From: Bacteroidia bacterium | GTDB taxonomy: Bacteria > Bacteroidota > Bacteroidia > CAIKAF01 | Length of the DNA stretch: 64,000 bases | Direction: 5' to 3' | Assembly: GCA_030427255.1 (NCBI GenBank) | Contig: JAUHWY010000001.1 | Span: 48,141 to 112,140, forward strand | Shown here: piece by piece, positions 1-64,000 of the stretch | How the letters are laid out: the number at the start of each line of letters is the position of its first letter | How positions within the stretch are numbered: the stretch's first letter is position 1 | Made by a program: the position numbers and the translations under genes | Notes under the pieces: model-generated | The model's database searches: none | The model's input: the letters and a program-made list of their open reading frames with translations, nothing else | Told to the model about the DNA's origin: nothing

Positions 1-604
1 TGCGCAGGGCTAAATGGGGGGCAAGCGCATTAATTAAGGTCGATTTCCCTGCTCCTGAATGTCCCGAAAACAAGCAAACTTTATCTTGAATCAACGCTCG
101 AACCTTTTCAATATCTTCCTGTGAAAATGCAGAAATGGCAAAGAGTCGATAGCCCGCCCGGGCATAGGTTTCTTTCCACTCTTCCAAAATCAAATGCTCC
201 TTTTCTTTTTTTAGTAGGTCTACTTTATTCACTAACAAAATGGCCGGAATATCATAGGCTTCGGCACTAACCAGCAACCGATCCAAAAAACCGGTGGAGG
301 TTCTGGGTTGACTTATCGAGGCCACAATAACCAATACATCTATGTTGCTTGCTATAATCTGAGTCTCTTTACTCAGTTTGGTAGACTTTCGAATCAAATA
401 GTTTTTGCGACCCTCCACCTCGGTAATGAGCCATTCGCCATTTTGATCATCGCTTTGCACCAGAACTTGGTCACCCACAGCCACCGGGTTTGTATGTCTA
501 TGGTCCAAAAGACGCAAACGACCCCCTAAGCGGGCTTCCTTTATGCCTTCAGGAGTTTTTAACCGATAAAAACTTCCTGTTGAACGTAAAACAAGTCCTC
601 TCAT
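1..604 (-). CDS. rsgA: Ribosome small-subunit-dependent GTPase RsgA (YjeQ/EngC), N-terminal ~200 aa; the C-terminus lies beyond the window start
   Basis: Reverse translation gives MRGLVLRSTGSFYRLK...VLVIVAS...LLVNKVDL...SGHSGAGKSTLINAL, the circularly permuted GTPase with OB fold typical of RsgA. Its ATG at 604 overlaps the stop of the next gene (ATGA). Confidence 0.8.
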   Translation of the reverse strand, partial: MRGLVLRSTGSFYRLKTPEGIKEARLGGRLRLLDHRHTNPVAVGDQVLVQSDDQNGEWLITEVEGRKNYLIRKSTKLSKETQIIASNIDVLVIVASISQPRTSTGFLDRLLVSAEAYDIPAILLVNKVDLLKKEKEHLILEEWKETYARAGYRLFAISAFSQEDIEKVRALIQDKVCLFSGHSGAGKSTLINALAPHLALR

Positions 605-1020
605 ATTCCGGGAATAGGAAAGCTTGTGAAAATGTAGGTGGTTAACCCGGCCGTGGCCAAAACCAAAAAAGAAAGGGTATTGCCTAAAATTCCATCAACC
701 CAACTGCTTCGAGGGTAGGTGAAAATCATGAGCAAGGTTTCAAAAAGCCACATGGCCCCAACCACCATACCAAGGGTGGCAATTAACAGGGGATGCAGAG
801 GTAGCCGCAAATACAACATTACTCCGGCTCCCGTAAAAGAAAGAATTCCTGCAATTAGTGAAAAGTAAAGTGAGCCTTGAATGCTTCGGAAACCGGCAGC
901 CGATAAAAGCATGGATCGAAGCACGCAGAATACAATAAATACGCTACCTGCCATTACCCAATTCAACGGACGCTGCATAAATTCCGCAAATGCATCGTAA
1001 AGAATAACAGACTCCTGCAT
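601..1020 (-). CDS. Hypothetical integral membrane protein (4 predicted TM helices)
   Basis: 139-aa hydrophobic ORF with no recognisable motif, translationally coupled to rsgA. Confidence 0.45.
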   Translation of the reverse strand: MQESVILYDAFAEFMQRPLNWVMAGSVFIVFCVLRSMLLSAAGFRSIQGSLYFSLIAGILSFTGAGVMLYLRLPLHPLLIATLGMVVGAMWLFETLLMIFTYPRSSWVDGILGNTLSFLVLATAGLTTYIFTSFPIPGI

Positions 1021-1045
1021 GCCTAAATGTAAGGATTTAATTCCA

Positions 1046-3679
1046 TCAGCCCTTCAGTCGAACCAGTTGCTCCTCAATGGATTTTAACTTGGTTTCTGCA
1101 TCTGCGGCTTTTTGCCTTTCATTGGCCACTATTTCCGGCTTAGCGTTTTGCACAAATCGATCATTACTGAGCTTCTTTTCCACGCTTTTTAGAAAACCTT
1201 CCAAATAGGCCTTTTCCTTATTTAGCTTTTCTTCTTCGGCTTCCACATTTACCAAATGACCTGCCGGAATTTGCACCGACCACTGTTTCACTTGAAAACT
1301 AAAGCAGGGGCCATCGTAACTCTCATTTAATTTCACCTCCGAAATCCCTGCCATGTGTTGCAACAAAGCACCAAAATGACCTTTCCAAGAGTGGTCTTTA
1401 TCACTTATCCATGCCTCCAAAGGCTCTTTAAATGAAATGCCTTGATTTTGTCGAATGGCGCGAACTTCGGTAATAAAATTGCCTAGCTTTTCGGCATCTT
1501 GAAGCAGCACTTCATCTATGTTGCCTTGAGCCTTAATAGGCGTTTCCATCAAAAAGCGGCCTTGCTTCCCTTGAGTTAAGCCTTGCCAAATTTCTTCCGT
1601 AATAAAAGGCATAAAAGGATGAGCAATGCCACAGAGGGTTTCAAAAAAGGAGCTGGCTTTCTTTACCGTTGCTGTTGGAATGGAATGCCCTGCCGCCGGT
1701 TTAATCCATTCTAAGTACCAGCTGCAGAAATCATCCCAAATGAGCTTGTAAACAGTCATTAGGGCATCGCTGATTCTAAACTGCTCATAATGAGCATCCA
1801 ACTTTTCTCTAGCTTGGTTTAACTTGCTTTCAAACCATTGGTGGGCCCAAACTTGACGTTCGTTTTCTTCTGTATCTTCTCCTTCTCCCCAATGGCTAAG
1901 CAAGCGGTAGGCGTTCCATATTTTGTTGCTGAAATTTCTGCCCTGGCCACACAATGCTTCGTCAAACAATAAGTCGTTCCCGGCCGGCGCACTCAAAAGC
2001 ATACCCACACGAACTCCGTCTGCACCATACTGCTGAATCAAATCCAGGGGGTCCGGCGAGTTACCCAAGGATTTCGACATTTTTCTGCGCTGCTGGTCTC
2101 TTACAATACCGGTGTAATACACATTTCTAAATGGACGCTCCCCTTTAAAGGCATAACCGGCCATAATCATACGGGCAACCCAAAAGAACATGATTTCCGG
2201 AGCCGTAACCAAGTCATTGGTAGGGTAGTAGTAGCTTATTTCAGGGTTGTTGGGCGATTTGAACCCATCAAACACAGAAATGGGCCAAAGCCAAGAGCTG
2301 AACCATGTATCCAAAACATCCTCGTCCTGCCTTAGTTCCTTAAGCTGCAAGTCGGGCTGCTTTTGCTGCAATTGTACAAGAGCCTGTTCCGGACTTTGAG
2401 CTACCGCATAGCTTCCGTCGGGCGCATACCAAGCGGGAATCCGTTGGCCCCACCACAGCTGACGACTTATGCACCAATCCTTGATATTCTCTATCCAATA
2501 TTTGTAGGTGTTTTTGAATTTAGGAGGGTGAAATTGAATTTTATCCTCCATAACGTCAGACAAAACTTCAGGATGGGCTTTTAAAAAGGCCTTCATGTCT
2601 ACAAACCACTGCATGGAGAGCTTGGGCTCAATTACCGCTTCTGTTCGTTCCGAATGGCCTATTTGAGTGTGGTATACTTCACTCTTTTCCAACATACCGG
2701 CCTCTTCCAGGTCTTTTACAATGGCCTTGCGGGCCTCAAAGCGATCCATTCCGGCATACTTTCCGGCATGCGCGTTCATGGTACCGTCGTCGTTTATGCT
2801 GTCAATTACTTCTAAGCCATGTTTTTGTCCTATGGCGTAATCGTTGGGATCATGGGCAGGCGTTACCTTTAAACATCCTGTACCAAAGTCCATTGCAATA
2901 TAAGTGTCGGTAATAATGGGTACTTCACGATCGGTAAAAGGAACCCGTACTTTTTTTCCATGCAAGGCCAAATACCGCGGATCTTCCGGGTGCACACAAA
3001 CGGCCGTATCGGCAGGAATGGTTTCCGGCCTACTGGTGGCAATGGTAAGCGAACCACTCCCGTCTGCCAAGGGATACTGCACATAATAAAGCACTCCCTG
3101 CGTTTCTTTATGCACTACCTCCTCATCAGATAAGGCTGTTTTTCCGGCAGGATCCCAGTGCACCATGCGAACGCCACGGTATATCAAACCCCGCTTATGA
3201 AGCTCTACAAATACTTCCTGAACCGCCGCCGATAAATCTTCTTCCATGGTAAAACGGGTTCTGCTCCAATCGCAGCTGGCTCCCAGTTTTTTGAGTTGCT
3301 CTAGGATTATACCTCCGTACTTTTCCTTCCAAGCCCAAGCATGCTCTAAAAAGGCATCTCGGCCTATTTCCGTTTTGCTTAAGCCCTGAGATTTAAGCAA
3401 CTGCACCACTTTCGCTTCCGTAGCAATAGACGCATGATCTGTACCGGGAACCCAACAGGCGTTTTTGCCTTGCATCCTCGCTCGCCTCACCAATACATCC
3501 TGAATGGTATTGTTTAGCATGTGGCCCATGTGCAAAACCCCTGTCACATTGGGCGGTGGAATTACTATAGTGTAAGGCTCCCGTTCATCGGGTGTGGATT
3601 GAAAACAGCCCTTTTCTTGCCATAAGGAATACCAATACGCTTCTCTCTCTTGGTGGTTAAAACTCTTGCTAATCTCCAT
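1046..3679 (-). CDS. valS: Valine--tRNA ligase
   Basis: HIGH-type motif (LHMGHMLN), KMSKS motif and a C-terminal coiled-coil tail, ~875 aa. Start chosen at the internal Met (MEISKSF...); the ORF track extends to 3724. Confidence 0.93.
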   Translation of the reverse strand: MEISKSFNHQEREAYWYSLWQEKGCFQSTPDEREPYTIVIPPPNVTGVLHMGHMLNNTIQDVLVRRARMQGKNACWVPGTDHASIATEAKVVQLLKSQGLSKTEIGRDAFLEHAWAWKEKYGGIILEQLKKLGASCDWSRTRFTMEEDLSAAVQEVFVELHKRGLIYRGVRMVHWDPAGKTALSDEEVVHKETQGVLYYVQYPLADGSGSLTIATSRPETIPADTAVCVHPEDPRYLALHGKKVRVPFTDREVPIITDTYIAMDFGTGCLKVTPAHDPNDYAIGQKHGLEVIDSINDDGTMNAHAGKYAGMDRFEARKAIVKDLEEAGMLEKSEVYHTQIGHSERTEAVIEPKLSMQWFVDMKAFLKAHPEVLSDVMEDKIQFHPPKFKNTYKYWIENIKDWCISRQLWWGQRIPAWYAPDGSYAVAQSPEQALVQLQQKQPDLQLKELRQDEDVLDTWFSSWLWPISVFDGFKSPNNPEISYYYPTNDLVTAPEIMFFWVARMIMAGYAFKGERPFRNVYYTGIVRDQQRRKMSKSLGNSPDPLDLIQQYGADGVRVGMLLSAPAGNDLLFDEALCGQGRNFSNKIWNAYRLLSHWGEGEDTEENERQVWAHQWFESKLNQAREKLDAHYEQFRISDALMTVYKLIWDDFCSWYLEWIKPAAGHSIPTATVKKASSFFETLCGIAHPFMPFITEEIWQGLTQGKQGRFLMETPIKAQGNIDEVLLQDAEKLGNFITEVRAIRQNQGISFKEPLEAWISDKDHSWKGHFGALLQHMAGISEVKLNESYDGPCFSFQVKQWSVQIPAGHLVNVEAEEEKLNKEKAYLEGFLKSVEKKLSNDRFVQNAKPEIVANERQKAADAETKLKSIEEQLVRLKG

Positions 3680-3869
3680 GAAAATCTCTATATTGCTACA
3701 AAGGTAACAAAGGTGTGGCTTCATTTGCCTTGCTTTGCCCTTTTTGAACCTATTTTACAGCCCTTAGGCAATCCTCAAACCATTGACCATCGGCTGTTAA
3801 ACTTTTGTTAATCGTAAATTGTCCCTGTCTTTTTGCATAATTTTGGGATAGCACAATAGAAAACGCATT

Positions 3870-4334
3870 ATGAAAAAACTAGTTGGAACTTTTTTGTTGG
3901 CCTTAAGTCTAGGTTTTGGTGTTCATGCCCAAGACGGAAATGGCCCCAAGTTTTCCGCGGAGTCTATGGTTGTTGATTACGGCGAAGTCGCATACAAAGG
4001 TGACGGCGTTCGCGAATTTGTGTTTACGAATACCGGCAACCAACCGCTAATGATTACCAATGCCAAAGGATCCTGCGGTTGCACCGTACCCGAATGGCCT
4101 AAAGAACCCATCCGTCCGGGTGGAGAAGGGGTCATTAAAATCAAATACGATACCGGCCGTTCCGGCATGATTTCCAAAACCGTTACGGTTACTACCAACG
4201 AAGTAGAAAAAACCGACGACGCCGGAAACCCTCAATACAAACAACATGTAGTGCGCATCACCGGAAGCGTAAAAACGCCCCCCGCAAACGATGGACTCCC
4301 TGTAAATAACCAGGGCGCTGTTCCTACAGAGTAA
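3870..4334 (+). CDS. DUF1573 domain lipoprotein
   Basis: Signal peptide plus the KGSCGCTVPEWPKEPIRPGG signature of the Bacteroidota DUF1573 family. Confidence 0.7.
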   Translation: MKKLVGTFLLALSLGFGVHAQDGNGPKFSAESMVVDYGEVAYKGDGVREFVFTNTGNQPLMITNAKGSCGCTVPEWPKEPIRPGGEGVIKIKYDTGRSGMISKTVTVTTNEVEKTDDAGNPQYKQHVVRITGSVKTPPANDGLPVNNQGAVPTE

Positions 4335-4365
4335 TTGAGATACCATATTAGGTTTGTTATAGCAC

Positions 4366-4396
4366 TAAACCACTCCATTTTGGGGTGGTTTTTTTT
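4366..4396 (+). terminator. Rho-independent terminator hairpin (AACCAC...GTGGTT plus T8)
   Basis: Stem-loop followed by a T-run, immediately 3' of the DUF1573 gene. Confidence 0.5.
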
Positions 4397-4398
4397 GC

Positions 4399-4558
4399 GG
4401 CCCTACGGGCTGCTTGCTCCAAGCTGTGTCGTAAGGCCCACAAAACACCAACGCAGGGCCGGGGCTTGCTGCGCGCCGCCGCGGCCCTGCGGGTGCTTTT
4501 GGGGCCTTTCTTCCACAGGCTTTCCACAGCATCCCTGGCCGACCCGGCCCGCAGGCCC
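4399..4558 (-). repeat. GC-rich intergenic element, copy A (reverse orientation relative to copy B)
   Basis: ~75% GC island in a ~46% GC background. Its reverse complement aligns with copies B and C (GGATGCxGTGGAAAGCC ... GCGCGCAGCAA core). It generates four spurious overlapping ORFs. Confidence 0.6.
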
Positions 4559-4634
4559 ATTTTAACCAATTTTTTGGAATTTTTGGGGTAACCCTTGCCT
4601 TTGCAAAACGTATATTTAACAAAACATTTTTGCG

Positions 4635-5042
4635 ATGATTCGACTCTTATCTTTTTTGGCCTTCCTTTCCTTCGCAGCAACAAGCTCAGCACAAATAGCT
4701 ATTGGACCAAAATTAAGCGCCGCTAGTTTTGAAGTGGATTTTGGAGAAATTAAAAAGGGCGAAAAGCACCACACTACATTTATCATCAAAAACACAGGAA
4801 ATCAACCTTTGCTCATCAAAGATGCCAAAGGTTCCTGCGATTGCACCGTGCCCAAATATCCCCAAAGCCCAATTCGCCCGGGAGGTACTGCAGAACTAGA
4901 AATTTCTTACGATGCTAAATCAGCCGGCCCATTCAATAAAACTGTAACACTCACAACCAACGAACAAGAAGGAAAAGATAGCTTCGGCAGTGTAATCTAT
5001 AAAAAGCACGAAATCGAAGTAAAAGGTATTGTTGTGGATTAA
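4635..5042 (+). CDS. DUF1573 domain lipoprotein (paralog)
   Basis: KGSCDCTVPKYPQSPIRPGG signature; same architecture as 3870-4334. Confidence 0.7.
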   Translation: MIRLLSFLAFLSFAATSSAQIAIGPKLSAASFEVDFGEIKKGEKHHTTFIIKNTGNQPLLIKDAKGSCDCTVPKYPQSPIRPGGTAELEISYDAKSAGPFNKTVTLTTNEQEGKDSFGSVIYKKHEIEVKGIVVD

Positions 5043-5065
5043 GGGTTTTTGGTTGCTCTTAATAT

Positions 5066-5097
5066 AAAAGCCTCTCAAATTTGAGAGGTTTTTTTTT
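5066..5097 (+). terminator. Rho-independent terminator
   Basis: CCTCTCAAATTTGAGAGG hairpin followed by T9. Confidence 0.6.
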
Positions 5098-5099
5098 AC

Positions 5100-5170
5100 C
5101 TATCGTGACTGTTGACGCGTTGTGTTTTCAAGACCTAGTCACTGACCGAAGCGTCAGGGCCTAGCGTTTG
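5100..5170. repeat. REP-like palindromic element (CCTGAC/GTCAGG family), single unit
   Basis: GTTGACGCGTTGTGTTTTCAAGAC...TGACCGAAGCGTCAGGG is near-identical to 31355-31400. Confidence 0.55.
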
Positions 5171-5419
5171 CACGAAGTCGTTGTATAGAATTGCCGTAAG
5201 AACTGAATGACATCAATAGCCTCAAATGGTTTCTGTACCAAAGTGAAATACTCCATAGAAAAACCTTGGCTTCAAGTTGGAGGCTGTTTTAATCAAGCTT
5301 CTCCATCTCATTGGGACAGTATTAGGTTTAATAATAGATGCGCATTTAAGGCTTCCGGTTCATATTGATTGAAGGGATTTAAGCCCGAATCTTAAGCCGT
5401 GGCGGAAGAAAAGCGTTCA

Positions 5420-5452
5420 AAAAAAAAGCCGCTTCCTAGAAGCGGCTTTTTT
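5420..5452. terminator. Bidirectional rho-independent terminator
   Basis: A-run, AGCCGCTTC-CTAG-GAAGCGGCT hairpin, then T-run, downstream of the fasciclin gene. Confidence 0.6.
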
Positions 5453-5470
5453 ATGGACTCCAAAAATCAA

Positions 5471-6259
5471 TTAATTTCCACCTCTGGAGGTAGGAGCAGT
5501 GTTGTTGGTGCCGTCTCCGGTGCGTCCGGTAGGTGCGGTGTTGTTAGAGCCATCACCAGTTCTTCCGGTAGGCTGACCGCCACGAGTGGTACCGCCCTCA
5601 TTGGTGCTTCTATCCACTTCAACATTTACATTGGGGGTGGGATCTACCACCTTAGGGGCTTTTGCTTTTCCTTTTTTGGCAGGAGGAGTCATAACTGCAT
5701 CTACCACGTGCAAAATGCCATTAGTGGCAGCAATGTCGGCTTCTACTACATTGGCTCCACCAACCATGGTGCTTCCTTCGGCCACTTTTACTTGGACTAC
5801 TTTTTCATCAAGAGCATCCAATTCGGTGTAGTTTGCTAAGTCACCGGCAGAAAGGCGGCCACTTACCACGTGATAGGTAAGGATATCGGTCAAGTCTTGA
5901 CGACGCTTTAAGTCGGTTTTAAGCGCTTCAAGCTCAGCAGCGTCAAGTGCGGCAAAAGCTTCATTGGTAGGGGCAAATACCGTAAAGTTCTTTGTGGTAT
6001 CGCTAAGGGTTTCTACCAAACCTGCAGCAGAAATCAATTCCACTAGGGTAGTGAAGCGCTCATCTTTCATAGCGGTTTCAACTACATTTACAGGAGCATT
6101 TGCAGCAGCAATGCTGTCTAAGCGGGCTTGCTCAACAGCAGCCAATGAATCTTGACGTGCTTTTTCAGCATCTGCATCAGATTTGCCTTTACCTCCACAA
6201 GAAGAAAGGGCTACCGCTGTGGCTAGGCCAAAAACGGCTAAAGTGTTGTGAATTGCCAT
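5471..6259 (-). CDS. Fasciclin (FAS1) domain lipoprotein with a Gly/Thr-rich C-terminal repeat tail
   Basis: Lipoprotein signal (ALSSCGG), FTVFAPTNEAF fasciclin motif, and a repeated GRTGDGxNNTAPT tail. Start moved to the internal Met. Confidence 0.8.
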   Translation of the reverse strand: MAIHNTLAVFGLATAVALSSCGGKGKSDADAEKARQDSLAAVEQARLDSIAAANAPVNVVETAMKDERFTTLVELISAAGLVETLSDTTKNFTVFAPTNEAFAALDAAELEALKTDLKRRQDLTDILTYHVVSGRLSAGDLANYTELDALDEKVVQVKVAEGSTMVGGANVVEADIAATNGILHVVDAVMTPPAKKGKAKAPKVVDPTPNVNVEVDRSTNEGGTTRGGQPTGRTGDGSNNTAPTGRTGDGTNNTAPTSRGGN

Positions 6260-6470
6260 AATTACTATTTTGGTTTTTGGTATTGTAAAGCAAAGGTAAC
6301 AAGTGAAGGCACATTTTGGCAAAAAATGGAGCGCTAAGTGAAAGATTTTGTTTAGGGAATTCCGAATTTATTTTTTTTTAGGATTGATGCAACCTACTTT
6401 TAATAGTCTGCGTCTATGGAATAGCAAATAAACATTACTTTTGCTGAAACTTTAAAACAAACCACACATT

Positions 6471-6971
6471 ATGAAGCGTTTAGTTTCCAATTTCCAAATT
6501 TTAGGTGCTGTTGCTCTTATCGGCGGCGCCTTTGCTCTCCAATCTTGCGGCGCTGAAAAAGGCTGTACCGACATGCGTGCCGACAACTATGTTGCTACTG
6601 CCGAAGAAGACGACGGTACTTGCAACGAATCTGAAACCGAAGCAAAGTTCGCCGGTCTTTGGACGTTTACCATTGCAGGTGGTACCAGCACCTATAGCGT
6701 AGACGTTTCTGCTAGCAGCGTAGAAAATGATTACCGGATTACTGCTCAAACCACCCTTGGTCTGAACAACATCAATCCTGTGACCATCAATTTGAATGTT
6801 AATCAGGCTATTGCTACTTCAGGAATGGTTGATGTACCAAATATCAATGGCCAAATCGATACTTTGACCTTGACTTACAACTCTGCTACCTCTGCTACCT
6901 TAGCAGGTTCACTTAGCGGATTTGATACCGGTGGTCTGAATGGTTCTTTCTCCGACAACGGAACAAAATAA
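6471..6971 (+). CDS. Hypothetical lipoprotein
   Basis: Signal peptide with lipobox (LQSCG); no further motif. Confidence 0.45.
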   Translation: MKRLVSNFQILGAVALIGGAFALQSCGAEKGCTDMRADNYVATAEEDDGTCNESETEAKFAGLWTFTIAGGTSTYSVDVSASSVENDYRITAQTTLGLNNINPVTINLNVNQAIATSGMVDVPNINGQIDTLTLTYNSATSATLAGSLSGFDTGGLNGSFSDNGTK

Positions 6972-6991
6972 TTGCACGGTATTTGCAATAC

Positions 6992-7021
6992 AAAGGGGTG
7001 GAACGTCCACCCCTTTTTTTA
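6992..7021 (+). terminator. Rho-independent terminator
   Basis: GGGGTGGAACGTCCACCCC hairpin followed by T8. Confidence 0.55.
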
Positions 7022-7665
7022 TGCGCTTTACTTTTCTTACATATCTCCTCTGCTTTTTTAGCCTGAATGCAACGGCCCAAATCGTTGTAGTACCCAAAGA
7101 TTCTTCTCAAAACCGACCGCCCACCGGTAGGTTTGGTGATAATTTTGATAGGGATACGGTTTTGTTGGACTCTTCTGTGGTACTGTTTAAAAAACTTGAA
7201 GCGGTAGAACTTTTATCCTTAAGAACGTTTAAGCGTAAAAGAGACCAGCGCAGATACAATCGCTTGGTTGAACGTGTTAAACGCACCTATCCATTGGCTA
7301 AGTTAGCCGCACAAAAAATGGAGCTTTATGGTCAAACCTTAGCCAACGGAACCCGAAAAGACCGCAAAGAACTCATCCGGCAATTTGAAAAAGAGCTAAA
7401 AGAAGAACATGGCGCCAAACTAAAGCGCATGTCTTTTGCCGATGGACGCATATTACTTCGGTTAATCGATAGAGAAACCCAAAACACCCCCTTCGAATTG
7501 GTTAAGGATTTAAAAGGTTCTTTTCAAGCTGTTTTTTGGCAAGGAGTAGCCAACATTTTTGATTACGATCTCAAAGCTCCCTTTGACCCAAGCCAAAGGG
7601 AAGAGGATTTACACATCGACGAAATCTGTCGAATGATTGATGCCGGTATCATTAGCATACCTTAA
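7021..7665 (+). CDS. Hypothetical secreted protein
   Basis: MRFTFLTYLLCFFSLNATAQ signal peptide. The ORF-track start at 6940 overlaps the upstream gene and the terminator. Confidence 0.45.
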   Translation: MRFTFLTYLLCFFSLNATAQIVVVPKDSSQNRPPTGRFGDNFDRDTVLLDSSVVLFKKLEAVELLSLRTFKRKRDQRRYNRLVERVKRTYPLAKLAAQKMELYGQTLANGTRKDRKELIRQFEKELKEEHGAKLKRMSFADGRILLRLIDRETQNTPFELVKDLKGSFQAVFWQGVANIFDYDLKAPFDPSQREEDLHIDEICRMIDAGIISIP

Positions 7666-8801
7666 GCCTTGGCTTTATTTTGCTCCAAGACTCCACGGTA
7701 TAAGGCCTCGTATTGAGGTACAATGGTATTTAAATGAAACATTTGAGCACGCTTTTTGGAAGCGGCACTAAATTGCGCATAAGCCTTCGGGTCTTTCAAA
7801 AGGCTAAGGGCATTTCTGGCCATGTCTTCATAGTCGCCAATGGCACTTAAAAATCCGGTTTCGCCATGAATCTGAACTTCCGGCATTCCTCCCGCCCGGG
7901 TGGCAATCACTGGAACCCCGCAGGCCATTGCTTCTAAGGCAGATAAGCCAAAACTCTCCGATTCCGAAGGCAAGAAAAACAAGTCTGAACAGGGAAGTAC
8001 TTGAGTACTGTTCTTGATTTTTCCAACAAATACCGTGTCGTCATGAACTCCCAATGCTCTCGCTAAACTTTCGGCCATATTTCGTTCGGGGCCATCGCCT
8101 ACCATGAGCAAACGTACAGGGGTTTCTTTACGAATAAGGGCAAAGGCCTTTACTATGTCCTGAACTCTCTTTACTTTCCTAAAGTTGGAAATATGGGTGA
8201 TTATTTTTTCACCGTTTGGGGCTGTGTAGCGTTTTAGGCAATCGTCGCCGGGGGCTTGGTATTGTTCGGGCTCTATAAAATTGTACACTACCTGGATTTC
8301 TCTATCTACATCAAAATGCTTCAGTGTTTCTTCTTTTAAATAATTTGAAACAGCCGTAAGGCAATCCGACTGATTCATGGCGAAGCTAATGACCGGTTCA
8401 TAACTTTGGTCTTTGCCAACCAAAGTAATGTCAGTGCCATGCAATGTGGTAATAAAGGGAACATTTCGCCCCTTTTTCTTTAGGATTTCTCGGGCCATAA
8501 ATGCGGCCGGGGCATGAGGAATGGCATAGTGCACATGAATAAGATCTAAGGACTCAAACAAGGCGGTGCGCACCAGAGTGGAGGTTAAAGCCACCTCATA
8601 AGGCGCAAAATCAAACAGTGGGTAAGAGGGAATATTTACCTCATGAAAAAATACATTTTCTTGAAATGCATCCATCCGCACCGGTTGGCTGTAGGAGATA
8701 AAATGTACCTGATGTCCCTTTTTGGCCAATGCCTTGCCAAGTTCGGTGGCGACTACCCCGCTACCTCCAAAGGTGGGGTACAAAACGATTCCTATGCGCA
8801 T
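7662..8801 (-). CDS. bshA: GT4 glycosyltransferase, BshA-like (N-acetyl-alpha-D-glucosaminyl L-malate synthase)
   Basis: N-terminus MRIGIVLYPTFGGSGVVATELGKALAKKGHQVHFIS closely resembles Bacillus BshA ([32 protein letters not shown]). Confidence 0.7.
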   Translation of the reverse strand: MRIGIVLYPTFGGSGVVATELGKALAKKGHQVHFISYSQPVRMDAFQENVFFHEVNIPSYPLFDFAPYEVALTSTLVRTALFESLDLIHVHYAIPHAPAAFMAREILKKKGRNVPFITTLHGTDITLVGKDQSYEPVISFAMNQSDCLTAVSNYLKEETLKHFDVDREIQVVYNFIEPEQYQAPGDDCLKRYTAPNGEKIITHISNFRKVKRVQDIVKAFALIRKETPVRLLMVGDGPERNMAESLARALGVHDDTVFVGKIKNSTQVLPCSDLFFLPSESESFGLSALEAMACGVPVIATRAGGMPEVQIHGETGFLSAIGDYEDMARNALSLLKDPKAYAQFSAASKKRAQMFHLNTIVPQYEALYRGVLEQNKAKA

Positions 8802-8873
8802 GCCTGCAATATTGTTGACAGCTCAAATGAATGAAAACTATTACTTTTAACCTATAGTCTTAAGTTTATTTAA

Positions 8874-9557
8874 ATGGCCACGCAAGCGGAGGAGAATTAT
8901 TTAAAGGCAATTTTTAAGTTATCCGGGGCATTAGAACGAAGTGTTTCTACCAATGCTTTGGCCGATGCTTTAGAAACCAAAGCTTCTTCGGTTACCGACA
9001 TGGTCAAAAAGCTTTCCGATAAGAAATGGGTGAATTACCAACCATACCAAGGGGTAACCCTTTCTAAAAAGGGGAAGAAAATGGCCATTCAGGTCATCCG
9101 AAAGCATAGGTTATGGGAAGTGTTTTTGGTAAATCAATTGCATTTTAGGTGGGACGAAATTCATGAGATTGCCGAACAACTGGAGCATATTCAATCCGAT
9201 AAACTTATTGATCGGCTAGATCAGTTTCTGGGTTTCCCCCAGTTTGATCCGCATGGAGATCCTATTCCTACTGCCGACGGAAAGATTCGCCACCATAAAG
9301 ACGAAACGCTCAAAGACATGAACCCGGGTGATGTTTGCGAGGTTGTTGGCGTTAAAGCCCACGAAGCTGATTTTTTGCAATACCTGGATGGCATGAACTT
9401 AATTCCCGGCGTATCGGTGGAGGTGAAAAAAAGGTATGCCTATGACCAAAGTTTGGTGATTGCGGTAGATCAAGGCACTGATATTATGGTTAGCAGTACG
9501 GTCAGTCGTCAACTTCTTGTGCGTAAAAAAAGCCAAAGGGCTTTAGCCAACCCTTAA
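8874..9557 (+). CDS. DtxR/MntR family metal-dependent transcriptional regulator with a C-terminal FeoA-like domain
   Basis: Winged-helix N-terminus, metal-binding helix (HRLWEVFL...HEIAEQLEH), SH3-like tail. Confidence 0.85.
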   Translation: MATQAEENYLKAIFKLSGALERSVSTNALADALETKASSVTDMVKKLSDKKWVNYQPYQGVTLSKKGKKMAIQVIRKHRLWEVFLVNQLHFRWDEIHEIAEQLEHIQSDKLIDRLDQFLGFPQFDPHGDPIPTADGKIRHHKDETLKDMNPGDVCEVVGVKAHEADFLQYLDGMNLIPGVSVEVKKRYAYDQSLVIAVDQGTDIMVSSTVSRQLLVRKKSQRALANP

Positions 9558-10394
9558 GGTTGATTTTCGTTGCCATAGCAGGCTCAAAAGAAAGAAGGTT
9601 CCGGAAACCAAAACCATGGTAGTGGATGGGTCTAAATTTATCCACCATGCCAATACATAACCTCCTATGGCACTTAAGGCGGCTAAAGCAATAGACAAAG
9701 CCAGCATATGCTCCAGCCTTTTGACCCACAACCAAGCAGTGGCCGCAGGAAGCAACATAAAACCCATAACCAAAATAGCCCCTACGGCTTCAAAACTCCA
9801 CACGGTACTCAGAGAAACCAATGCGAGCAATTGCACATTCTTTCGCTCTACATTTAACCCTTGCGTCCGAGCAAAATCTATATCGAAACTGATGGATTTC
9901 CAGATTGGCCAAGAGGGGAGGAGTAATATGGCCCACAAACCGAGCAACATCAGCTGTTGCCAAACAGCCCAGGGAGCAAAGTCCAAAAATGTGCCACTTA
10001 GTGGCCGCCGAAAAGGAATCCAGAGCAATTCGCCATACAAAATGCAATCGGTGTCTAAATCAGCATTTTCACCAAAGAGGGTAACTCCTAAAATCCCAAG
10101 GGCAAAAAAAGAAGTATAAACCATGCCTGTGCTTGCTTCTACCCAAACATTCAGGTACTTGTTGAGCCAATAAATCAAAAGAGTTACCAACAAGCCGGTA
10201 GCGGCTGCAAAGAGCGTAATAAGGGGAGAGCTTCGGCTTTCTGCTAAAAGGTAGCCAATTACTAGTCCCGGTAAAATCGCATGTGCAATGGCATCGGTGA
10301 GCATTCCCATGCGACGTAGTACCAAAAAGGTGCCACCAATGCTGGCGTTTATGGCTATGAGCAAAGAGGTGATTAAAACGGCTGCACTAATCAT
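9543..10394 (-). CDS. Metal (Mn/Zn) ABC transporter permease
   Basis: ZnuB/MntB-like multi-TM permease, in an operon with the ATPase and substrate-binding protein. Confidence 0.85.
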   Translation of the reverse strand: MISAAVLITSLLIAINASIGGTFLVLRRMGMLTDAIAHAILPGLVIGYLLAESRSSPLITLFAAATGLLVTLLIYWLNKYLNVWVEASTGMVYTSFFALGILGVTLFGENADLDTDCILYGELLWIPFRRPLSGTFLDFAPWAVWQQLMLLGLWAILLLPSWPIWKSISFDIDFARTQGLNVERKNVQLLALVSLSTVWSFEAVGAILVMGFMLLPAATAWLWVKRLEHMLALSIALAALSAIGGYVLAWWINLDPSTTMVLVSGTFFLLSLLWQRKSTLRVG

Positions 10395-11632
10395 GATTTC
10401 TTGTAGGGAATTTGAGATTGGTGCGGATCTTGTTCAGGCTTACTCAGTATAGCTTCTAAGCGACTTTCTAGTTCATCGGTGAGTAGGTGCTCCACAATTT
10501 CTGCATTGTCGTGCAAATGATCGGCAGGCAAGTTTAGCCGCTCGTGTAAATAGCTTTCCCAGAGCCTGTGCCTACGAACTACGGAACTGGCTTTTTCTTG
10601 GCCTAAACTGCTTAAGGCCCAGCTTCCTTTTTCTTTTTCAATTAGGCCTTGTTGAGCCATACTTCTTTTTATCCGTAAGCTTTTGGCATCGCTAATGCCA
10701 CACCTAAAAGCCAGTTCTTGATCAGATAATCCCTTCGCTTTCCAAAGTTCTTTAAGGATGTTCTCTTGGATCCACCGTTTCTTTTCCAATAGACTAATCC
10801 AATAGCGGCTTAGGTAGCCTAGGTTGGGCCAAGCCAATAGTACAAAAAAGGCAAACAGCGAAAGCAATACCACCATAGCGGCTCCGGTAGAAATTCCCGG
10901 TTGGTAAGCCGACCACCAAGCTGCCAAGGCCCCGGAAAATCCGGCACTAAGCATGGAAATGCCAATCATGTATTTGGGTTTAAAGCTTAGAAAGTGCCCT
11001 ATAGCCGCCGGAGTAATGAGCAGTGCAGCGGTTAAAACCATGCCAATGGACCGTATGGATGCGGTAACTACTAAGGCAACCCATAAGTTAAGCAGCCACT
11101 CGGTTTGTCGCATTGGCATGCCTGAAGACTGGGCAAATTCCGGGTCAAAGCAAAAAAGCCAAAGAGGCCTAAACAACAGCCAGGCAAGGAATAAGGCCAA
11201 AACAAATAAGCCGCCAAGCACATAAACTTCGCTGGGTAACATGGCGGCAGCTTTACCCATAATAAGGTGCTGAACGCCTGAATTACCAAAGCCGGACCTT
11301 TGCATGCTGCTTAAAAGTGCCAAGCCTAATCCAAAAAACAATACCAAGCTAATTCCGGTGGCTCCGTCTTCGGGGATTTTAGACCGCTTGTGAATGGCAT
11401 TTACCAAGGCAATACTTAAAAGCCCCGTTCCGGTTCCGGCCAAATACACCAGCCAATGGTCGCGGTAGCCACTCAGCCAAATGCCCAAACAAACTCCCGG
11501 AAGCAAGGCATGTGCTAAGGCATCTCCCGCCAAGGATTGCCTGCGCAAATACATGGGAATACCGGTTAAGGCCGTAAGCAAACCGCTTAGACTACAGCCT
11601 ATAAATACCCAAACAGCATTACTCAAATCCAT
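10391..11632 (-). CDS. Metal ABC transporter permease fused to a C-terminal DtxR-like winged-helix/metal-sensing domain
   Basis: N-terminal ~280 aa is a permease. The C-terminal ~130 aa (RHRLWESYLHERL...) resembles a DtxR N-terminal domain. Confidence 0.75.
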   Translation of the reverse strand: MDLSNAVWVFIGCSLSGLLTALTGIPMYLRRQSLAGDALAHALLPGVCLGIWLSGYRDHWLVYLAGTGTGLLSIALVNAIHKRSKIPEDGATGISLVLFFGLGLALLSSMQRSGFGNSGVQHLIMGKAAAMLPSEVYVLGGLFVLALFLAWLLFRPLWLFCFDPEFAQSSGMPMRQTEWLLNLWVALVVTASIRSIGMVLTAALLITPAAIGHFLSFKPKYMIGISMLSAGFSGALAAWWSAYQPGISTGAAMVVLLSLFAFFVLLAWPNLGYLSRYWISLLEKKRWIQENILKELWKAKGLSDQELAFRCGISDAKSLRIKRSMAQQGLIEKEKGSWALSSLGQEKASSVVRRHRLWESYLHERLNLPADHLHDNAEIVEHLLTDELESRLEAILSKPEQDPHQSQIPYKKS

Positions 11633-12427
11633 TTAGCTCTTTTGATTTCTTGGGTCCTTAAACCTCCCCGGATTCCTGGTTACTAAATCAATGACATCGG
11701 ACAAAATGCTCAAGTCGCTTCCATAGGTTGCCGATAAATTCTCGTGATTAAACACTTCTGAAACAGGGCCTGAGGCTACAAGCCGGGTGTTTAATAAAAT
11801 GGCATCATCCAGAATTTTGCCGGCAGATACCAAATCGTGGTGCACCATTACAATACTTTTTCCTTGCTCAATGAGCAGCTTGAGCATATGCAAAATTCGT
11901 TCTGCAGATCCTGCATCTACTCCCGCAAAAGGCTCATCCAAAAATAAAAGAGATGGTTCTCTGGCTAAGGCCCGTGCTAAAAATACACGCTGCCTTTGTC
12001 CGCCGCTTAGCTGTCCGATTTGCCGATTCGCTAAATGGTTCATGCCTGTTTGTTCGAGCCAATACAAGGCGGCTTCCTTATCTTTTTTGCCCAGCCTTTG
12101 CCAAAACCTACCCGGACGATAACGCCCCATAAGGACCACATCCAATACCGTTGCAGGGAAGTTCCAGTCGACACTCTCTTTTTGTGGAACGTAAGCAATG
12201 CGGTGACGTACCCTATCTACTTTCTGCCCCCATAAGTGTGCATAACCGGTATAAGGCGTAATTTGCCCCAATAGGCATTTTAAAAGGGTGGACTTTCCAC
12301 TGCCGTTAGGACCTAGAATGCCCGTGAATTTACCTTCTTGTATCTGAAAATCTAAATTCCAGATGGCCGGTCTGCGACGGTAGCCTGCGGTTAGGTTGTG
12401 GACGTCTACTATGGGCTCGATTTTCAT
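11633..12427 (-). CDS. Metal ABC transporter ATP-binding protein
   Basis: Walker A GPNGSGKSTLLK and signature LSGGQRQRV. Confidence 0.9.
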   Translation of the reverse strand: MKIEPIVDVHNLTAGYRRRPAIWNLDFQIQEGKFTGILGPNGSGKSTLLKCLLGQITPYTGYAHLWGQKVDRVRHRIAYVPQKESVDWNFPATVLDVVLMGRYRPGRFWQRLGKKDKEAALYWLEQTGMNHLANRQIGQLSGGQRQRVFLARALAREPSLLFLDEPFAGVDAGSAERILHMLKLLIEQGKSIVMVHHDLVSAGKILDDAILLNTRLVASGPVSEVFNHENLSATYGSDLSILSDVIDLVTRNPGRFKDPRNQKS

Positions 12428-12429
12428 AT

Positions 12430-13353
12430 TTATGGGTTGCTAGCTAAGGATTCTGACAAGAGAAGGGCATTTGTTTGAAGCATGCTGCTCCAAGTATTGG
12501 CTAAGCTGCCTTCGGGTCCCGGGGCATCGGCGTATAAAGTGGCACCTTGGATTAATTGGTGTCCTTGAGCAGCACAGCCACGGACTACTGCCTCCATGGA
12601 CCTTCGGCTTTGTCCGGTTTCGGTAAAAACCGCAGGAATGCTTTGCTGCACCACATAATCCACCATGTCTTGAACCTCAAAAACGCCAAACTCAGCGGTG
12701 GTTGAAACTCCTTGTAGGGACTTGACTTCAAGGCCATATCTTCGGCCAAAATAGGTGAAGGCGTCGTGTACGGTAAGGAGTACCCGCCGGTGTGCCGGTA
12801 TGGTTTCTATGCGGCACATTACTTCTTGATCCAAGCTTAAGCAAAATTGCTTAAAGCGTTCTTTTCTGAATTGGAGGGTGTCTTGAGGAATGTTCAATTG
12901 GGGCGCTAGTTGGTCGGCTGCATGAAACATGCACTGCATCCAAAGTATAGGATCGAACCAGAAATGAGGGTCGTAATGGTAACCATCGGCCGGAATAGCC
13001 GCCTGAGGAGCCAATGCATCCGATAGCCGGACGGAAAAAGCTTGTAAATGTGGGCTTTCGAGCATGGAAGTCATGTTTCCTTCGAGGTAAAAACCATTGA
13101 ATACCACGGCTTGTGCGTTTTCTAAGGCGGAAAGATCTCCCGGAACCGGCCGATAGCTGTGTGGGTCTGAGCCCGGGCCCATAAGCACTTGAATTTCTGC
13201 GTAGTCTTTGATTAATGGCTCTAAGCCATCTCGAATCATTGCGGTAGTGGTTACCACCAGAGGACTTGTGCCTCCTTTAGGCGGGTTTTTGCAAGCCAAA
13301 AGGCAAATCAAAAGCAACCATGCAAAGAGGCCAAAGCGCATTTGGGGAAACAT
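12430..13353 (-). CDS. Metal ABC transporter substrate-binding lipoprotein (ZnuA/MntC/TroA family)
   Basis: TroA-like fold motifs and a signal peptide MFPQMRFGLFAWLLLICLLAC. The ORF-track N-terminal extension to 13596 runs into GC-rich element B and is rejected. Confidence 0.8.
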   Translation of the reverse strand: MFPQMRFGLFAWLLLICLLACKNPPKGGTSPLVVTTTAMIRDGLEPLIKDYAEIQVLMGPGSDPHSYRPVPGDLSALENAQAVVFNGFYLEGNMTSMLESPHLQAFSVRLSDALAPQAAIPADGYHYDPHFWFDPILWMQCMFHAADQLAPQLNIPQDTLQFRKERFKQFCLSLDQEVMCRIETIPAHRRVLLTVHDAFTYFGRRYGLEVKSLQGVSTTAEFGVFEVQDMVDYVVQQSIPAVFTETGQSRRSMEAVVRGCAAQGHQLIQGATLYADAPGPEGSLANTWSSMLQTNALLLSESLASNP

Positions 13354-13439
13354 AAGGCAAAGGTAGTTTTTGTAAACAGAATTTGAAAATTTGGCTTGTC
13401 TAAAAATAGGATTGTCTTTTATGAACCTGTATTTACTAC

Positions 13440-13600
13440 GGAGCTTAAGCGCCCCGGATGCGGTGGAAAGCCCGGAGGACCGAAGTCTAGCTTTTGCAGG
13501 CGGAAAGGAGTGGCGCGCAGCAAACTCCCTTTCCGACAAGCAAAAGCAGACTGAGGGACGATGACTTGAAACCGGCAGCCGGAAAAGGCGCCCCAAAAAG
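13440..13600 (+). repeat. GC-rich intergenic element, copy B
   Basis: Aligns along its length with the reverse complement of copy C. Shared blocks are CCCCGGATGC, GGAAAGCCCGGAGG, GGAGTGGxGCGCAGCAAACTCCCT and GGCAGCCGGAAAAGGC. Confidence 0.6.
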
Positions 13601-13602
13601 CC

Positions 13603-13636
13603 AAAAAAAAAGCCTCCACTGGGGAGGCTTTTAAAA
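13603..13636. terminator. Bidirectional terminator hairpin (AGCCTCC-ACTGG-GGAGGCT flanked by A/T runs)
   Basis: Located 3' of the minus-strand gene 13652-14608. Confidence 0.55.
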
Positions 13637-13651
13637 AACTAGGACCAAAGC

Positions 13652-14608
13652 TTAGTGAGCCACAGAAATTTTCTGGCGTCCAATGAGTTTGAAATCGGTC
13701 TGAACTACCAAAATGTACTGACCATTGCTCAAGTCTTGGAGGTCCATGCCCAGTTGATCGGCTTGGTTCCGTACTTCGCGCACGAGTTGACCATTGAGGT
13801 TGTAAAGACGCAAGCGTACGGGTTCGTTGATGTCTTGCACCTGCACCTGAATGCGGTCGGTAGCAGGATTGGGGAATACCTGAATGTTTGCATTTTGGGT
13901 TTCTTCAATGGAAGAGGTGAATTCAAAAGAAAGATCGTCCAAAGAAAGTGCAGAACCTACTTGTCCGGCGCTATTTTGGAGATTCACCAAATCGTAACCT
14001 GCACTGGAGGCCATAATGATGTTGATGGAATCGGGGGTGTTTTGGGAGGTGTAGTTGATGTCCACCGAAAATTGAGTCCACGCATTTTGTGCTGATGTAA
14101 TGACTAAGTTGCCGGTTCCAACCACCTCTTTGGTTTGGTTTAGGGCATCGTAGCGCGTTAGCTCCACAAAGAAGGCAGCAGAATCGCCGCTCACGGGGGC
14201 ATACTGGTAGTAGCCGGTCATGCGCTCAGGCCTTTGGGTGTAAGGACGTCCCAGGTAAATGGTTTGGTTGGCGATATCCACATCTCCGGTTCCCAAGTAC
14301 CCTGGAACAATAATAGCACCGGCCACATCATCGGTTACCACTTGAATAGAATAGGTGCCGTTGTAAGCATTTGCGGCGTCTAATCTAAATGCAGAGGGGG
14401 CGGTAAGAGGCGCATCCAAAATAGCGTTAAGGGTACGCAGGAAGTTTTGGGTACGGTCTTGGTTTGGTCCTAAGTCGTTGTAGGTTTGAGCACCACTGGT
14501 TTGGTAGCTGTTCCATTGCTCCATGTCGCCATTGGGCATAAGTGTTTGAGCGGTAAGCCCTAAGCTCAATACTAGAGAAGAAAAAGTAAAAATTGATTTC
14601 ATATCCAT
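13652..14608 (-). CDS. Secreted protein with a T9SS C-terminal sorting domain
   Basis: Signal peptide and a C-terminal ~80 aa ending ...YILVVQTDFKLIGRQKISVAH, typical of a Por secretion CTD. Confidence 0.7.
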   Translation of the reverse strand: MDMKSIFTFSSLVLSLGLTAQTLMPNGDMEQWNSYQTSGAQTYNDLGPNQDRTQNFLRTLNAILDAPLTAPSAFRLDAANAYNGTYSIQVVTDDVAGAIIVPGYLGTGDVDIANQTIYLGRPYTQRPERMTGYYQYAPVSGDSAAFFVELTRYDALNQTKEVVGTGNLVITSAQNAWTQFSVDINYTSQNTPDSINIIMASSAGYDLVNLQNSAGQVGSALSLDDLSFEFTSSIEETQNANIQVFPNPATDRIQVQVQDINEPVRLRLYNLNGQLVREVRNQADQLGMDLQDLSNGQYILVVQTDFKLIGRQKISVAH

Positions 14609-14659
14609 GCAGATTTGAGTACAAAGATAATTCAGGAAATTGGAATGCGGTGTTTTGAT

Positions 14660-17194
14660 CTAAAAAGTGAAGCCAATTTGGAGGGTGGTTAGCCTAGGAG
14701 GCGCCACGCCCAAGGGGCGAACGCTGTATTCTGCATTGAAGAGGTTTTCGCAAATAAGCCCTACTCTAAGCCATTTCCAAGAATAATTGATGCGTGCATC
14801 AAATACCCAAGCTCCGGCTCCTGCATTGTCCAAAAACTCTTGAAGTCCTCCAAACTGGCTGGAGGTGCCGGGCAATACAAAAAAGCGGTCGATTACCTGC
14901 ATGGTGCTGTAGTATCGTGCGGTGTAGCCGAGCGAAAATCCTTTAAAGTTGATTTGTACATCTCCGTTTACCAGATGTTGTACTCTGTATTTTAGGATGT
15001 TATTACCGCTTGAGGTATCGGTTGCCGTTTGGTTGTACGATAGATAAAATGTGTCCAACTGTCCACCGGGAACATTGATGTTGTTTTCGATGGAGGTGGC
15101 ATAGGCTAAATCCGGCTCCAGGGTCTGAGGCAAGCTGTAGGTATAGCCTGCGTTGATGTCAATGCTCCAGTTTTTGTGTAGCAGCAATTGGGTATACAAA
15201 ATGGCTTCTGTACCACGAATGCGTGCTTTTCCGGTGTTGAAGAATCGAAAACCTGAGAGGTTTGTTTGGATGTCAGAAAGGCCTACAAAGGCAAATTCCA
15301 CAAAGTTTTCGTATTCCTGCCAGAAGCCGGAAATATCCACAAAGCCACGCACCTTTTTACCGAAACGGTAGAGTTGTTTAAGCCCAATTTCGCCGCTCCA
15401 ACTGGTTTCAGGTTCCAAATCCGGATTGGCAAAGAAGCCGCTACCTCCGCTAAAGGTAGAGATGAAGCGTTCGCCGATGGTGGGAAAGCGAAAGCCTTGC
15501 CCCCAAGAGGCTCGGATGAATGTGCCGTCCGTAAGTCTAAAGTTGCTACCCACCCTAAACACCGGCTGTGCTTCGGTGATGTCGTTTACCTGAAAATACT
15601 CATACCTTCCTCCGGCAGTTAAGGTGAGCCGCTTAAAGAATTTTTTCTCTAATTGCACGTAAGCCGCAGCATTTAATGCATTGGAGGTGGAGTCTCCTGT
15701 ACCTGTAGCACTAAAAACACCTCCTGTACTCCAGGTGTGGCTCATGGTGACACCTGCGGTAATGGATAAATCTTTGGTTATAAACGGAAGGACTCCGGTG
15801 GATGAAAAATCCTTGCTGAACTGGTATTCGGCAAAAGAAGTTCGAGACCTGGAATCTTGTCCCTGTTGGAGGCTGTCGTTTTGCCCGTTTACATCTCCAT
15901 CAGACCAGCTGCCAAACAGACGAGCTCTAAGAATATGTTTGGCGCCCTTTTTCCCGGAATACATGAGGTATGGGTCCAAATAGGCAAAGAAATTGTTGAA
16001 ATTGGTAAGGCTTCCCGGAAGCATGCGGTAAATATTGGTGTCGGCATCCTGCCAAAAAAAGCTTTGGCTTTCGTTTAGAATAATGGCGTTTCCGTTCAAT
16101 CCGAAGCTAAGGCCGTCCCATTTTTTTATTCTAAATCGGGTATTGAAGTTCATGCGAATGCTTCGCTCATACTCGCCAATATTGGTTCGTGTGGTATCAA
16201 ACGGGCCGGTGGTAAAGCCTCCCTCAAGAGGTTCACCTCCTTTGAAGCCTTGGTCCCAAAGGGCTTGACCTCCAAGTACCAAGTCCACTTCAAAAGTTTC
16301 GCTTTTGGGCTTTATGATGCGTGAGTGCAGGAAGTTCATACCCGATTTGAGGGGATTAAACCCTGTCCAAGGCTTTTTGTAACTGTCGTTGGGGCCGCTG
16401 TATACTCCCGTAAACAGGTTTATTTTGGTTAAGGGTTTCCCGGTGGGGTAAGCGGTTCTAATGTTGATTACTCCATTGGAAGCTCCGGAGCCATAAAGTA
16501 CCGAGGAGGCTCCTTTAACTACCTCTATTTGAGAGGTGTTTTCCATAGGATAAAAGCTCCACATGGGCCTGCCGGCATCTGCGCGTAGTACGGGCATGCC
16601 GTCGATAAGAATGAGCACTCGGCTACCTAATCCGGAGCTAAAGCCTGAGCCGCCGCGAATTTGAGGCTCTGCATCCACAATGGTTACGCCTGGGATTTGT
16701 TCAATAACCAAGTCGGCAGAGGTGGCGTTTCGATTTCGAATAAGCTCCGGCTTAACCAGGCTGATGGAGACGGTAGATTCCTCGATTTTTTGGGGGTTTC
16801 GGCTTTCGGCATACACTACCTCGTTTAGTTCCAGCATGCTTGGCTCCAACACCATGTCTTTGAATAGTATTTCCCCGGCCTTGATGGTAATGGTATCGGT
16901 AGCTGCTTTAAAACCAACGGCAGAATAATGAATGATGTAAGTGCCGGGTTTATTTTCTAAGCGATAAAAGCCATTGAAGTCTGAAATGGCTCCCTTAAGG
17001 GAGGATTCTGTGGGTACTTCTCCTTGGTTTGCTCCGGGCTCGGTTAGGTACACGGTAACTAAAGGGACCGGTTCTTTTTCAGCGGAACCCGTTATGGTTC
17101 CTTGAACAGATCCATTTTGCGCATGAATATTCGTTTCTAGGGCGGTGCTCAAGGCCAAACCAAAAGCCAAATATGCAACAGCAGTTTTTATCAT
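14660..17194 (-). CDS. TonB-dependent outer-membrane receptor with an N-terminal carboxypeptidase-regulatory-like domain
   Basis: Plug domain motifs and a C-terminal beta-barrel ending in F (TLQIGFTF); signal peptide present. Confidence 0.85.
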   Translation of the reverse strand: MIKTAVAYLAFGLALSTALETNIHAQNGSVQGTITGSAEKEPVPLVTVYLTEPGANQGEVPTESSLKGAISDFNGFYRLENKPGTYIIHYSAVGFKAATDTITIKAGEILFKDMVLEPSMLELNEVVYAESRNPQKIEESTVSISLVKPELIRNRNATSADLVIEQIPGVTIVDAEPQIRGGSGFSSGLGSRVLILIDGMPVLRADAGRPMWSFYPMENTSQIEVVKGASSVLYGSGASNGVINIRTAYPTGKPLTKINLFTGVYSGPNDSYKKPWTGFNPLKSGMNFLHSRIIKPKSETFEVDLVLGGQALWDQGFKGGEPLEGGFTTGPFDTTRTNIGEYERSIRMNFNTRFRIKKWDGLSFGLNGNAIILNESQSFFWQDADTNIYRMLPGSLTNFNNFFAYLDPYLMYSGKKGAKHILRARLFGSWSDGDVNGQNDSLQQGQDSRSRTSFAEYQFSKDFSSTGVLPFITKDLSITAGVTMSHTWSTGGVFSATGTGDSTSNALNAAAYVQLEKKFFKRLTLTAGGRYEYFQVNDITEAQPVFRVGSNFRLTDGTFIRASWGQGFRFPTIGERFISTFSGGSGFFANPDLEPETSWSGEIGLKQLYRFGKKVRGFVDISGFWQEYENFVEFAFVGLSDIQTNLSGFRFFNTGKARIRGTEAILYTQLLLHKNWSIDINAGYTYSLPQTLEPDLAYATSIENNINVPGGQLDTFYLSYNQTATDTSSGNNILKYRVQHLVNGDVQINFKGFSLGYTARYYSTMQVIDRFFVLPGTSSQFGGLQEFLDNAGAGAWVFDARINYSWKWLRVGLICENLFNAEYSVRPLGVAPPRLTTLQIGFTF

Positions 17195-17473
17195 TATCGT
17201 CTTTTTTCGCGTCTTCCGGAGCTTTGGAACGTGTTGTTATGATATGGGTATTATAAGCAAAAGATAGACCAAAATGCCCCAATTGACTACTGCAAATATG
17301 GTTAAACCCAAAGAATTTTGGTTTGGCAAAATATTCTAAATAGCGATTATGCTCAATTTGACTTTGATTAAGTTCCATTTTAAAACAGGATGTTTATTTT
17401 TGCCTCATTATGAAGGCTTAACTACAAATCCCGACCGTCCGTACCCCTTGGTTTTATTTGTTATTGCATAGTT

Positions 17474-18943
17474 ATGCCTTCTCGAAGTATTGATTTTTTT
17501 TGGAATGGTTTGCGCCGGGCCTATAGGCTTGATGAATGGCGTGGTTTAGGTTTTCGTGATTTTCTTTCTTGGACAAAGCAAGGTTTAAGCGGCAAGGAAG
17601 ACGCAAAGGAGCTTACCCATGGATTGTTATGGAAGTCCGTGGTGCTACTTTCCATTCCCATGATGGCAGAAATGCTGATGGAGTCAGTATTTGCCGTAGT
17701 GGATATGTATTTTGTTTCTAAGCTTGGCGTACAAGAGCCGGCAATTGTTGGCATTACCGAATCGGTTTTAATGCTAATGTATTCTCTTGCCGTAGGTTTG
17801 TCGGTAGGACTTACGGCGATGATTAGCCGGAGGGTAGGTGAGGGGCGGTTTCGTCAAGCCGGGTTGACAGCTGTGCAGGGCCTTGCCTTATCGCTTGGAT
17901 TGAGTTTGGTTTTGGCCCTTCCGGGCATATGGTTTGCCGGCGATGTGTTGCGCCTGATGGGCGCAAACGCAGGATTGATTGAAAAGGGGGAGCGCTTTGC
18001 CGCTATTATGTACGGCGGCAACTTGTCCATTTTGTGGCTTTTTGCCTTAAATGCCATTTTCAGGGGCGCAGGCAATGCCAGTTTGGCCATGCGAACCCTC
18101 ATTTTGGCTAATGGGTTAAACCTGGTGCTGGATCCCCTTTTTATTTTTGGCCTTGGTTCATGGGAAGGTATGGGCTTGGAAGGCGCTGCTGTGGCCACCA
18201 ATATTGGAAGGTTTGTAGGGGTTGCTTATCAGTTGTATTATTTTTTGGGCGGCAAAAGCCGGGTGCGGGTTTTTAAGCATCAGCTGCGATTGAATGCTTT
18301 TCTGTTAAAGCGACTTGTTACGCTTTCATCCGGGGGGGTGGTTCAATTCCTTATAGAATCAGCCAGCTGGATGTTTTTAATTCGTGTTATGACAGGTTTT
18401 GGGGACGCGGCTCTTGCTGCATACACCATAGCCTTTCGAATTATTGTGTTTACTATTTTACCCGGCTGGGGATTGGCTAATGCAGCGGCTACCTTGGCGG
18501 GCCAAAATATTGGCGCCGGTTTTCCTCAAAGGGCTCGTGAGGCTGTCATGTTGTGTCTTAGATTAAATGTAGCCTTTTACGGCCTGCTTTCCCTTTTCCT
18601 TTGGTGGGCCTCTCCTTGGTTGGCGCAACAATTCAATCCGGATCCGGAGGTAGTTAAAACGGCTACCTTGGGCTTACGTGTAATTTCGTTGGGCTATATT
18701 TTCTTTTCGGCCGGAATGGTTTTTGGACAATCTCTAAATGGTGCCGGCGACACCAAATCTCCTATGTTCATTAATCTAATTGCTTTTTGGGCCATTCAAA
18801 TACCCTTGGCCTATGTTCTTGCCAACACTTTGGAATTGGGGCCTTTGGGTGTTTTTGCCTCCATTGCTTTTTGCCATTCTTTGTATGCGCTCATGGCCGG
18901 TTGGGTGTTTGGAAAGGGACGCTGGGCTAAGGTATTGGTCTAG
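17474..18943 (+). CDS. MATE family efflux transporter
   Basis: 12-TM pattern with two MatE repeats (LSIPMMAEMLMESVFAVVDMYFVSKLG...). Confidence 0.85.
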   Translation: MPSRSIDFFWNGLRRAYRLDEWRGLGFRDFLSWTKQGLSGKEDAKELTHGLLWKSVVLLSIPMMAEMLMESVFAVVDMYFVSKLGVQEPAIVGITESVLMLMYSLAVGLSVGLTAMISRRVGEGRFRQAGLTAVQGLALSLGLSLVLALPGIWFAGDVLRLMGANAGLIEKGERFAAIMYGGNLSILWLFALNAIFRGAGNASLAMRTLILANGLNLVLDPLFIFGLGSWEGMGLEGAAVATNIGRFVGVAYQLYYFLGGKSRVRVFKHQLRLNAFLLKRLVTLSSGGVVQFLIESASWMFLIRVMTGFGDAALAAYTIAFRIIVFTILPGWGLANAAATLAGQNIGAGFPQRAREAVMLCLRLNVAFYGLLSLFLWWASPWLAQQFNPDPEVVKTATLGLRVISLGYIFFSAGMVFGQSLNGAGDTKSPMFINLIAFWAIQIPLAYVLANTLELGPLGVFASIAFCHSLYALMAGWVFGKGRWAKVLV

Positions 18944-19620
18944 TCCAAATGTATGGACTGCCCGGCGTCCAAGGACTTCCAATCGGCAACATGTTCCGGC
19001 TCTTCCCTTTGGGTCCATTTTCTTAGCCATCCTTTGCCTGCTTTATCGCGGTCGTGGGTTCTTATCAACACCTTAGGCCGAAGCATGGACAGCAGCTGGG
19101 TTTGGTGTTGTATGGCCAAAGCAACGGTGCCTCCCAACCACCAAGGCAAATGATAGGCCCTAACCGAGGTAATCCAGGCTTGCGGTTCAGGCTTGGGAAG
19201 GACACCTTTTCCGGTCCATTTAAATCCGTGGGGGCTGTATAGAATGCGCAAGCCCTGTTCTTTGTGTTCAATTTCCCAAGCTTTTTGCAAAGGGTGCTTG
19301 CCATAGGCACGTAGGCAAAAAGGGCCCAGTTGTAGTTCCTGTTTATGCTTGAATCCTAATACAGGGGCATGCCCTTTGGCTCGTAATGCGTCAAGGCTAG
19401 GCTTGTGGCAGTGATCTCCAAAGTGAAAGGCCACAAAAATATAGGCATGCTCAGGAATGGATTGTATGCCTTCGCCATAATCGCTTAGCCATTCTTCCGA
19501 AAACCAAGAAGGACCGTTTTTCTGGCTGCCCGACAACCATGGGTCAATCACCAAATTGTCATTTCCGACTTGCCACAGCCAACTGCTGTCTTCATTTAAG
19601 GCTTGCAGGCGACTGCTCAT
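18940..19620 (-). CDS. Hypothetical protein, possibly a metallo-hydrolase-like fold
   Basis: His-rich FHFGDHCH segment only. Confidence 0.35.
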   Translation of the reverse strand: MSSRLQALNEDSSWLWQVGNDNLVIDPWLSGSQKNGPSWFSEEWLSDYGEGIQSIPEHAYIFVAFHFGDHCHKPSLDALRAKGHAPVLGFKHKQELQLGPFCLRAYGKHPLQKAWEIEHKEQGLRILYSPHGFKWTGKGVLPKPEPQAWITSVRAYHLPWWLGGTVALAIQHQTQLLSMLRPKVLIRTHDRDKAGKGWLRKWTQREEPEHVADWKSLDAGQSIHLD

Positions 19621-20533
19621 GCACTACTTTGTTTTTGATTTTCCATGGAATGAGTGCCGGTACTTCCTTTTGATACTTAGTATAGTCTTGCTTCCTAGTC
19701 CTTTGTCTTTTTTCCATCATGGGAATGCTCACAAAGGCAAATAGTAAGGTTAAGGACAAAGGCCCGGCAAAGGTCCACCAGTAGTCAGGGCTTGCTGCCA
19801 TACCTACGGCATAAACACCCCACCAAAACAGCAACTCTCCCAAATAATTTGGGTGGCGACTAATGGACCAAAGCCCCTTGCGAAAAACCAAGCCCGGTTT
19901 GAGCAAGCCGCGTTGCCTGGCACCGTACATTTGGTCGTCGGCCACGGTTTCTAAAAATAAACCGAGAAAACATAAGCCAAGACCTATGAAATCTAAGGCC
20001 TGTAGTTTAAATCCCCCTGAACTCGGGTTAAATATGGCCCAAAAGGGCAAACACATGGCAAATACAATAAGGGTAGGAAATAAATGAATGCCTAAAAACG
20101 AAACCGGCCAATACATCGCTCCCGTCTTTTTCCTAAAATCTTGGTATCTCCAATCTTCATGACCCAGACCGGTCCATCCTCGTGCCCAATTGTAGGTGAG
20201 TCTCCAAGCCCAAAAACTAACAAGCATAAAGCATAAACCTGCCCGAACCATGGCCACAGGACCGGGCTCCAACAGCAGCGAAGTATCTGCCTGACCCATC
20301 CAAAACAAAAACAAAAAAGGAGGAGCTACACTCCAATAAGCATCGTAAAAGGAGGAATTATTAAAGCCCAGGCTAAAGAAAAAGATAACCAAGGTGGCCA
20401 GCACATCTACCGATAAAAGCTGCACCATAGGATGCATAAATTCCAAATAGGGTAAGGCAACTGCGGCGGCTGCCAAACAACTCAAGTAAGCAATAAATAC
20501 CCAAAACAGGGCAACGTATCTATTTTGCTCCAT
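19592..20533 (-). CDS. DUF1295 / ICMT / steroid-5-alpha-reductase-like membrane protein
   Basis: ISRHPNYLGELLFWWG motif near the C-terminus and multiple TM helices. Confidence 0.65.
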   Translation of the reverse strand: MEQNRYVALFWVFIAYLSCLAAAAVALPYLEFMHPMVQLLSVDVLATLVIFFFSLGFNNSSFYDAYWSVAPPFLFLFWMGQADTSLLLEPGPVAMVRAGLCFMLVSFWAWRLTYNWARGWTGLGHEDWRYQDFRKKTGAMYWPVSFLGIHLFPTLIVFAMCLPFWAIFNPSSGGFKLQALDFIGLGLCFLGLFLETVADDQMYGARQRGLLKPGLVFRKGLWSISRHPNYLGELLFWWGVYAVGMAASPDYWWTFAGPLSLTLLFAFVSIPMMEKRQRTRKQDYTKYQKEVPALIPWKIKNKVVHEQSPASLK

Positions 20534-20537
20534 TATT

Positions 20538-22364
20538 TTACTTAAAATCTAGCCCCAATTTAGTTTTAAGTTCCATAAGCGCCGGGTTTTTTCGACACAT
20601 TTCTTCGAACTTTTCTTGATTGGTGTAAGGTTTAGCGCTGTTTTCCTGAACGCGCACTTCCGTTTTAAACTCAATAAAATCGTTGCTTAGTTTTTCTCGT
20701 ACATGAGCCAACAACTCTTGCCGTACTTCGTCAAAACTTTGCTCCTGTCCTCCATAATGCAAAACCACCAAAAACTCAGTTTCAGAGGCTTGTTCAAGCA
20801 AGCATTGACTCAATAAGGTTTGCAACATGGGGCGTTCCGACAGACCCGAACAAAAATCTTGAACGGCTGCTTCCAAAGCTTCCTTGGTAAAGGGCTCCTT
20901 TGCTTTAGGTTCCCAGTTTATGTCACCGGCAGCTTTTTGTTCTTGAATGCCCTTAATGGACAAACCTCGGCTTACAGCTTGCCTGCGCCGAGGTTTGTCT
21001 CTTGTTTCTTGATCCCCGGCATCGGGCGGGGGAGCTTTGCTTTGTTCTATCGTTGGAGGCGCTTTTTCCTCCGCTTTGGCCTCATGCTCCTTTACTAATT
21101 CTTGCGGCTCTGCTGAAGGTGCTGCAAAGCGATCTGCCTTAGCTATTTCTTTTTCCTGACTCAATGCCTGAGGCGCACCGGAGCTGCTGTTAGCGGGCCT
21201 GGAGTCTTCGGAACTTTTCGGGGGTTGAGTTCCTTGGCTTTTTGCTCCTTCCGGCCCCGAGCCGGGATCAGGATTGAGCAATCGCACCAAAAGCAGCATG
21301 GATAGCTCCAAATGCAAGCGTTTGTTGTTGGCATTGCGGTATTGCCCTTCGGACTGTGCAATGTGCTCCAGCATAGCTACTTTCTTGTCCAGTCCAATAG
21401 TGGCTGACTGAGCTACATACCGCTCCTTTACCTCATCCGTTGCTTCGAGCAATTTGGCTGTTTCAGGGCGATCTACCACCAATAAATTACGGATATGCTC
21501 TGCCAATCCGGCCAGCAAATGCCCCCCGTCAAATCCAAGATTCAGGACCTCGTTTACCAGCAACAACAAGTCCGTTCTTTGGGCGTCTCTAGCCATGTCT
21601 ACCATTTTAAAATGGTAGTCATAATCCAATACATTCAGGTTTTCAATCACCTGTTGGTAGCCAAAACTGGTGCCGGAGAAAGTGACAATTCGGTCAAAAA
21701 TACTCAGCGCATCCCGCAGTGCACCGTCGGCCTTTTGTGCAATCACATGCAGCCCCTTTTCTTCGGCTTCTATGTTTTCTTTTACGGCAATCCGTGCTAG
21801 GTGACCGGTAATATCGTCAACGGTAATTCTTTTGAAATCAAAGATTTGACACCTAGATAGGATGGTAGGCAGAATTTTATGTTTTTCGGTAGTGGCCAAT
21901 ATAAAAATGGCGTGCTTGGGCGGCTCCTCCAAGGTTTTTAAAAAGGCATTAAAGGCCTGTTGGCTGAGCATATGCACCTCATCAATGATATACACCGCAT
22001 AACTGCCCACCTGCGGCGCCATCCGCACCTGATTTATAAGGTCTCGAATGTCGTCTACTGAATTGTTCGAAGCCGCATCCAACTCATGGATATTGAAGGA
22101 ATGGGAGGTCTGAAACCCAACACAACTTTCGCAAGTTCCGCAAGGTTCCATTTCTGCAGATGGATTCATGCAGTTCAGCGACTTAGCCAATATTCGGGCA
22201 CAGGTGGTTTTGCCCACCCCGCGTGGACCACAAAACAACAGCGCATGAGGAATTTTCTTGCTTTTTAAAGCATTCCTCAAGGTGCTGGTAATGTGGGTCT
22301 GCCCAACTACATCATCAAAAGATATGGGCCTATATTTCCTGGCCGATACTACAAAATCCTCCAT
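20538..22364 (-). CDS. dnaX: DNA polymerase III subunits gamma/tau
   Basis: AAA+ clamp-loader Walker A (GPRGVGKTT), zinc module CGTCESC, and a low-complexity tau linker. Confidence 0.92.
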   Translation of the reverse strand: MEDFVVSARKYRPISFDDVVGQTHITSTLRNALKSKKIPHALLFCGPRGVGKTTCARILAKSLNCMNPSAEMEPCGTCESCVGFQTSHSFNIHELDAASNNSVDDIRDLINQVRMAPQVGSYAVYIIDEVHMLSQQAFNAFLKTLEEPPKHAIFILATTEKHKILPTILSRCQIFDFKRITVDDITGHLARIAVKENIEAEEKGLHVIAQKADGALRDALSIFDRIVTFSGTSFGYQQVIENLNVLDYDYHFKMVDMARDAQRTDLLLLVNEVLNLGFDGGHLLAGLAEHIRNLLVVDRPETAKLLEATDEVKERYVAQSATIGLDKKVAMLEHIAQSEGQYRNANNKRLHLELSMLLLVRLLNPDPGSGPEGAKSQGTQPPKSSEDSRPANSSSGAPQALSQEKEIAKADRFAAPSAEPQELVKEHEAKAEEKAPPTIEQSKAPPPDAGDQETRDKPRRRQAVSRGLSIKGIQEQKAAGDINWEPKAKEPFTKEALEAAVQDFCSGLSERPMLQTLLSQCLLEQASETEFLVVLHYGGQEQSFDEVRQELLAHVREKLSNDFIEFKTEVRVQENSAKPYTNQEKFEEMCRKNPALMELKTKLGLDFK

Positions 22365-22414
22365 AAGGCTATGCGCTCTGCTTCAAAGATACAATCCCTC
22401 TTCCAATCTTTTGC

Positions 22415-22927
22415 CTAAATCGTTTCGGCATCGGCTGTGCCGGAAAGAGAACCCATTTCTTTGTCAATAAGATACAAACCATTGGCTTCTAGTCCAATAA
22501 GCTTTATTTTATCCTGTATGCCACGCGCTAAAGTCTCCTCTTCGTGCTGCTCCTCTACATACCATTGCAAAAAGTTAAGGGTAGTGTAATCCTTTTCTTG
22601 GGTTGCTATATACACCAATTTATTAATGCCCTGCGATACTTTTACCTCGCCTTCCAAAAAGCAGTCTACTACCTCCATGATGTCCTTAAAATTCAATTGG
22701 ACTTTGTCCGGAGCCGGTGTCAAGGCATGACCGCCTGAGTCGTTGATGTATTTAAACAAGCGAAGCATGTGCATCCGCTCTTCGTCGGATTGCTTATAAA
22801 AAAAGCGCGCTGCACCTTCCATTCCTTTCATTTCGCACCAAGAGGCCATGGCTAAATAGCTGTATGAACTTTGGCACTCTACCTCAATCTGCTCATTCAG
22901 AGCTTCTTCTACTATTTTGGTAAGCAT
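22415..22927 (-). CDS. ftn: Ferritin
   Basis: Ferroxidase-centre residues in MLTKIVEEALNEQIEVECQSSYSYLAMASWC...EERMHM. Start placed at the internal Met. Confidence 0.85.
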   Translation of the reverse strand: MLTKIVEEALNEQIEVECQSSYSYLAMASWCEMKGMEGAARFFYKQSDEERMHMLRLFKYINDSGGHALTPAPDKVQLNFKDIMEVVDCFLEGEVKVSQGINKLVYIATQEKDYTTLNFLQWYVEEQHEEETLARGIQDKIKLIGLEANGLYLIDKEMGSLSGTADAETI

Positions 22928-22935
22928 AATGTTAT

Positions 22936-23859
22936 TTATCTGGTTTGTGGTAAGATAATTCGATATCCGTTTTCTGCCAAGTGGCAATCCTTAAAAATGG
23001 ACTTGGCCTCCTCTAAAACAGGAGCTAAGTCGCGGTAACGCACCGAAAAATGACCCAAAACCAGGGAGCCAACACCCCACTGACGCGCCAATTCTGCCGC
23101 CTCCTTGGCCGTGGAATGCCCGGTTTTTTTTGCTCTTGATTTATGCAGTTCCATAAAGGTCGCCTCATGATATAGAATATCCACAGCATCGTATTTGTTC
23201 ACGCGGTCTAACCTTGGCCGCGTATCTGTAACATACCCATACGACCGTACTTTTGGAGGCGGATCCGTTACCTCATCGCTCAAAATTACGGTGCCATCTT
23301 CCATGCAAACATCCTTGCCTTGCTTAAGTTGCTTTAGCGCCCTAACGCCAGGATGATGCGCCTCCACCCAATCCTTTTTGAGCTTGCGCCCACCTACTTT
23401 CTCATAAAACAAAAATCCGTGGCAGGGCACAGGGTGCGTTAGGGGAACTGCATAGCATTGCAGTCCCTTATCCTCAAACAGCAGTCCCTCAAAATCGGGT
23501 TCCAAAACATGCCTTTCCAACTCAAAACGAAAGGCATTGCCGGTTATGGAAATATAATGGTCCAAAAAGTCCAGCACCACTTGGGGAGCAAATAAACGCA
23601 AAGGCTGTCTTCTGTCTAGCAAATCCATGGTAGACAAAAGACCCGGTAGGCCCAAAAAATGATCGGCATGCGCATGCGAAATCACCAAACATTGCAAGCG
23701 TTGCATGGGCAATTTCTCTTGCCGTATTCGAATTTGAGTCCCCTCCCCACAATCCAATAAGTAGTGGCGGTGATGCACCGTAAGCCATTGACTGCTAAGC
23801 CAACGTTTAGCCGTTGGAACAGCAGAGCTACAACCAAGTATGGTAATTTCAAAATTCAT
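22936..23859 (-). CDS. rnz: Ribonuclease Z (tRNA 3' endonuclease, MBL fold)
   Basis: MNFEITILGCSSAVP...HAHADH motif. The ORF-track N-terminal extension into GC element C is rejected. Confidence 0.85.
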   Translation of the reverse strand: MNFEITILGCSSAVPTAKRWLSSQWLTVHHRHYLLDCGEGTQIRIRQEKLPMQRLQCLVISHAHADHFLGLPGLLSTMDLLDRRQPLRLFAPQVVLDFLDHYISITGNAFRFELERHVLEPDFEGLLFEDKGLQCYAVPLTHPVPCHGFLFYEKVGGRKLKKDWVEAHHPGVRALKQLKQGKDVCMEDGTVILSDEVTDPPPKVRSYGYVTDTRPRLDRVNKYDAVDILYHEATFMELHKSRAKKTGHSTAKEAAELARQWGVGSLVLGHFSVRYRDLAPVLEEAKSIFKDCHLAENGYRIILPQTR

Positions 23860-23862
23860 GTT

Positions 23863-24021
23863 TGGCGGCCTTTTCCGGCTGCCCGCTTCAAGTCCTCGGC
23901 CCTCGGCCCGGCAGGCTATACCGCACAGGGAGTTTGCTGCGCTCCACTCCTGTGCGCTAAGCCTGCCAGGGCCTCGTACCTCCGGGCTTTCCGCTTGCAT
24001 CCGGGGCCGGGTGAAAGTACA
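23863..24021 (-). repeat. GC-rich intergenic element, copy C (reverse orientation)
   Basis: Reverse complement aligns with copy B. The central hairpin keeps pairing through compensatory substitutions (CACAGGAG/CTCCCTGTG here, GAAAGGAG/CTCCCTTTC in B). Confidence 0.6.
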
Positions 24022-24261
24022 ATTTTTAATGGCATTCTTTTGAATCCACCTTGGGCTTGCGCCCTTGGGCTTTTTTTTTATCCAAACAGCACTTTTTAAA
24101 CCTCCACCCTTTATCCAAGCTTAGTTTGGTTGATGTAGAGATTTTTAATTTCAATACATTCTGATAATCAGCATATTAAAACCTTACATGTAGAGATTTT
24201 TTTCCAAATATTGGAATGGGTTTTGGAAACAAACAACACACAAAACACCCTCCAAAATTTC

Positions 24262-24293
24262 AAAAAAAAAAGCCTGCAATTGCAGGCTTTTTA
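24262..24293. terminator. Bidirectional rho-independent terminator
   Basis: A10, AGCCTGCAATTGCAGGCT hairpin, then T5. Confidence 0.6.
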
Positions 24294-24310
24294 AATCGTT
24301 TGAAACAGAA

Positions 24311-25180
24311 TTAATGCTGTACCATTAACTTATCCACAACTTGTGTTCCGTTAAGGTTTAGGCTAAGTCCATAGATTCCGTTGCTCAACGTGCTTGTAGG
24401 AATGCTTAAGCGTTGAGTGCCTGCCTGCACGAAATATGCTTGCTCAAATACTACACGTCCCAATGCATCGGTGATGGCGATTTGAGCCATTCCGGCGCTA
24501 GGAGCATAGATGGGCAATTCGGTGTAATTATGCGCAGGGTTGGGTTGCAAGGGCAGCAATTGAAGCCCATTGCCCTCACCAAAGTTTTCTACGGAGGCAG
24601 TAGCACAAATAGGCATAGCAATGTTGAAGGACAATACTCCATCTGTTCCCGGAACATCGTTGCAACCTAATCCGAGTGGGTCAATACGGCCCCTCACATC
24701 CACCTTGAAATATACGGTGTCGCAAGGATTATTGATAGGAGTGGGCACATTGGTCGAGGTCAAGCGCAAGCAAACCCTTTTCAAGTTTGTATTAGGCGCA
24801 ATGTCGATAGGGGTATTTTGAGAATTTGCCGGAGTAATGGCCGGACTCTGTGCATCTTGCCATACTTCCCAGTCAAAGTTGAAATTGGCGGGAATGTTTT
24901 GGTTGTAAGATGCCGCCGTATCTAAGCTTACGCTCAAGATTTTGATTCCACACAATTCAATGGAATCGCCGGGAGTCGGGGTAAGGGTGTTATCCACTTG
25001 TCCGGGAAGAACCACTGTATTTTGGTGGTTGTAATTGGTACCGGTTACCGCTTCGGGTATGGGGTTGGGGTTAAATCCCAATTCAGTAGCTGATGGATCC
25101 GGAGGAAATGGAGAACAAATTTGAGCTTGAAGGGCAGTGCCTAAACACATGGCCACAAACAGAGTACATGTTTTATTCAT
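24311..25180 (-). CDS. Secreted protein with a T9SS C-terminal sorting domain
   Basis: Signal peptide MNKTCTLFVAMCLGTALQAQ and a CTD ending ...GIYGLSLNLNGTQVVDKLMVQH. Confidence 0.7.
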   Translation of the reverse strand: MNKTCTLFVAMCLGTALQAQICSPFPPDPSATELGFNPNPIPEAVTGTNYNHQNTVVLPGQVDNTLTPTPGDSIELCGIKILSVSLDTAASYNQNIPANFNFDWEVWQDAQSPAITPANSQNTPIDIAPNTNLKRVCLRLTSTNVPTPINNPCDTVYFKVDVRGRIDPLGLGCNDVPGTDGVLSFNIAMPICATASVENFGEGNGLQLLPLQPNPAHNYTELPIYAPSAGMAQIAITDALGRVVFEQAYFVQAGTQRLSIPTSTLSNGIYGLSLNLNGTQVVDKLMVQH

Positions 25181-25205
25181 AAAACAGAAATTAAGAAACA
25201 AAAAA

Positions 25206-25598
25206 TTAACGGTCGTTTTCTTCTTGACTTAAGTCGTTGGCGATATTATCCATAATAATGAAATCTTCGATTTCGTTGGGATTATGGATAATGTTAAGGA
25301 TGCTATCGAGTTGAGAAATGGTAATCAACTTCATAACCGATTCCGACACCCCGGTAATTACCAAAACTCCCTGTGCTGTTTTGCACAGGCGGTTGGCCAC
25401 CAAAATTGAAGAGAGGCCACTGGAGTCAATGTACTTCACCTCGCTCAAATCGATCACTAAATTTTTAACCCCCTTTCCGTTTTGGAACACAATTTCCGAC
25501 TTAAGGTCAGGAGAAACCACACTATCTAGTTTGTCGGTTTCTATCTTGAGGGCTACAAAGTGATTTTGAGGATTGGTTGCAATACTCATTTTAGGCAA
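25206..25598 (-). CDS. STAS domain protein (anti-sigma factor antagonist-like)
   Basis: SpoIIAA-like fold signature LVIDLSEVKYIDSSGLSSIL. Confidence 0.75.
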   Translation of the reverse strand: MPKMSIATNPQNHFVALKIETDKLDSVVSPDLKSEIVFQNGKGVKNLVIDLSEVKYIDSSGLSSILVANRLCKTAQGVLVITGVSESVMKLITISQLDSILNIIHNPNEIEDFIIMDNIANDLSQEENDR

Positions 25599-25635
25599 TT
25601 TTAGGCAAAGTTAACAAAAAACAAAGGGCGGAGCA

Positions 25636-26580
25636 CTATGGATGGCTAGCCAATAGAAATAAAACCGCCATCCGTACGGCGACCCCATTTTCTACTTGAT
25701 CCAAGATGAGAGAGTCGGGACGGTCGGCCACTTCTGAACTAATCTCCACACCTCTGTTCATTGGGCCGGGGTGCAGCACCAAAGGAGGCTTTTCTAAACC
25801 TTGCAAATGCTGTTGTTGCAGGCCATAGAATCGCGCATATTCATAATTTCCGGGGAAGTAGCTGCCCTCTTGTCTTTCTTTTTGAATACGCAAGATATTA
25901 AGTGCGTCGTGACTGCCAACCACCTCCTGGAGTTTATGGTATACCTTTACTCCCAAACGTTCCATATTTCTGGGAATTAGGGTAGGGGGGCCACATACGC
26001 TAACCTTAGCCCCGAGTTTTTGCAAGCATCGAATATTGCTCAGGGCCACCCGGCTGTGCAAAATATCACCCACTATGGCAATGCGTTTTCCTGCCAAATC
26101 TCCCAAATGTTCTTGTAAGGTAAAGGCGTCAAGAAGCGCTTGGGTAGGATGTTCGTGCGTTCCATCACCTGCATTAATGATCTGAGCATGCTTACTTTTG
26201 GCAACTTGGGCTAAGCGTCTAGCCAAAAAGTGACTTGAACCCACCGCCGAATGGCGAATAACCACCATATCCACCTTCATGGCTAAGATATTATTGGCCG
26301 TGTCCACCAAGGTTTCCCCTTTAGCTAAACTGGATTGACTACCGGAAAAGTTGAGCACATCGGCACTAAGTCGCTTTTCTGCCAGCTCAAAACTCAGCTT
26401 GGTACGTGTGGAGTTTTCGAAGAACAGGTTTGCTATGGTAATGTCTCTAAGCGAGGGAACTTTTTTAATAGGTCGTTGGAGCACTTCTTTAAATTCGGTA
26501 GCTGTGCTCAAAATGTGCTGAATGTCCTCGACGCTCAGCTCCTGAATACCTAATAGGTGGCGCACAGAAAGGCTACTCAT
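25636..26580 (-). CDS. pyrB: Aspartate carbamoyltransferase catalytic subunit
   Basis: STRTKLSFE carbamoyl-phosphate-binding motif and HPTQALLD. Confidence 0.9.
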   Translation of the reverse strand: MSSLSVRHLLGIQELSVEDIQHILSTATEFKEVLQRPIKKVPSLRDITIANLFFENSTRTKLSFELAEKRLSADVLNFSGSQSSLAKGETLVDTANNILAMKVDMVVIRHSAVGSSHFLARRLAQVAKSKHAQIINAGDGTHEHPTQALLDAFTLQEHLGDLAGKRIAIVGDILHSRVALSNIRCLQKLGAKVSVCGPPTLIPRNMERLGVKVYHKLQEVVGSHDALNILRIQKERQEGSYFPGNYEYARFYGLQQQHLQGLEKPPLVLHPGPMNRGVEISSEVADRPDSLILDQVENGVAVRMAVLFLLASHP

Positions 26581-27125
26581 GGCGTATCATCGTTGGCGAC
26601 AAGAATTTGATCTTGTCCATGAAACTCTTTCCATTCCACCAAAATTCTTTGATGGGACTGTGATTCGGCTTTGAAGCCAACAAAATCAGCTTGAATGGGC
26701 AATTCTCGGGTCAAACGACGATCGACCAAAACCATTAACTGAACAGAAGAAGGTCTTCCAAAGGATTGGAGTGCATCTAGGGCTGCACGAATGGTTCTGC
26801 CGGTGTACAATACATCGTCTATTAAAATCACTCTTCGGTTTTCAAGGCTTACCGAAAGTTGGGTAGAGGCAGGGGCGGCAGGTTTGTTCCGTCGTCTAAA
26901 GTCGTCTCTATGGAAGGTGATGTCCAAAAGTCCAAAGTCAAAAGATTTTTCCGGAGCCAAATGCTCCAGCGACTGTTGAATACGCCGAGCCAGAAAAGTG
27001 CCCCTAGGTTGAACCCCAACCAACACCGGATTTGGGTATTGAGCATGAAACTCAAGCACCTGAATGGCAAGCCGCTGTATGCGTTCTTGCATGTGTTTCC
27101 CATTCCAGAGTAACCGCGACTGCAT
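26577..27125 (-). CDS. pyrR: Bifunctional pyrimidine operon regulator / uracil phosphoribosyltransferase PyrR
   Basis: PRTase motif VILIDDVLYTGRTIRAALDAL; overlaps pyrB by 4 nt. Confidence 0.9.
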   Translation of the reverse strand: MQSRLLWNGKHMQERIQRLAIQVLEFHAQYPNPVLVGVQPRGTFLARRIQQSLEHLAPEKSFDFGLLDITFHRDDFRRRNKPAAPASTQLSVSLENRRVILIDDVLYTGRTIRAALDALQSFGRPSSVQLMVLVDRRLTRELPIQADFVGFKAESQSHQRILVEWKEFHGQDQILVANDDTP

Positions 27126-27146
27126 GACTGAACTTTGGATAAAGGT

Positions 27147-27180
27147 AAAAAAAAAGCCCCCCGAATTTTCGGGGGGCTTA
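27147..27180 (-). terminator. Rho-independent terminator of rpsA (minus-strand sense)
   Basis: AGCCCCCCGAATTTTCGGGGGGCT hairpin with a T-run in the minus-strand transcript. Confidence 0.65.
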
Positions 27181-27185
27181 TGGGC

Positions 27186-28991
27186 TTACTTCTTATCCTC
27201 GTCCTTTTCGTTTTCCTCAAGTTCTTTCTTGAGGTTAGAAAGGGCGCTGATGTCTCCCAGCGTGGTAACCTCCACTTTCGAGGTTTTGGCTGTGGAGCCT
27301 TTGCTCTTAGATTTCGAGGGCTTCTCGTCGATTTTGACTTCTTCTCGGTTGCCGTCCCAAGTGCGGGTATGCGATACCAAGATTTTTTTGTCGTCTTTAG
27401 AGAATTCCAAGATGGCAAATTCGAGTTGCTCCTCCAGGTTTGCCTTACTTCCGTCCTCTTTTTTGAGGTGCTTCATTGGGGCAAAGCCTTCAATTCCGTA
27501 TGCTAAAGCCACTACAGCACCTTTGTCATTGAGTTCAATGATGGTTCCTTTGTGGTTTTCCTCAGGCTTAAATACGGAAGCAAATACTTCCCAAGGATCC
27601 TCTTCGAGCTGCTTGTGTCCAAGGCTCAACTTGCGGTTTTCCTTGTCGATATCAAGCACAACTACTTGAATTTTCTCATCGATTTTGGTGAAATCGCTAG
27701 GATGCTTGATTTTCTTAGTCCAGCTCAGGTCAGAGATATGGATTAAGCCGTCGATACCTTCTTCCAGCTCTACGAAAATACCGTAGTTGGTGAAGTTTTT
27801 AACGGTGGCTTCATGTTTGGAGCTAACCGGGTAACGCACCTCAATATCTTCCCAAGGATCTTTGGTAAGCTGCTTCATGCCCAAGGACATTTTGCGGTCT
27901 TCCCGATCGATGCTCAAGATGGTGGCTTCTACTTCGTCACCAACTTTAAGGAAGTCTTGGGCTGAACGTAGATGCTGAGACCAACTCATTTCAGAAACGT
28001 GAATCAGACCTTCAACACCAGGAGCGATTTCTACGAATGCACCGTAATCGGCGAGTACTACTACCCGTCCTTTTACTACATCGCCTTCTTTAATGTTGGC
28101 ATCCAATGCTTCCCAAGGATGAGCGCTAAGCTGCTTGAGGCCAAGGGCGATTCGACGTTTTTCGTCGTCGTAATCCAATACCACCACATTGATTTTTTGG
28201 TCGAGCTCCACCACCTCTTCCGGGTGAGAAATGCGGCCCCAACTTAAGTCGGTGATGTGGATAAGTCCGTCTACACCACCTAAGTCTACAAATACACCAT
28301 AAGATGTAATGTTCTTTACGATGCCTTCGAGAACCTGACCTTTTTCCAACTTGGAAATGATATGCTTCTTTTGTTCTTCGAGCTCCTCTTCCAAAAGTAC
28401 CTTGTGGGAAACAACCACGTTCTTAAATTCTTGGTTAATTTTCACAACCTTGAATTCCATGGTCTTACCTACATAGATATCGTAATCGCGGATAGGCTTA
28501 ACATCGATTTGGCTGCCCGGAAGGAAAGCCTCAATGCCAAATACGTCTGCAATCAAGCCACCTTTGGTGCGGCACTTGATAACTCCGGTAATTACTTCGT
28601 CTTTTTGGTGTACTTCGTTCACACGATCCCAAGCACGAATAGCACGTGCTTTGCGGTGGCTAAGTACCAATTGACCGTTTTTGTCTTCCAAATGGTCGAT
28701 GTACACCTCTACGGTATCTCCTACCGCCAAATCGGAATTGTAACGGAATTCGGTACGTGCCACAATACCTTCTGATTTGTAACCAATATTGATTACAACA
28801 TCTTTGGGTGTGAGCATTACCACTTTACCATCAACAATTTCAGCTTCAGCAACGCTGTTTAATGTACCGTCGTACATTTCGGTAAGTGCTTCCCGCTCTT
28901 GTGTGGAATAATTGTCGCCTTTTTTACTTACTGAGTTCCAGTCAAACTCTTGTACGGCAGGCGATGCCGTGTTTTGTTGTTCTTCTGACAT
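27186..28991 (-). CDS. rpsA: 30S ribosomal protein S1
   Basis: Six S1 repeats and a Lys/Glu-rich C-terminal tail. Start at MSEEQQ. Confidence 0.9.
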   Translation of the reverse strand: MSEEQQNTASPAVQEFDWNSVSKKGDNYSTQEREALTEMYDGTLNSVAEAEIVDGKVVMLTPKDVVINIGYKSEGIVARTEFRYNSDLAVGDTVEVYIDHLEDKNGQLVLSHRKARAIRAWDRVNEVHQKDEVITGVIKCRTKGGLIADVFGIEAFLPGSQIDVKPIRDYDIYVGKTMEFKVVKINQEFKNVVVSHKVLLEEELEEQKKHIISKLEKGQVLEGIVKNITSYGVFVDLGGVDGLIHITDLSWGRISHPEEVVELDQKINVVVLDYDDEKRRIALGLKQLSAHPWEALDANIKEGDVVKGRVVVLADYGAFVEIAPGVEGLIHVSEMSWSQHLRSAQDFLKVGDEVEATILSIDREDRKMSLGMKQLTKDPWEDIEVRYPVSSKHEATVKNFTNYGIFVELEEGIDGLIHISDLSWTKKIKHPSDFTKIDEKIQVVVLDIDKENRKLSLGHKQLEEDPWEVFASVFKPEENHKGTIIELNDKGAVVALAYGIEGFAPMKHLKKEDGSKANLEEQLEFAILEFSKDDKKILVSHTRTWDGNREEVKIDEKPSKSKSKGSTAKTSKVEVTTLGDISALSNLKKELEENEKDEDKK

Positions 28992-29240
28992 ACAATCAGA
29001 ACTGCCGAATAACATTCAAAACTTCCAGGAACAGTCGGCGTTGGAAGTTTTGTCCGCCATTCGTAGGTTTTACATGATTTAAACCCGACTGTCCCTTCAA
29101 TTGGGCTGCAAAGATAGCCTTTATATACTATCTGTCAAGTTTTTGACCCATGTTTTTCTTATCCGCCTTTTTTTTGAAAGGATTGTAGACAGAAAAGAAT
29201 ATTTTTTGTAATTTTAACTAACATCAAAACTCCCACTCTG

Positions 29241-29456
29241 ATGAAAACTTCCACACCTCTATTAATTGCTATTGCTTTTTTGTTCACTGCTATGCTTTTG
29301 CCTTCTTGCACAAGTCAAGAATATGCCAAAGCCCATAGACCTGGTGTTGACCGTTCGTACTTACTCGATGCTTCTCTTCAAGCCGAACAAGCTACAGGTC
29401 TTCCTCCCCACAACGGAGGGGCAAATACGCCGGGATTGACGCGCAGTCATAAATAA
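29241..29456 (+). CDS. Putative small lipoprotein (71 aa)
   Basis: Clean signal peptide plus lipobox (LLPSCTSQ); no homology recognisable. May be spurious. Confidence 0.3.
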   Translation: MKTSTPLLIAIAFLFTAMLLPSCTSQEYAKAHRPGVDRSYLLDASLQAEQATGLPPHNGGANTPGLTRSHK

Positions 29457-29594
29457 GTAGGTACTCCTAGCTTTAGGAAAAGCTGAATCCTGAATCCCTC
29501 CGGGTGTTATCTCTTGGAGGGATTTAGTGTCTCTTTCCATGTTTTTTCTTGAGGGATTGAAGACCTTTAACCCATGGTTTTTTCGGCGGCGTTT

Positions 29595-29820
29595 CTTTTC
29601 CAGACGCTTCGGTCAGGATTTTAGAACCTGCCGCTACGTGCTGAGGCTTAGGTACTGAGGCTTAGGTACTGAGGCTTAGGTACTGACGCTTAGGTACTGA
29701 CGCTTAGGTGCTGACGCTTACGGTCTGCATCCCTGAGTCAGCATCTTTGATTCAGGGTTTATAACCCCTATGCTTCGGTCAAATCTCAAGCATCTTGTTT
29801 TGACCATAGCGTCAGGAGTT
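29595..29820. repeat. REP/BIME-like cluster: CCTGAC-GCTTCG-GTCAGG palindromes plus a ~6.5-copy 14-bp tandem array (CTGAGGCTTAGGTA, 29637-29723)
   Basis: CAGACGCTTCGGTCAGG at 29601-29617 and GACCATAGCGTCAGG at 29801-29815. The tandem units are seen directly in the sequence. Confidence 0.6.
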
Positions 29821-30044
29821 CCTCATTTGCAATGGGTAAAAAGGTCAAGTTCGCAGTTGAACCGACAGGCTTAGTGTCTATGCCTTAGGAGCTTGTTTAA
29901 TGTTTTACATTAGAAATTAGATAAAGGGATCGGGGCACCCTTGGTTTCCTTTTTTAGGGCAGATTTTTAATTTTTTTTCACATTGTTTCGAGATTTGGCC
30001 AAAAAGGCAGTAAGTTTGGCCTCCTTATTATATACTATAGCTGC

Positions 30045-31253
30045 ATGAGCAAACATCCATTGGATTTCATTGAGCCCAAAACACCTTCAGCCGGGCGCAA
30101 GTACAAAGCCGGAGGAGGCAAAAAGGTGCCTTTTTCGGAGTTCGTCCACGACTATGTAAACGGAGACGTTGACATCAAAGGCGATTTTATTGAGTTCATG
30201 GAATGTCGGAACGAGTATTTCGATTACCGACTAACCTGGAAACACATTAAGTTTTTCTTCGGACGCATGATTCCCGAAGTGGTCATTCATAGCAAATCGC
30301 AAGATGAGCGTATTGTACGCGACCACTACGACCGCGGAAACGATTTCTTTTCTTCGTTTTTGGGACCACGCATGATTTATACTTCCGGTTTCTGGAACGA
30401 TCCGGCTACCGAAACTTTGGAGCAGGCTCAGGACCGCAAGATGACCATGGTATGTGACAAGCTGCACATGCAACCAGGCCACAAGCACCTAGATATTGGC
30501 TGCGGTTGGGGTACTTTGGTGGCTTATGCTTCTAAGTTTTATGGAACAGATTCTACCGGTATTACCTTGGCTCAAGACGGTACCGATCATGGCAATAAGC
30601 AAATTGCGGACCATGGTGTTGCCGACAAAGCCCGGATTTTGCGCATGGATTACCGTGATATGATTACTCCCGGTAAGAACGACTTGAAATTCAACGCCAT
30701 TACCTGCTTGGAAATGGGTGAACACGTAGGGCTTCGCAAGTTCCCTAAGTTCATCAAGAATATTTACGACAAGCTGGAAGACGATGGTCTTTTCTACATT
30801 CAACAAGCCGGTCTTCGTGCTAACCCGGGTCTTTTGGCCAAAGGTGAGCACTGGGAAGATTTGGTTTGGGGTTTGTTCATGAACCAATACATTTTCTCCG
30901 GAGCTGATGCCTCCACTCCACTTGCTTTCTTAGTGAAGTGTTTGCAGAATGCCAATTTTGAGGTTCAAAGCGTGGAGAACATCGGAATTCACTATTCCCA
31001 CACCATGACTTGCTGGTACCATAACTGGGAAAGCAACAAGGAGTATATCCTTAAAACTTATGGTGAGTGGTGGTACCGCATTTGGCGCGTATTCCTTTAC
31101 TGGTCTGTAATTGTAGCTCGTCAAGGAAGCTCTACCTGCTGGAGCATTGTAGCTCATAAAAACCTGAACAGTGTTGACCGGAACCGCTACATCGGAAGGG
31201 TCAACTTGGGAGAACGTATGGACCTGAATTCCGTTAAGGAGTTTGCGGTTTAA
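30045..31253 (+). CDS. Cyclopropane-fatty-acyl-phospholipid synthase family SAM-dependent methyltransferase
   Basis: SAM-binding motif HLDIGCGWGTLVAYASKF and the CFA-synthase-like C-terminal region. Confidence 0.85.
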   Translation: MSKHPLDFIEPKTPSAGRKYKAGGGKKVPFSEFVHDYVNGDVDIKGDFIEFMECRNEYFDYRLTWKHIKFFFGRMIPEVVIHSKSQDERIVRDHYDRGNDFFSSFLGPRMIYTSGFWNDPATETLEQAQDRKMTMVCDKLHMQPGHKHLDIGCGWGTLVAYASKFYGTDSTGITLAQDGTDHGNKQIADHGVADKARILRMDYRDMITPGKNDLKFNAITCLEMGEHVGLRKFPKFIKNIYDKLEDDGLFYIQQAGLRANPGLLAKGEHWEDLVWGLFMNQYIFSGADASTPLAFLVKCLQNANFEVQSVENIGIHYSHTMTCWYHNWESNKEYILKTYGEWWYRIWRVFLYWSVIVARQGSSTCWSIVAHKNLNSVDRNRYIGRVNLGERMDLNSVKEFAV

Positions 31254-31339
31254 TCCCTAATTTCTTTGTTTGAAAGGACAGCATTTTTTGCTGTCCTTTT
31301 TTTTTGTCAAGTTTTGAAGCATGAGACCGATGGTTTGTG

Positions 31340-31665
31340 CCTACTGAGACAGTTGATACGTTGCGTTTTCAAGACGAAGTCCCCGACCGAAGCGTCAGGG
31401 AAGCAGTCCCTGACCGAAGCGTCAGGGAAGCAGTCCCTGACCCAAGCGTCAGGGAAGCAGTCCCTGACCGAAGCGTCAGGGGTTTAAGGCGCAGGCAAAT
31501 AGAAAGGCCTCTGACGCTTCGGTCAGGACAGGCCGGAGTTTACTAGTTGTAAATGAGGACCCTGAGATTTGCCCATAACGCAGACCCTGGCGTTCCTGTC
31601 AGGGTTTATAATCCCGACCGCAGCGTCAGGGCAGGATTGCCGTCAGAATAGCATCGCATCAACAG
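31340..31665. repeat. REP/BIME-like composite cluster with a 4-copy 27-bp tandem array (GACCGAAGCGTCAGGGAAGCAGTCCCT, 31385-31483)
   Basis: Tandem units seen directly. The 3' half (31520-31660) is homologous to 51840-51990, with a shared ...CAGAATAGC terminus. Confidence 0.6.
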
Positions 31666-31762
31666 TTTCCTACTTTGGCAACGAGCCAATTTTTACAGCG
31701 GCGTCAGGATTACCCTATGTATTAAAACAGCGTAGTCGATTTAGCCAATGAAGGGAATGAAA

Positions 31763-32722
31763 CTAAACGGTCGTTGGAGACTTGGTAATTTCGGCCATAT
31801 CTTCTGCCTCCATTGGCCTATTTATCGTCTCTAAAACCCAGTCTTTATCTTTGGTTTTAGGAAAATTGGCCAAAGGCTGACCCATATAATCAAGCCTTTT
31901 TCCCGGGTAAATGCAGCTTTGCCATAAGTATTTAAGGATACTGGGCTGGTCTAAGTTTGGGTGGATATAGGGCGCAATGTGTTTTTTGTGGTATTCCGGG
32001 TAAAGCGACCAATGTAGGGCAGGGCGCATGTGATGCGCTCCATGGTACCCATTGTTGCACACCAAGTAATTGAAAAGCTTTCCGGTAAAGTTTCTGGAAT
32101 GGTTGTAAGGGTGTTTTTCGTCGCAACCATCGTGCTGCCAAAAGTTGGTTCCAAAAATTCCCCAAACGGCGTACACATTTGGTATAATGAGCCAAAGCAA
32201 TGCCAATTTCCAATCGATGGCAAACCAAAGGATTTTCCAAGCGCAAGCAAAAGCAACTTCGGTATAATAGCGCCTGGCCCAAACCGGTTTTTTGGGAGCT
32301 ACATGTTTAACAAAGCGATTTTCTGTGCGAATAATCCCGGGAATCATTACAAAGAAAAACAACAGTTGGTTCAGCAAATTCCAGCGGAACCTCATTTTCC
32401 AAGTTCTGGTATTGTCTTTATCGGTTTGTAGATGTTTGTGGTGGCTTAGGTTATGTCCGGGTACATAACCGGTGGCAGGGCTTCCAAAGGCTAGCGTAAG
32501 TAATATTTGATGAACCCTATTTAGGGTGGTATGGTAAAAAATAGGACAATGGATGGAGTTGTGGATGGTAATGGCTACCATAAAGTTTAAGGCACACAGA
32601 ATTCCAAGCATAGGGATAACCCAAACCCAAGAAATCGGAACAAAAAACCAAGCTCCCAAAAAGGCCACGAAATAAAGGCCCAAGAACAAGAGCGATCTTG
32701 AATCTGCGCGGTAGCGTAACAT
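31763..32722 (-). CDS. Membrane fatty-acid desaturase family protein
   Basis: Histidine boxes HNLSHHKH and HGAHHMRP; multi-TM. Confidence 0.75.
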   Translation of the reverse strand: MLRYRADSRSLLFLGLYFVAFLGAWFFVPISWVWVIPMLGILCALNFMVAITIHNSIHCPIFYHTTLNRVHQILLTLAFGSPATGYVPGHNLSHHKHLQTDKDNTRTWKMRFRWNLLNQLLFFFVMIPGIIRTENRFVKHVAPKKPVWARRYYTEVAFACAWKILWFAIDWKLALLWLIIPNVYAVWGIFGTNFWQHDGCDEKHPYNHSRNFTGKLFNYLVCNNGYHGAHHMRPALHWSLYPEYHKKHIAPYIHPNLDQPSILKYLWQSCIYPGKRLDYMGQPLANFPKTKDKDWVLETINRPMEAEDMAEITKSPTTV

Positions 32723-32892
32723 AGGCTAAAAAGGCTAAGTCAAAAGTATGAAAATGAACCTTATAAACAGATTAGCTTTTGGAGCTTGCTCCAAAAAAAA
32801 TAGCCAGCTTCGGGAATACGCTTAAAAATTAAGGCAATTTGTAAAAAAAGTTTGTGAGAAATTGCTCAATGCGTACATTTGCATCCCGCCAA

Positions 32893-32980
32893 GGTGAGGT
32901 GGGTGAGTGGCTTAAACCAGCAGTTTGCTAAACTGCCGTACTCGAACAGGGTACCGGGGGTTCGAATCCCCCCCTCACCG
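32893..32980 (+). tRNA. tRNA-Ser (anticodon GCT), class II with a long variable arm
   Basis: Acceptor GGTGAGG/CCTCACC, anticodon stem GCAGT/ACTGC with loop TTGCTAA, T-arm GGGGG-TTCGAAT-CCCCC, discriminator G. Confidence 0.7.
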
Positions 32981-32987
32981 CAGCACT

Positions 32988-33062
32988 CGGGGTGTAGCGT
33001 AGCCCGGTTATCGCGCCTGCTTTGGGAGCAGGAGGTCGCAAGTTCGAATCTTGCCACCCCGA
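32988..33062 (+). tRNA. tRNA-Pro (anticodon TGG)
   Basis: Acceptor CGGGGTG/CACCCCG, anticodon stem CCTGC/GCAGG with loop TTTGGGA, T-arm GCAAG-TTCGAAT-CTTGC. Confidence 0.85.
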
Positions 33063-33068
33063 CTTTTA

Positions 33069-33104
33069 CAAGGGTTGTGGTTTTACCATAACCCTTGTTT
33101 TTTT
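33069..33104 (+). terminator. Terminator-like hairpin between tRNA-Pro and tRNA-Arg
   Basis: CAAGGGTTGTGG-TTTT-CCATAACCCTTG followed by T7. Confidence 0.45.
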
Positions 33105-33111
33105 GAGCCAA

Positions 33112-33185
33112 GGTCCCATAGCTCAGCTGGATAGAGCAACTGCCTTCTAAGCAGTAGGTCTCAGGTTCGAATCCTGATGGGACTA
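33112..33185 (+). tRNA. tRNA-Arg (anticodon TCT)
   Basis: Acceptor GGTCCCA/TGGGACT, D-arm GCTC/GAGC, anticodon stem ACTGC/GCAGT with loop CTTCTAA, T-arm TCAGG-TTCGAAT-CCTGA. Confidence 0.9.
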
Positions 33186-33443
33186 CTTTTGTTTTCTGTA
33201 AATTGCTGATTTACAGGTATTGGGAAACTTGCCTTTCTGATTTGTAGACACATTTGTAGACACATTTTCGGGAATTGCTCCAATTTGCGCTACTTGCTGC
33301 CGGCTCGTGTTGCTCTTTTTTATGGTGTCGGTTTAGTTGGCTACCGGCATCCAATCGGTTTTCCCTTGTCGGGTGCATACTCGGTGCCGGTCGCTATTTC
33401 TCCCTACTTCTTCTGTAATGTAATCTTTATGGAGGTAGGCTAT

Positions 33444-34454
33444 TCAATTGCAAAGTCCTTTTATCATTTCGTAAGCATCAGCGAATCCTAGCTCTCCAGC
33501 TTTACTCCAGTCCCAACAAGCTCCGTTTTTGTCTCCGAGATTGTATTTTGAGACACCTCTGTTGAAATAAGCATCTTGATACCCAGGGTCTAGTTCTATA
33601 GCCTTGTTATAATCTGCTATTGCTCCTCTGGAGTCTTCGAGCCTCTCCTTTGCCGCACCTCTGTTGTGATAAGCTTCTTTATACCCAGGGTCTAGTTCTA
33701 TTGCCTTATTACAGTCTGAAATAGCTCCTCTATAGTCTCCGAGATTGTACTTTGACGCACCTCTGTTGTAATAAGCTTTTTTATACCCAGGGTCAAGTTC
33801 TATTGCCTTGTTATAATCTGCTATTGCTCCTTTATAATCTCCGAGGCTTTCCTTTGCCGTACCTCTCATGAAATAAGCGTTTTCATGCCCAGGGTCTAGC
33901 TCTATTGCCTTATTACCGTCTGAAATAGCTCCTCTATAGTCTCCGAGAGTGTACTTTGCTATACCTCTGCTGTAATAAGCGGCTACATAGGAAGGGTTTA
34001 GCTCTATAGCCTTGTTAAAGTCTGCTATTGCTCCTCTGGAGTCTCCAAGTTTGCCCTTTGCCCCACCTCTTATGAAATAAGCGTCTACATACAAAGGGGC
34101 ACGCTCTATTGCCTTATTACAGTCTGAAATAGCTCCTCTATAGTCTCCGAGATTGTACTTTGACGCACCTCTGTGTTCATAAGCTTCTAAATACCCAGGG
34201 TCTAGTTCTATAGCCTTGTTATAATCTGCTATTGCTCCTCTAAAGTCTTCAAGCCTCTCCTTTGCCCTACCTCTTATGAAATAAGCACCTTTATCCCCAG
34301 GGTCTAGTTCTATAGCCTTGTTAAAGTCTGCTATTGCTCCTCTATTGTCTCCGAGATTGTACTTTGCCAGACCTCTGTCAAGGTATTCTTCCGCAGTCTG
34401 ACTAAATACATTGCTACTCCAAAAAAGCAAAAAAATAAAAAATACGTTTTTCAT
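33444..34454 (-). CDS. Secreted TPR-repeat protein (nine near-identical 34-aa TPR units)
   Basis: Signal peptide and a repeated ...GAIADYNKAIELDPGY...AYFxRG... unit. The DNA is internally repetitive. Confidence 0.8.
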   Translation of the reverse strand: MKNVFFIFLLFWSSNVFSQTAEEYLDRGLAKYNLGDNRGAIADFNKAIELDPGDKGAYFIRGRAKERLEDFRGAIADYNKAIELDPGYLEAYEHRGASKYNLGDYRGAISDCNKAIERAPLYVDAYFIRGGAKGKLGDSRGAIADFNKAIELNPSYVAAYYSRGIAKYTLGDYRGAISDGNKAIELDPGHENAYFMRGTAKESLGDYKGAIADYNKAIELDPGYKKAYYNRGASKYNLGDYRGAISDCNKAIELDPGYKEAYHNRGAAKERLEDSRGAIADYNKAIELDPGYQDAYFNRGVSKYNLGDKNGACWDWSKAGELGFADAYEMIKGLCN

Positions 34455-34539
34455 TTTAGTTCGTTATTGGTTAAAAACTCCTTTAGGTTATTTGCAATAG
34501 GCAGTTCCGCTCAATTATTGATGCCATGTCGTTTACTTT

Positions 34540-34845
34540 TTATGGATTGGCTGCTTCTTGTTTGTGTACTTGAAAAACCACTTCCCCCGGCCATGTCTGC
34601 GTCGGGGTATTGTCGCTTTCGGCTGCCGGTGGGGGTGTTACTAAGACCAAAAGCTTAACCATGATTTCAAGGTATGCCTTGGGGTTCGTTTCTGCCAAGG
34701 TATTGAGGCTTGCCTCCATTTTTTCGCCTTGCCCCTGCAAAGCTTGGCCGATTAACTTTCGGGCTTGCTCGGTTAGCTTGTTGGGGACTCCTTTTCGGGT
34801 TCCGCTTTTTCCTGCCTTGGTTCCGGTGTCGGAGTTGAATTGCAC
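34540..34845 (-). CDS. Hypothetical protein (101 aa), island cargo
   Basis: ORF only; no motif. Confidence 0.3.
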   Translation of the reverse strand: MQFNSDTGTKAGKSGTRKGVPNKLTEQARKLIGQALQGQGEKMEASLNTLAETNPKAYLEIMVKLLVLVTPPPAAESDNTPTQTWPGEVVFQVHKQEAANP

Positions 34846-35021
34846 TTTCCGTTACTTTGGTTTGTGTGGGTGTACGTTACCGGGAATGGGTTGTTTCAAA
34901 ATAAATAGCCCAATGATTGACTTTTCCCCTCTACTTGAACGGTGAATAACGCTCATTCAATCTTTAGGCTTGGCCTGCCAAAAATAGGAAATTCCTAGAT
35001 TTAATTAAATGCTTTGGAGCT

Positions 35022-35453
35022 ATGGATAAATTAACAGACGATTGGGTTCAGCTTACAGACGGTCGGGAACCGATTTACTTTTACCTTGTCGAGGAACATG
35101 TTACTACCTTTGGAAAAGATGAGGGTAGGAATGAGCCCATTAGTTACGCTAAAGAATTTAATGGACCCAATTTGCGAAAGTGCAAAGAAGATGCAGAAGC
35201 ATACTATTGGGAAAGGTTAGAGGGCTTAGAAAAGGCCGGTTCCTACTTTTTGCCATTTGCAAGCCATTCAAATTTTGAGTTTGGCAAAAACGCTGCATTT
35301 TCTATTTATCTATCTTTAGTTGAGTACTATGATGAAGACGATTTTTTCCTTCACACTATTTTGGGGGATGATGAAGAGGAAATGGTCGAGGCTAGGGAAG
35401 CAGAAGCGTACATACTTAGCGAAAGGGAGGATGAAGAGGATGAAGAGTTCTAG
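35022..35453 (+). CDS. Highly acidic 143-aa protein with a poly-Asp/Glu C-terminal tail (ends EREDEEDEEF); the only plus-strand island gene
   Basis: ORF flanked by 22-bp direct repeats CGGTGAATAACGCTCATTCAAT (34940-34961 and 35515-35536). Confidence 0.5.
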   Translation: MDKLTDDWVQLTDGREPIYFYLVEEHVTTFGKDEGRNEPISYAKEFNGPNLRKCKEDAEAYYWERLEGLEKAGSYFLPFASHSNFEFGKNAAFSIYLSLVEYYDEDDFFLHTILGDDEEEMVEAREAEAYILSEREDEEDEEF

Positions 35454-35531
35454 CTTTTTTCTAAAATAGCACATAGGTAGGTCCGGTTTTTGGTTGTTTC
35501 CCCCCACTAGTAAGCGGTGAATAACGCTCAT

Positions 35532-36482
35532 TCAATAGCTCGAAGAGCTCGCCCAATGGTTGGCCATTTTCGCATCCTTTAGGCTTGGGAAACAAATCGC
35601 TCGGAGCTCGTTTCTTATTTCGTTTGATGTTTGCGCCCAATGCACTAAGCCGGCATCCTGCAAACGGTTGTTTAGCTTGGTGCGCTCCCTTCTGAATTGC
35701 TGTGGGTTTTCCCGTGAAAGGGAAATGAAATACCGGGGGTTGGTCCATTCTTTGTTCCATGTGGCCACCTCGGACCGGGCCTCTTTTTCTTGCGGCACAA
35801 ATAACACCTCGTTTAGGCTTTCCTCTATCTTATGCCTCAACTTAGATAAACGGCTCGGGTTGGCTAAGTCGGCAAAGGTTGAAATACCCATTTGGTTTAG
35901 TTGTCTCATTTTGGAATAATGCCTTTCCCATCGAATGAGCTTTTCCGGGTCCGTATTTTGCACCTCCATCGCTGTTTCTATTTCCTTGGTGTACTGCCTA
36001 CCTTTTGCGTAAAGCTTGTCTCCAAACTCGCTTTTGGTGGCCACTACTCCAAACTTCCGATCGCTTAACATCGCCTCAAATGGTGTGGATTTATGGAGGA
36101 ACGCTCCTTTCAAGATTTCTTGGGCCCTGTGGCTTGTCCGCACGTTCGCCCCTGCTTCTAAGTTCTCTAATTGGATTTCGTGCGGTGAAACGCCCAAATG
36201 GTCGGAAATGGAAATGAGGCCTTCCAAAAGTTGTCGAAAATCCAAGGGCTTCCAGTTCGCCCCACCTTGTTGGTGCTTATGTATGGAGCCGGAAAGGATT
36301 ATTCTTGTGGGGCTGCCGGCAGCAGGGAAAAAGCCCTTGGCCTTCATGGAGCCAAAATAATACTCCTGCCAAGGGCTTATTTCGCCTGTGCGCTCATTCA
36401 CCACCATTTGCCATTCTATGGCCTCGCTTGCTTCTTTAGGAAACGCTAGGGGGTGAATACTAGCTTTTAGAAAGTCTATCAC
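35532..36482 (-). CDS. Putative replication initiation protein, Rep_trans-like (weak)
   Basis: 316 aa; the segment GDKLYAKGRQYTKE...LIRWERHYSK loosely resembles the RIYNKKQE...HLWRVEIELK region of rolling-circle Rep_trans initiators. Context is int/xis/regulator. Confidence 0.35.
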   Translation of the reverse strand: MIDFLKASIHPLAFPKEASEAIEWQMVVNERTGEISPWQEYYFGSMKAKGFFPAAGSPTRIILSGSIHKHQQGGANWKPLDFRQLLEGLISISDHLGVSPHEIQLENLEAGANVRTSHRAQEILKGAFLHKSTPFEAMLSDRKFGVVATKSEFGDKLYAKGRQYTKEIETAMEVQNTDPEKLIRWERHYSKMRQLNQMGISTFADLANPSRLSKLRHKIEESLNEVLFVPQEKEARSEVATWNKEWTNPRYFISLSRENPQQFRRERTKLNNRLQDAGLVHWAQTSNEIRNELRAICFPSLKDAKMANHWASSSSY

Positions 36483-36514
36483 TATCTTTGATTGCTAGTC
36501 GGTTCAAACGGCTA

Positions 36515-36874
36515 TCAAATTGCACCGAAGAGGCCCATTTGTTGGGCCTTTTCTTTTTTATGGCCGTAGTGCTCAACCGGCAAACCGGTTTCTCGCTCCG
36601 TGTCGATTTTGTTCTCTACACGAACAAGCCCTTCTTTTTTGAGCTTGTTTAGGACGCTGCATAAAGAGGACTCTCTAATTTTGAGAACTTCTTGCAATTT
36701 TAACCTTGAAAACGTGGCTTCCGGGAAAGTCCCTAGGAATTGCAAAATTCTCTCTTTATGCTTTAGGTGCGCAAGCTCTCTCGCATAGGTACGGTAAGCT
36801 TCTAGGGAGTTCCGGTGCATCCTGTGGTTTGGGTGCTTAATTCCCCTACCTAGGGTTTGGTTATCGCTCTTCAT
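36515..36874 (-). CDS. Winged-helix DNA-binding transcriptional regulator (119 aa)
   Basis: wHTH-like segment ...RILQFLGTFPEATFSRLKLQEVLKIRESSLCSVLNKLKKEGLVRV...; 4-nt overlap with the xis-like gene. Confidence 0.5.
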   Translation of the reverse strand: MKSDNQTLGRGIKHPNHRMHRNSLEAYRTYARELAHLKHKERILQFLGTFPEATFSRLKLQEVLKIRESSLCSVLNKLKKEGLVRVENKIDTERETGLPVEHYGHKKEKAQQMGLFGAI

Positions 36875-37140
36875 CGCTTGGCCCTCCCTTTTAATTGTTG
36901 TTCAATCTCGGAGCGCAAGAATAGGACCCTTTTCCCCATCCGGTAGCCTTTAATTACTCCCTGCTTTTCCAGTTTGTTAATGGTCGGGAAACTGATTTTG
37001 AATTGTGCCCGGACTTGGTCCCGGGTCAACCACTTTTCAGTTTGTTGGCCGCTTTCGCTTTGGCCTTGTTCTTTGATGTGCTCGTGAATTTCGAGAACGG
37101 CGTTCTCAATAACTCGCAAACGGTTTTCTAGGTTTTGCAT
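36871..37140 (-). CDS. xis: Excisionase/MerR-type HTH DNA-binding protein (Xis-like)
   Basis: LTRDQVRAQFKISFPTINKLEKQGVIKGYRMGKRVLFLRSEI matches the excisionase HTH_17 pattern. Confidence 0.6.
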   Translation of the reverse strand: MQNLENRLRVIENAVLEIHEHIKEQGQSESGQQTEKWLTRDQVRAQFKISFPTINKLEKQGVIKGYRMGKRVLFLRSEIEQQLKGRAKR

Positions 37141-37184
37141 AATTTAAAAATTGATTTAATGCAAAGCTATTACCGCTCAAAGTC

Positions 37185-37237
37185 AGAAACTTAGGAAACT
37201 TAGGGAGGAAAACTTAGGAAACTTAGGAAACTTAGGT
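37185..37237. repeat. Five tandem iteron-like 9-10-bp repeats, (G)AAACTTAGG
   Basis: Seen directly; located between the orf315 stop and the xis start. Confidence 0.65.
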
Positions 37238-37247
37238 TTTGTTTTAT

Positions 37248-38195
37248 TTAGCTAGATAATAGATTGTTTATCTTTATCAAATAGCCCTTATTTTTCTTTA
37301 GTGGTGAAGTTTCTAGTTTTCGCAAAAGTCTAATAACGGTTCTCTCCGTTACGCCCTTACCGCCACCCTCGTAGTTTATTAAATACTCGCCTATTCTGTC
37401 TAAAGCTGCATTATCTTTAACTAAGTCAGAAACTATACCTGCATTACTCTTAATTCCGTCCAATTTTTTAAGGCCTGTTTTCTCTGTCATAAAATCATAC
37501 CCATTCAATTTCAATTCATTTTTGAAATCATAACCAGTAATCCCACAGAACAAAATGCAAAGGTTTTCCTTGCTCCGGCCGCCCCTCAACCATTCAAAAA
37601 ACTTTTCCCATAATCCATCATTTGATTGAGTTTCCGGCTTAGAATCTTCCCTTCCTTCTTTGTCGGGGTCAACCTCATTTGGTCTAGGTACAACTTCCTT
37701 GGGTTCATTATCGGGGGTCCACCTACTAATTGTTATGCCTTGGTCACTACTATTCAAACTATTTTGTAATTCAAAGAATTGCTCCCATTGGTATTGTTGA
37801 CCAAAGCCAAGGGTTTTCTCTAATTCTTTGAGCCTAGCATGGAATAGTTCAAAGTCAACCGCCCTATCATGGCTCCCAAAAAAACTAATGTACTTTTGGG
37901 CCCAATCCTTTTGCCTTTGAATGGCTTTTTGTACCAGTCTCAACCCTTTTTCATTATTGTTTCCATACTTCCCAATTGTGGCCTCTATTTCCTCTCCAAG
38001 CTTCCTTTGCTTTTCGATTATTTCAGCCTCCCAATCGGTGTTCTTATAAATGGGGAGTATCATTTCTTGCCACCAATCTTTGTTGACCCTAGCCACTTTA
38101 AACGGAGCCCGGGTCGGTTTATAATCCTCGGGGTTTAATAGAATGGTCCAACCTTTAGGGGGCCTTTTTAATTTTAACGGTTCCTTCCTTTTCAT
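37248..38195 (-). CDS. Hypothetical island protein (315 aa), translationally coupled to the integrase
   Basis: 4-nt overlap with the int stop; no recognisable domain. Confidence 0.5.
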   Translation of the reverse strand: MKRKEPLKLKRPPKGWTILLNPEDYKPTRAPFKVARVNKDWWQEMILPIYKNTDWEAEIIEKQRKLGEEIEATIGKYGNNNEKGLRLVQKAIQRQKDWAQKYISFFGSHDRAVDFELFHARLKELEKTLGFGQQYQWEQFFELQNSLNSSDQGITISRWTPDNEPKEVVPRPNEVDPDKEGREDSKPETQSNDGLWEKFFEWLRGGRSKENLCILFCGITGYDFKNELKLNGYDFMTEKTGLKKLDGIKSNAGIVSDLVKDNAALDRIGEYLINYEGGGKGVTERTVIRLLRKLETSPLKKNKGYLIKINNLLSS

Positions 38196-39487
38196 ACCTG
38201 TGCGCTTAATTCCTTGTACTTCTCTTCAAAAGTCGCAAGTATCATTTCGCTATGCTCCCTAGTGGTCATTTTGATGTAATTAAGAAACACCTTCTCCGAA
38301 CTGTGCCCGGTTATGGCCATAATACTAATGGCCGGCACTCCCATTTTGTATAAGTTGGTGGCAAAGGATCTCCTAGCTGTATGGGAACTGATAAAGTGAA
38401 ACTTAGGCCTTTTTATTTCCTCAACTTCAAAGCCTCTATTCTTGGTTGCCTCTACAGTTTCTACAATACCGGCAAGCTTCCCAATTTCCTTTATAAGGCT
38501 GTTTAGGCTTTGGTCAGGCATGTATGGCAATTCAAAGTCGTACTTTTCTAGGATTTTCTTGGTAGGTGAAAACAACGGAATTTCCACTTCGCTATCGGTC
38601 TTTTGCGCCTTTATTACTATAAACTTACTGTCTATGATGTGCTTTTTCTTAACTCGCTTAAAGTCGGAAATGCGTAAACCAGTCCAACAACCAAAAAGGA
38701 AAAGGTCCCGGGCTTTCTCGTATCTTGGCAAATGCGAAAGATTGAGGCCTTCCAGTTTCTTTAATTCATCCAAGGAAAGAAACACGCTATGAACCTTCTC
38801 CTTTATTACCTTGAACTTTTTGTCTTTGAAAATTTCGTTCTTTGAAATTCCCTCTTCGTATGCTGCTCGAAGTATTGCCTTAATGTTTTTGATGTGTTTC
38901 CCTATGTTATTTGGAGTAAACCTTTTCCCGGTGTCCCTGCCTAGTCTATCCCTGCCTTTACAATAAGCTACAAAAGAGGCGTACCAAGCCATGTCGAAGT
39001 CCTCAAAACCAATGTTCGGTTGATACTCTTCTAAAAGCTTTTTCGTTTGCTGATAAGAGTTCACAACCGAATTTTGACTTAATGGCTTGCCGGCAGCACT
39101 AAGCCTTAGTTTGTGCCCTTCCATGAAATGGTCCACAAATGCAAAAAAGCTCTTGGGCGCAAGCTTTGATCCGGGTGCTTGTTCTTGTTTTTTAGGGTTT
39201 AGGAGCTCTCTAAACTCGTCAAGGGTTGGCTCTATGCCTAATTGCCCAAAGGGCTTGTAAAGTTCGGCTATTGCTTCCTTATAAGCTTCTAATCGCTCGT
39301 TTTTGTAAAATGCGTCAGGGTCGCTCCTTCTTACCTTTTGCTGTTTCTCGTTCCAGTCCTTTACCAAAACGGACTCTCCTACATTCTTGGTAAGCTTTTT
39401 ATAATCCCAACGAATTACGGCTTGTATTGACGCTTCATCGCCCTTGGTTCTGGGCCTCAAATAAAAGTGCACGGTCATAACTATCAA
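38192..39487 (-). CDS. int: Tyrosine-type site-specific recombinase/integrase
   Basis: C-terminal catalytic region ...HTARRSFATNLYKMGVPAISIMAITGHSSEKVFLNYIK... (R..H..R..Y) and an N-terminal SAM-like domain. Confidence 0.9.
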   Translation of the reverse strand: MIVMTVHFYLRPRTKGDEASIQAVIRWDYKKLTKNVGESVLVKDWNEKQQKVRRSDPDAFYKNERLEAYKEAIAELYKPFGQLGIEPTLDEFRELLNPKKQEQAPGSKLAPKSFFAFVDHFMEGHKLRLSAAGKPLSQNSVVNSYQQTKKLLEEYQPNIGFEDFDMAWYASFVAYCKGRDRLGRDTGKRFTPNNIGKHIKNIKAILRAAYEEGISKNEIFKDKKFKVIKEKVHSVFLSLDELKKLEGLNLSHLPRYEKARDLFLFGCWTGLRISDFKRVKKKHIIDSKFIVIKAQKTDSEVEIPLFSPTKKILEKYDFELPYMPDQSLNSLIKEIGKLAGIVETVEATKNRGFEVEEIKRPKFHFISSHTARRSFATNLYKMGVPAISIMAITGHSSEKVFLNYIKMTTREHSEMILATFEEKYKELSAQV

Positions 39488-39904
39488 ATTGCATAGCTAA
39501 GTTAGCACATTTGAAATTTGTGGACACATTTGTGGACATATTTTCTTTATTTCATTTTACTTTAAAGAGTCTTACTTAATCGATAATCCACTAATTACAA
39601 GGGGTGCAAAACTAAAAGGCCTTTATTCTCAATCCTTTTAAAATTGAAAATACGAATCCTGATGGGATCACTAAGAAAGTCCACCGAAAGCCTTTAATGT
39701 TCCAAACCTTGGGAACTAGAGCATGCTTGCATGTTCATAGTTCCTAAGGTTTGGAACGATTTGTTGCCAAAGGCAGCAAATGGGCTTTCGGAATTCGGAG
39801 CATACAGGATCAGGCACAACTCCTGATGAGAATAGAGCGGTCGGGATTTTGGAAAGTAGCCGCAATCTCTCCCTCATTTCAAAAAGACTTAGAGAATTTT
39901 AAAT

Positions 39905-40080
39905 TAAAAGCCCGCAGCGTATGCCATCTTATTAGAATGGCCCCCCTGCCCGGCGGAGGGGCCGCTGCCACCAAAGCCCGCAGGGGCAGGACTGAGGAGG
40001 CCCCCCTCAGTTATGGGGGGGACCCCGCAAGCCTTGCCCCTGCGTGGCTTTGGTGGTAGCGCACCGGAGTATGGGCAGGA
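39905..40080. repeat. GC-rich intergenic element, copy D (divergent; long imperfect hairpin)
   Basis: CTGCCACCAAAGCCCGCAGGGGCAGG pairs with CCTTGCCCCTGCGTGGCTTTGGTGG. It is ~70% GC and shares AAAGCCCGxAGG-type blocks with copies A-C. Confidence 0.4.
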
Positions 40081-40154
40081 TAGATACCTAGCATGTTTTT
40101 GGAAGGCGGGCCCGCAAAAATTAATTTTCCTTTTTTGTGGAAATCAAGCTTTGG

Positions 40155-41846
40155 TTAAGGACAAACTCTAGTAATCTGAATCGATCCGTGGCCTGTGTTC
40201 CAGGAATTTAGGTTTTGAATGCTTCCATTAAAGGAGGACGATCCATTGTATTGTCCGTTGGAAGTAGCCACGTTGGAAGCACCGGAAGCAACAAAAGAGC
40301 CGCCGCCACCGCCGCCGCCGCCGTTGGAGCCGCCACCGCCGCCGCTGTATCCGCCGCCGCCGGCACCTCCGGTGGAGCTGCAGCCACCGGCTCCGCCAAA
40401 GCCTCCTACGGCTTGTGAACCGGGTCCTCCTTGACTTCCATTTACATAGGCTTTTCCAAAGAAGTTATCCGAGCCGTAATTGTACACGGTATTGCCATCG
40501 GTCTGATAGCCCCCGGCGCCGCCTCCGCGGGTGCCGTTGCCGCCACCATTTCCGGAACTACCGCCCCACATGCCTTGGTTGTAGCCGTAATCGGACCAAA
40601 CATTGTTGTTGTCGTTGCAAGTATTGTACCCGTTATTGCCCCTTATTAGCGTGGTGCCATCGCTTCGGCAACCGTTTTGGGCAGAACGACCATCTCCGCC
40701 GCCGCCGCCGGCCACAATAATGGGCTGGCCATTGCTCACCACATAGCTGCCACCGCCGCCGCTTCCGTTATTGTCCACTCCGGTGGCTCCCTGTTGGCCT
40801 ACTACCATTTGCAGGTTTTGACCGGCACTAAGACTAAAATCTGCGGCCAAAACTACACCTCGACCGGGATTAGCACCTCCGCCGGAGGCGCCGCGCACGG
40901 TAATTCGATACACCCCACTGCTGGGAACGGACCAAGTTTGGATGCCATTATTTACAGTGACTACACCGCTTCCATAGCTGCTGTTGCATTGGCTTTGGCT
41001 GGGGCCGTTTTGGCCGCTTGCGCCGCAGGGGGTAAAGCTTTGGTTCACCGCAATGCAAGAAGTTACCTGAACCATGGAGTCCAAGGTGCTGGAACAGCCA
41101 TCGGCGTCGGTAATGGTTAAACTTGCCTGATAGGTGCCTGTATTGGAATAGCTCACCGAGGGGCTTTGCAGGTTGGAGGAAGCCGGAGTACCGTTTTGAA
41201 AGGTCCAAGCATAGGTAGCTCCATTTTGGATGGCACTAAAGGTGGAAGGAGCCTGAGTGCTTATAGGATAAGGGCTAATGGTGTAACTGGAGTCGGGATT
41301 GCTAACATCTACCAACAAAGAGGCGGTTGATGAGCTTCCACAGGCATTTACTGCCACCACCTGAAGGGTTCGCTGGCCTTCGACGCCTGAAAAATTAACC
41401 GTTATGGAGTTAGATCCCTGACCGCTAACCAAGGTGTCTTGTCCGGGAATGGTCCACTGATACGAAGTAGCCCCTTGAACCGGAGCTACAGAAAAGCTTT
41501 TGTTGGCATCGGCGCGGCAAACGTGGCTTTGGCCTTGGATGGAGGAAGGCGTAGGAGGCGGGTTTTGGCAATCGCATACGATGGCTTTCCAACCGGTGGA
41601 AAAATAGGCCTCAATGCAGTCGGTATCGGTATTGTAAATTTGTAGTCCAAAGGGAGGCGTTGGAAGTGCGTTTCTTTGCTGGGTGTTCAATCTTGAAAGT
41701 AGAAATCCACCTTGGGTTGATTGCAGGTCAAGCACTGCGGCCGAGTCGGGTGCCTGATTGGATCCAATGGTTACTCCCTGGGCCATGCCGGAAATGGAGG
41801 AAAAAAGAACGAAAGAAAAAATACAAATACGTAGTGAGTAGTTCAT
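40155..41846 (-). CDS. Secreted protein with Ig/PKD-like repeats and a C-terminal glycine-rich domain
   Basis: Signal peptide and long GGGGxGG runs in the last ~250 aa. Assignment to the Gly-rich domain family that also occurs in ALK/LTK is from memory. Confidence 0.55.
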   Translation of the reverse strand: MNYSLRICIFSFVLFSSISGMAQGVTIGSNQAPDSAAVLDLQSTQGGFLLSRLNTQQRNALPTPPFGLQIYNTDTDCIEAYFSTGWKAIVCDCQNPPPTPSSIQGQSHVCRADANKSFSVAPVQGATSYQWTIPGQDTLVSGQGSNSITVNFSGVEGQRTLQVVAVNACGSSSTASLLVDVSNPDSSYTISPYPISTQAPSTFSAIQNGATYAWTFQNGTPASSNLQSPSVSYSNTGTYQASLTITDADGCSSTLDSMVQVTSCIAVNQSFTPCGASGQNGPSQSQCNSSYGSGVVTVNNGIQTWSVPSSGVYRITVRGASGGGANPGRGVVLAADFSLSAGQNLQMVVGQQGATGVDNNGSGGGGSYVVSNGQPIIVAGGGGGDGRSAQNGCRSDGTTLIRGNNGYNTCNDNNNVWSDYGYNQGMWGGSSGNGGGNGTRGGGAGGYQTDGNTVYNYGSDNFFGKAYVNGSQGGPGSQAVGGFGGAGGCSSTGGAGGGGYSGGGGGSNGGGGGGGGSFVASGASNVATSNGQYNGSSSFNGSIQNLNSWNTGHGSIQITRVCP

Positions 41847-41897
41847 AGCTTAAGCATCTACTCAAATTTAGGGTTCAAAGTTTAATGAGCCAAACAA

Positions 41898-43289
41898 TTA
41901 AGGCACAAGTCTTCCGGCTACAAAATCTACGTAGAGCGCAGATTTAAGAAGTTTACGCTTTACATCTGCTTGTTTTACGTTGGCGTCAATCCACTTTAGC
42001 TCTCGTTGATTGATGACAAAAATGGTAGTTTCACCAAAGCCAAATTTAATGCGCTCGGCATTTAATATGGTTTCGTAGTTTACCGTCATTTGATTGAACA
42101 AATCAATTTGTCCCCTCAAGTTTTCGTAAATCTGAAACCTATTTCGCAATTCGTTTCTGGTTTCTAAGGTGGACTGTTCGAATGCCCAAGCGGTTTGCTG
42201 GAGTTTGGCCTTAACGGCTTTAAGTTTACCACGTTCTTTGCGGAGCATGATGGGCATATAAAACTGAATCCCAAACTTGTAATTGTCGGTAAAATAAATT
42301 GGGGTGTCCTCGTTGTACAAGAAATTATACGAGGCATTGAGCACAGGCAACAGGTCGTTTTGCCTCAATTTCTTTTCAATAGCCAATACTTCTACCTCAT
42401 AGCCCAATTGCGCCAAAGCAGGGTTTAAGGTTCGGATGTCGGCTTGCATAAGCGCTATGGAGTCGGCGGTAAGGCTCAGTTGGGGTAGGGCATCTAAAAT
42501 GGGTTCGGGCACAATACTGTCTTGAATTTCCATTGGGACCAATCCGTCTTGCCATAAAAAGTTGGAAAGGTTTAGGCGGGCTTGTTCAAGTTCCCACTTG
42601 GCTTCGGCCAATCGAGCTTGTCGGTCTTGCAGCAAAAGCAGGGCGTCTAGGGTATCTATGGCGGGTCTGTCGCCTTGTTGGTAGCTGATTCTGGCGGCAT
42701 CCATTTGCCGTACACCGGCTTCTACGGCCGTTTCCAACACCTCTTTTGTACGGAAGGTAAAGGCCCAATCCCAGTAGGCGCTTCCTGCCTTTAAAAGCAG
42801 CTCATTCCATTTTTGGCGTCTTTCTTCTTCGCCAACTTTGCGCATCCATTGGGCTTGCCTAAGGGCTGCCCGTCGTTCGTCCATGAGCAAACCGCGCGCC
42901 AGGGAAACCTCCAAACCTGCGGAGGGCAGTCCCATTTCCGGATTGGTTCTGGAGGGGTCTAAAAAGGTTCCTCTATACAATTCGTAGCCTGCTTGAGCGC
43001 TTATGCCGTACCAAGTGGGAACCTTGAGTTTGGTTTCCCAGAGTTGCCAATAATTTTTGGAGTCAAAGTCTTTTTGGTCGTAGCTGCTGCTCAATACCGG
43101 GTCAAATGCTCCCCGTGCTTGCAACAGTTCTCCTGCCCTCAGCTCCGGATATTGATCGGCTACAAAAGCAAAGGGGTGATGGCTTTTTACCAGACCCATT
43201 ACTTCTTGGTAGCTCAGCTCCTGTTTTTGTCCCAATAGTAAGGTAGAGCTGAGGAATGCCAATGGTATAAAAAACCAACGCAGCATCAT
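41898..43289 (-). CDS. TolC family outer-membrane efflux protein
   Basis: Two OEP repeats and a signal peptide. Start at the Met whose ATG overlaps the HlyD stop. Confidence 0.85.
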   Translation of the reverse strand: MMLRWFFIPLAFLSSTLLLGQKQELSYQEVMGLVKSHHPFAFVADQYPELRAGELLQARGAFDPVLSSSYDQKDFDSKNYWQLWETKLKVPTWYGISAQAGYELYRGTFLDPSRTNPEMGLPSAGLEVSLARGLLMDERRAALRQAQWMRKVGEEERRQKWNELLLKAGSAYWDWAFTFRTKEVLETAVEAGVRQMDAARISYQQGDRPAIDTLDALLLLQDRQARLAEAKWELEQARLNLSNFLWQDGLVPMEIQDSIVPEPILDALPQLSLTADSIALMQADIRTLNPALAQLGYEVEVLAIEKKLRQNDLLPVLNASYNFLYNEDTPIYFTDNYKFGIQFYMPIMLRKERGKLKAVKAKLQQTAWAFEQSTLETRNELRNRFQIYENLRGQIDLFNQMTVNYETILNAERIKFGFGETTIFVINQRELKWIDANVKQADVKRKLLKSALYVDFVAGRLVP

Positions 43290-44665
43290 TTGCCTTCGGT
43301 TTTCTTGCCCCCGGTTTCTTCCAACATGGGCAAATCCTGACCTGAGGTATAATAATCGGGCGGGAAGCCATTGATTTGTCGCCACAATTCATACCACACA
43401 GGTACGTCGTTGAGCAAGGCAAAGCCTTGGGCTCCTGCACCTACCCGAATGGCATTGGGCCAAGCTTCTTCGGTGGGATCCTCTTGAATCAATACACGGT
43501 ACCGTCCATTGGAAGAAATGTCGGAGTCTACCGAAAAAACGCGTCCGCCAAAAGTTCCATAAGACACGCCGGGCCAGCCTGAAAAAACAATGGTTGGCCA
43601 ACCGTCAAATATGATTCGCACGGGTGCGCCAATTTTCATTAGGGGCAAATCCAAAGGTTTTACATACATCTCCACGGCCATTCTTGGCCTTAGGGCAGTT
43701 ATGGAAACCAAGGGTTCACCTGCTTTTACGTTTTCTCCGATACCCGATTTAAGTACTTTAACGATTTGTCCCTCCTTGGGGGCAGTAATGTACCAAAAGC
43801 GGCTTCGGATGCTGTAATTGGCGTATTGGTTGTTCAGTTTGGCAATCTCTTCATCGGCCTTAAAAAGTTCGGAATTTGCCGTTTGTATTTCGGATTCAAT
43901 TTTAAAGATCTTGCTTAGGTATTCGGCTTCGATGCTGTTGAGCTCAATGGAGGCATTGATGAGTTCCCGGTTCGAGTTGTCCAGCTTGTTTTCCGCAGAG
44001 ACCAACTTGGCCGCAGCTTCTTGGGCTTTGTTTCTTCTGGTTTCCAAATCCCTTAAAGAGAGAATTCCCTCCTTTTCGTACATAATTTGACCGCGGCGAA
44101 GCTGTTCATCGGCAATTTCATAGCCAATTTTGGCCATTTCCACCTCAGCGCTGTCGATTCTAACCTTTCTTCGGGCAATTTCCACCTTGTTTTTTGCCTT
44201 ATTAAGGCTGTACTCTAAATTGGCGCGCTCTGCACGAATCTGGCCTTCGAGGTTTTGAATTTTTTGTTGATAGGCAATAGCTCCTCCCTCTTTGGCCTCC
44301 AATTGTTCCCGGGTCCGCAGCAACAGTTGTGGGTCAAAATACTGATCCTTGATTTCACTGATGAACACAATGGTGTCGCCCTCTTGAACGGTATCGCCTT
44401 CTTGAATGTACCATTTTTCCACACGACCGTCGATGCGCGATTGCAGGGTTTGTGGGCGATCGGAGGGGGTAAGCGTGGTTACTTTTCCTTTGGCTCGGAT
44501 GTTTTGGGTCCAAGGCAAAAACATAAGAATCACCAAAATGCCCAAAATCCCCAACAACCAATACGAAAGCAAACGGGCGGTTCTTGGATTGGTCACCTTA
44601 CGGAATGCTCCAAAATCCTCCTGCTTTATATCTACCGGTGTTTTATGTTGTGAAATGTCCAGCAT
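43286..44665 (-). CDS. HlyD family membrane-fusion (periplasmic adaptor) protein
   Basis: N-terminal TM, long coiled-coil, C-terminal beta-barrel. Typical type-I secretion MFP. Confidence 0.85.
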   Translation of the reverse strand: MLDISQHKTPVDIKQEDFGAFRKVTNPRTARLLSYWLLGILGILVILMFLPWTQNIRAKGKVTTLTPSDRPQTLQSRIDGRVEKWYIQEGDTVQEGDTIVFISEIKDQYFDPQLLLRTREQLEAKEGGAIAYQQKIQNLEGQIRAERANLEYSLNKAKNKVEIARRKVRIDSAEVEMAKIGYEIADEQLRRGQIMYEKEGILSLRDLETRRNKAQEAAAKLVSAENKLDNSNRELINASIELNSIEAEYLSKIFKIESEIQTANSELFKADEEIAKLNNQYANYSIRSRFWYITAPKEGQIVKVLKSGIGENVKAGEPLVSITALRPRMAVEMYVKPLDLPLMKIGAPVRIIFDGWPTIVFSGWPGVSYGTFGGRVFSVDSDISSNGRYRVLIQEDPTEEAWPNAIRVGAGAQGFALLNDVPVWYELWRQINGFPPDYYTSGQDLPMLEETGGKKTEGK

Positions 44666-44670
44666 ATCAA

Positions 44671-46848
44671 TTAGTGTAGAAATGGATGTAGTAGTCCCAA
44701 GGATTTCAAATTTGCCGGACTATCGTCCGCAAAAACCTTACCGTCTTTAAGTATGATGATTCGGTCGCATTTTTCTGCAAAGGCCAAATCACGCGATACT
44801 GCCAAAAGGGTGGTTTCGGGCATTTTTTTAACCAATAGGTTTGTAAGTGCTTCTTGTTCTTCGGCATCAAGCGTACCCAAAAACTCATCCAACAGCAGCA
44901 GTTTCGGGTTTTCGACCAAACAACGCGCAAGGTTGATTTTTTGAATCATGGTAGAAGATAAGCCCTTTTTTTCGGGTATCAATAGCGTATCAAAGCCATT
45001 TTTAAGGTTTTGAATGATAGGCGTTAAACCCACTAAGTCTGCTGCTTTGGCAACTTCGGTAAAGCCTACGAAGGGCCTTCCCAAGCTTATATTTTCTAAG
45101 ACTGTGCCGTAGAAAACATCGTTTTCCAAAAAGTTCTCTCCAATTAGGGTATGCACATCTAAAGCATCCAGGTTTTCTAATGGAATTCCTTCCATAATCA
45201 CTTTCCCGGAGGCCGGTTTGTGTAGGCCGGTTACTATAGAAAGAATGGTAGATTTCCCACTGCCTTCTAAGCCGGTAATGCACACTTTTTCTCCTCGGTT
45301 CAACTTAAAACTTACTCCATTCAACACCGGTGTTCCACACAAACTGCTGTTGAATTTAATGTCGCGCACCTCTACCGCCATGCCCTCCTTACCTATAAGT
45401 CCGGTGAGTCTACGGCCCGATTGAATTTCCAGAGGATAGTCGGTAAAAAGCCCTAGTTTTTCGGTGCCTGTCAATACTTCGTAAATGCTTTCTAAGCCTT
45501 GAATAATTTTTTCTACCGAGTTAATAATCAAAATGATTACAATTTCTCCGGCCACAAATTGTCCAATGTTGATCTGCTGGTCTACCACCAAGGAACCACC
45601 AAGAATCAACAGTCCGGCGGTAATCAGCATCTTAAACATGACTACATACCAGTTTTGACTAATGATTACCCGGAATTTTTTGCGACGGAAATGGATGTAG
45701 TCTCCAACCAATTTATCCGTCTTTTCCAAAGGAAGACTGCTGTTGCCTGTTAGTTTAAACAAGTTCAAGTTTCGTCCAATTTCTTCGAGCCAATGCGCCG
45801 TTTTGTACTTGTAGGTCGACTCCTTTAAGCTTGCGGCCATGGCTTTAGGACTGGTGACTCTAAAAATGATATACAAAATCAACGAAAGAAAAATCCCAAA
45901 AAACACAAAAGTCCAGTGATAAAAGGCCAGCAATATCATTCCAAACAAAATTTGCAAGCCGGCACCTGTAAGCTCAATAAGTAATTTAGGAAGTCCTTTT
46001 TGTACGGTTAGAATATCAAAAAATCGATTCACCAATTCCGGTGTATACTGATCTTCTAGTTTATCCAAGCGCATGCGCGGAATGCGCCAGGCAAATTCAA
46101 AACTAGCCCGGGCAAACAAACGCTGTTGCATGGCTTCCACAATCCACAGCTGCATAATTTGCAAGCCGCCGGTAATTAGTACCCCCAGAAGCACCAAGCT
46201 AATGAGCAACACCAAGGAGGTCGATATTTGCGCTCCCATCAACAGCGAAATAATCGCCTGAATCCCCAAGGGCAGGCTCAAAGTGGCCAATCCATGCAAT
46301 AAGGCATAAACGTAAAGAAGTATCACCTCCTTACGCTCTTGGTGCATCATTCTAAAAAAGCGCCGAATGGGCTTAGATGTAAGGTCTTGCTTGGAGTCTC
46401 CCAATTCAGCAAACAAAGGCTCCATGGGCGCATAGAGCAAAATAGGGAAGCGGCCGTTTTCTTGATAAAAATCCTCTACCGGAAGCGCCGTGCACTCATA
46501 ACTATGACTTTTCAGCTCTTCTCCCCGTTCAAAATTGGCAATTACATAGCCTTTTTTCTTGCGCTCTACCCAAATAAATCCCTCTCGATTTTTGGAATAA
46601 AACACCACAGGGTAGTCGGGAAGATCGCACAAGGAGTGCAGCTGTTCCGTAGATGAAACCGACTCTTTTAAAGCAAGTCTTGAAAGGGCAGCGGCGTTCC
46701 TTAATACGTCCAAAGTATCTTCCAAAGCAACCCTTTCCTCGTCAGGATGGTCGTTCCAAAAATCAACCAATTCGGGTTGAACCTCCTTGTCTTTGCCAAA
46801 AAATGCCGCTGCACGTTCTGACAACAGGCGTAACTGGATGCTTTTCAT
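44671..46848 (-). CDS. Type-I-secretion-type ABC exporter (N-terminal C39-like domain without an obvious catalytic Cys, 6-TM domain, NBD)
   Basis: Walker A GLEGSGKSTILS and signature LSSTMIQKINLAR; ~725 aa like the HlyB/bacteriocin exporter class. Confidence 0.85.
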   Translation of the reverse strand: MKSIQLRLLSERAAAFFGKDKEVQPELVDFWNDHPDEERVALEDTLDVLRNAAALSRLALKESVSSTEQLHSLCDLPDYPVVFYSKNREGFIWVERKKKGYVIANFERGEELKSHSYECTALPVEDFYQENGRFPILLYAPMEPLFAELGDSKQDLTSKPIRRFFRMMHQERKEVILLYVYALLHGLATLSLPLGIQAIISLLMGAQISTSLVLLISLVLLGVLITGGLQIMQLWIVEAMQQRLFARASFEFAWRIPRMRLDKLEDQYTPELVNRFFDILTVQKGLPKLLIELTGAGLQILFGMILLAFYHWTFVFFGIFLSLILYIIFRVTSPKAMAASLKESTYKYKTAHWLEEIGRNLNLFKLTGNSSLPLEKTDKLVGDYIHFRRKKFRVIISQNWYVVMFKMLITAGLLILGGSLVVDQQINIGQFVAGEIVIILIINSVEKIIQGLESIYEVLTGTEKLGLFTDYPLEIQSGRRLTGLIGKEGMAVEVRDIKFNSSLCGTPVLNGVSFKLNRGEKVCITGLEGSGKSTILSIVTGLHKPASGKVIMEGIPLENLDALDVHTLIGENFLENDVFYGTVLENISLGRPFVGFTEVAKAADLVGLTPIIQNLKNGFDTLLIPEKKGLSSTMIQKINLARCLVENPKLLLLDEFLGTLDAEEQEALTNLLVKKMPETTLLAVSRDLAFAEKCDRIIILKDGKVFADDSPANLKSLGLLHPFLH

Positions 46849-47034
46849 GATGTCTGCGCTCTGTGTTCAAACCCCCGTTACACGCATTTGTTCACGGAAC
46901 CTCAAACCGAGTGCAAAAGTACGGAGAAGCCAAACCATTGCAAAATGTTGATTTTGGCCCATATCTGGAGAGTCCAACCCATCAAATTTCCATTTTTTGT
47001 GCCTTTGCCGATTCGGGCCCTTAGCTCTTAAACT

Positions 47035-47185
47035 ATGGGTCTTTCAAATCCGGCCCCGGTTCCGGACTCCCTCGCTTTGCCCAAGCGCCGGGGGCCTCCG
47101 GTGGTTCCGCAAAGCTACACCTCCTCGGCCTCCCGGCGCTAGGGCGCAGCTTCGGGCGGTCCTCCTCCCGGCCGGGGGGCCATTC
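47035..47185 (+). repeat. GC-rich intergenic element, copy E
   Basis: 5' end CTTTCAAATCCGGCCCCGG matches the reverse complement of the copy C terminus. GCAAAGC/GCGCAGC blocks present. Confidence 0.5.
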
Positions 47186-47193
47186 TTTGGAGT

Positions 47194-47793
47194 TTATTTA
47201 CTCTTTGGCCATTCCATTCTTTTGCTTCCTCTGGAATACAAATCCGTTCCCCAAACTTTCCCATCCTTTATGGCAAAAGCCACTCCATGCTTTCCGTGCT
47301 GTTTGCCCGTCATGTTTTCATGGTGTGGTTTGGATTTTTTCCATTGCTTAAACGAAAACTCAGCGATATGCCGGGCAATATTGTCCATGTCCCCCACAAC
47401 TCCTGCCGAAAAATTCATCAATACATTTTCTCCGGACCATGCATCAGGCGCTCTGCCTCCTGCAGCCCAAGCGTATCGATCTCCCGGCATGGCTCCTGTA
47501 AAAAAGTCGTTTCCCTGCTCTTGGGTATGTCCTAAACGGTCCAGGTTGCGCATGTAAACGGAATGGTTATAGGCCGCCAACCATACCAAGGGGTCAAAAG
47601 CCAAGGTGTCTAATTTCTTTTGGGAGCGGTAGTCATTCAAAAGTTCGTGGAAATGTAGGGCTGCACGGTACTCCAGCTGCATTAGGCTGTCTTTTTCCAT
47701 GCGGTTTAGCCAAACCTTCACTTCCGACCAACGGTATACCTGGGCTTGAAGGCAAACCGGAAAAATACAAAGCGCAAACAGCCATCGAACCAT
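47194..47793 (-). CDS. Secreted CAP (SCP/PR-1-like) domain protein
   Basis: Signal peptide; GHTQ...GENV...HHENM pattern is suggestive of a CAP domain. Confidence 0.45.
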   Translation of the reverse strand: MVRWLFALCIFPVCLQAQVYRWSEVKVWLNRMEKDSLMQLEYRAALHFHELLNDYRSQKKLDTLAFDPLVWLAAYNHSVYMRNLDRLGHTQEQGNDFFTGAMPGDRYAWAAGGRAPDAWSGENVLMNFSAGVVGDMDNIARHIAEFSFKQWKKSKPHHENMTGKQHGKHGVAFAIKDGKVWGTDLYSRGSKRMEWPKSK

Positions 47794-47837
47794 AGACTTC
47801 TTTTTGTTTAAACGCAAAAAAGGCCGGAAATGGTATG

Positions 47838-48110
47838 CTATGACTTTAGTTTTTGCCTTACCATAAAAGGCCCCCATGGCAGCAAACTCATGGCCATTAC
47901 CTTAATGGTTTTCCAAGCCGTCCATTCAAGCAGTTGGGCCAAGTAAAAGGCAGCCAAAATATAGACCACAAACAAGAAACCATGGGCTGCTCCCACATAG
48001 CGAACTGCCTCGGGAATATCTGCCAAGTACTTCAGTGGCATGGCAATCAACAACAATACTACATAGGAGATGCCTTCCAATAAGGCAATCCACATAAAGG
48101 CTTTTTTCAT
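47838..48110 (-). CDS. DUF3817-like small membrane protein
   Basis: 90 aa with two or three TM helices, WxxLEGISY-type N-terminus. Confidence 0.5.
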   Translation of the reverse strand: MKKAFMWIALLEGISYVVLLLIAMPLKYLADIPEAVRYVGAAHGFLFVVYILAAFYLAQLLEWTAWKTIKVMAMSLLPWGPFMVRQKLKS

Positions 48111-48112
48111 GT

Positions 48113-48640
48113 TTATTCCTCCAAAACCAAACGCACTTCTTGTCCTTGCAAATACAGGGTGAATTCTACAGGATCAAAATATTCCGGGTCAAAATTCCAT
48201 TGCCGGGGAATTCTGCCTGTTCTGGAAAAAATATCCCTGTCGGCATCAATCAAATAAACCACATAGTAGGGCTCGTCTTTTAAATAACGAAGTACAAAGG
48301 CGCTGATTTCTTGGGTAAACTGATTTTTGGGCACAATGGTTAAAGAATCGGTGCCGGCCATAGGAAAGCGAAATACATAGCGGTCCAATCGGTCGTAAAT
48401 AATGTTTAGTGCCCATTCCTTGCTTTTGGCAATTGGTCCAACTTCTATATGGTAGTTGGCTCGTGGCGCAGACCCATTTAAGCTGTCGGTAATTTGAATT
48501 CCGGCGCAGGTTTCGGCATAAAACTTCCAAATATAATCCTCGTCTTTAGGACCCGTGGGCTTTTTTTCGGTTTGTGCCAAGCCGGCACTTGACATTAAAA
48601 TAAAAACCAAGCTGAGTACATAAAAAGAAAGCGTATGCAT
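48113..48640 (-). CDS. Hypothetical secreted protein
   Basis: Signal peptide; no motif. Confidence 0.45.
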   Translation of the reverse strand: MHTLSFYVLSLVFILMSSAGLAQTEKKPTGPKDEDYIWKFYAETCAGIQITDSLNGSAPRANYHIEVGPIAKSKEWALNIIYDRLDRYVFRFPMAGTDSLTIVPKNQFTQEISAFVLRYLKDEPYYVVYLIDADRDIFSRTGRIPRQWNFDPEYFDPVEFTLYLQGQEVRLVLEE

Positions 48641-48669
48641 AGTGTTTTTCCTTTGGTTTGGTCATGAAA

Positions 48670-49488
48670 TTACATAAATCGGGCCATTTCTTGTTGAAGT
48701 CCTTGGGCAGCTTCAGCGGCTTTGAGGTCAAAATCCTTTCCCATGCCGGCATGCATAATGCTTCGGCTGGCATTTATAAGGACTCTTGGAGTTCTTCCGG
48801 GATGTTCTGCCCGCATCACATCCTCTACTTTACCTCCTTGCGCACCTATGCCGGGCACTAGCAATACATGGTCCGGAACAATGCGTCTAATTTCTAAAAA
48901 TGCAGCGGGACGGGTTGCTCCTACTACCATCATAAGTTTATCCGGACCTGCTTTTTCCGCCAATTGACGCAAAACTTCCAGATACACAGGCTTTCCGTCG
49001 TTCAGTAATTTACCCTGAATGTCCTCTGCCCCGGGGTTGCTGGTGAGCCCAAGGGCAATGGTAAAGGTATCTTCAATTGCCAAGTAAGGATTTAGGGTTT
49101 CCATACCCATGTAGGGCGAAACGGTAAGGGCGTCGAAGGGCCAATGTTGCAACCAAGCTTTGGCATAGGCATCGGCTGTATTGCCGATGTCACCGCGTTT
49201 GGCATCGGCAATAACCAAAATGGGCTCATTTAAGCTCTTAATAAAATTCAAGGTTTTATTTAGGCTTTGCAAGCCAGGAATACCTTGAGCCTCATAAAAT
49301 GCGGTGTTTAATTTAAAGGCCACCGCATAGGGTAGGGTAGCTTCTACAATGCGCCTATTGAATTCAAATACGGCATCGTTGGCATAGCTCAGGCTTTCCG
49401 GAAGTTTGTTGGGGTCGGTGTCGAGACCAACACACAAACAACTCTGCTTGGTCGACATGTGGTCCAAAAGTAGCTCCAGCTTATCCAT
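48670..49488 (-). CDS. pyrF: Orotidine 5'-phosphate decarboxylase (type 2, long form)
   Basis: CVGLDTDPNKLP and IADAKRGDIGNTA motifs. Confidence 0.85.
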   Translation of the reverse strand: MDKLELLLDHMSTKQSCLCVGLDTDPNKLPESLSYANDAVFEFNRRIVEATLPYAVAFKLNTAFYEAQGIPGLQSLNKTLNFIKSLNEPILVIADAKRGDIGNTADAYAKAWLQHWPFDALTVSPYMGMETLNPYLAIEDTFTIALGLTSNPGAEDIQGKLLNDGKPVYLEVLRQLAEKAGPDKLMMVVGATRPAAFLEIRRIVPDHVLLVPGIGAQGGKVEDVMRAEHPGRTPRVLINASRSIMHAGMGKDFDLKAAEAAQGLQQEMARFM

Positions 49489-50560
49489 CCAGCTCTTCTT
49501 GAAGTTTTTCGGCTTGTTCTGTCGTTTGCAATGCTTTTATGATAGGCATCAAATGGCCGTTCATGATTTCCGGTAAGTTATAGACCGACAAATTGATGCG
49601 GTGGTCGGTGAGTCTGCTTTGCGGAAAGTTGTATGTGCGGATTTTAGCGCTTCGGTCTCCGGTGCTCACCATAGATTTTCTTTTTCCTGAAAGCTCGGCT
49701 TGCTTTTCGCGCAAGGCTTTTTCGAACAAACGGGAGCGCAATACTTGCATGGCCTTGTCAAAATTACGCAATTGCGAGCGTTCGTCTTGGCAAGAAACCA
49801 CCAATCCGGTAGGCAAGTGGGTCAAACGAACGGCTGAATAGGTTGTATTTACGGACTGCCCTCCTGCACCGGAGGAGCAAAACGTATCTTTTCGAATGTC
49901 TTTGGGGTCGATATGCACGTCTACCTCGTCTGCTTCGGGCAAAACCACCACCGTAGCGGCTGAGGTGTGTATGCGTCCTTGTGTTTCAGTGGCAGGTACG
50001 CGCTGCACCCGATGGACCCCGCTTTCGAACTTTAGGGTACCATAGGCCATATTGCCTTCAACGTTTACAATAACTTCTTTGTAGCCACCGGAAGTTCCTG
50101 GGGTGGCGTCTACGTGCACTACTTTAAACCCTTCGTTTTCGCAAAAGCGTTCGTACATGCGCAGCAAATCGCCGGCAAAAATGGCCGCCTCGTCGCCACC
50201 GGTTCCTCCTCGAATTTCCAACACAGCATTGCGGTGGTCTTCCGGGTCTTTTGGTACCAAAAGCAGACGCAGTTTTTCCTCCTGGGTTTCTATGGTTTGT
50301 TCTAAATGTTCAATTTCTTCTTTAGCCAGGTTGCGTAAGTCCTCATCTTTTTCTTCACGCAGCAAGGCTTTGGCCGATTCCATGTGTTGTTTGGCTTCTT
50401 TCCAAAGAGCACCTTCTTTGCAGATGGCTTCGGCTTCGCCATAAGCTCTTTGTAGGGCCACAAAAGCTTTAACGTCTGCCGCTATTTGGGGGTCAGACAA
50501 TTGAGTTTCAAGTTCTTCTTTTTTTTCTTGAAAATGGGCTATGCGGGCTTCTAAATTCAT
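49481..50560 (-). CDS. prfA: Peptide chain release factor 1
   Basis: GGQ motif (SGAGGQSVNTT) and PAT tripeptide (RF1-type). Confidence 0.9.
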   Translation of the reverse strand: MNLEARIAHFQEKKEELETQLSDPQIAADVKAFVALQRAYGEAEAICKEGALWKEAKQHMESAKALLREEKDEDLRNLAKEEIEHLEQTIETQEEKLRLLLVPKDPEDHRNAVLEIRGGTGGDEAAIFAGDLLRMYERFCENEGFKVVHVDATPGTSGGYKEVIVNVEGNMAYGTLKFESGVHRVQRVPATETQGRIHTSAATVVVLPEADEVDVHIDPKDIRKDTFCSSGAGGQSVNTTYSAVRLTHLPTGLVVSCQDERSQLRNFDKAMQVLRSRLFEKALREKQAELSGKRKSMVSTGDRSAKIRTYNFPQSRLTDHRINLSVYNLPEIMNGHLMPIIKALQTTEQAEKLQEELDG

Positions 50561-51723
50561 TCGGTGTAGCTAAATGTGCCAAATTCGGTTTCCAACACCA
50601 CTTCGGCTTTTTCGGAGGCTTGCACAAAACCACTAATGGTGGCGTCTAAGCCAAAAGGGCGACAAGCGGCAACAAATTCTTCGGCCGCCGATGGCGGCAT
50701 AAAAAGTTCCATGCGGCTGCCCATGTTAAATACGGTATACATTTCCTGCCAATCGGTTCCCGATTGTCTTTGAATGGCTCTAAACAAGGGCGGAACGGGG
50801 AGCATTTGGTTTTTAATCACCTTGTGTCCCTTCAAAAATTTAAGGACTTTGGTATGGGCTCCACCCGTGAGGTGAATAATGCCATGAATTTGAGGTCTAA
50901 ATATGGGCAGCAATTCTTTGAGGATGGGCAAGTAGGTGCGGGTGGGCGATAAGGCCAAACGGCCATAATCTATGCCTGTAGATGGTTCGGTATCGGTGAG
51001 GCTTAGTTTTCCAGAATACAAGAATTGCGAAGAAATGAGTGGGTCATAGGTTTCGGGGTACTCACGCAAGTAGCTTTTGTTGAACAGGTCATGCCTGGCA
51101 GAAGTTAGGCCATTGCAGCCAATGCCGCTGTTGTATTGGGCTTCGTAGTTGGTTTGTCCATAACTTGCCAGGGAAACCACGGCATCACCGTCTTTAGGTT
51201 GAATTTCAATAACCTGTTTCCTTTCCATGCGGCCCATAACGGTAAAACCAACGTCAATGGTGCGCACCAAATCGCCTACATCGGCGGTTTCTCCTCCGGC
51301 ATGCTGAATGTTTAAACCTAAGGCGTTCCAATCGTTTATAATTTCGGCGGTACCTTGAATGAGCGCTTCTAAAACACTCCCGGGAATTAGGGTTTTGTTT
51401 CGGGCAATGGTAGAGGATATAACAAAGCCTTCGGTCATTCCTGCGCAGGCCATATCGTCTAAGTTCATTACCAAGGCATCTTGAGCGATGTGCTTCCAAA
51501 CGGAAAGGTCACCGGTGGTTTTCCAATACAAATAAGCCAAAATGGGTTTGGTACCTGCTGTATCGGCATGCATGATGAGGGCATGTTCGGGGGAGCCGGT
51601 GAGCACATCGGGAAGGATTTTACAAAACGCTTTTGGATACAAGCCTTTGTCCAAATTTCGAATGGCTTGGTGCACCTCTTTTTTGTCGGAGGAAACGCCT
51701 CGTGCGGCATAACGATCGCTCAT
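50557..51723 (-). CDS. purM: Phosphoribosylformylglycinamidine cyclo-ligase (AIR synthase), Bacteroidota long form
   Basis: N-terminus MSDRYAARGVSSDKKEVHQAIRNLDKGLYPKAFCKI... matches the Bacteroides PurM pattern. Confidence 0.88.
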   Translation of the reverse strand: MSDRYAARGVSSDKKEVHQAIRNLDKGLYPKAFCKILPDVLTGSPEHALIMHADTAGTKPILAYLYWKTTGDLSVWKHIAQDALVMNLDDMACAGMTEGFVISSTIARNKTLIPGSVLEALIQGTAEIINDWNALGLNIQHAGGETADVGDLVRTIDVGFTVMGRMERKQVIEIQPKDGDAVVSLASYGQTNYEAQYNSGIGCNGLTSARHDLFNKSYLREYPETYDPLISSQFLYSGKLSLTDTEPSTGIDYGRLALSPTRTYLPILKELLPIFRPQIHGIIHLTGGAHTKVLKFLKGHKVIKNQMLPVPPLFRAIQRQSGTDWQEMYTVFNMGSRMELFMPPSAAEEFVAACRPFGLDATISGFVQASEKAEVVLETEFGTFSYTE

Positions 51724-51839
51724 AATGCAAAGGTCAACATTTTTTGGAAGATAAAGCGCCCCGGCCTGAACGGACAGCTGACTGAAGTGGGCCTTTAGTC
51801 CGCCTTTGGAGACCGTTGAGGGGAGGCGTTTTCAAGGCA

Positions 51840-51990
51840 GATTAAGGCACGGACAAATGGAAAGTCCGCAGTTTACTAACGGTAAATGAGGACTCCTGAC
51901 GCTATGGTCAGGACAAAAATGCTTGACATTTGGCCGTAACGCAAACCCTGACGCCTTGGTCAGGGCAAGTATTTCACCAGAATAGCTTTC
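51840..51990. repeat. REP/BIME-like composite element, homologous to 31520-31660
   Basis: AGTTTACTAxxGTAAATGAGGAC...CCTGACGC...GGTCAGG...CAGAATAGC is shared. Confidence 0.6.
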
Positions 51991-52101
51991 CCTCAACGGG
52001 CTCCTTTGGCGAGGAGGTGGAGCCTTAAGCGAACCCCCGCAGCCTTAGGCGGACTTAAGGCCCACAAAGGCACTGGAAGTGGAGGACGGAACAGGCGCCC
52101 C

Positions 52102-52134
52102 AAAAAAAAGGCCATCTCGAAAGATGACCTTTTG
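52102..52134 (-). terminator. Rho-independent terminator of the OmpA-family gene
   Basis: GGTCATCT-TTCG-AGATGGCC hairpin and a T-run in minus-strand sense. Confidence 0.55.
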
Positions 52135-52152
52135 TTGTTCGGTGTTTTTTAA

Positions 52153-54258
52153 TTATTCGCCTTCGGGCTTGGGCGTGCCTTCGCCGCCTTCTTCCTCTTC
52201 GTTTTTAGGCGTACCCGGTTTGAAGTCCTCAGAGAGAATTTTCAGCGTTACGCGACGATTGATACGGTGGGCGTCTTCGAATACCTCTTCGCCTTCGCTG
52301 GTGCGGAGCGCGTTGATGTATTCCTCGGTCATAACGGTATCTTTATTGAAGATGTAACCGGTTTTAAGACCTTTCATGTCTTTGAGCAATTTCCGAGGTT
52401 CGGTTTCGCCATAGCCATTAGGTACCAATCTGTTGGGGTCGATACCCGCATCTACAAGGAGACGCACGATTTCGTTGGCACGACGCTCGGATAGTTTCCG
52501 GTTGTATTCGTCGTTACCTCTGGCATCGGTATGGGCACCAATCTCAACTTTCAGCCTTGGGTTGTCTTCAAGAATGATTTGAAGGTTTTTGACGGTATCC
52601 ATGTATTCAGGTTCGACTTCTTTTTTATCGAATACAAACTGAATTTCGAATTCAAGGCTAACCTTGGTTGTTTTGAGGGCAAAATCAGCTACGATGTTGG
52701 TGTCTTTGCAGGTTTTGAGTGGATCAAGACCCATGGAAGAGGCACGGTTTACATCGTTGTAATAGTTTTCTCTGGTGGCCTGCATGTCGTAAGTAACCCC
52801 AAAAGGAATATCCATTTTATAGAAGCCCATTTTGTCGGTAGTGATGGTCTTTTTTTCGCCATCGGGATTGGTGAGTTCTACGGTAGCGTTTTCCAATGGT
52901 TCTCTGGTGTCTACGTCAACCACGGTTCCGCTAAGGGTAATGGTGGCGGTAGGGATGGAGAAAGCCCAAATGTCGTCGAGTCCCCGGCTTCCTTCGCGGT
53001 TTGAGGACAAGTAGCCTCTTTCTTGTCCGCGTTCAAACATGATTCCGAAATCGTCCTTAGGCGAGTTGATTGGAAACTTCATGTTTTCTACGTTACCCCA
53101 GGTTTTGTCTCCGGTGAGCTCGGCCTTGTAAATGTCAAGGCCACCCATACCTTCGGGGCGGTTGGAGGAGAAATAAAGCGTACCGTCGAGTTTGAGGTGC
53201 GGATATACTTCGTTATCGGTGGTGTTGATTTCGTCGCCCAAGTTTTTGGGTTCAACAAAGGTTTTAGCGCGGCGCTGGTATTCGGCCACCCATAAGTCCA
53301 TTCCTCCTTTGGTGCCGGTCATATTGGAGGCAAATACCATATACTTTCCATCTCCTGAGATGGTTGGGTGCGCAGTTACGAAGCTGTCCGGAGCGATTTC
53401 AATGTTTTCCGGTTCTGCCCATTTGGTACCCATGCGACGGGTTTTAAGGATGCGGCATCCGGAGCCGTTTTTCTTGTCTTGGAAACAACGGGTAAAGTAC
53501 ATGTAGCTGTAGCGGTTGTCCATGGCGCCGGCGCCTTCGGAGTGTTCGGAAGATAGACCTTCCAATCGCTTAGGCTCTTTCCATTCATTGGAACGACGTT
53601 CGGCTTCAACCATATACAAATCTTCGGGAACACCGCCATGGGTTCCCCATTCTTTGCCTGAGCCTTTGCCTTTAAACTTTCGGTTGGAGGTGAAAATAAT
53701 TTCGTCTTGACGGCGTGAAGAGATAAAAGGAGAGAACTCCATATCTCTAGTATTCCAGGCTTTAACGTTTTCTACTTGATAACAAGTAGGGTTGTTTTTC
53801 CATTGGATAGCGAGTTCGCAGGATTTCACGCCCAATTCGCCGCGAGGGTCGTTGGGTTCCATTTCCTTGTATTTTTTGAACTCGCTCATAGCCTCTTCGT
53901 ATTCACCTTCGGCTTTAAGTAAGCTAGCGTATTCGTAGATAGCGGCAGCATTTTTAGGGTCGTAGCGCAGCACCTTTTTTAGTTGGCTGGTGGCTCTCCT
54001 GTATTCGTTCATTTTTAGGTAACACTTGGCTACCATAAACGCTACGCAAGCCTTCATGGACTTGTCTTTGCCCACTTTTCCTGAGGCTTTTTGGTAGAGC
54101 TTGATTGCTTCAGGGAAATTGTTGCTGATGTAAGCAAAGTCAGCTTTAGCTGTGCCTTTGTGCCCACATTGCGCCATAGCCGGCTGGGCTGCCATAAGGG
54201 CTAATCCGACCATAAGGCCGGCAGTTCGGGTCAGTGCGTTGGTCTTCGTTCTCGCCAT
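52153..54258 (-). CDS. OmpA-family peptidoglycan-associated protein with N-terminal TPR and TolB-like beta-propeller repeats
   Basis: C-terminal OmpA motif (GAHTDARGNDEYNRKLSERRA); signal peptide. Confidence 0.8.
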   Translation of the reverse strand: MARTKTNALTRTAGLMVGLALMAAQPAMAQCGHKGTAKADFAYISNNFPEAIKLYQKASGKVGKDKSMKACVAFMVAKCYLKMNEYRRATSQLKKVLRYDPKNAAAIYEYASLLKAEGEYEEAMSEFKKYKEMEPNDPRGELGVKSCELAIQWKNNPTCYQVENVKAWNTRDMEFSPFISSRRQDEIIFTSNRKFKGKGSGKEWGTHGGVPEDLYMVEAERRSNEWKEPKRLEGLSSEHSEGAGAMDNRYSYMYFTRCFQDKKNGSGCRILKTRRMGTKWAEPENIEIAPDSFVTAHPTISGDGKYMVFASNMTGTKGGMDLWVAEYQRRAKTFVEPKNLGDEINTTDNEVYPHLKLDGTLYFSSNRPEGMGGLDIYKAELTGDKTWGNVENMKFPINSPKDDFGIMFERGQERGYLSSNREGSRGLDDIWAFSIPTATITLSGTVVDVDTREPLENATVELTNPDGEKKTITTDKMGFYKMDIPFGVTYDMQATRENYYNDVNRASSMGLDPLKTCKDTNIVADFALKTTKVSLEFEIQFVFDKKEVEPEYMDTVKNLQIILEDNPRLKVEIGAHTDARGNDEYNRKLSERRANEIVRLLVDAGIDPNRLVPNGYGETEPRKLLKDMKGLKTGYIFNKDTVMTEEYINALRTSEGEEVFEDAHRINRRVTLKILSEDFKPGTPKNEEEEGGEGTPKPEGE

Positions 54259-54312
54259 GTTTATCCAATTGGATTACTTTGTCCTTTAACGTCCAAATAT
54301 GCAGCATATTTT

Positions 54313-54972
54313 TTAAAATCCCAATTCCGGATACAGGATAAAGACAAGATTTAAGCTTGCAAAGAAGAAAACTTGTAAAAAGAACACGGCCAATGCAATG
54401 GGATTTGACCGGGGAGGGCTGATTTTTTGAAAGGCCCAATGAAATGCCAAGGCAAGCCCAAACCAACATATATAATTGAAGATGGGGATATTTCCTCCTG
54501 CCCAATGCCAATAATCAAAACGTATGGCCACTTGCTCCAAAAGCACATCGTAGGCCGTCATGGTTCCGGCAGCGAGCAATGGCCTCCACATGGAATGAAT
54601 CTTGCGCCATAAGGCCTGTGTCATCCAAACCATAAGCACCCAATTGACCCCAATCATAATTGGGATTCCTTGAATTTTCCAACCCAGCGCCTCTCCGTAA
54701 TGGTAATTTCCAAAAAGAAGTCCCGTATGCACCCCAAGCCATTCGGCAAAGAAGCCTCCGGTAAAAGGTATAAGGACAGCCACCCAACGGGCTTTTGGCC
54801 AAGGATACTCCCAAGCTATAAGCAAACCAAAAGCCAACAAAAGGTTGGCCACGGTGAGCGAGGCGGTTAGTGTTCGGGTGGGAGGGTATATGAGGCCTAC
54901 CAAGCCCACCAAGTAAATTATGGTCAAAAAAAGGATGATTTTTTTTGCCCCAATTTCTTTTAAGCCCTTCAT
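54313..54972 (-). CDS. Multi-TM membrane protein, possibly carotenoid-biosynthesis-associated
   Basis: Hydrophobic 219 aa; 4-nt overlap with the upstream crtI-like gene. Confidence 0.35.
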   Translation of the reverse strand: MKGLKEIGAKKIILFLTIIYLVGLVGLIYPPTRTLTASLTVANLLLAFGLLIAWEYPWPKARWVAVLIPFTGGFFAEWLGVHTGLLFGNYHYGEALGWKIQGIPIMIGVNWVLMVWMTQALWRKIHSMWRPLLAAGTMTAYDVLLEQVAIRFDYWHWAGGNIPIFNYICWFGLALAFHWAFQKISPPRSNPIALAVFFLQVFFFASLNLVFILYPELGF

Positions 54973-56438
54973 GCGTCCGGGATTTCATTGGCTGCGATGG
55001 CAGCAGAATTTAAACATAAGGGAATTCCACCGCCGGGGTGCACACTCCCTCCCGTAAAGTACAGGTTTTTGAATCGACGCGAAAAATTAGGGTGGCGGTT
55101 AAAGGCAGCCATGCGTTGGTTGCTCGCACTTCCATACAAGGCTCCATCAGGCGAGCCGGTTCGGTCGGCAATCCCTTTGGGATTTAAAATCCATTCGGCT
55201 CGAATCTTGGATTCAACCGGTCGATTCAAAATCCGTTCTAACTTTTGCAAGATGCTTTTCCTTGCCTGGTCTTGTGCTTCCCGGCTTAGTGGTTTGTCGC
55301 CCGGAAGGTTGATCATGGTGAACCAATTTTCATGGCCCTTTGGGGCATCTCCTTCCACCTTTTTGCTCGAGATGTATATGTAAATGGTGGGATCGTCCGG
55401 CGCGCCTGATTGGTTTTCCAATTGATGAAACTCCTTTTGGTAATCGTCCGAAAAGAAAATATTGTGGAGTTCCAGCTCTGGAAATGCTCCCTCTATTCCC
55501 CAATTGAAAACCAGAGCCGAGGTGCTTCGGTCGGCCTCTTTTATGCGTTTTGGGAGGGTTTCCTTGGGAGAGAGTAGGGGGTACAGGGCTGCTACATCAA
55601 TGGCACTTACGGTCAAATTCGGCTCTATTTCGTTTTCTTGAGCACAAACCTTGTGAATAACCCCATTTTGGTGATGGATTTGGGTTACGGTTTGCTCAAA
55701 CTTAAATTGCACCCCAAGCGATTTAGCCAACGACTCTAAGCCTTGAGTAATGGAAATCATACCCCCCTTGGGCAACCAGGCCCCTTGGAAGTACTCCAGA
55801 GAAGGAATGGCCTGTAAGGTTGCCGGAGCCTTGTATGGAGAGCTGCCATTGTAGGTGGCGTAGCGGTCAAATAGTTGCACCAGCTTGGGATTGTTCAATC
55901 GGGATGCGTGGGCTTGATGCATGCTTTTAAACACCTGCAATTGGGGAAATCTAGCCACTCCTCTCAAAAAATCTTTGGACAAAAAGGTGTCGGCTTTGTG
56001 CATGCTTCTAAAGAGAAACACCGGAGCTGTAGTATCGTAAATGTCTTTACTTCGCTGAAGTTGCTTCATTACGGCGGCCTTAGAAACTCCAAAGGCTTCC
56101 GCTGCGTCTTGGGCAAATTGATCCGGGTCTGCTGGTGCATCAAAGCGGGTTCCATCTTCCCAGAAATAGCGGCAAATGGGATCTAAACGCTCATATGCAA
56201 ACATTTCCTTTGGTTTTCCGGCCAGTTGATAAAGGTCTTCTACCAAAGTGGGTAAAGTAAACAGACTAGGGCCTGCGTCAAAACGGTAAGGACCGAGTTT
56301 GTATTCGGAAAGTTTGCCTCCGGCAAAGCTGTTTTTTTCCCAAACTTCTACCCGATAGCCTTTTATGGCCAAGCGAATAGATATGGCCAGTCCTGAAATT
56401 CCGGCACCCAATACTAAGGCCAGTGGTTTTTGCCTCAC
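54969..56438 (-). CDS. Phytoene desaturase family FAD-dependent oxidoreductase (CrtI/CrtD type)
   Basis: N-terminal dinucleotide-binding fold LVLGAGISGLAISIRL and the C-terminal carotene desaturase motif. Confidence 0.8.
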   Translation of the reverse strand: MRQKPLALVLGAGISGLAISIRLAIKGYRVEVWEKNSFAGGKLSEYKLGPYRFDAGPSLFTLPTLVEDLYQLAGKPKEMFAYERLDPICRYFWEDGTRFDAPADPDQFAQDAAEAFGVSKAAVMKQLQRSKDIYDTTAPVFLFRSMHKADTFLSKDFLRGVARFPQLQVFKSMHQAHASRLNNPKLVQLFDRYATYNGSSPYKAPATLQAIPSLEYFQGAWLPKGGMISITQGLESLAKSLGVQFKFEQTVTQIHHQNGVIHKVCAQENEIEPNLTVSAIDVAALYPLLSPKETLPKRIKEADRSTSALVFNWGIEGAFPELELHNIFFSDDYQKEFHQLENQSGAPDDPTIYIYISSKKVEGDAPKGHENWFTMINLPGDKPLSREAQDQARKSILQKLERILNRPVESKIRAEWILNPKGIADRTGSPDGALYGSASNQRMAAFNRHPNFSRRFKNLYFTGGSVHPGGGIPLCLNSAAIAANEIPDA

Positions 56439-56584
56439 GCAATGATTTTTGATAAGAACAGGCAGAAAAAGGAATGGTTTAAGGGAATCTCCTCATGCGC
56501 CCTTCGGTTTTGTTGGTGAAGCGAATTAATTGAAGTTGAAATTGCTCTCTGGCTGCTTATCATAAACCAAAAGAGACCGTTGAC

Positions 56585-56770
56585 GAATTGCTATTCCGGC
56601 GGCGATTCTGCCCTGACGCTGCGGTCAGGATAATACACGCTTACAGGAACCTCAGGGGCTGCGTTGCGTTCAAACCTCAAGCATTTTGCTCTGACCTTAA
56701 CGTCACGAGGCCCTTCGATTTGTACCTGCCTTAAACCCCTGACGCTTCAGTCAGGAACTACGTCTTAAGA
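56585..56770. repeat. REP/BIME-like cluster (CCTGACGCTGCGGTCAGG, CCTGACGCTTCAGTCAGG)
   Basis: Begins GCTATTC, the reverse complement of the ...CAGAATAGC terminus of the other copies. Confidence 0.55.
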
Positions 56771-56893
56771 ACACAAGGCGTCAACGGTCTCCAAAGGTTC
56801 TATTTGTGTTTAGGGAATTTAAGCGCATTGTGTTTGTCTAATTCCATTATATATATGCCTCAAAAGTGAGTGAAACGGCAGGTGCAAAGGGTT

Positions 56894-58009
56894 TTACTCC
56901 AAACCCAAAAGCCAATTCCAAGCTTGCTCAAAACGTTTGGGGTCAAAGGCTGGATGGTTGGTTAATGCCTGCGGTTTAATGGCTTGGAGCCGACCTTCGC
57001 GTGCTTCGGTAAGGCTTTTTGTCCAGTCTTCTAAAGTTGATTTTACATGGCAAAAATCCTCGAGTCCTGTGCCTTCTACCATTGCCGGATTGCACAACAC
57101 AGGCCGTCCTGTGCTTAGGGCATGCAAGAGTTTGAGTTTGACCCCGGTATTTTGGTTGGTGGGCAATACGTGCACGCTGCAAGATTCCATCCATTGCTTT
57201 AAAACGGCATCGCCGGGAGATTCCAACCAACGTACCTGCTTATTGGGAAATTGCTTGGCCAAGGCATTTGCTCCCCGACCTGCAATCCATAAAGGGAATT
57301 CATCGGTCCAAGGAAGCCTTAGCAACCACTTTACTGCTGCTTGGTTTTCTATGACACTTAAGTCTCCATGATAAAGCGCCATTGGCAATGCTTTATTTGG
57401 GTTGGGTTCCACTTTCCAAGGATGGCCGGGATAGTGCAAGAAAACCGGTCGACCATACCTTTCGAAATGGTTGAGGTCTCCGGGACGAATGACCACCAAT
57501 CCCGAAGCTAAGGCTAGCATTTTTTCGGAATTTCGAAGTCGGGCAGCTTCCCATTTGAAATAAAACTTAGGGATTATACGGTGCTCATTTCCGGCTAAGC
57601 CTTGGTAATAATCGGCCTCAATATTGTGGCAACGAACCACAATACATCGATTTGGGAAAGCTTTACGAAGCTTGGGCAGCCAAGCCGTGCTGTGTTGGCC
57701 TTCTAACCAAATGGGCGCGTTGTCCTTGCTGAGCGATTTCCACAGTGCCTCGTTTTTTCTACTGGCAACAATGTAGGGAAGCCTTCCCCAACCGCTTTTT
57801 TTAAAAGAACTTCGCTTGTAGAGCTTTACCTCACCTGCCCAAGCCGGGGTTTGAGCATCTGCTTGTCTTCCATAGTCAAAAGCGTGCAGGGCAATTTGGT
57901 GTCCGGCTTCACACCAGGCCTTCCAACGGTAATGCACATCCTGTATTCCTCCATAGCCGGGAGGCCAAGGACGGTCAAAGCATACCATATGCAGCTCAGG
58001 AGCGGGCAT
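56894..58009 (-). CDS. Glycosyltransferase, GT4-like
   Basis: C-terminal GT-B (glycosyl transferase group 1) region. Start placed at an internal Met to limit overlap. Confidence 0.6.
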   Translation of the reverse strand: MPAPELHMVCFDRPWPPGYGGIQDVHYRWKAWCEAGHQIALHAFDYGRQADAQTPAWAGEVKLYKRSSFKKSGWGRLPYIVASRKNEALWKSLSKDNAPIWLEGQHSTAWLPKLRKAFPNRCIVVRCHNIEADYYQGLAGNEHRIIPKFYFKWEAARLRNSEKMLALASGLVVIRPGDLNHFERYGRPVFLHYPGHPWKVEPNPNKALPMALYHGDLSVIENQAAVKWLLRLPWTDEFPLWIAGRGANALAKQFPNKQVRWLESPGDAVLKQWMESCSVHVLPTNQNTGVKLKLLHALSTGRPVLCNPAMVEGTGLEDFCHVKSTLEDWTKSLTEAREGRLQAIKPQALTNHPAFDPKRFEQAWNWLLGLE

Positions 58010-59144
58010 GGCTAAAGGCACGTTCGATTTGAGCCAAAAGGTTCGGGGCATCTTTTTCCCATACGAGCTCTTTGGCAGCTCTTTTGCAGTTTTCAGCAGC
58101 TAAACGGGTGCCTTCAGGGTCATTTAGGCGGCGTTTTACTGCTTTTGCGATGGCGGTTGGGCTTACCTCCGGCAACATCCAACCGGTTTCATAAGCTTTT
58201 AATACTTTTCGGAGTTCTATTAAATCTGAGCTGAGCACAGGAACCCCCGCTTGCATATAGTCAAAAAGTTTGTTGGGTAAGGAAAGCCTGTAATTGATGC
58301 TTAATGGTTTGTCAAGTGAAAGCCCCAATTGGCATAATCTGGTGCAGGCCAATAGCTCTTTGTAAGGCATCCGTTCGTGCCAAAGAAGTCGATTTCGAAC
58401 TCCTAAGGATTCGGCTATTGTGGGTAGGCTGTGAAAAATATCGCCACTACCTATGGTCGCCAAATATACATGGTCGGGAAGGTACTGTAATGCAGCAATA
58501 GCTTCTTCGGCGCCACGTTGCATGTTGATGCCACCGCCCTGTAAAATCATTATAAAAGCTTCCTCCGGCCAACCCAGTTCGGCGCGGTTTTTTGTGGGCT
58601 GGAGTTCAGCCAAGCTTTGTGCCATAGGTAAATTACGCAATACGCTAAATTCTTTGCCATATTGCTCTTGGAGCAATTGAGCGATGGATTCGTTTACGGT
58701 AAGTCGCGCTTGTGTACGTGGCACTAAAAAGCGTTCCAAGCTTCTCCAAATGCGGCGCTTAAGTGGCGATTCGCTAAGCTCAGGCATGCCGGTGTAAAAT
58801 TCGTGGCTGTCGTATACCAGTGGAACCCTGCGTAGTTGAGCAGCCAACCAGGCAGCAGGAAGACTGTCTAAATCATTGGCATATATCAAATCTGCTGGAC
58901 CTTTAAGTAGGGAAAAGAGCAAGCGGCATTGAAACTCTGCGAAAAAAGGAATGTTCTTATGAAACCAAGCACCTACTCGGTTTCTAGGGTAGAAGGTATG
59001 GCTTAAGGGGCAGGAATGTTTGCCTTTTCTTCCGGTTAGCTCAACCGAATAGCCTGCATGTACCAGAGTCTCGCAGGTCTTGCGCACCCTTTGGTCGGTT
59101 TCTAAATCAGATATAACCACTACCCGTATGGTTTTTGCCGGCAT
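57996..59144 (-). CDS. Glycosyltransferase family 4
   Basis: GT4 N- and C-domains. Start at MPAKTIRVVVIS. Confidence 0.7.
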   Translation of the reverse strand: MPAKTIRVVVISDLETDQRVRKTCETLVHAGYSVELTGRKGKHSCPLSHTFYPRNRVGAWFHKNIPFFAEFQCRLLFSLLKGPADLIYANDLDSLPAAWLAAQLRRVPLVYDSHEFYTGMPELSESPLKRRIWRSLERFLVPRTQARLTVNESIAQLLQEQYGKEFSVLRNLPMAQSLAELQPTKNRAELGWPEEAFIMILQGGGINMQRGAEEAIAALQYLPDHVYLATIGSGDIFHSLPTIAESLGVRNRLLWHERMPYKELLACTRLCQLGLSLDKPLSINYRLSLPNKLFDYMQAGVPVLSSDLIELRKVLKAYETGWMLPEVSPTAIAKAVKRRLNDPEGTRLAAENCKRAAKELVWEKDAPNLLAQIERAFSHARS

Positions 59145-59259
59145 GCTACGAAAGTAAATAAAGGACCGTGGTTTTGCATTACAAAAGGGCAAATGGGAGG
59201 ACTAAGGCCTTAGCTTTTCTTTGCTTGGGTAAAACTTTTATATTTTTCGGGTCTAAACC

Positions 59260-59820
59260 TTGGCCATGAAAGCTCATCTAATCTACATGCTGCGGCGCGT
59301 TCTGGCTTATTTTGTGGATGTGTTTATTGTTTATTCCGCGGTTATGCTTTTGCTCCAATCCTTGCTTTTGACTCCGGTAAGGAATGCGCTGGGCTGGGAT
59401 TGGAAATGGTTCGAAGACCCAACGCATATGTATCTGTACGTACTTCTTAGCATTTCTTTGCCGGGCTGGCTTTATTTTATTGGATTGGATGGATACCGAG
59501 GCCGCAACACTTTTGGTAAGCGCTTGTTTAAGCTTCAGTTAAGGAGACCCAATGGTAAAACTTTAGGGTGGCAACAAGTGCCTGCAAGGGTTTTCTTAAA
59601 ACTTTTGCCTTGGGAGTTGGCCCACATAGGCATGACGTTTCCTGAGCCCATGTTTGCGCAAGAGCAACCTCAGTTTAATCCCTTATTGTTCGTTTCTATG
59701 GGTTTGCCTTTATTTTATTTAGGGACTCTATGGTTTTCTCAAAAAGGCCAAACCGTGTATGATAGGCTAATCGGTACTGCGGTAATTGGGAAAAAGAAGG
59801 CAACCGGTGTATTTAAATAA
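59260..59820 (+). CDS. RDD family membrane protein
   Basis: RRVLAYFVDxF...YDRLIGTAVI pattern. Confidence 0.7.
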   Translation: MAMKAHLIYMLRRVLAYFVDVFIVYSAVMLLLQSLLLTPVRNALGWDWKWFEDPTHMYLYVLLSISLPGWLYFIGLDGYRGRNTFGKRLFKLQLRRPNGKTLGWQQVPARVFLKLLPWELAHIGMTFPEPMFAQEQPQFNPLLFVSMGLPLFYLGTLWFSQKGQTVYDRLIGTAVIGKKKATGVFK

Positions 59821-60020
59821 GGCCTAATTTGGAAGAAGGCCCCCGGGCCGAACGGATACCCCACAGGCTCAAAGGCCGGTATCCTTAGTGGGCGGAGGCT
59901 GAGGTACGAAGCCCACGTACCACTTAGGAAACCGTGCCTTTGAGACGAGGAGTAGGAGGGAGGACCGGAATTGGGCCCCAAACACATACAACATTTAGCC
60001 TCCATTTTGGTTATTCAAGT

Positions 60021-60659
60021 ATGAAGCCATTGCTTTTTGTGCCTGCCGTTTTTTGCTTGTTTTGGGGCTGTTCGGCGGCGCCTCAGGCTGCGCCCGAGTC
60101 CGGGCAAACCTCAATTAATCTTACCACGGATATGGATACCATTACTTTAGGAGCGGGTTGCTTTTGGTGTACCGAAGCTATTTTTTCGAACATGAAGGGC
60201 GTTCAATCTGCCAAACCCGGATATTCGGGTGGCCATATTAAAAATCCGGCCTATCGCGAAGTGTGCAGCGGCCGAACCGGCCATGCCGAAGTAGTGCAGG
60301 TGGTGTACGATCCGGGAATGGTGTCGCTTCGTGAATTGTTGGCCGTGTTTTTTCAAACGCACGACCCCACCACCTTAAATCGACAAGGCGCAGACGTGGG
60401 CACGCAATACCGGAGTGCCGTGTTTTACCATTCAGAGGCTCAAGCCGAATTGGCCAAATCCATTATTAAAGAGCTAGATGCAAGTGGGGCTTTTCCAAAT
60501 CCCATTGTTACAGAAGTTACTGCATTTGAAACCTTTTATGAGGCTGAACCTGAGCACTTAGATTATTACGCTAAAAATCCGGACCAAGGATATTGCCGCG
60601 TGGTTATTCGTCCAAAAATGGAAAAGTTCAAAAAGGTATTTCCAGATTTGGTGAAATAA
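60021..60659 (+). CDS. msrA: Peptide methionine sulfoxide reductase MsrA (secreted/lipoprotein form)
   Basis: GAGCFWCTEAIF active-site motif and a signal peptide. Confidence 0.9.
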   Translation: MKPLLFVPAVFCLFWGCSAAPQAAPESGQTSINLTTDMDTITLGAGCFWCTEAIFSNMKGVQSAKPGYSGGHIKNPAYREVCSGRTGHAEVVQVVYDPGMVSLRELLAVFFQTHDPTTLNRQGADVGTQYRSAVFYHSEAQAELAKSIIKELDASGAFPNPIVTEVTAFETFYEAEPEHLDYYAKNPDQGYCRVVIRPKMEKFKKVFPDLVK

Positions 60660-60660
60660 G

Positions 60661-61683
60661 CTAAAAACCCAAACGCTCTAAACCGGCTTGGGCAACTTTT
60701 AGGTCAGGCTCTTGGCTCAGAGCTTTCTGGTAAAAAATGCGGGCACTATCTTGTTGTCCCAACAATTCCAAAGCATAACCTTTATGGTAAAGCGCCAAAT
60801 AAAAATCGGGTTCGTGGTTTAGGGCTCGATTAAACCAGGTTAGCGATTCGGTGGCTTTTCCCTCTTCGAAAAGAAATATGTAGCCAATATTGTGTATGCT
60901 GGGCACATGGTTCTTATCGAATGCCAGCAAATCTTGATACACCCGAATGGCTTCTTTAGGACGGTTGTGGTACTGCAGATAGTAAGCCAATCCATAATAG
61001 GCCTCCTGTTTTGTGGGATTTACAGAAATGGCATTTTGATAGTAGTCAATGGCCAAGTCATTGTTTTTGGCAGCGTGTAGATTGGCCAATTGCATGTAGG
61101 CATGAAAGTAGGTTGGGTCTTGTTCTACCGCCGTTTGAAACGAAGAAATAGCCAAATTGGTGTCGCCTGTTTCTGCAAATATCATGCCCTTAGTAAAATA
61201 GGTTCGAGCCTCAAATGGATCCAATAAAATGGCTTTGTCGAGGTATTCAAATGCAGATTGGTACTGGCCTAAATAATATTGGAGTTCGCCCATTCTCAAA
61301 TTGGCATCCAAATTATTAGGATCTAAGGCTAGGGCCTTTTGAATCGTGGCTCGTGCTTGCTCTACTTCTCGGGTAGTATAGTATAAATCAGCGGCATGCA
61401 ACAGAATATCTGTTCTAAACGAATCTAAGCTCAAGGCTTTTTCCGCATCCATTAATGCCTTATTAAAAACCTCTTGTTCGGCATAATATCTGGAGCGGGC
61501 AAACCACGCATCCACGTCTCCGGGGTTTTCGGCTACTTTACGGTTGAGTCGTCCAATGGTGCTGGTGCTGTCCTGAGTTTCTTGGGGAGGAGTTTTAGCT
61601 CCGTTTCCACAAGAACTCAGGTACACAAAGGATAGACAAAGCAAAGCGACCTTTGCTAAGGTATATACTACAGAGTTTCGCAT
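60661..61683 (-). CDS. TPR-repeat lipoprotein
   Basis: Lipobox (LSSCGN) and multiple TPR units. Confidence 0.75.
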   Translation of the reverse strand: MRNSVVYTLAKVALLCLSFVYLSSCGNGAKTPPQETQDSTSTIGRLNRKVAENPGDVDAWFARSRYYAEQEVFNKALMDAEKALSLDSFRTDILLHAADLYYTTREVEQARATIQKALALDPNNLDANLRMGELQYYLGQYQSAFEYLDKAILLDPFEARTYFTKGMIFAETGDTNLAISSFQTAVEQDPTYFHAYMQLANLHAAKNNDLAIDYYQNAISVNPTKQEAYYGLAYYLQYHNRPKEAIRVYQDLLAFDKNHVPSIHNIGYIFLFEEGKATESLTWFNRALNHEPDFYLALYHKGYALELLGQQDSARIFYQKALSQEPDLKVAQAGLERLGF

Positions 61684-62708
61684 TATTTAGCGGTAATCGC
61701 TTCTTTGATTTTGCCTTCTATTTCTTCGGCCAAATCGGGATTGTCTTGAAGCAGTGTTTTAACGGCTTCTCTTCCTTGGCCGAGTTTGGTTTCGCCATAG
61801 CTGTACCAAGAGCCTGACTTTTTCAGCACATCGGTTTCTACACCAATGTCAATCACCTCGCCCATTTTGGAAATTCCTCCGCCATACACAATGTCGAATT
61901 CGGCCATTTTAAAAGGGGGAGCCAATTTATTCTTCACCACTTTTACGCGGGTTCGGTTGCCCACCAAGGTGTCACCATCCTTAAGTTGGCCGGTGCGTCG
62001 AATATCAAGCCTCACAGAAGCATAAAATTTCAGGGCATTACCTCCGGTGGTGGTTTCCGGCGAACCGTACATAACCCCGATTTTTTCGCGCAATTGGTTG
62101 ATGAAAATACAACAGCAGCCGGTTTTGGAAATAGAAGCCGTAAGCTTCCGAAGGGCCTGACTCATTAATCGGGCTTGCAAGCCTACCTTGGAGTCGCCCA
62201 TTTCCCCTTCCAATTCGCCTTTGGGGACCAAAGCCGCAACGGAGTCAATAACAATAATATCTATGGCACCGGAACGAATGAGGTTATCGGCAATTTCCAA
62301 AGCTTGCTCACCGTTGTCGGGTTGAGAAATAAGTAAGTTTTCGGTGTCTACTCCCAATTTCTCGGCATAAAACCGGTCGAAGGCATGTTCGGCATCGATA
62401 AAGGCTGCTATACCGCCTTTGCGTTGAGCCTCAGCCATGGCATGAAGGGTTAAGGTTGTTTTACCGGACGATTCAGGTCCATAAATTTCAACCACCCTTC
62501 CTTTGGGATATCCGCCAATACCTAAAGCCAAATCCAGCGTTAAGGAGCCGGAGGGAATAATTTCCGCAGCTTCAATGGCCGAATCGCCCATGCGCATAAT
62601 GGTTCCCTTCCCGTAGGTCTTTTCTATACGGTCTAAGGTCATTTTTAGGGCCTGTAACTTCTCTTTGTTATCCGTCGATGCCATATTTTTTGTCATTTTA
62701 CCGACCAA
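61683..62708 (-). CDS. recA: Recombinase A
   Basis: Walker [10 protein letters not shown]; canonical RecA sequence throughout. Confidence 0.95.
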
Positions 62709-62883
62709 AGATACGACTAAAATCTTTTGCGCACTTCCTTAAGTTATTAACAATAGGTTGATAATAGGCGCTTTTGGCCTGCTGCTGCAACAAAAGAAAA
62801 TGTCATATTTTTTGTCTATACTCTTATATAATATAGAACAAAGGCAAGAATTACCTTGCCTTTATTCTAGTGCATTAATCGTT

Positions 62884-63354
62884 TCAAAGCTTTGCTAAAG
62901 CTTCCCTGATTTGCTCGGTGTGGCTCTTGCTTTGTACTTTCTTAAATACCTTAACCAGTTTGCCCTCCGGATCAATCACAAAAGTGTTCCGGTTGGTTCC
63001 CATATACTTGCGACCATACATGTTTTTCTCCACCCACGTTCCATACTTTTCATGCACGCTCTTGTCCTCGTCGGCCACCAATTGAAAAGGCAAATCGTAT
63101 TTGGCAATGAACTTTTGGTGGCTTGCGGCGCTATCGCTGCTAACCCCAATTACCTCAAATCCTTCTTTTTTAAGGTCCTCGTAGTTGTCCCTCAGGTTGC
63201 AAGCTTCTGCCGTACAACCGGGGGTGTCGTCTTTGGGATAAAAATACAATATCACATGCTTGCCCCTAAAATCGGAAAGCTTAATGGACTTTCCGTCCTG
63301 GTTTTTAGCTTCAAAATCCGGGGCCATGTTTCCTGCTTCGGGTACATTACTCAT
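62884..63354 (-). CDS. bcp: Thioredoxin-dependent peroxiredoxin Bcp
   Basis: YFYPKDDTPGCTAEAC motif. Confidence 0.9.
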   Translation of the reverse strand: MSNVPEAGNMAPDFEAKNQDGKSIKLSDFRGKHVILYFYPKDDTPGCTAEACNLRDNYEDLKKEGFEVIGVSSDSAASHQKFIAKYDLPFQLVADEDKSVHEKYGTWVEKNMYGRKYMGTNRNTFVIDPEGKLVKVFKKVQSKSHTEQIREALAKL

Positions 63355-63424
63355 AGCTGTTTGTTTTTAGTTCTATTTCTATGGATGCTAACAATCCCCA
63401 TTGGGATTTGTTATTTCCTAAGGT

Positions 63425-64000
63425 TTATTTGCTTCCTGCCGGTTTCCACACCGTTTCTACTTGGCAACGCATGGTAATCATGCCTGGCAATCCGGGCACT
63501 TCGCTGGTTTCTTCCATCCGCAAAGGCCTATCCTCCGGAAGCAATTGAGCCTCGTTTAAACTCCAAATGGGGTCGTAAAAGCGGTGTGTGCAACCTTTGG
63601 AAATCATGTTGGCCAATTCCATAGATCCGCTTCCGCTGCCCTGAACGCCCAAAGCCGCCAACTGCTGCTGCGCCTTTTGGACAGCCTGCTGTAAGGCTTG
63701 CTGCTCGGCATTGCTCAAATCCGTTGTGGGTTCTACCTTTAAAATGGTTATTTCCGGCATAGAAGCCAGTTGAATCAGTTTGGCATGGATCTCATCCTTG
63801 CTTATCGGAAAATAAAAAGACAGCATTACTTCGGGCAGGGTGCCGGTTTGCCGCACACCTCTGCTCCCCCAAACCATGGGCAATCCGCTTTCTACCGAAA
63901 AACTGGTGGTTGTCCCTTGATTCATCTCCTTGCGAAAGGCATCGATTTTTTTTTGGGCAGCAGCATAGGCGGCCTGGTAATCTTCCCCGCTGCCTTTTAG
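63425..64000 (-). CDS. Periplasmic SIMPL/DUF541-like protein, C-terminal part; the N-terminus lies beyond the window end
   Basis: The reading frame stays open through 64000; Ala/Gln-rich helical segment. Low confidence. Confidence 0.4.
   Translation of the reverse strand, partial: LKGSGEDYQAAYAAAQKKIDAFRKEMNQGTTTSFSVESGLPMVWGSRGVRQTGTLPEVMLSFYFPISKDEIHAKLIQLASMPEITILKVEPTTDLSNAEQQALQQAVQKAQQQLAALGVQGSGSGSMELANMISKGCTHRFYDPIWSLNEAQLLPEDRPLRMEETSEVPGLPGMITMRCQVETVWKPAGSK

Follow-up and report, generated by a model that had tools for sequence, protein, structure and literature searches.

Phage morons, a concept of Hendrix and Juhala, are extra genes that lie between two genes which are adjacent in related phages. 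In T4-type phages, the PeSL cassettes or mini-circles consist of ORFs of unknown function between short direct repeats of regulatory or junction sequence, and recombination between the PeSL repeats explains how such ORFs are gained, lost and relocated and predicts mini-circles that carry them (Arbiol et al. 2010, PMC2839356). The locus analysed here, in a window of 64 kb (the whole stretch of DNA examined), invites comparison with both. We consider it moderately probable that an element of about 6.5 kb acquired two cargo segments, that one of these, carrying the gene ORF143, was inserted into a conserved block by a recombination route that duplicated its target, and that ORF143 is an accessory moron rather than a DNA mimic.

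Judged from its sequence, the window holds an integrative element in the 3′ end of a tRNA-Arg gene, about 6.5 kb in length. The integrase domains, the tRNA-Arg, an att repeat matching at 18/20 positions and circular forms identify it as a tRNA-integrating tyrosine-recombinase element, and its features outside the region of the ORF143 segment are as follows.

33112..33186, + strand: tRNA-Arg(TCT), from ARAGORN and Rfam; its 3′ end, 33168-33187 (CGAATCCTGATGGGACTACT), is one att repeat of the island
33240..33269, again at 39516-39545: tandem ATTTGTAGACAC repeats, candidate integrase arm-type sites near both island ends
33375..34548, − strand: second cargo segment with a TPR-repeat gene (33444-34454), missing in the circular relatives L007 and L008
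34540..34845, − strand: 101-aa ORF with an RKGVPNK motif, weakly matching phrog_11043, present in L007 and L008
36515..36874, − strand: 119-aa winged-helix protein with weak MarR-like matches, its central part only ~54% identical to L007
36871..37140, − strand: 89-aa HTH_17 / excisionase-like protein
37186..37236: five 9-bp iterons CCTAAGTTT (gene strand), upstream of the excisionase-like gene
37248..38195, − strand: 315-aa core protein with no family match
38192..39487, − strand: tyrosine integrase with Arm-DNA-bind_5, SAM_5 and Phage_integrase domains
39653..39672: second att repeat CGAATCCTGATGGGATCACT, at the far end of the island

The element core of about 4.8 kb comprises the integrase, the 315-aa protein, the excisionase-like HTH protein, the winged-helix protein, a 316-aa orphan and the 101-aa ORF, to which the window copy adds the TPR gene and a segment of 553 bp. 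The ATTTGTAGACAC tandem repeats are 100% conserved in L007, L008 and L036. Both island ends are connected in the circular contigs of the relatives L007 and L036, each of which has a 141-bp terminal overlap (k=141 assemblies), and among very close relatives of the element core there are circular assemblies of 4.77 and 5.29 kb. No flanking repeat comparable to that of the 553-bp segment was found for the TPR cargo segment, just an imperfect match of ~8 bp. Small ORFs resembling the 101-aa ORF also occur in L011 and L020.

The region of the 553-bp segment is organised as follows.

34912..34961, − strand: intact copy of a conserved non-coding block, reading on the gene strand ATTGAATGAGCGTTATTCACCG followed by TTCAAGTAGAGGGG...
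34940-34961: left direct repeat, formed by the right 22 nt of the intact block
34962..35514, + strand: inserted segment, 553 bp, 40% GC, missing in L007, L008, L036, L009 and L011
34962..34973: 12-mer CTTTAGGCTTGG, abutting the left repeat, with a second copy at 35577-35588 within the 316-aa gene
35022..35453, + strand: ORF143, a small acidic, cytoplasmic alpha/beta protein of 143 aa by prediction, with the C-terminus EREDEEDEEF
35427..35447, + strand: tandem repeat of GAGGATGAA (x2.3), encoding a lineage-specific acidic tail
35515..35536: right direct repeat, where the conserved block is interrupted directly after ..CACCG
35532..36482, − strand: 316-aa core gene ("Rep-like"), intact, from an orphan family of 4 clusters

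A preliminary description of this DNA had reported the pair of 22-bp direct repeats, and they are indeed exact and the only such pair in the 64 kb: the 22-mer CGGTGAATAACGCTCATTCAAT is found at 34940-34961 and 35515-35536 where no copies are expected, allowing up to three mismatches adds no further match, and none of 100 shuffled sequences (0/100) contained one. The right repeat had been described as overlapping the last codons and stop of the neighbouring gene; it does take in the stop codon (35532-35534), together with just 2 nt of the final codon, and its remaining 17 nt are non-coding. The recurrence of the sequence after the left copy some 40 bp beyond the right copy was also seen correctly, the second copy of the 12-mer lying 40 bp past the right 22-mer. 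This pair of 12-mers implies that the duplication originally spanned at least 74 bp and that its left copy subsequently lost 40 bp. As had been proposed, the left repeat and its 12-mer are demonstrably a copy of the end of the 316-aa gene (3′) from which a part has been deleted. An independent public assembly, Logan ERR3428543 (L032), is 100% identical to the window across 34314-39682, including both repeats and the insert, and the structure is therefore not an assembly artefact of the window.

The insert differs from the adjoining gene in GC content (40% vs ~48%), and ORF143 is the only gene on the + strand, the seven other island genes all being on the − strand. A search of Rfam found no family inside the insert, and neither a donor nor a circular intermediate of it was found. 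The sequence just within the insert (B′) bears a marginal likeness, ~60%, to the downstream flank of the target. The ORF143 ATG is preceded, 19 nt upstream, by a TAGATTTA motif, and no sigma-70-type promoter or terminator flanks the gene, a consensus that does not apply to Bacteroidota.

The empty site is preserved in related elements. L007 and L008, near-identical metagenome elements, have a single 22-mer and none of the 553 bp, such that L007 420-4582 corresponds to window 39659..35515 and L007 4561-4911 to window 34961..34611. Identity to L007 is 96-100% on both flanks of the insert, equally high on either side of the 22-mer, and the flanks of L008 match to the same extent (96-100%). The outgroups L009, L010, L011 and L036 each carry one contiguous, uninterrupted TTCACCGTTCAA block, a sequence that is invariant in the alignment of L007, L009, L010 and L011. 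Because close and distant relatives alike carry one unbroken copy, the difference reflects an insertion in the window copy rather than a loss elsewhere. The breakpoint, TTCACCG/TTCAA, falls within the non-coding block that is conserved best across this family of elements, just past the stop codon of the 316-aa gene. Beyond the block, the relatives vary, L036 having a 151-aa lipoprotein-like gene, L011 an 84-aa ORF and L009 nothing.

On this comparison, the 553-bp segment is a recent insertion, with target-site duplication, into a tRNA-integrating element, and ORF143 is likewise a genuine accessory ("moron") gene insertion, as it separates sequences that are contiguous in the close relatives L007 and L008. 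The six contigs of other members of the element family (four distinct relatives: L007/L008, L036, L009/L010 and L011) have no ORF143. The empty sites thus bear out the proposal that ORF143 is an inserted single-gene cassette. Relatives lacking both the gene and the repeats had been named in advance as evidence against that proposal; the gene is absent in the relatives and one copy of the repeat is kept, as insertion predicts.

The insertion may have come about as follows. The segment would have landed in the conserved non-coding block directly behind the 316-aa coding sequence, duplicating at least 74 bp of target at first, of which 22 bp are still identical, and the distal copy would later have lost 40 bp. 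The most likely route, we infer, is short-homology recombination resembling a Campbell-type single crossover of a small circular intermediate. Other members of the ORF143 family appear to show the same geometry, the gene lying between duplicated copies of a stop-linker-start junction. Two further ideas were considered and dropped: use of a pseudo-att site by the island integrase, because the 22-mer is unlike the island att core, and a chimera of two lineages joined at the 22-mer, given the equally high L007 identity on both sides.

Alternatively, two related elements may once have formed a tandem array or cointegrate, one partner already having ORF143 downstream of its 316-aa gene, and later deletions would then have taken away almost all of one copy and spared the 12-mer and 22-mer as a short pseudo-3′ end. 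The duplicated and deleted gene end fits such an origin, and circular relatives that could dimerise exist. Duplicated integrase 5′ fragments upstream of the homologue gene in L001, L021 and L038, and att-like repeat arrays in L003 and L015, are further points in its favour. However, it requires at least three events, the other family contigs lack ORF143, and the uniform identity to L007 across the 22-mer gives no sign of two parental lineages. A tandem remnant is therefore unlikely, though it fares best among the alternatives.

The preliminary description called the 316-aa gene "Rep", a label that searches of Pfam, PDB, phage and plasmid collections and hhalign comparisons did not uphold. A profile search of 5.8 billion proteins recovered only the same three relatives, and the protein had no match in PDB, phage, plasmid or IMG/VR collections. 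At E<=10, Pfam gave neither Rep_trans (PF02486) nor Phage_CRI (PF05144), the sole match being DUF7022 (E 0.18), and hhalign against M13 gpII and pT181 RepC returned a probability of 0.2%. By eye, the protein and M13 gpII have in common an N-terminal MIDxL, an SxxxKxxQGxN-like stretch and an (L/V)xYxK stretch. The conserved block itself was not found in IMG/VR and contains no significant hairpin (best z-score −2.2, in the right copy and on one strand only).

If the conserved block were nevertheless a nick site, on which the 316-aa protein acted as relaxase or rolling-circle initiator, faulty initiation or termination, or a strand transfer, could have brought the cassette in at that point, as in illegitimate recombination at the nick sites of rolling-circle plasmids. 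The breakpoint lies exactly within the most conserved non-coding block beside the gene, the relatives are small circles, and the likeness to M13 gpII seen by eye points the same way. Against this stand the failed family, structure, phage and plasmid searches, the hhalign result and the want of a convincing hairpin in the block, and the separate array of five 9-bp iterons could equally be the origin. Capture at a nick site is thus improbable.

The product of ORF143 is strongly acidic (pI 4.16; D+E = 39 vs K+R = 13; net −26), and its length, its C-terminus EREDEEDEEF and its orientation opposite to all other island genes are as first described. Its homologues comprise 31 close sequences and ~176 clusters by profile search, and a net negative charge is common to the entire family (pI 4.3-5.0, net −8 to −17). 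No match to ORF143 was found in Pfam (E<=0.1), PHROG, NCBIfam, PADLOC or PDB sequences, or by tblastn against phage and plasmid collections. The predicted structure, a confident model (pLDDT 78.7, pTM 0.73), is an alpha/beta fold. The family, previously undescribed, is one of small, net-negative proteins predicted to be well-folded and of alpha/beta type.

This acidity had suggested a DNA mimic of the Ocr/ArdA type, which would resemble DNA in its acidic surface and tail and thereby inhibit type I restriction enzymes. The negative charge of the family, the location of the gene on mobile elements and the L015 homologue, which adjoins a type I HsdR-like gene, are in keeping with that suggestion. 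However, the acidic tail is missing in 31/31 close homologues, which end in ..VLKxKGLL or similar, and in the window copy it looks like a local GAT/GAA duplication. Among 92 family members, Pfam at E<=0.01 gave no ArdA (PF07275), Ocr (PF08684) or Antirestrict/KlcA (PF03230), and PHROG gave no match to ORF143 either. The comparison of a predicted structure with DNA mimics, proposed in the preliminary description, was run, and the alpha/beta model matched neither Ocr, ArdA nor any other known structure in a fold search of libraries other than those of AFDB. What the family conserves is mostly a set of aromatic and hydrophobic motifs of the core (YFY, FGKNAAFS), not acidic surface patterns, and L003, whose DNA around the homologue is ~88% identical to that of L015, has no restriction-modification neighbour. 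The DNA-mimic reading is thus decidedly improbable. Our best guess is instead that ORF143 acts by binding a protein of the host or of a competitor, which may be a defence component, and inhibiting it; a looser accessory role, perhaps in anti-defence, is possible.

Returning to the insertion itself, ORF143 might be ancestral and have been lost from the relatives by recombination between the 22-mers. Direct repeats do favour deletions of this kind, which would leave a product exactly like L007. However, the single unbroken block is found in four independent lineages, including relatives whose 316-aa protein is only 50% identical, the insert differs in GC content, and the duplicated pseudo-3′ end itself needs a gain event, all of which make an ancestral gene very improbable. 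A non-autonomous (MITE-like) transposon or integron-type cassette with target-site duplication is hardly credible, for although the insert is short and flanked by direct repeats and the island encodes a tyrosine recombinase, the duplication (22 bp, originally at least 74 bp) far exceeds those made by transposases, the best terminal inverted repeat of 15/20 nt is at about chance level for 700 bp, the candidate pair at 34978/35474 is at chance level, no attC-like or significant hairpin was found at the insert ends, the integrase is not of integron type (TIGR02249 17 bits vs a cut-off of 265) and the 22-mer does not resemble the att core.

The distinct homologue loci placed so far (22/22) all lie in Bacteroidota genomes, in metagenome contigs or in a single viral contig, and where the flank is long enough they resemble mobile elements. 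The surroundings of the family genes are integrative elements with tyrosine or serine integrases, primase/helicase modules and prophage ends. The family gene usually lies beside an integrase or at an element end, no constant gene partner was found across the loci, and DNA similarity between loci ends ~25 bp from the ORF. Significant flanking repeats are present in L018 (45 nt), L020 (29), L022 (24) and L005 (14-17), and in about half of the homologue loci a flanking repeat is no better than chance. L020 is a second filled site: the junction TAACCACTTAAAGCATAAAGGACAAATG has one copy on each side of its ORF and is single in the empty counterparts L001, L005, L012 and L023. The ORF thus lies between repeats of a recurring junction sequence in L005, L018, L020 and L022, whereas the repeat in the window is a different, non-recurring sequence. 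Because the window 22-mer is not the linker motif of the other loci, the mechanism may differ between loci.

From these loci one could propose that ORF143 founds a new family of inhibitors, active in anti-defence or host takeover, which spread as a one-ORF cassette among Bacteroidota integrative elements, satellites and prophages by mini-circle excision and re-insertion at short junction repeats, a counterpart of the T4 PeSL cassettes. Taken as a whole, this proposal is quite doubtful.

Read as an insertion, the locus is a clean, recent, base-pair-resolved case of cargo pick-up by a very small mobile element. Current databases describe neither the small acidic protein family of ~176 clusters, placed so far only on Bacteroidota mobile elements and repeatedly a movable one-gene module, nor the family of 4.8-kb integrative/circular elements with orphan core proteins. 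If ORF143 acts in anti-defence, the way it spreads as a repeat-bounded module would usefully model how such genes pass between elements; otherwise, it is an ordinary moron.

Among the closest known systems are the NBU-type small integrative mobilisable elements of Bacteroidota and phage satellites (int, HTH_17, primase), with which the element shares an Arm-DNA-bind_5 tyrosine integrase, an excisionase-like HTH_17 protein, a tRNA 3′-end target and cargo near the element end; unlike them, it has no recognisable relaxase or primase, and its 315-aa and 316-aa core proteins are orphans. ArdA and Ocr are, like ORF143, small, strongly acidic proteins of mobile elements, but ORF143 has no similarity to them in family or fold, its tail is not conserved, and its conservation lies in the hydrophobic core. 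Integron gene cassettes are also single-ORF units that are thought to move as circles and to insert beside a recombination site; however, attC, attI and IntI are absent here, and what is repeated on either side is the target, not a site carried by the cassette. The pattern in L005, L018, L020 and L022 matches that of the PeSL cassettes, although the repeats there are stop-linker-start junctions of Bacteroidota elements (..AAGCATAAAGGACAATG), and the window repeat is another sequence again, derived from the conserved block that follows the 316-aa gene. As in the phage morons, the window carries a single extra gene of deviating composition and orientation that is precisely absent between the same flanks in close relatives, but its host is an integrative/circular element of ~4.8 kb rather than a tailed phage, and a long duplication of the target encloses the insert.

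ORF143, a 143-aa acidic protein ORF, lies in an island of ~6.5 kb inserted at the 3′ end of a tRNA-Arg(TCT) gene, with the following features:

33168-87 and 39653-72: att repeats
near each island end: tandem ATTTGTRGACAC repeats
minus strand: genes for a TPR protein, a 101-aa ORF, a 316-aa protein, a winged-helix protein, an HTH_17/excisionase-like protein, a 315-aa protein and a tyrosine integrase
34940-34961 and 35515-35536: copies of the 22-mer direct repeat CGGTGAATAACGCTCATTCAAT
34962-34973, immediately after the left 22-mer: the 12-mer CTTTAGGCTTGG
35577-35588, inside the 316-aa gene and 40 bp beyond the right 22-mer: second copy of CTTTAGGCTTGG
35022-35453, plus strand: ORF143, the single ORF of the 553-bp segment between the 22-mers

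The preliminary description had reported the 22-mer pair, and both copies were found in place, with no third copy within the 64-kb window when up to three mismatches were allowed; dinucleotide-preserving shuffles yielded matches in 0 of 100 cases. The left copy had been read as a deleted duplicate of the 3′ end of the 316-aa gene, which is borne out by the 12/12 match of CTTTAGGCTTGG, a non-chance match at that position, so that the left copy is the duplicated gene end minus 40 bp and the original duplication spanned at least 74 bp. The right copy was said to overlap the last codons and stop of this gene; the stop codon is indeed included, but only 2 nt of the final codon. ORF143 does lie, as described, on the strand opposite to every other island gene. 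An independent public assembly (Logan ERR3428543, L032) is 100% identical to the window over 34314-39682, showing that the repeat and insert structure is real and not an assembly artefact.

Only three relatives of the 316-aa protein were found among 5.8 billion sequences. The related contigs L007 and L008 (88% overall identity) match the window from 39659 to 35515 and then run straight on at 34961 to 34611, possessing a single 22-mer and lacking the 553 bp altogether; beside the insertion site, the identity to L007 is 96-100% on either side in 100-bp windows. These empty sites prove that the ORF143 segment is an insertion, confirming and sharpening the earlier view of a cassette. The GC content of the insert is 40%, vs. 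~48% in the adjacent gene, and this lower value, together with the single-copy outgroups, shows a gain in the window and not a loss in the relatives.

The ends of L007 overlap by 141 bp (k=141 assembly), giving a 4770-bp circle in which the two island ends are joined. The attP-like junction core of the circles (L007 ~395-420, L008 ~4443-4470) is GAGTCCGCTCGGGACC and not the tRNA-Arg 3′ end, suggesting from sequence that their target may be another tRNA gene. A further circle, L036 (5288 bp, core 94.6% identical), carries a single 22-mer and, ~28 bp further on, a different cargo, i.e., a 151-aa lipoprotein-like gene that is likewise on the opposite strand. The 316-aa proteins of L009/L010 and L011 are just 50-52% identical to that of the window; L009 is integrated in tRNA-Cys and cargo-free, and the cargo of L011 is an 84-aa ORF. 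In all relatives, the stretch following the stop codon is the most conserved non-coding DNA of the family (GAATGAGCGTTATTCACCG-TTCAAGTATAG on the gene strand, with TTCACCGTTCAA invariant). In the window this block is whole at the left, distal copy only, the gene-proximal copy being interrupted directly after CACCG. The interval from the conserved block to att is the variable cargo region of this element family.

Several further features of the region were observed. The segment 33375-34548 is a second cargo insertion, absent from the circular relatives L007 and L008 and with no clear flanking repeat; it contains the TPR-repeat gene (33444-34454), built from 102-bp units (~8 copies, 76% matches). 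Five 9-bp iterons, CCTAAGTTT (gene strand), at 37186-37236 between the 315-aa and excisionase-like genes, are kept in L007 and L008 and may function as an operator or as an origin of replication. The central part of the winged-helix gene (36560-36760) is ~54% identical to L007 between flanks of at least 93% and looks like an exchanged specificity module; the integrase is likewise mosaic (63-90%). The 11/12-identical sequences GCCCAATGATTG (34908-34919) and GCCCAATGGTTG (35551-35562) bracket the conserved block, with a spacing of 68 bp when the site is empty, and may be binding sites; in L036 the pair is only in part conserved. Outside the island, a 27-bp tandem repeat (3.9 copies, 96% matches) occupies an intergenic or small-ORF region at 31378-31481, and nested inverted repeats immediately beyond the island (39689-40061), with a sub-threshold Rfam match to Clostridiales-1 (33 bits vs. 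a cut-off of 48), may be a structured RNA or terminator.

The insertion in the window came with a target duplication. A single crossover with a small circle, or with some other homologous intermediate, across a short shared sequence, would produce direct repeats of precisely the shared segment, and such an event is proposed here. That a tandem or cointegrate copy decayed to leave the ORF143 segment is plausible, since homologues elsewhere are surrounded by integrase 5′ fragments and att-like arrays; however, this route requires more events and the ORF143 gene occurs in no sister element, making it rather unlikely. Capture of the segment by the 316-aa protein at a putative nick site is more doubtful still: the breakpoint position is suggestive and the protein resembles M13 gpII by eye, but every formal test of a "Rep" identity was negative, and the earlier label "Rep-like" is unconfirmed. 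A transposon model breaks down over inverted repeats and duplication length, and an integron model over attC and integrase type.

ORF143 has a pI of 4.16, a net charge of -26 and the C-terminus EREDEEDEEF. Its 31 close homologues are 49-58% identical over the full alignment (54-63% by local BLASTP), and when 1.84 billion representatives were searched with a profile, 176 clusters were recovered (118 below 1e-10); among the 150 matches listed, most are stand-alone proteins of ~100-165 aa. No Pfam match was found in the 92 family members scanned, nor did ORF143 itself match PHROG, NCBIfam, PADLOC or the phage and plasmid collections, nor the family profile any PDB sequence. AlphaFold gives a confident model (pLDDT 78.7, pTM 0.73) in which a four-stranded sheet packs on two long helices. 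The acidic tail had led to the proposal of a DNA mimic. The family is acidic throughout (pI 4.3-5.0), yet in the alignment with close homologues the tail is confined to the window copy, where it falls on a local GAGGATGAA repeat, and the conserved residues cluster in the aromatic/hydrophobic motifs EPxYFYxV and FGKNAAFS. The specific DNA-mimic argument therefore fails, and that identity is not supported; the conservation pattern is the one that would be expected of a folded domain with a binding or enzymatic role. More broadly, a function as an inhibitor or in anti-defence is conceivable, though unsupported.

Homologues occur in genomes of Flavobacterium, Chitinophagales, Mariniphaga and other Bacteroidota, as well as on metagenome contigs and a single IMG/VR contig; wherever the flank is long enough, the surroundings resemble a mobile element. 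The loci are arranged as follows:

immediately 5′ of a tyrosine integrase: L005, L012, L013, L019, L023, L025, L038
5′ of a large serine recombinase: L027
3′ of an integrase: L020
at a primase/helicase island end: L003, L015
at a prophage end: L016

Short ORFs consisting of the integrase Arm-DNA-bind_5 domain alone lie upstream of the homologue and full integrase (L001 7268-7648, L038 343-714, L021), being either tandem-copy remnants or stand-alone arm-binding proteins. In L003 (5400-7440) and L015, arrays of ~50-nt att-like repeats (..TAGTAACTAACTATTCAATAA..) and short TTGCGCA/TTGCGAAT repeats around the homologue suggest repeated integration and decay at a single site.

ORF143 is a recently gained accessory ("moron") gene. 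It represents a new and uncharacterised family carried by Bacteroidota mobile elements, and its host, a small integrative/circular element, likewise has a core built of orphan proteins. DNA similarity between loci frequently ends within ~25 bp of the ORF, e.g., in L012/L020 and L018/L022 (both 87%). A scan found significant gene-hugging repeat pairs in the window (22 nt), L018 (45 nt, 42/45), L020 (29 nt), L022 (24 nt) and L005 (14-17 nt). The junction TAA-CCACTTAAAGCATAAAGGACAA-ATG is present once in L001, L005, L012 and L023 and twice in L020, flanking the ORF; L020 and the other four form a second filled/empty pair. In these elements the linker CATAAARGAYAATG also sits before the integrase and before the gene downstream of it. 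In T4-type phages, short regulatory repeats of PeSL cassettes recombine, shuffling ORFs and releasing mini-circles (PMC2839356), and these cassettes share the geometry of the repeat-flanked loci of the ORF143 family, e.g., L020.
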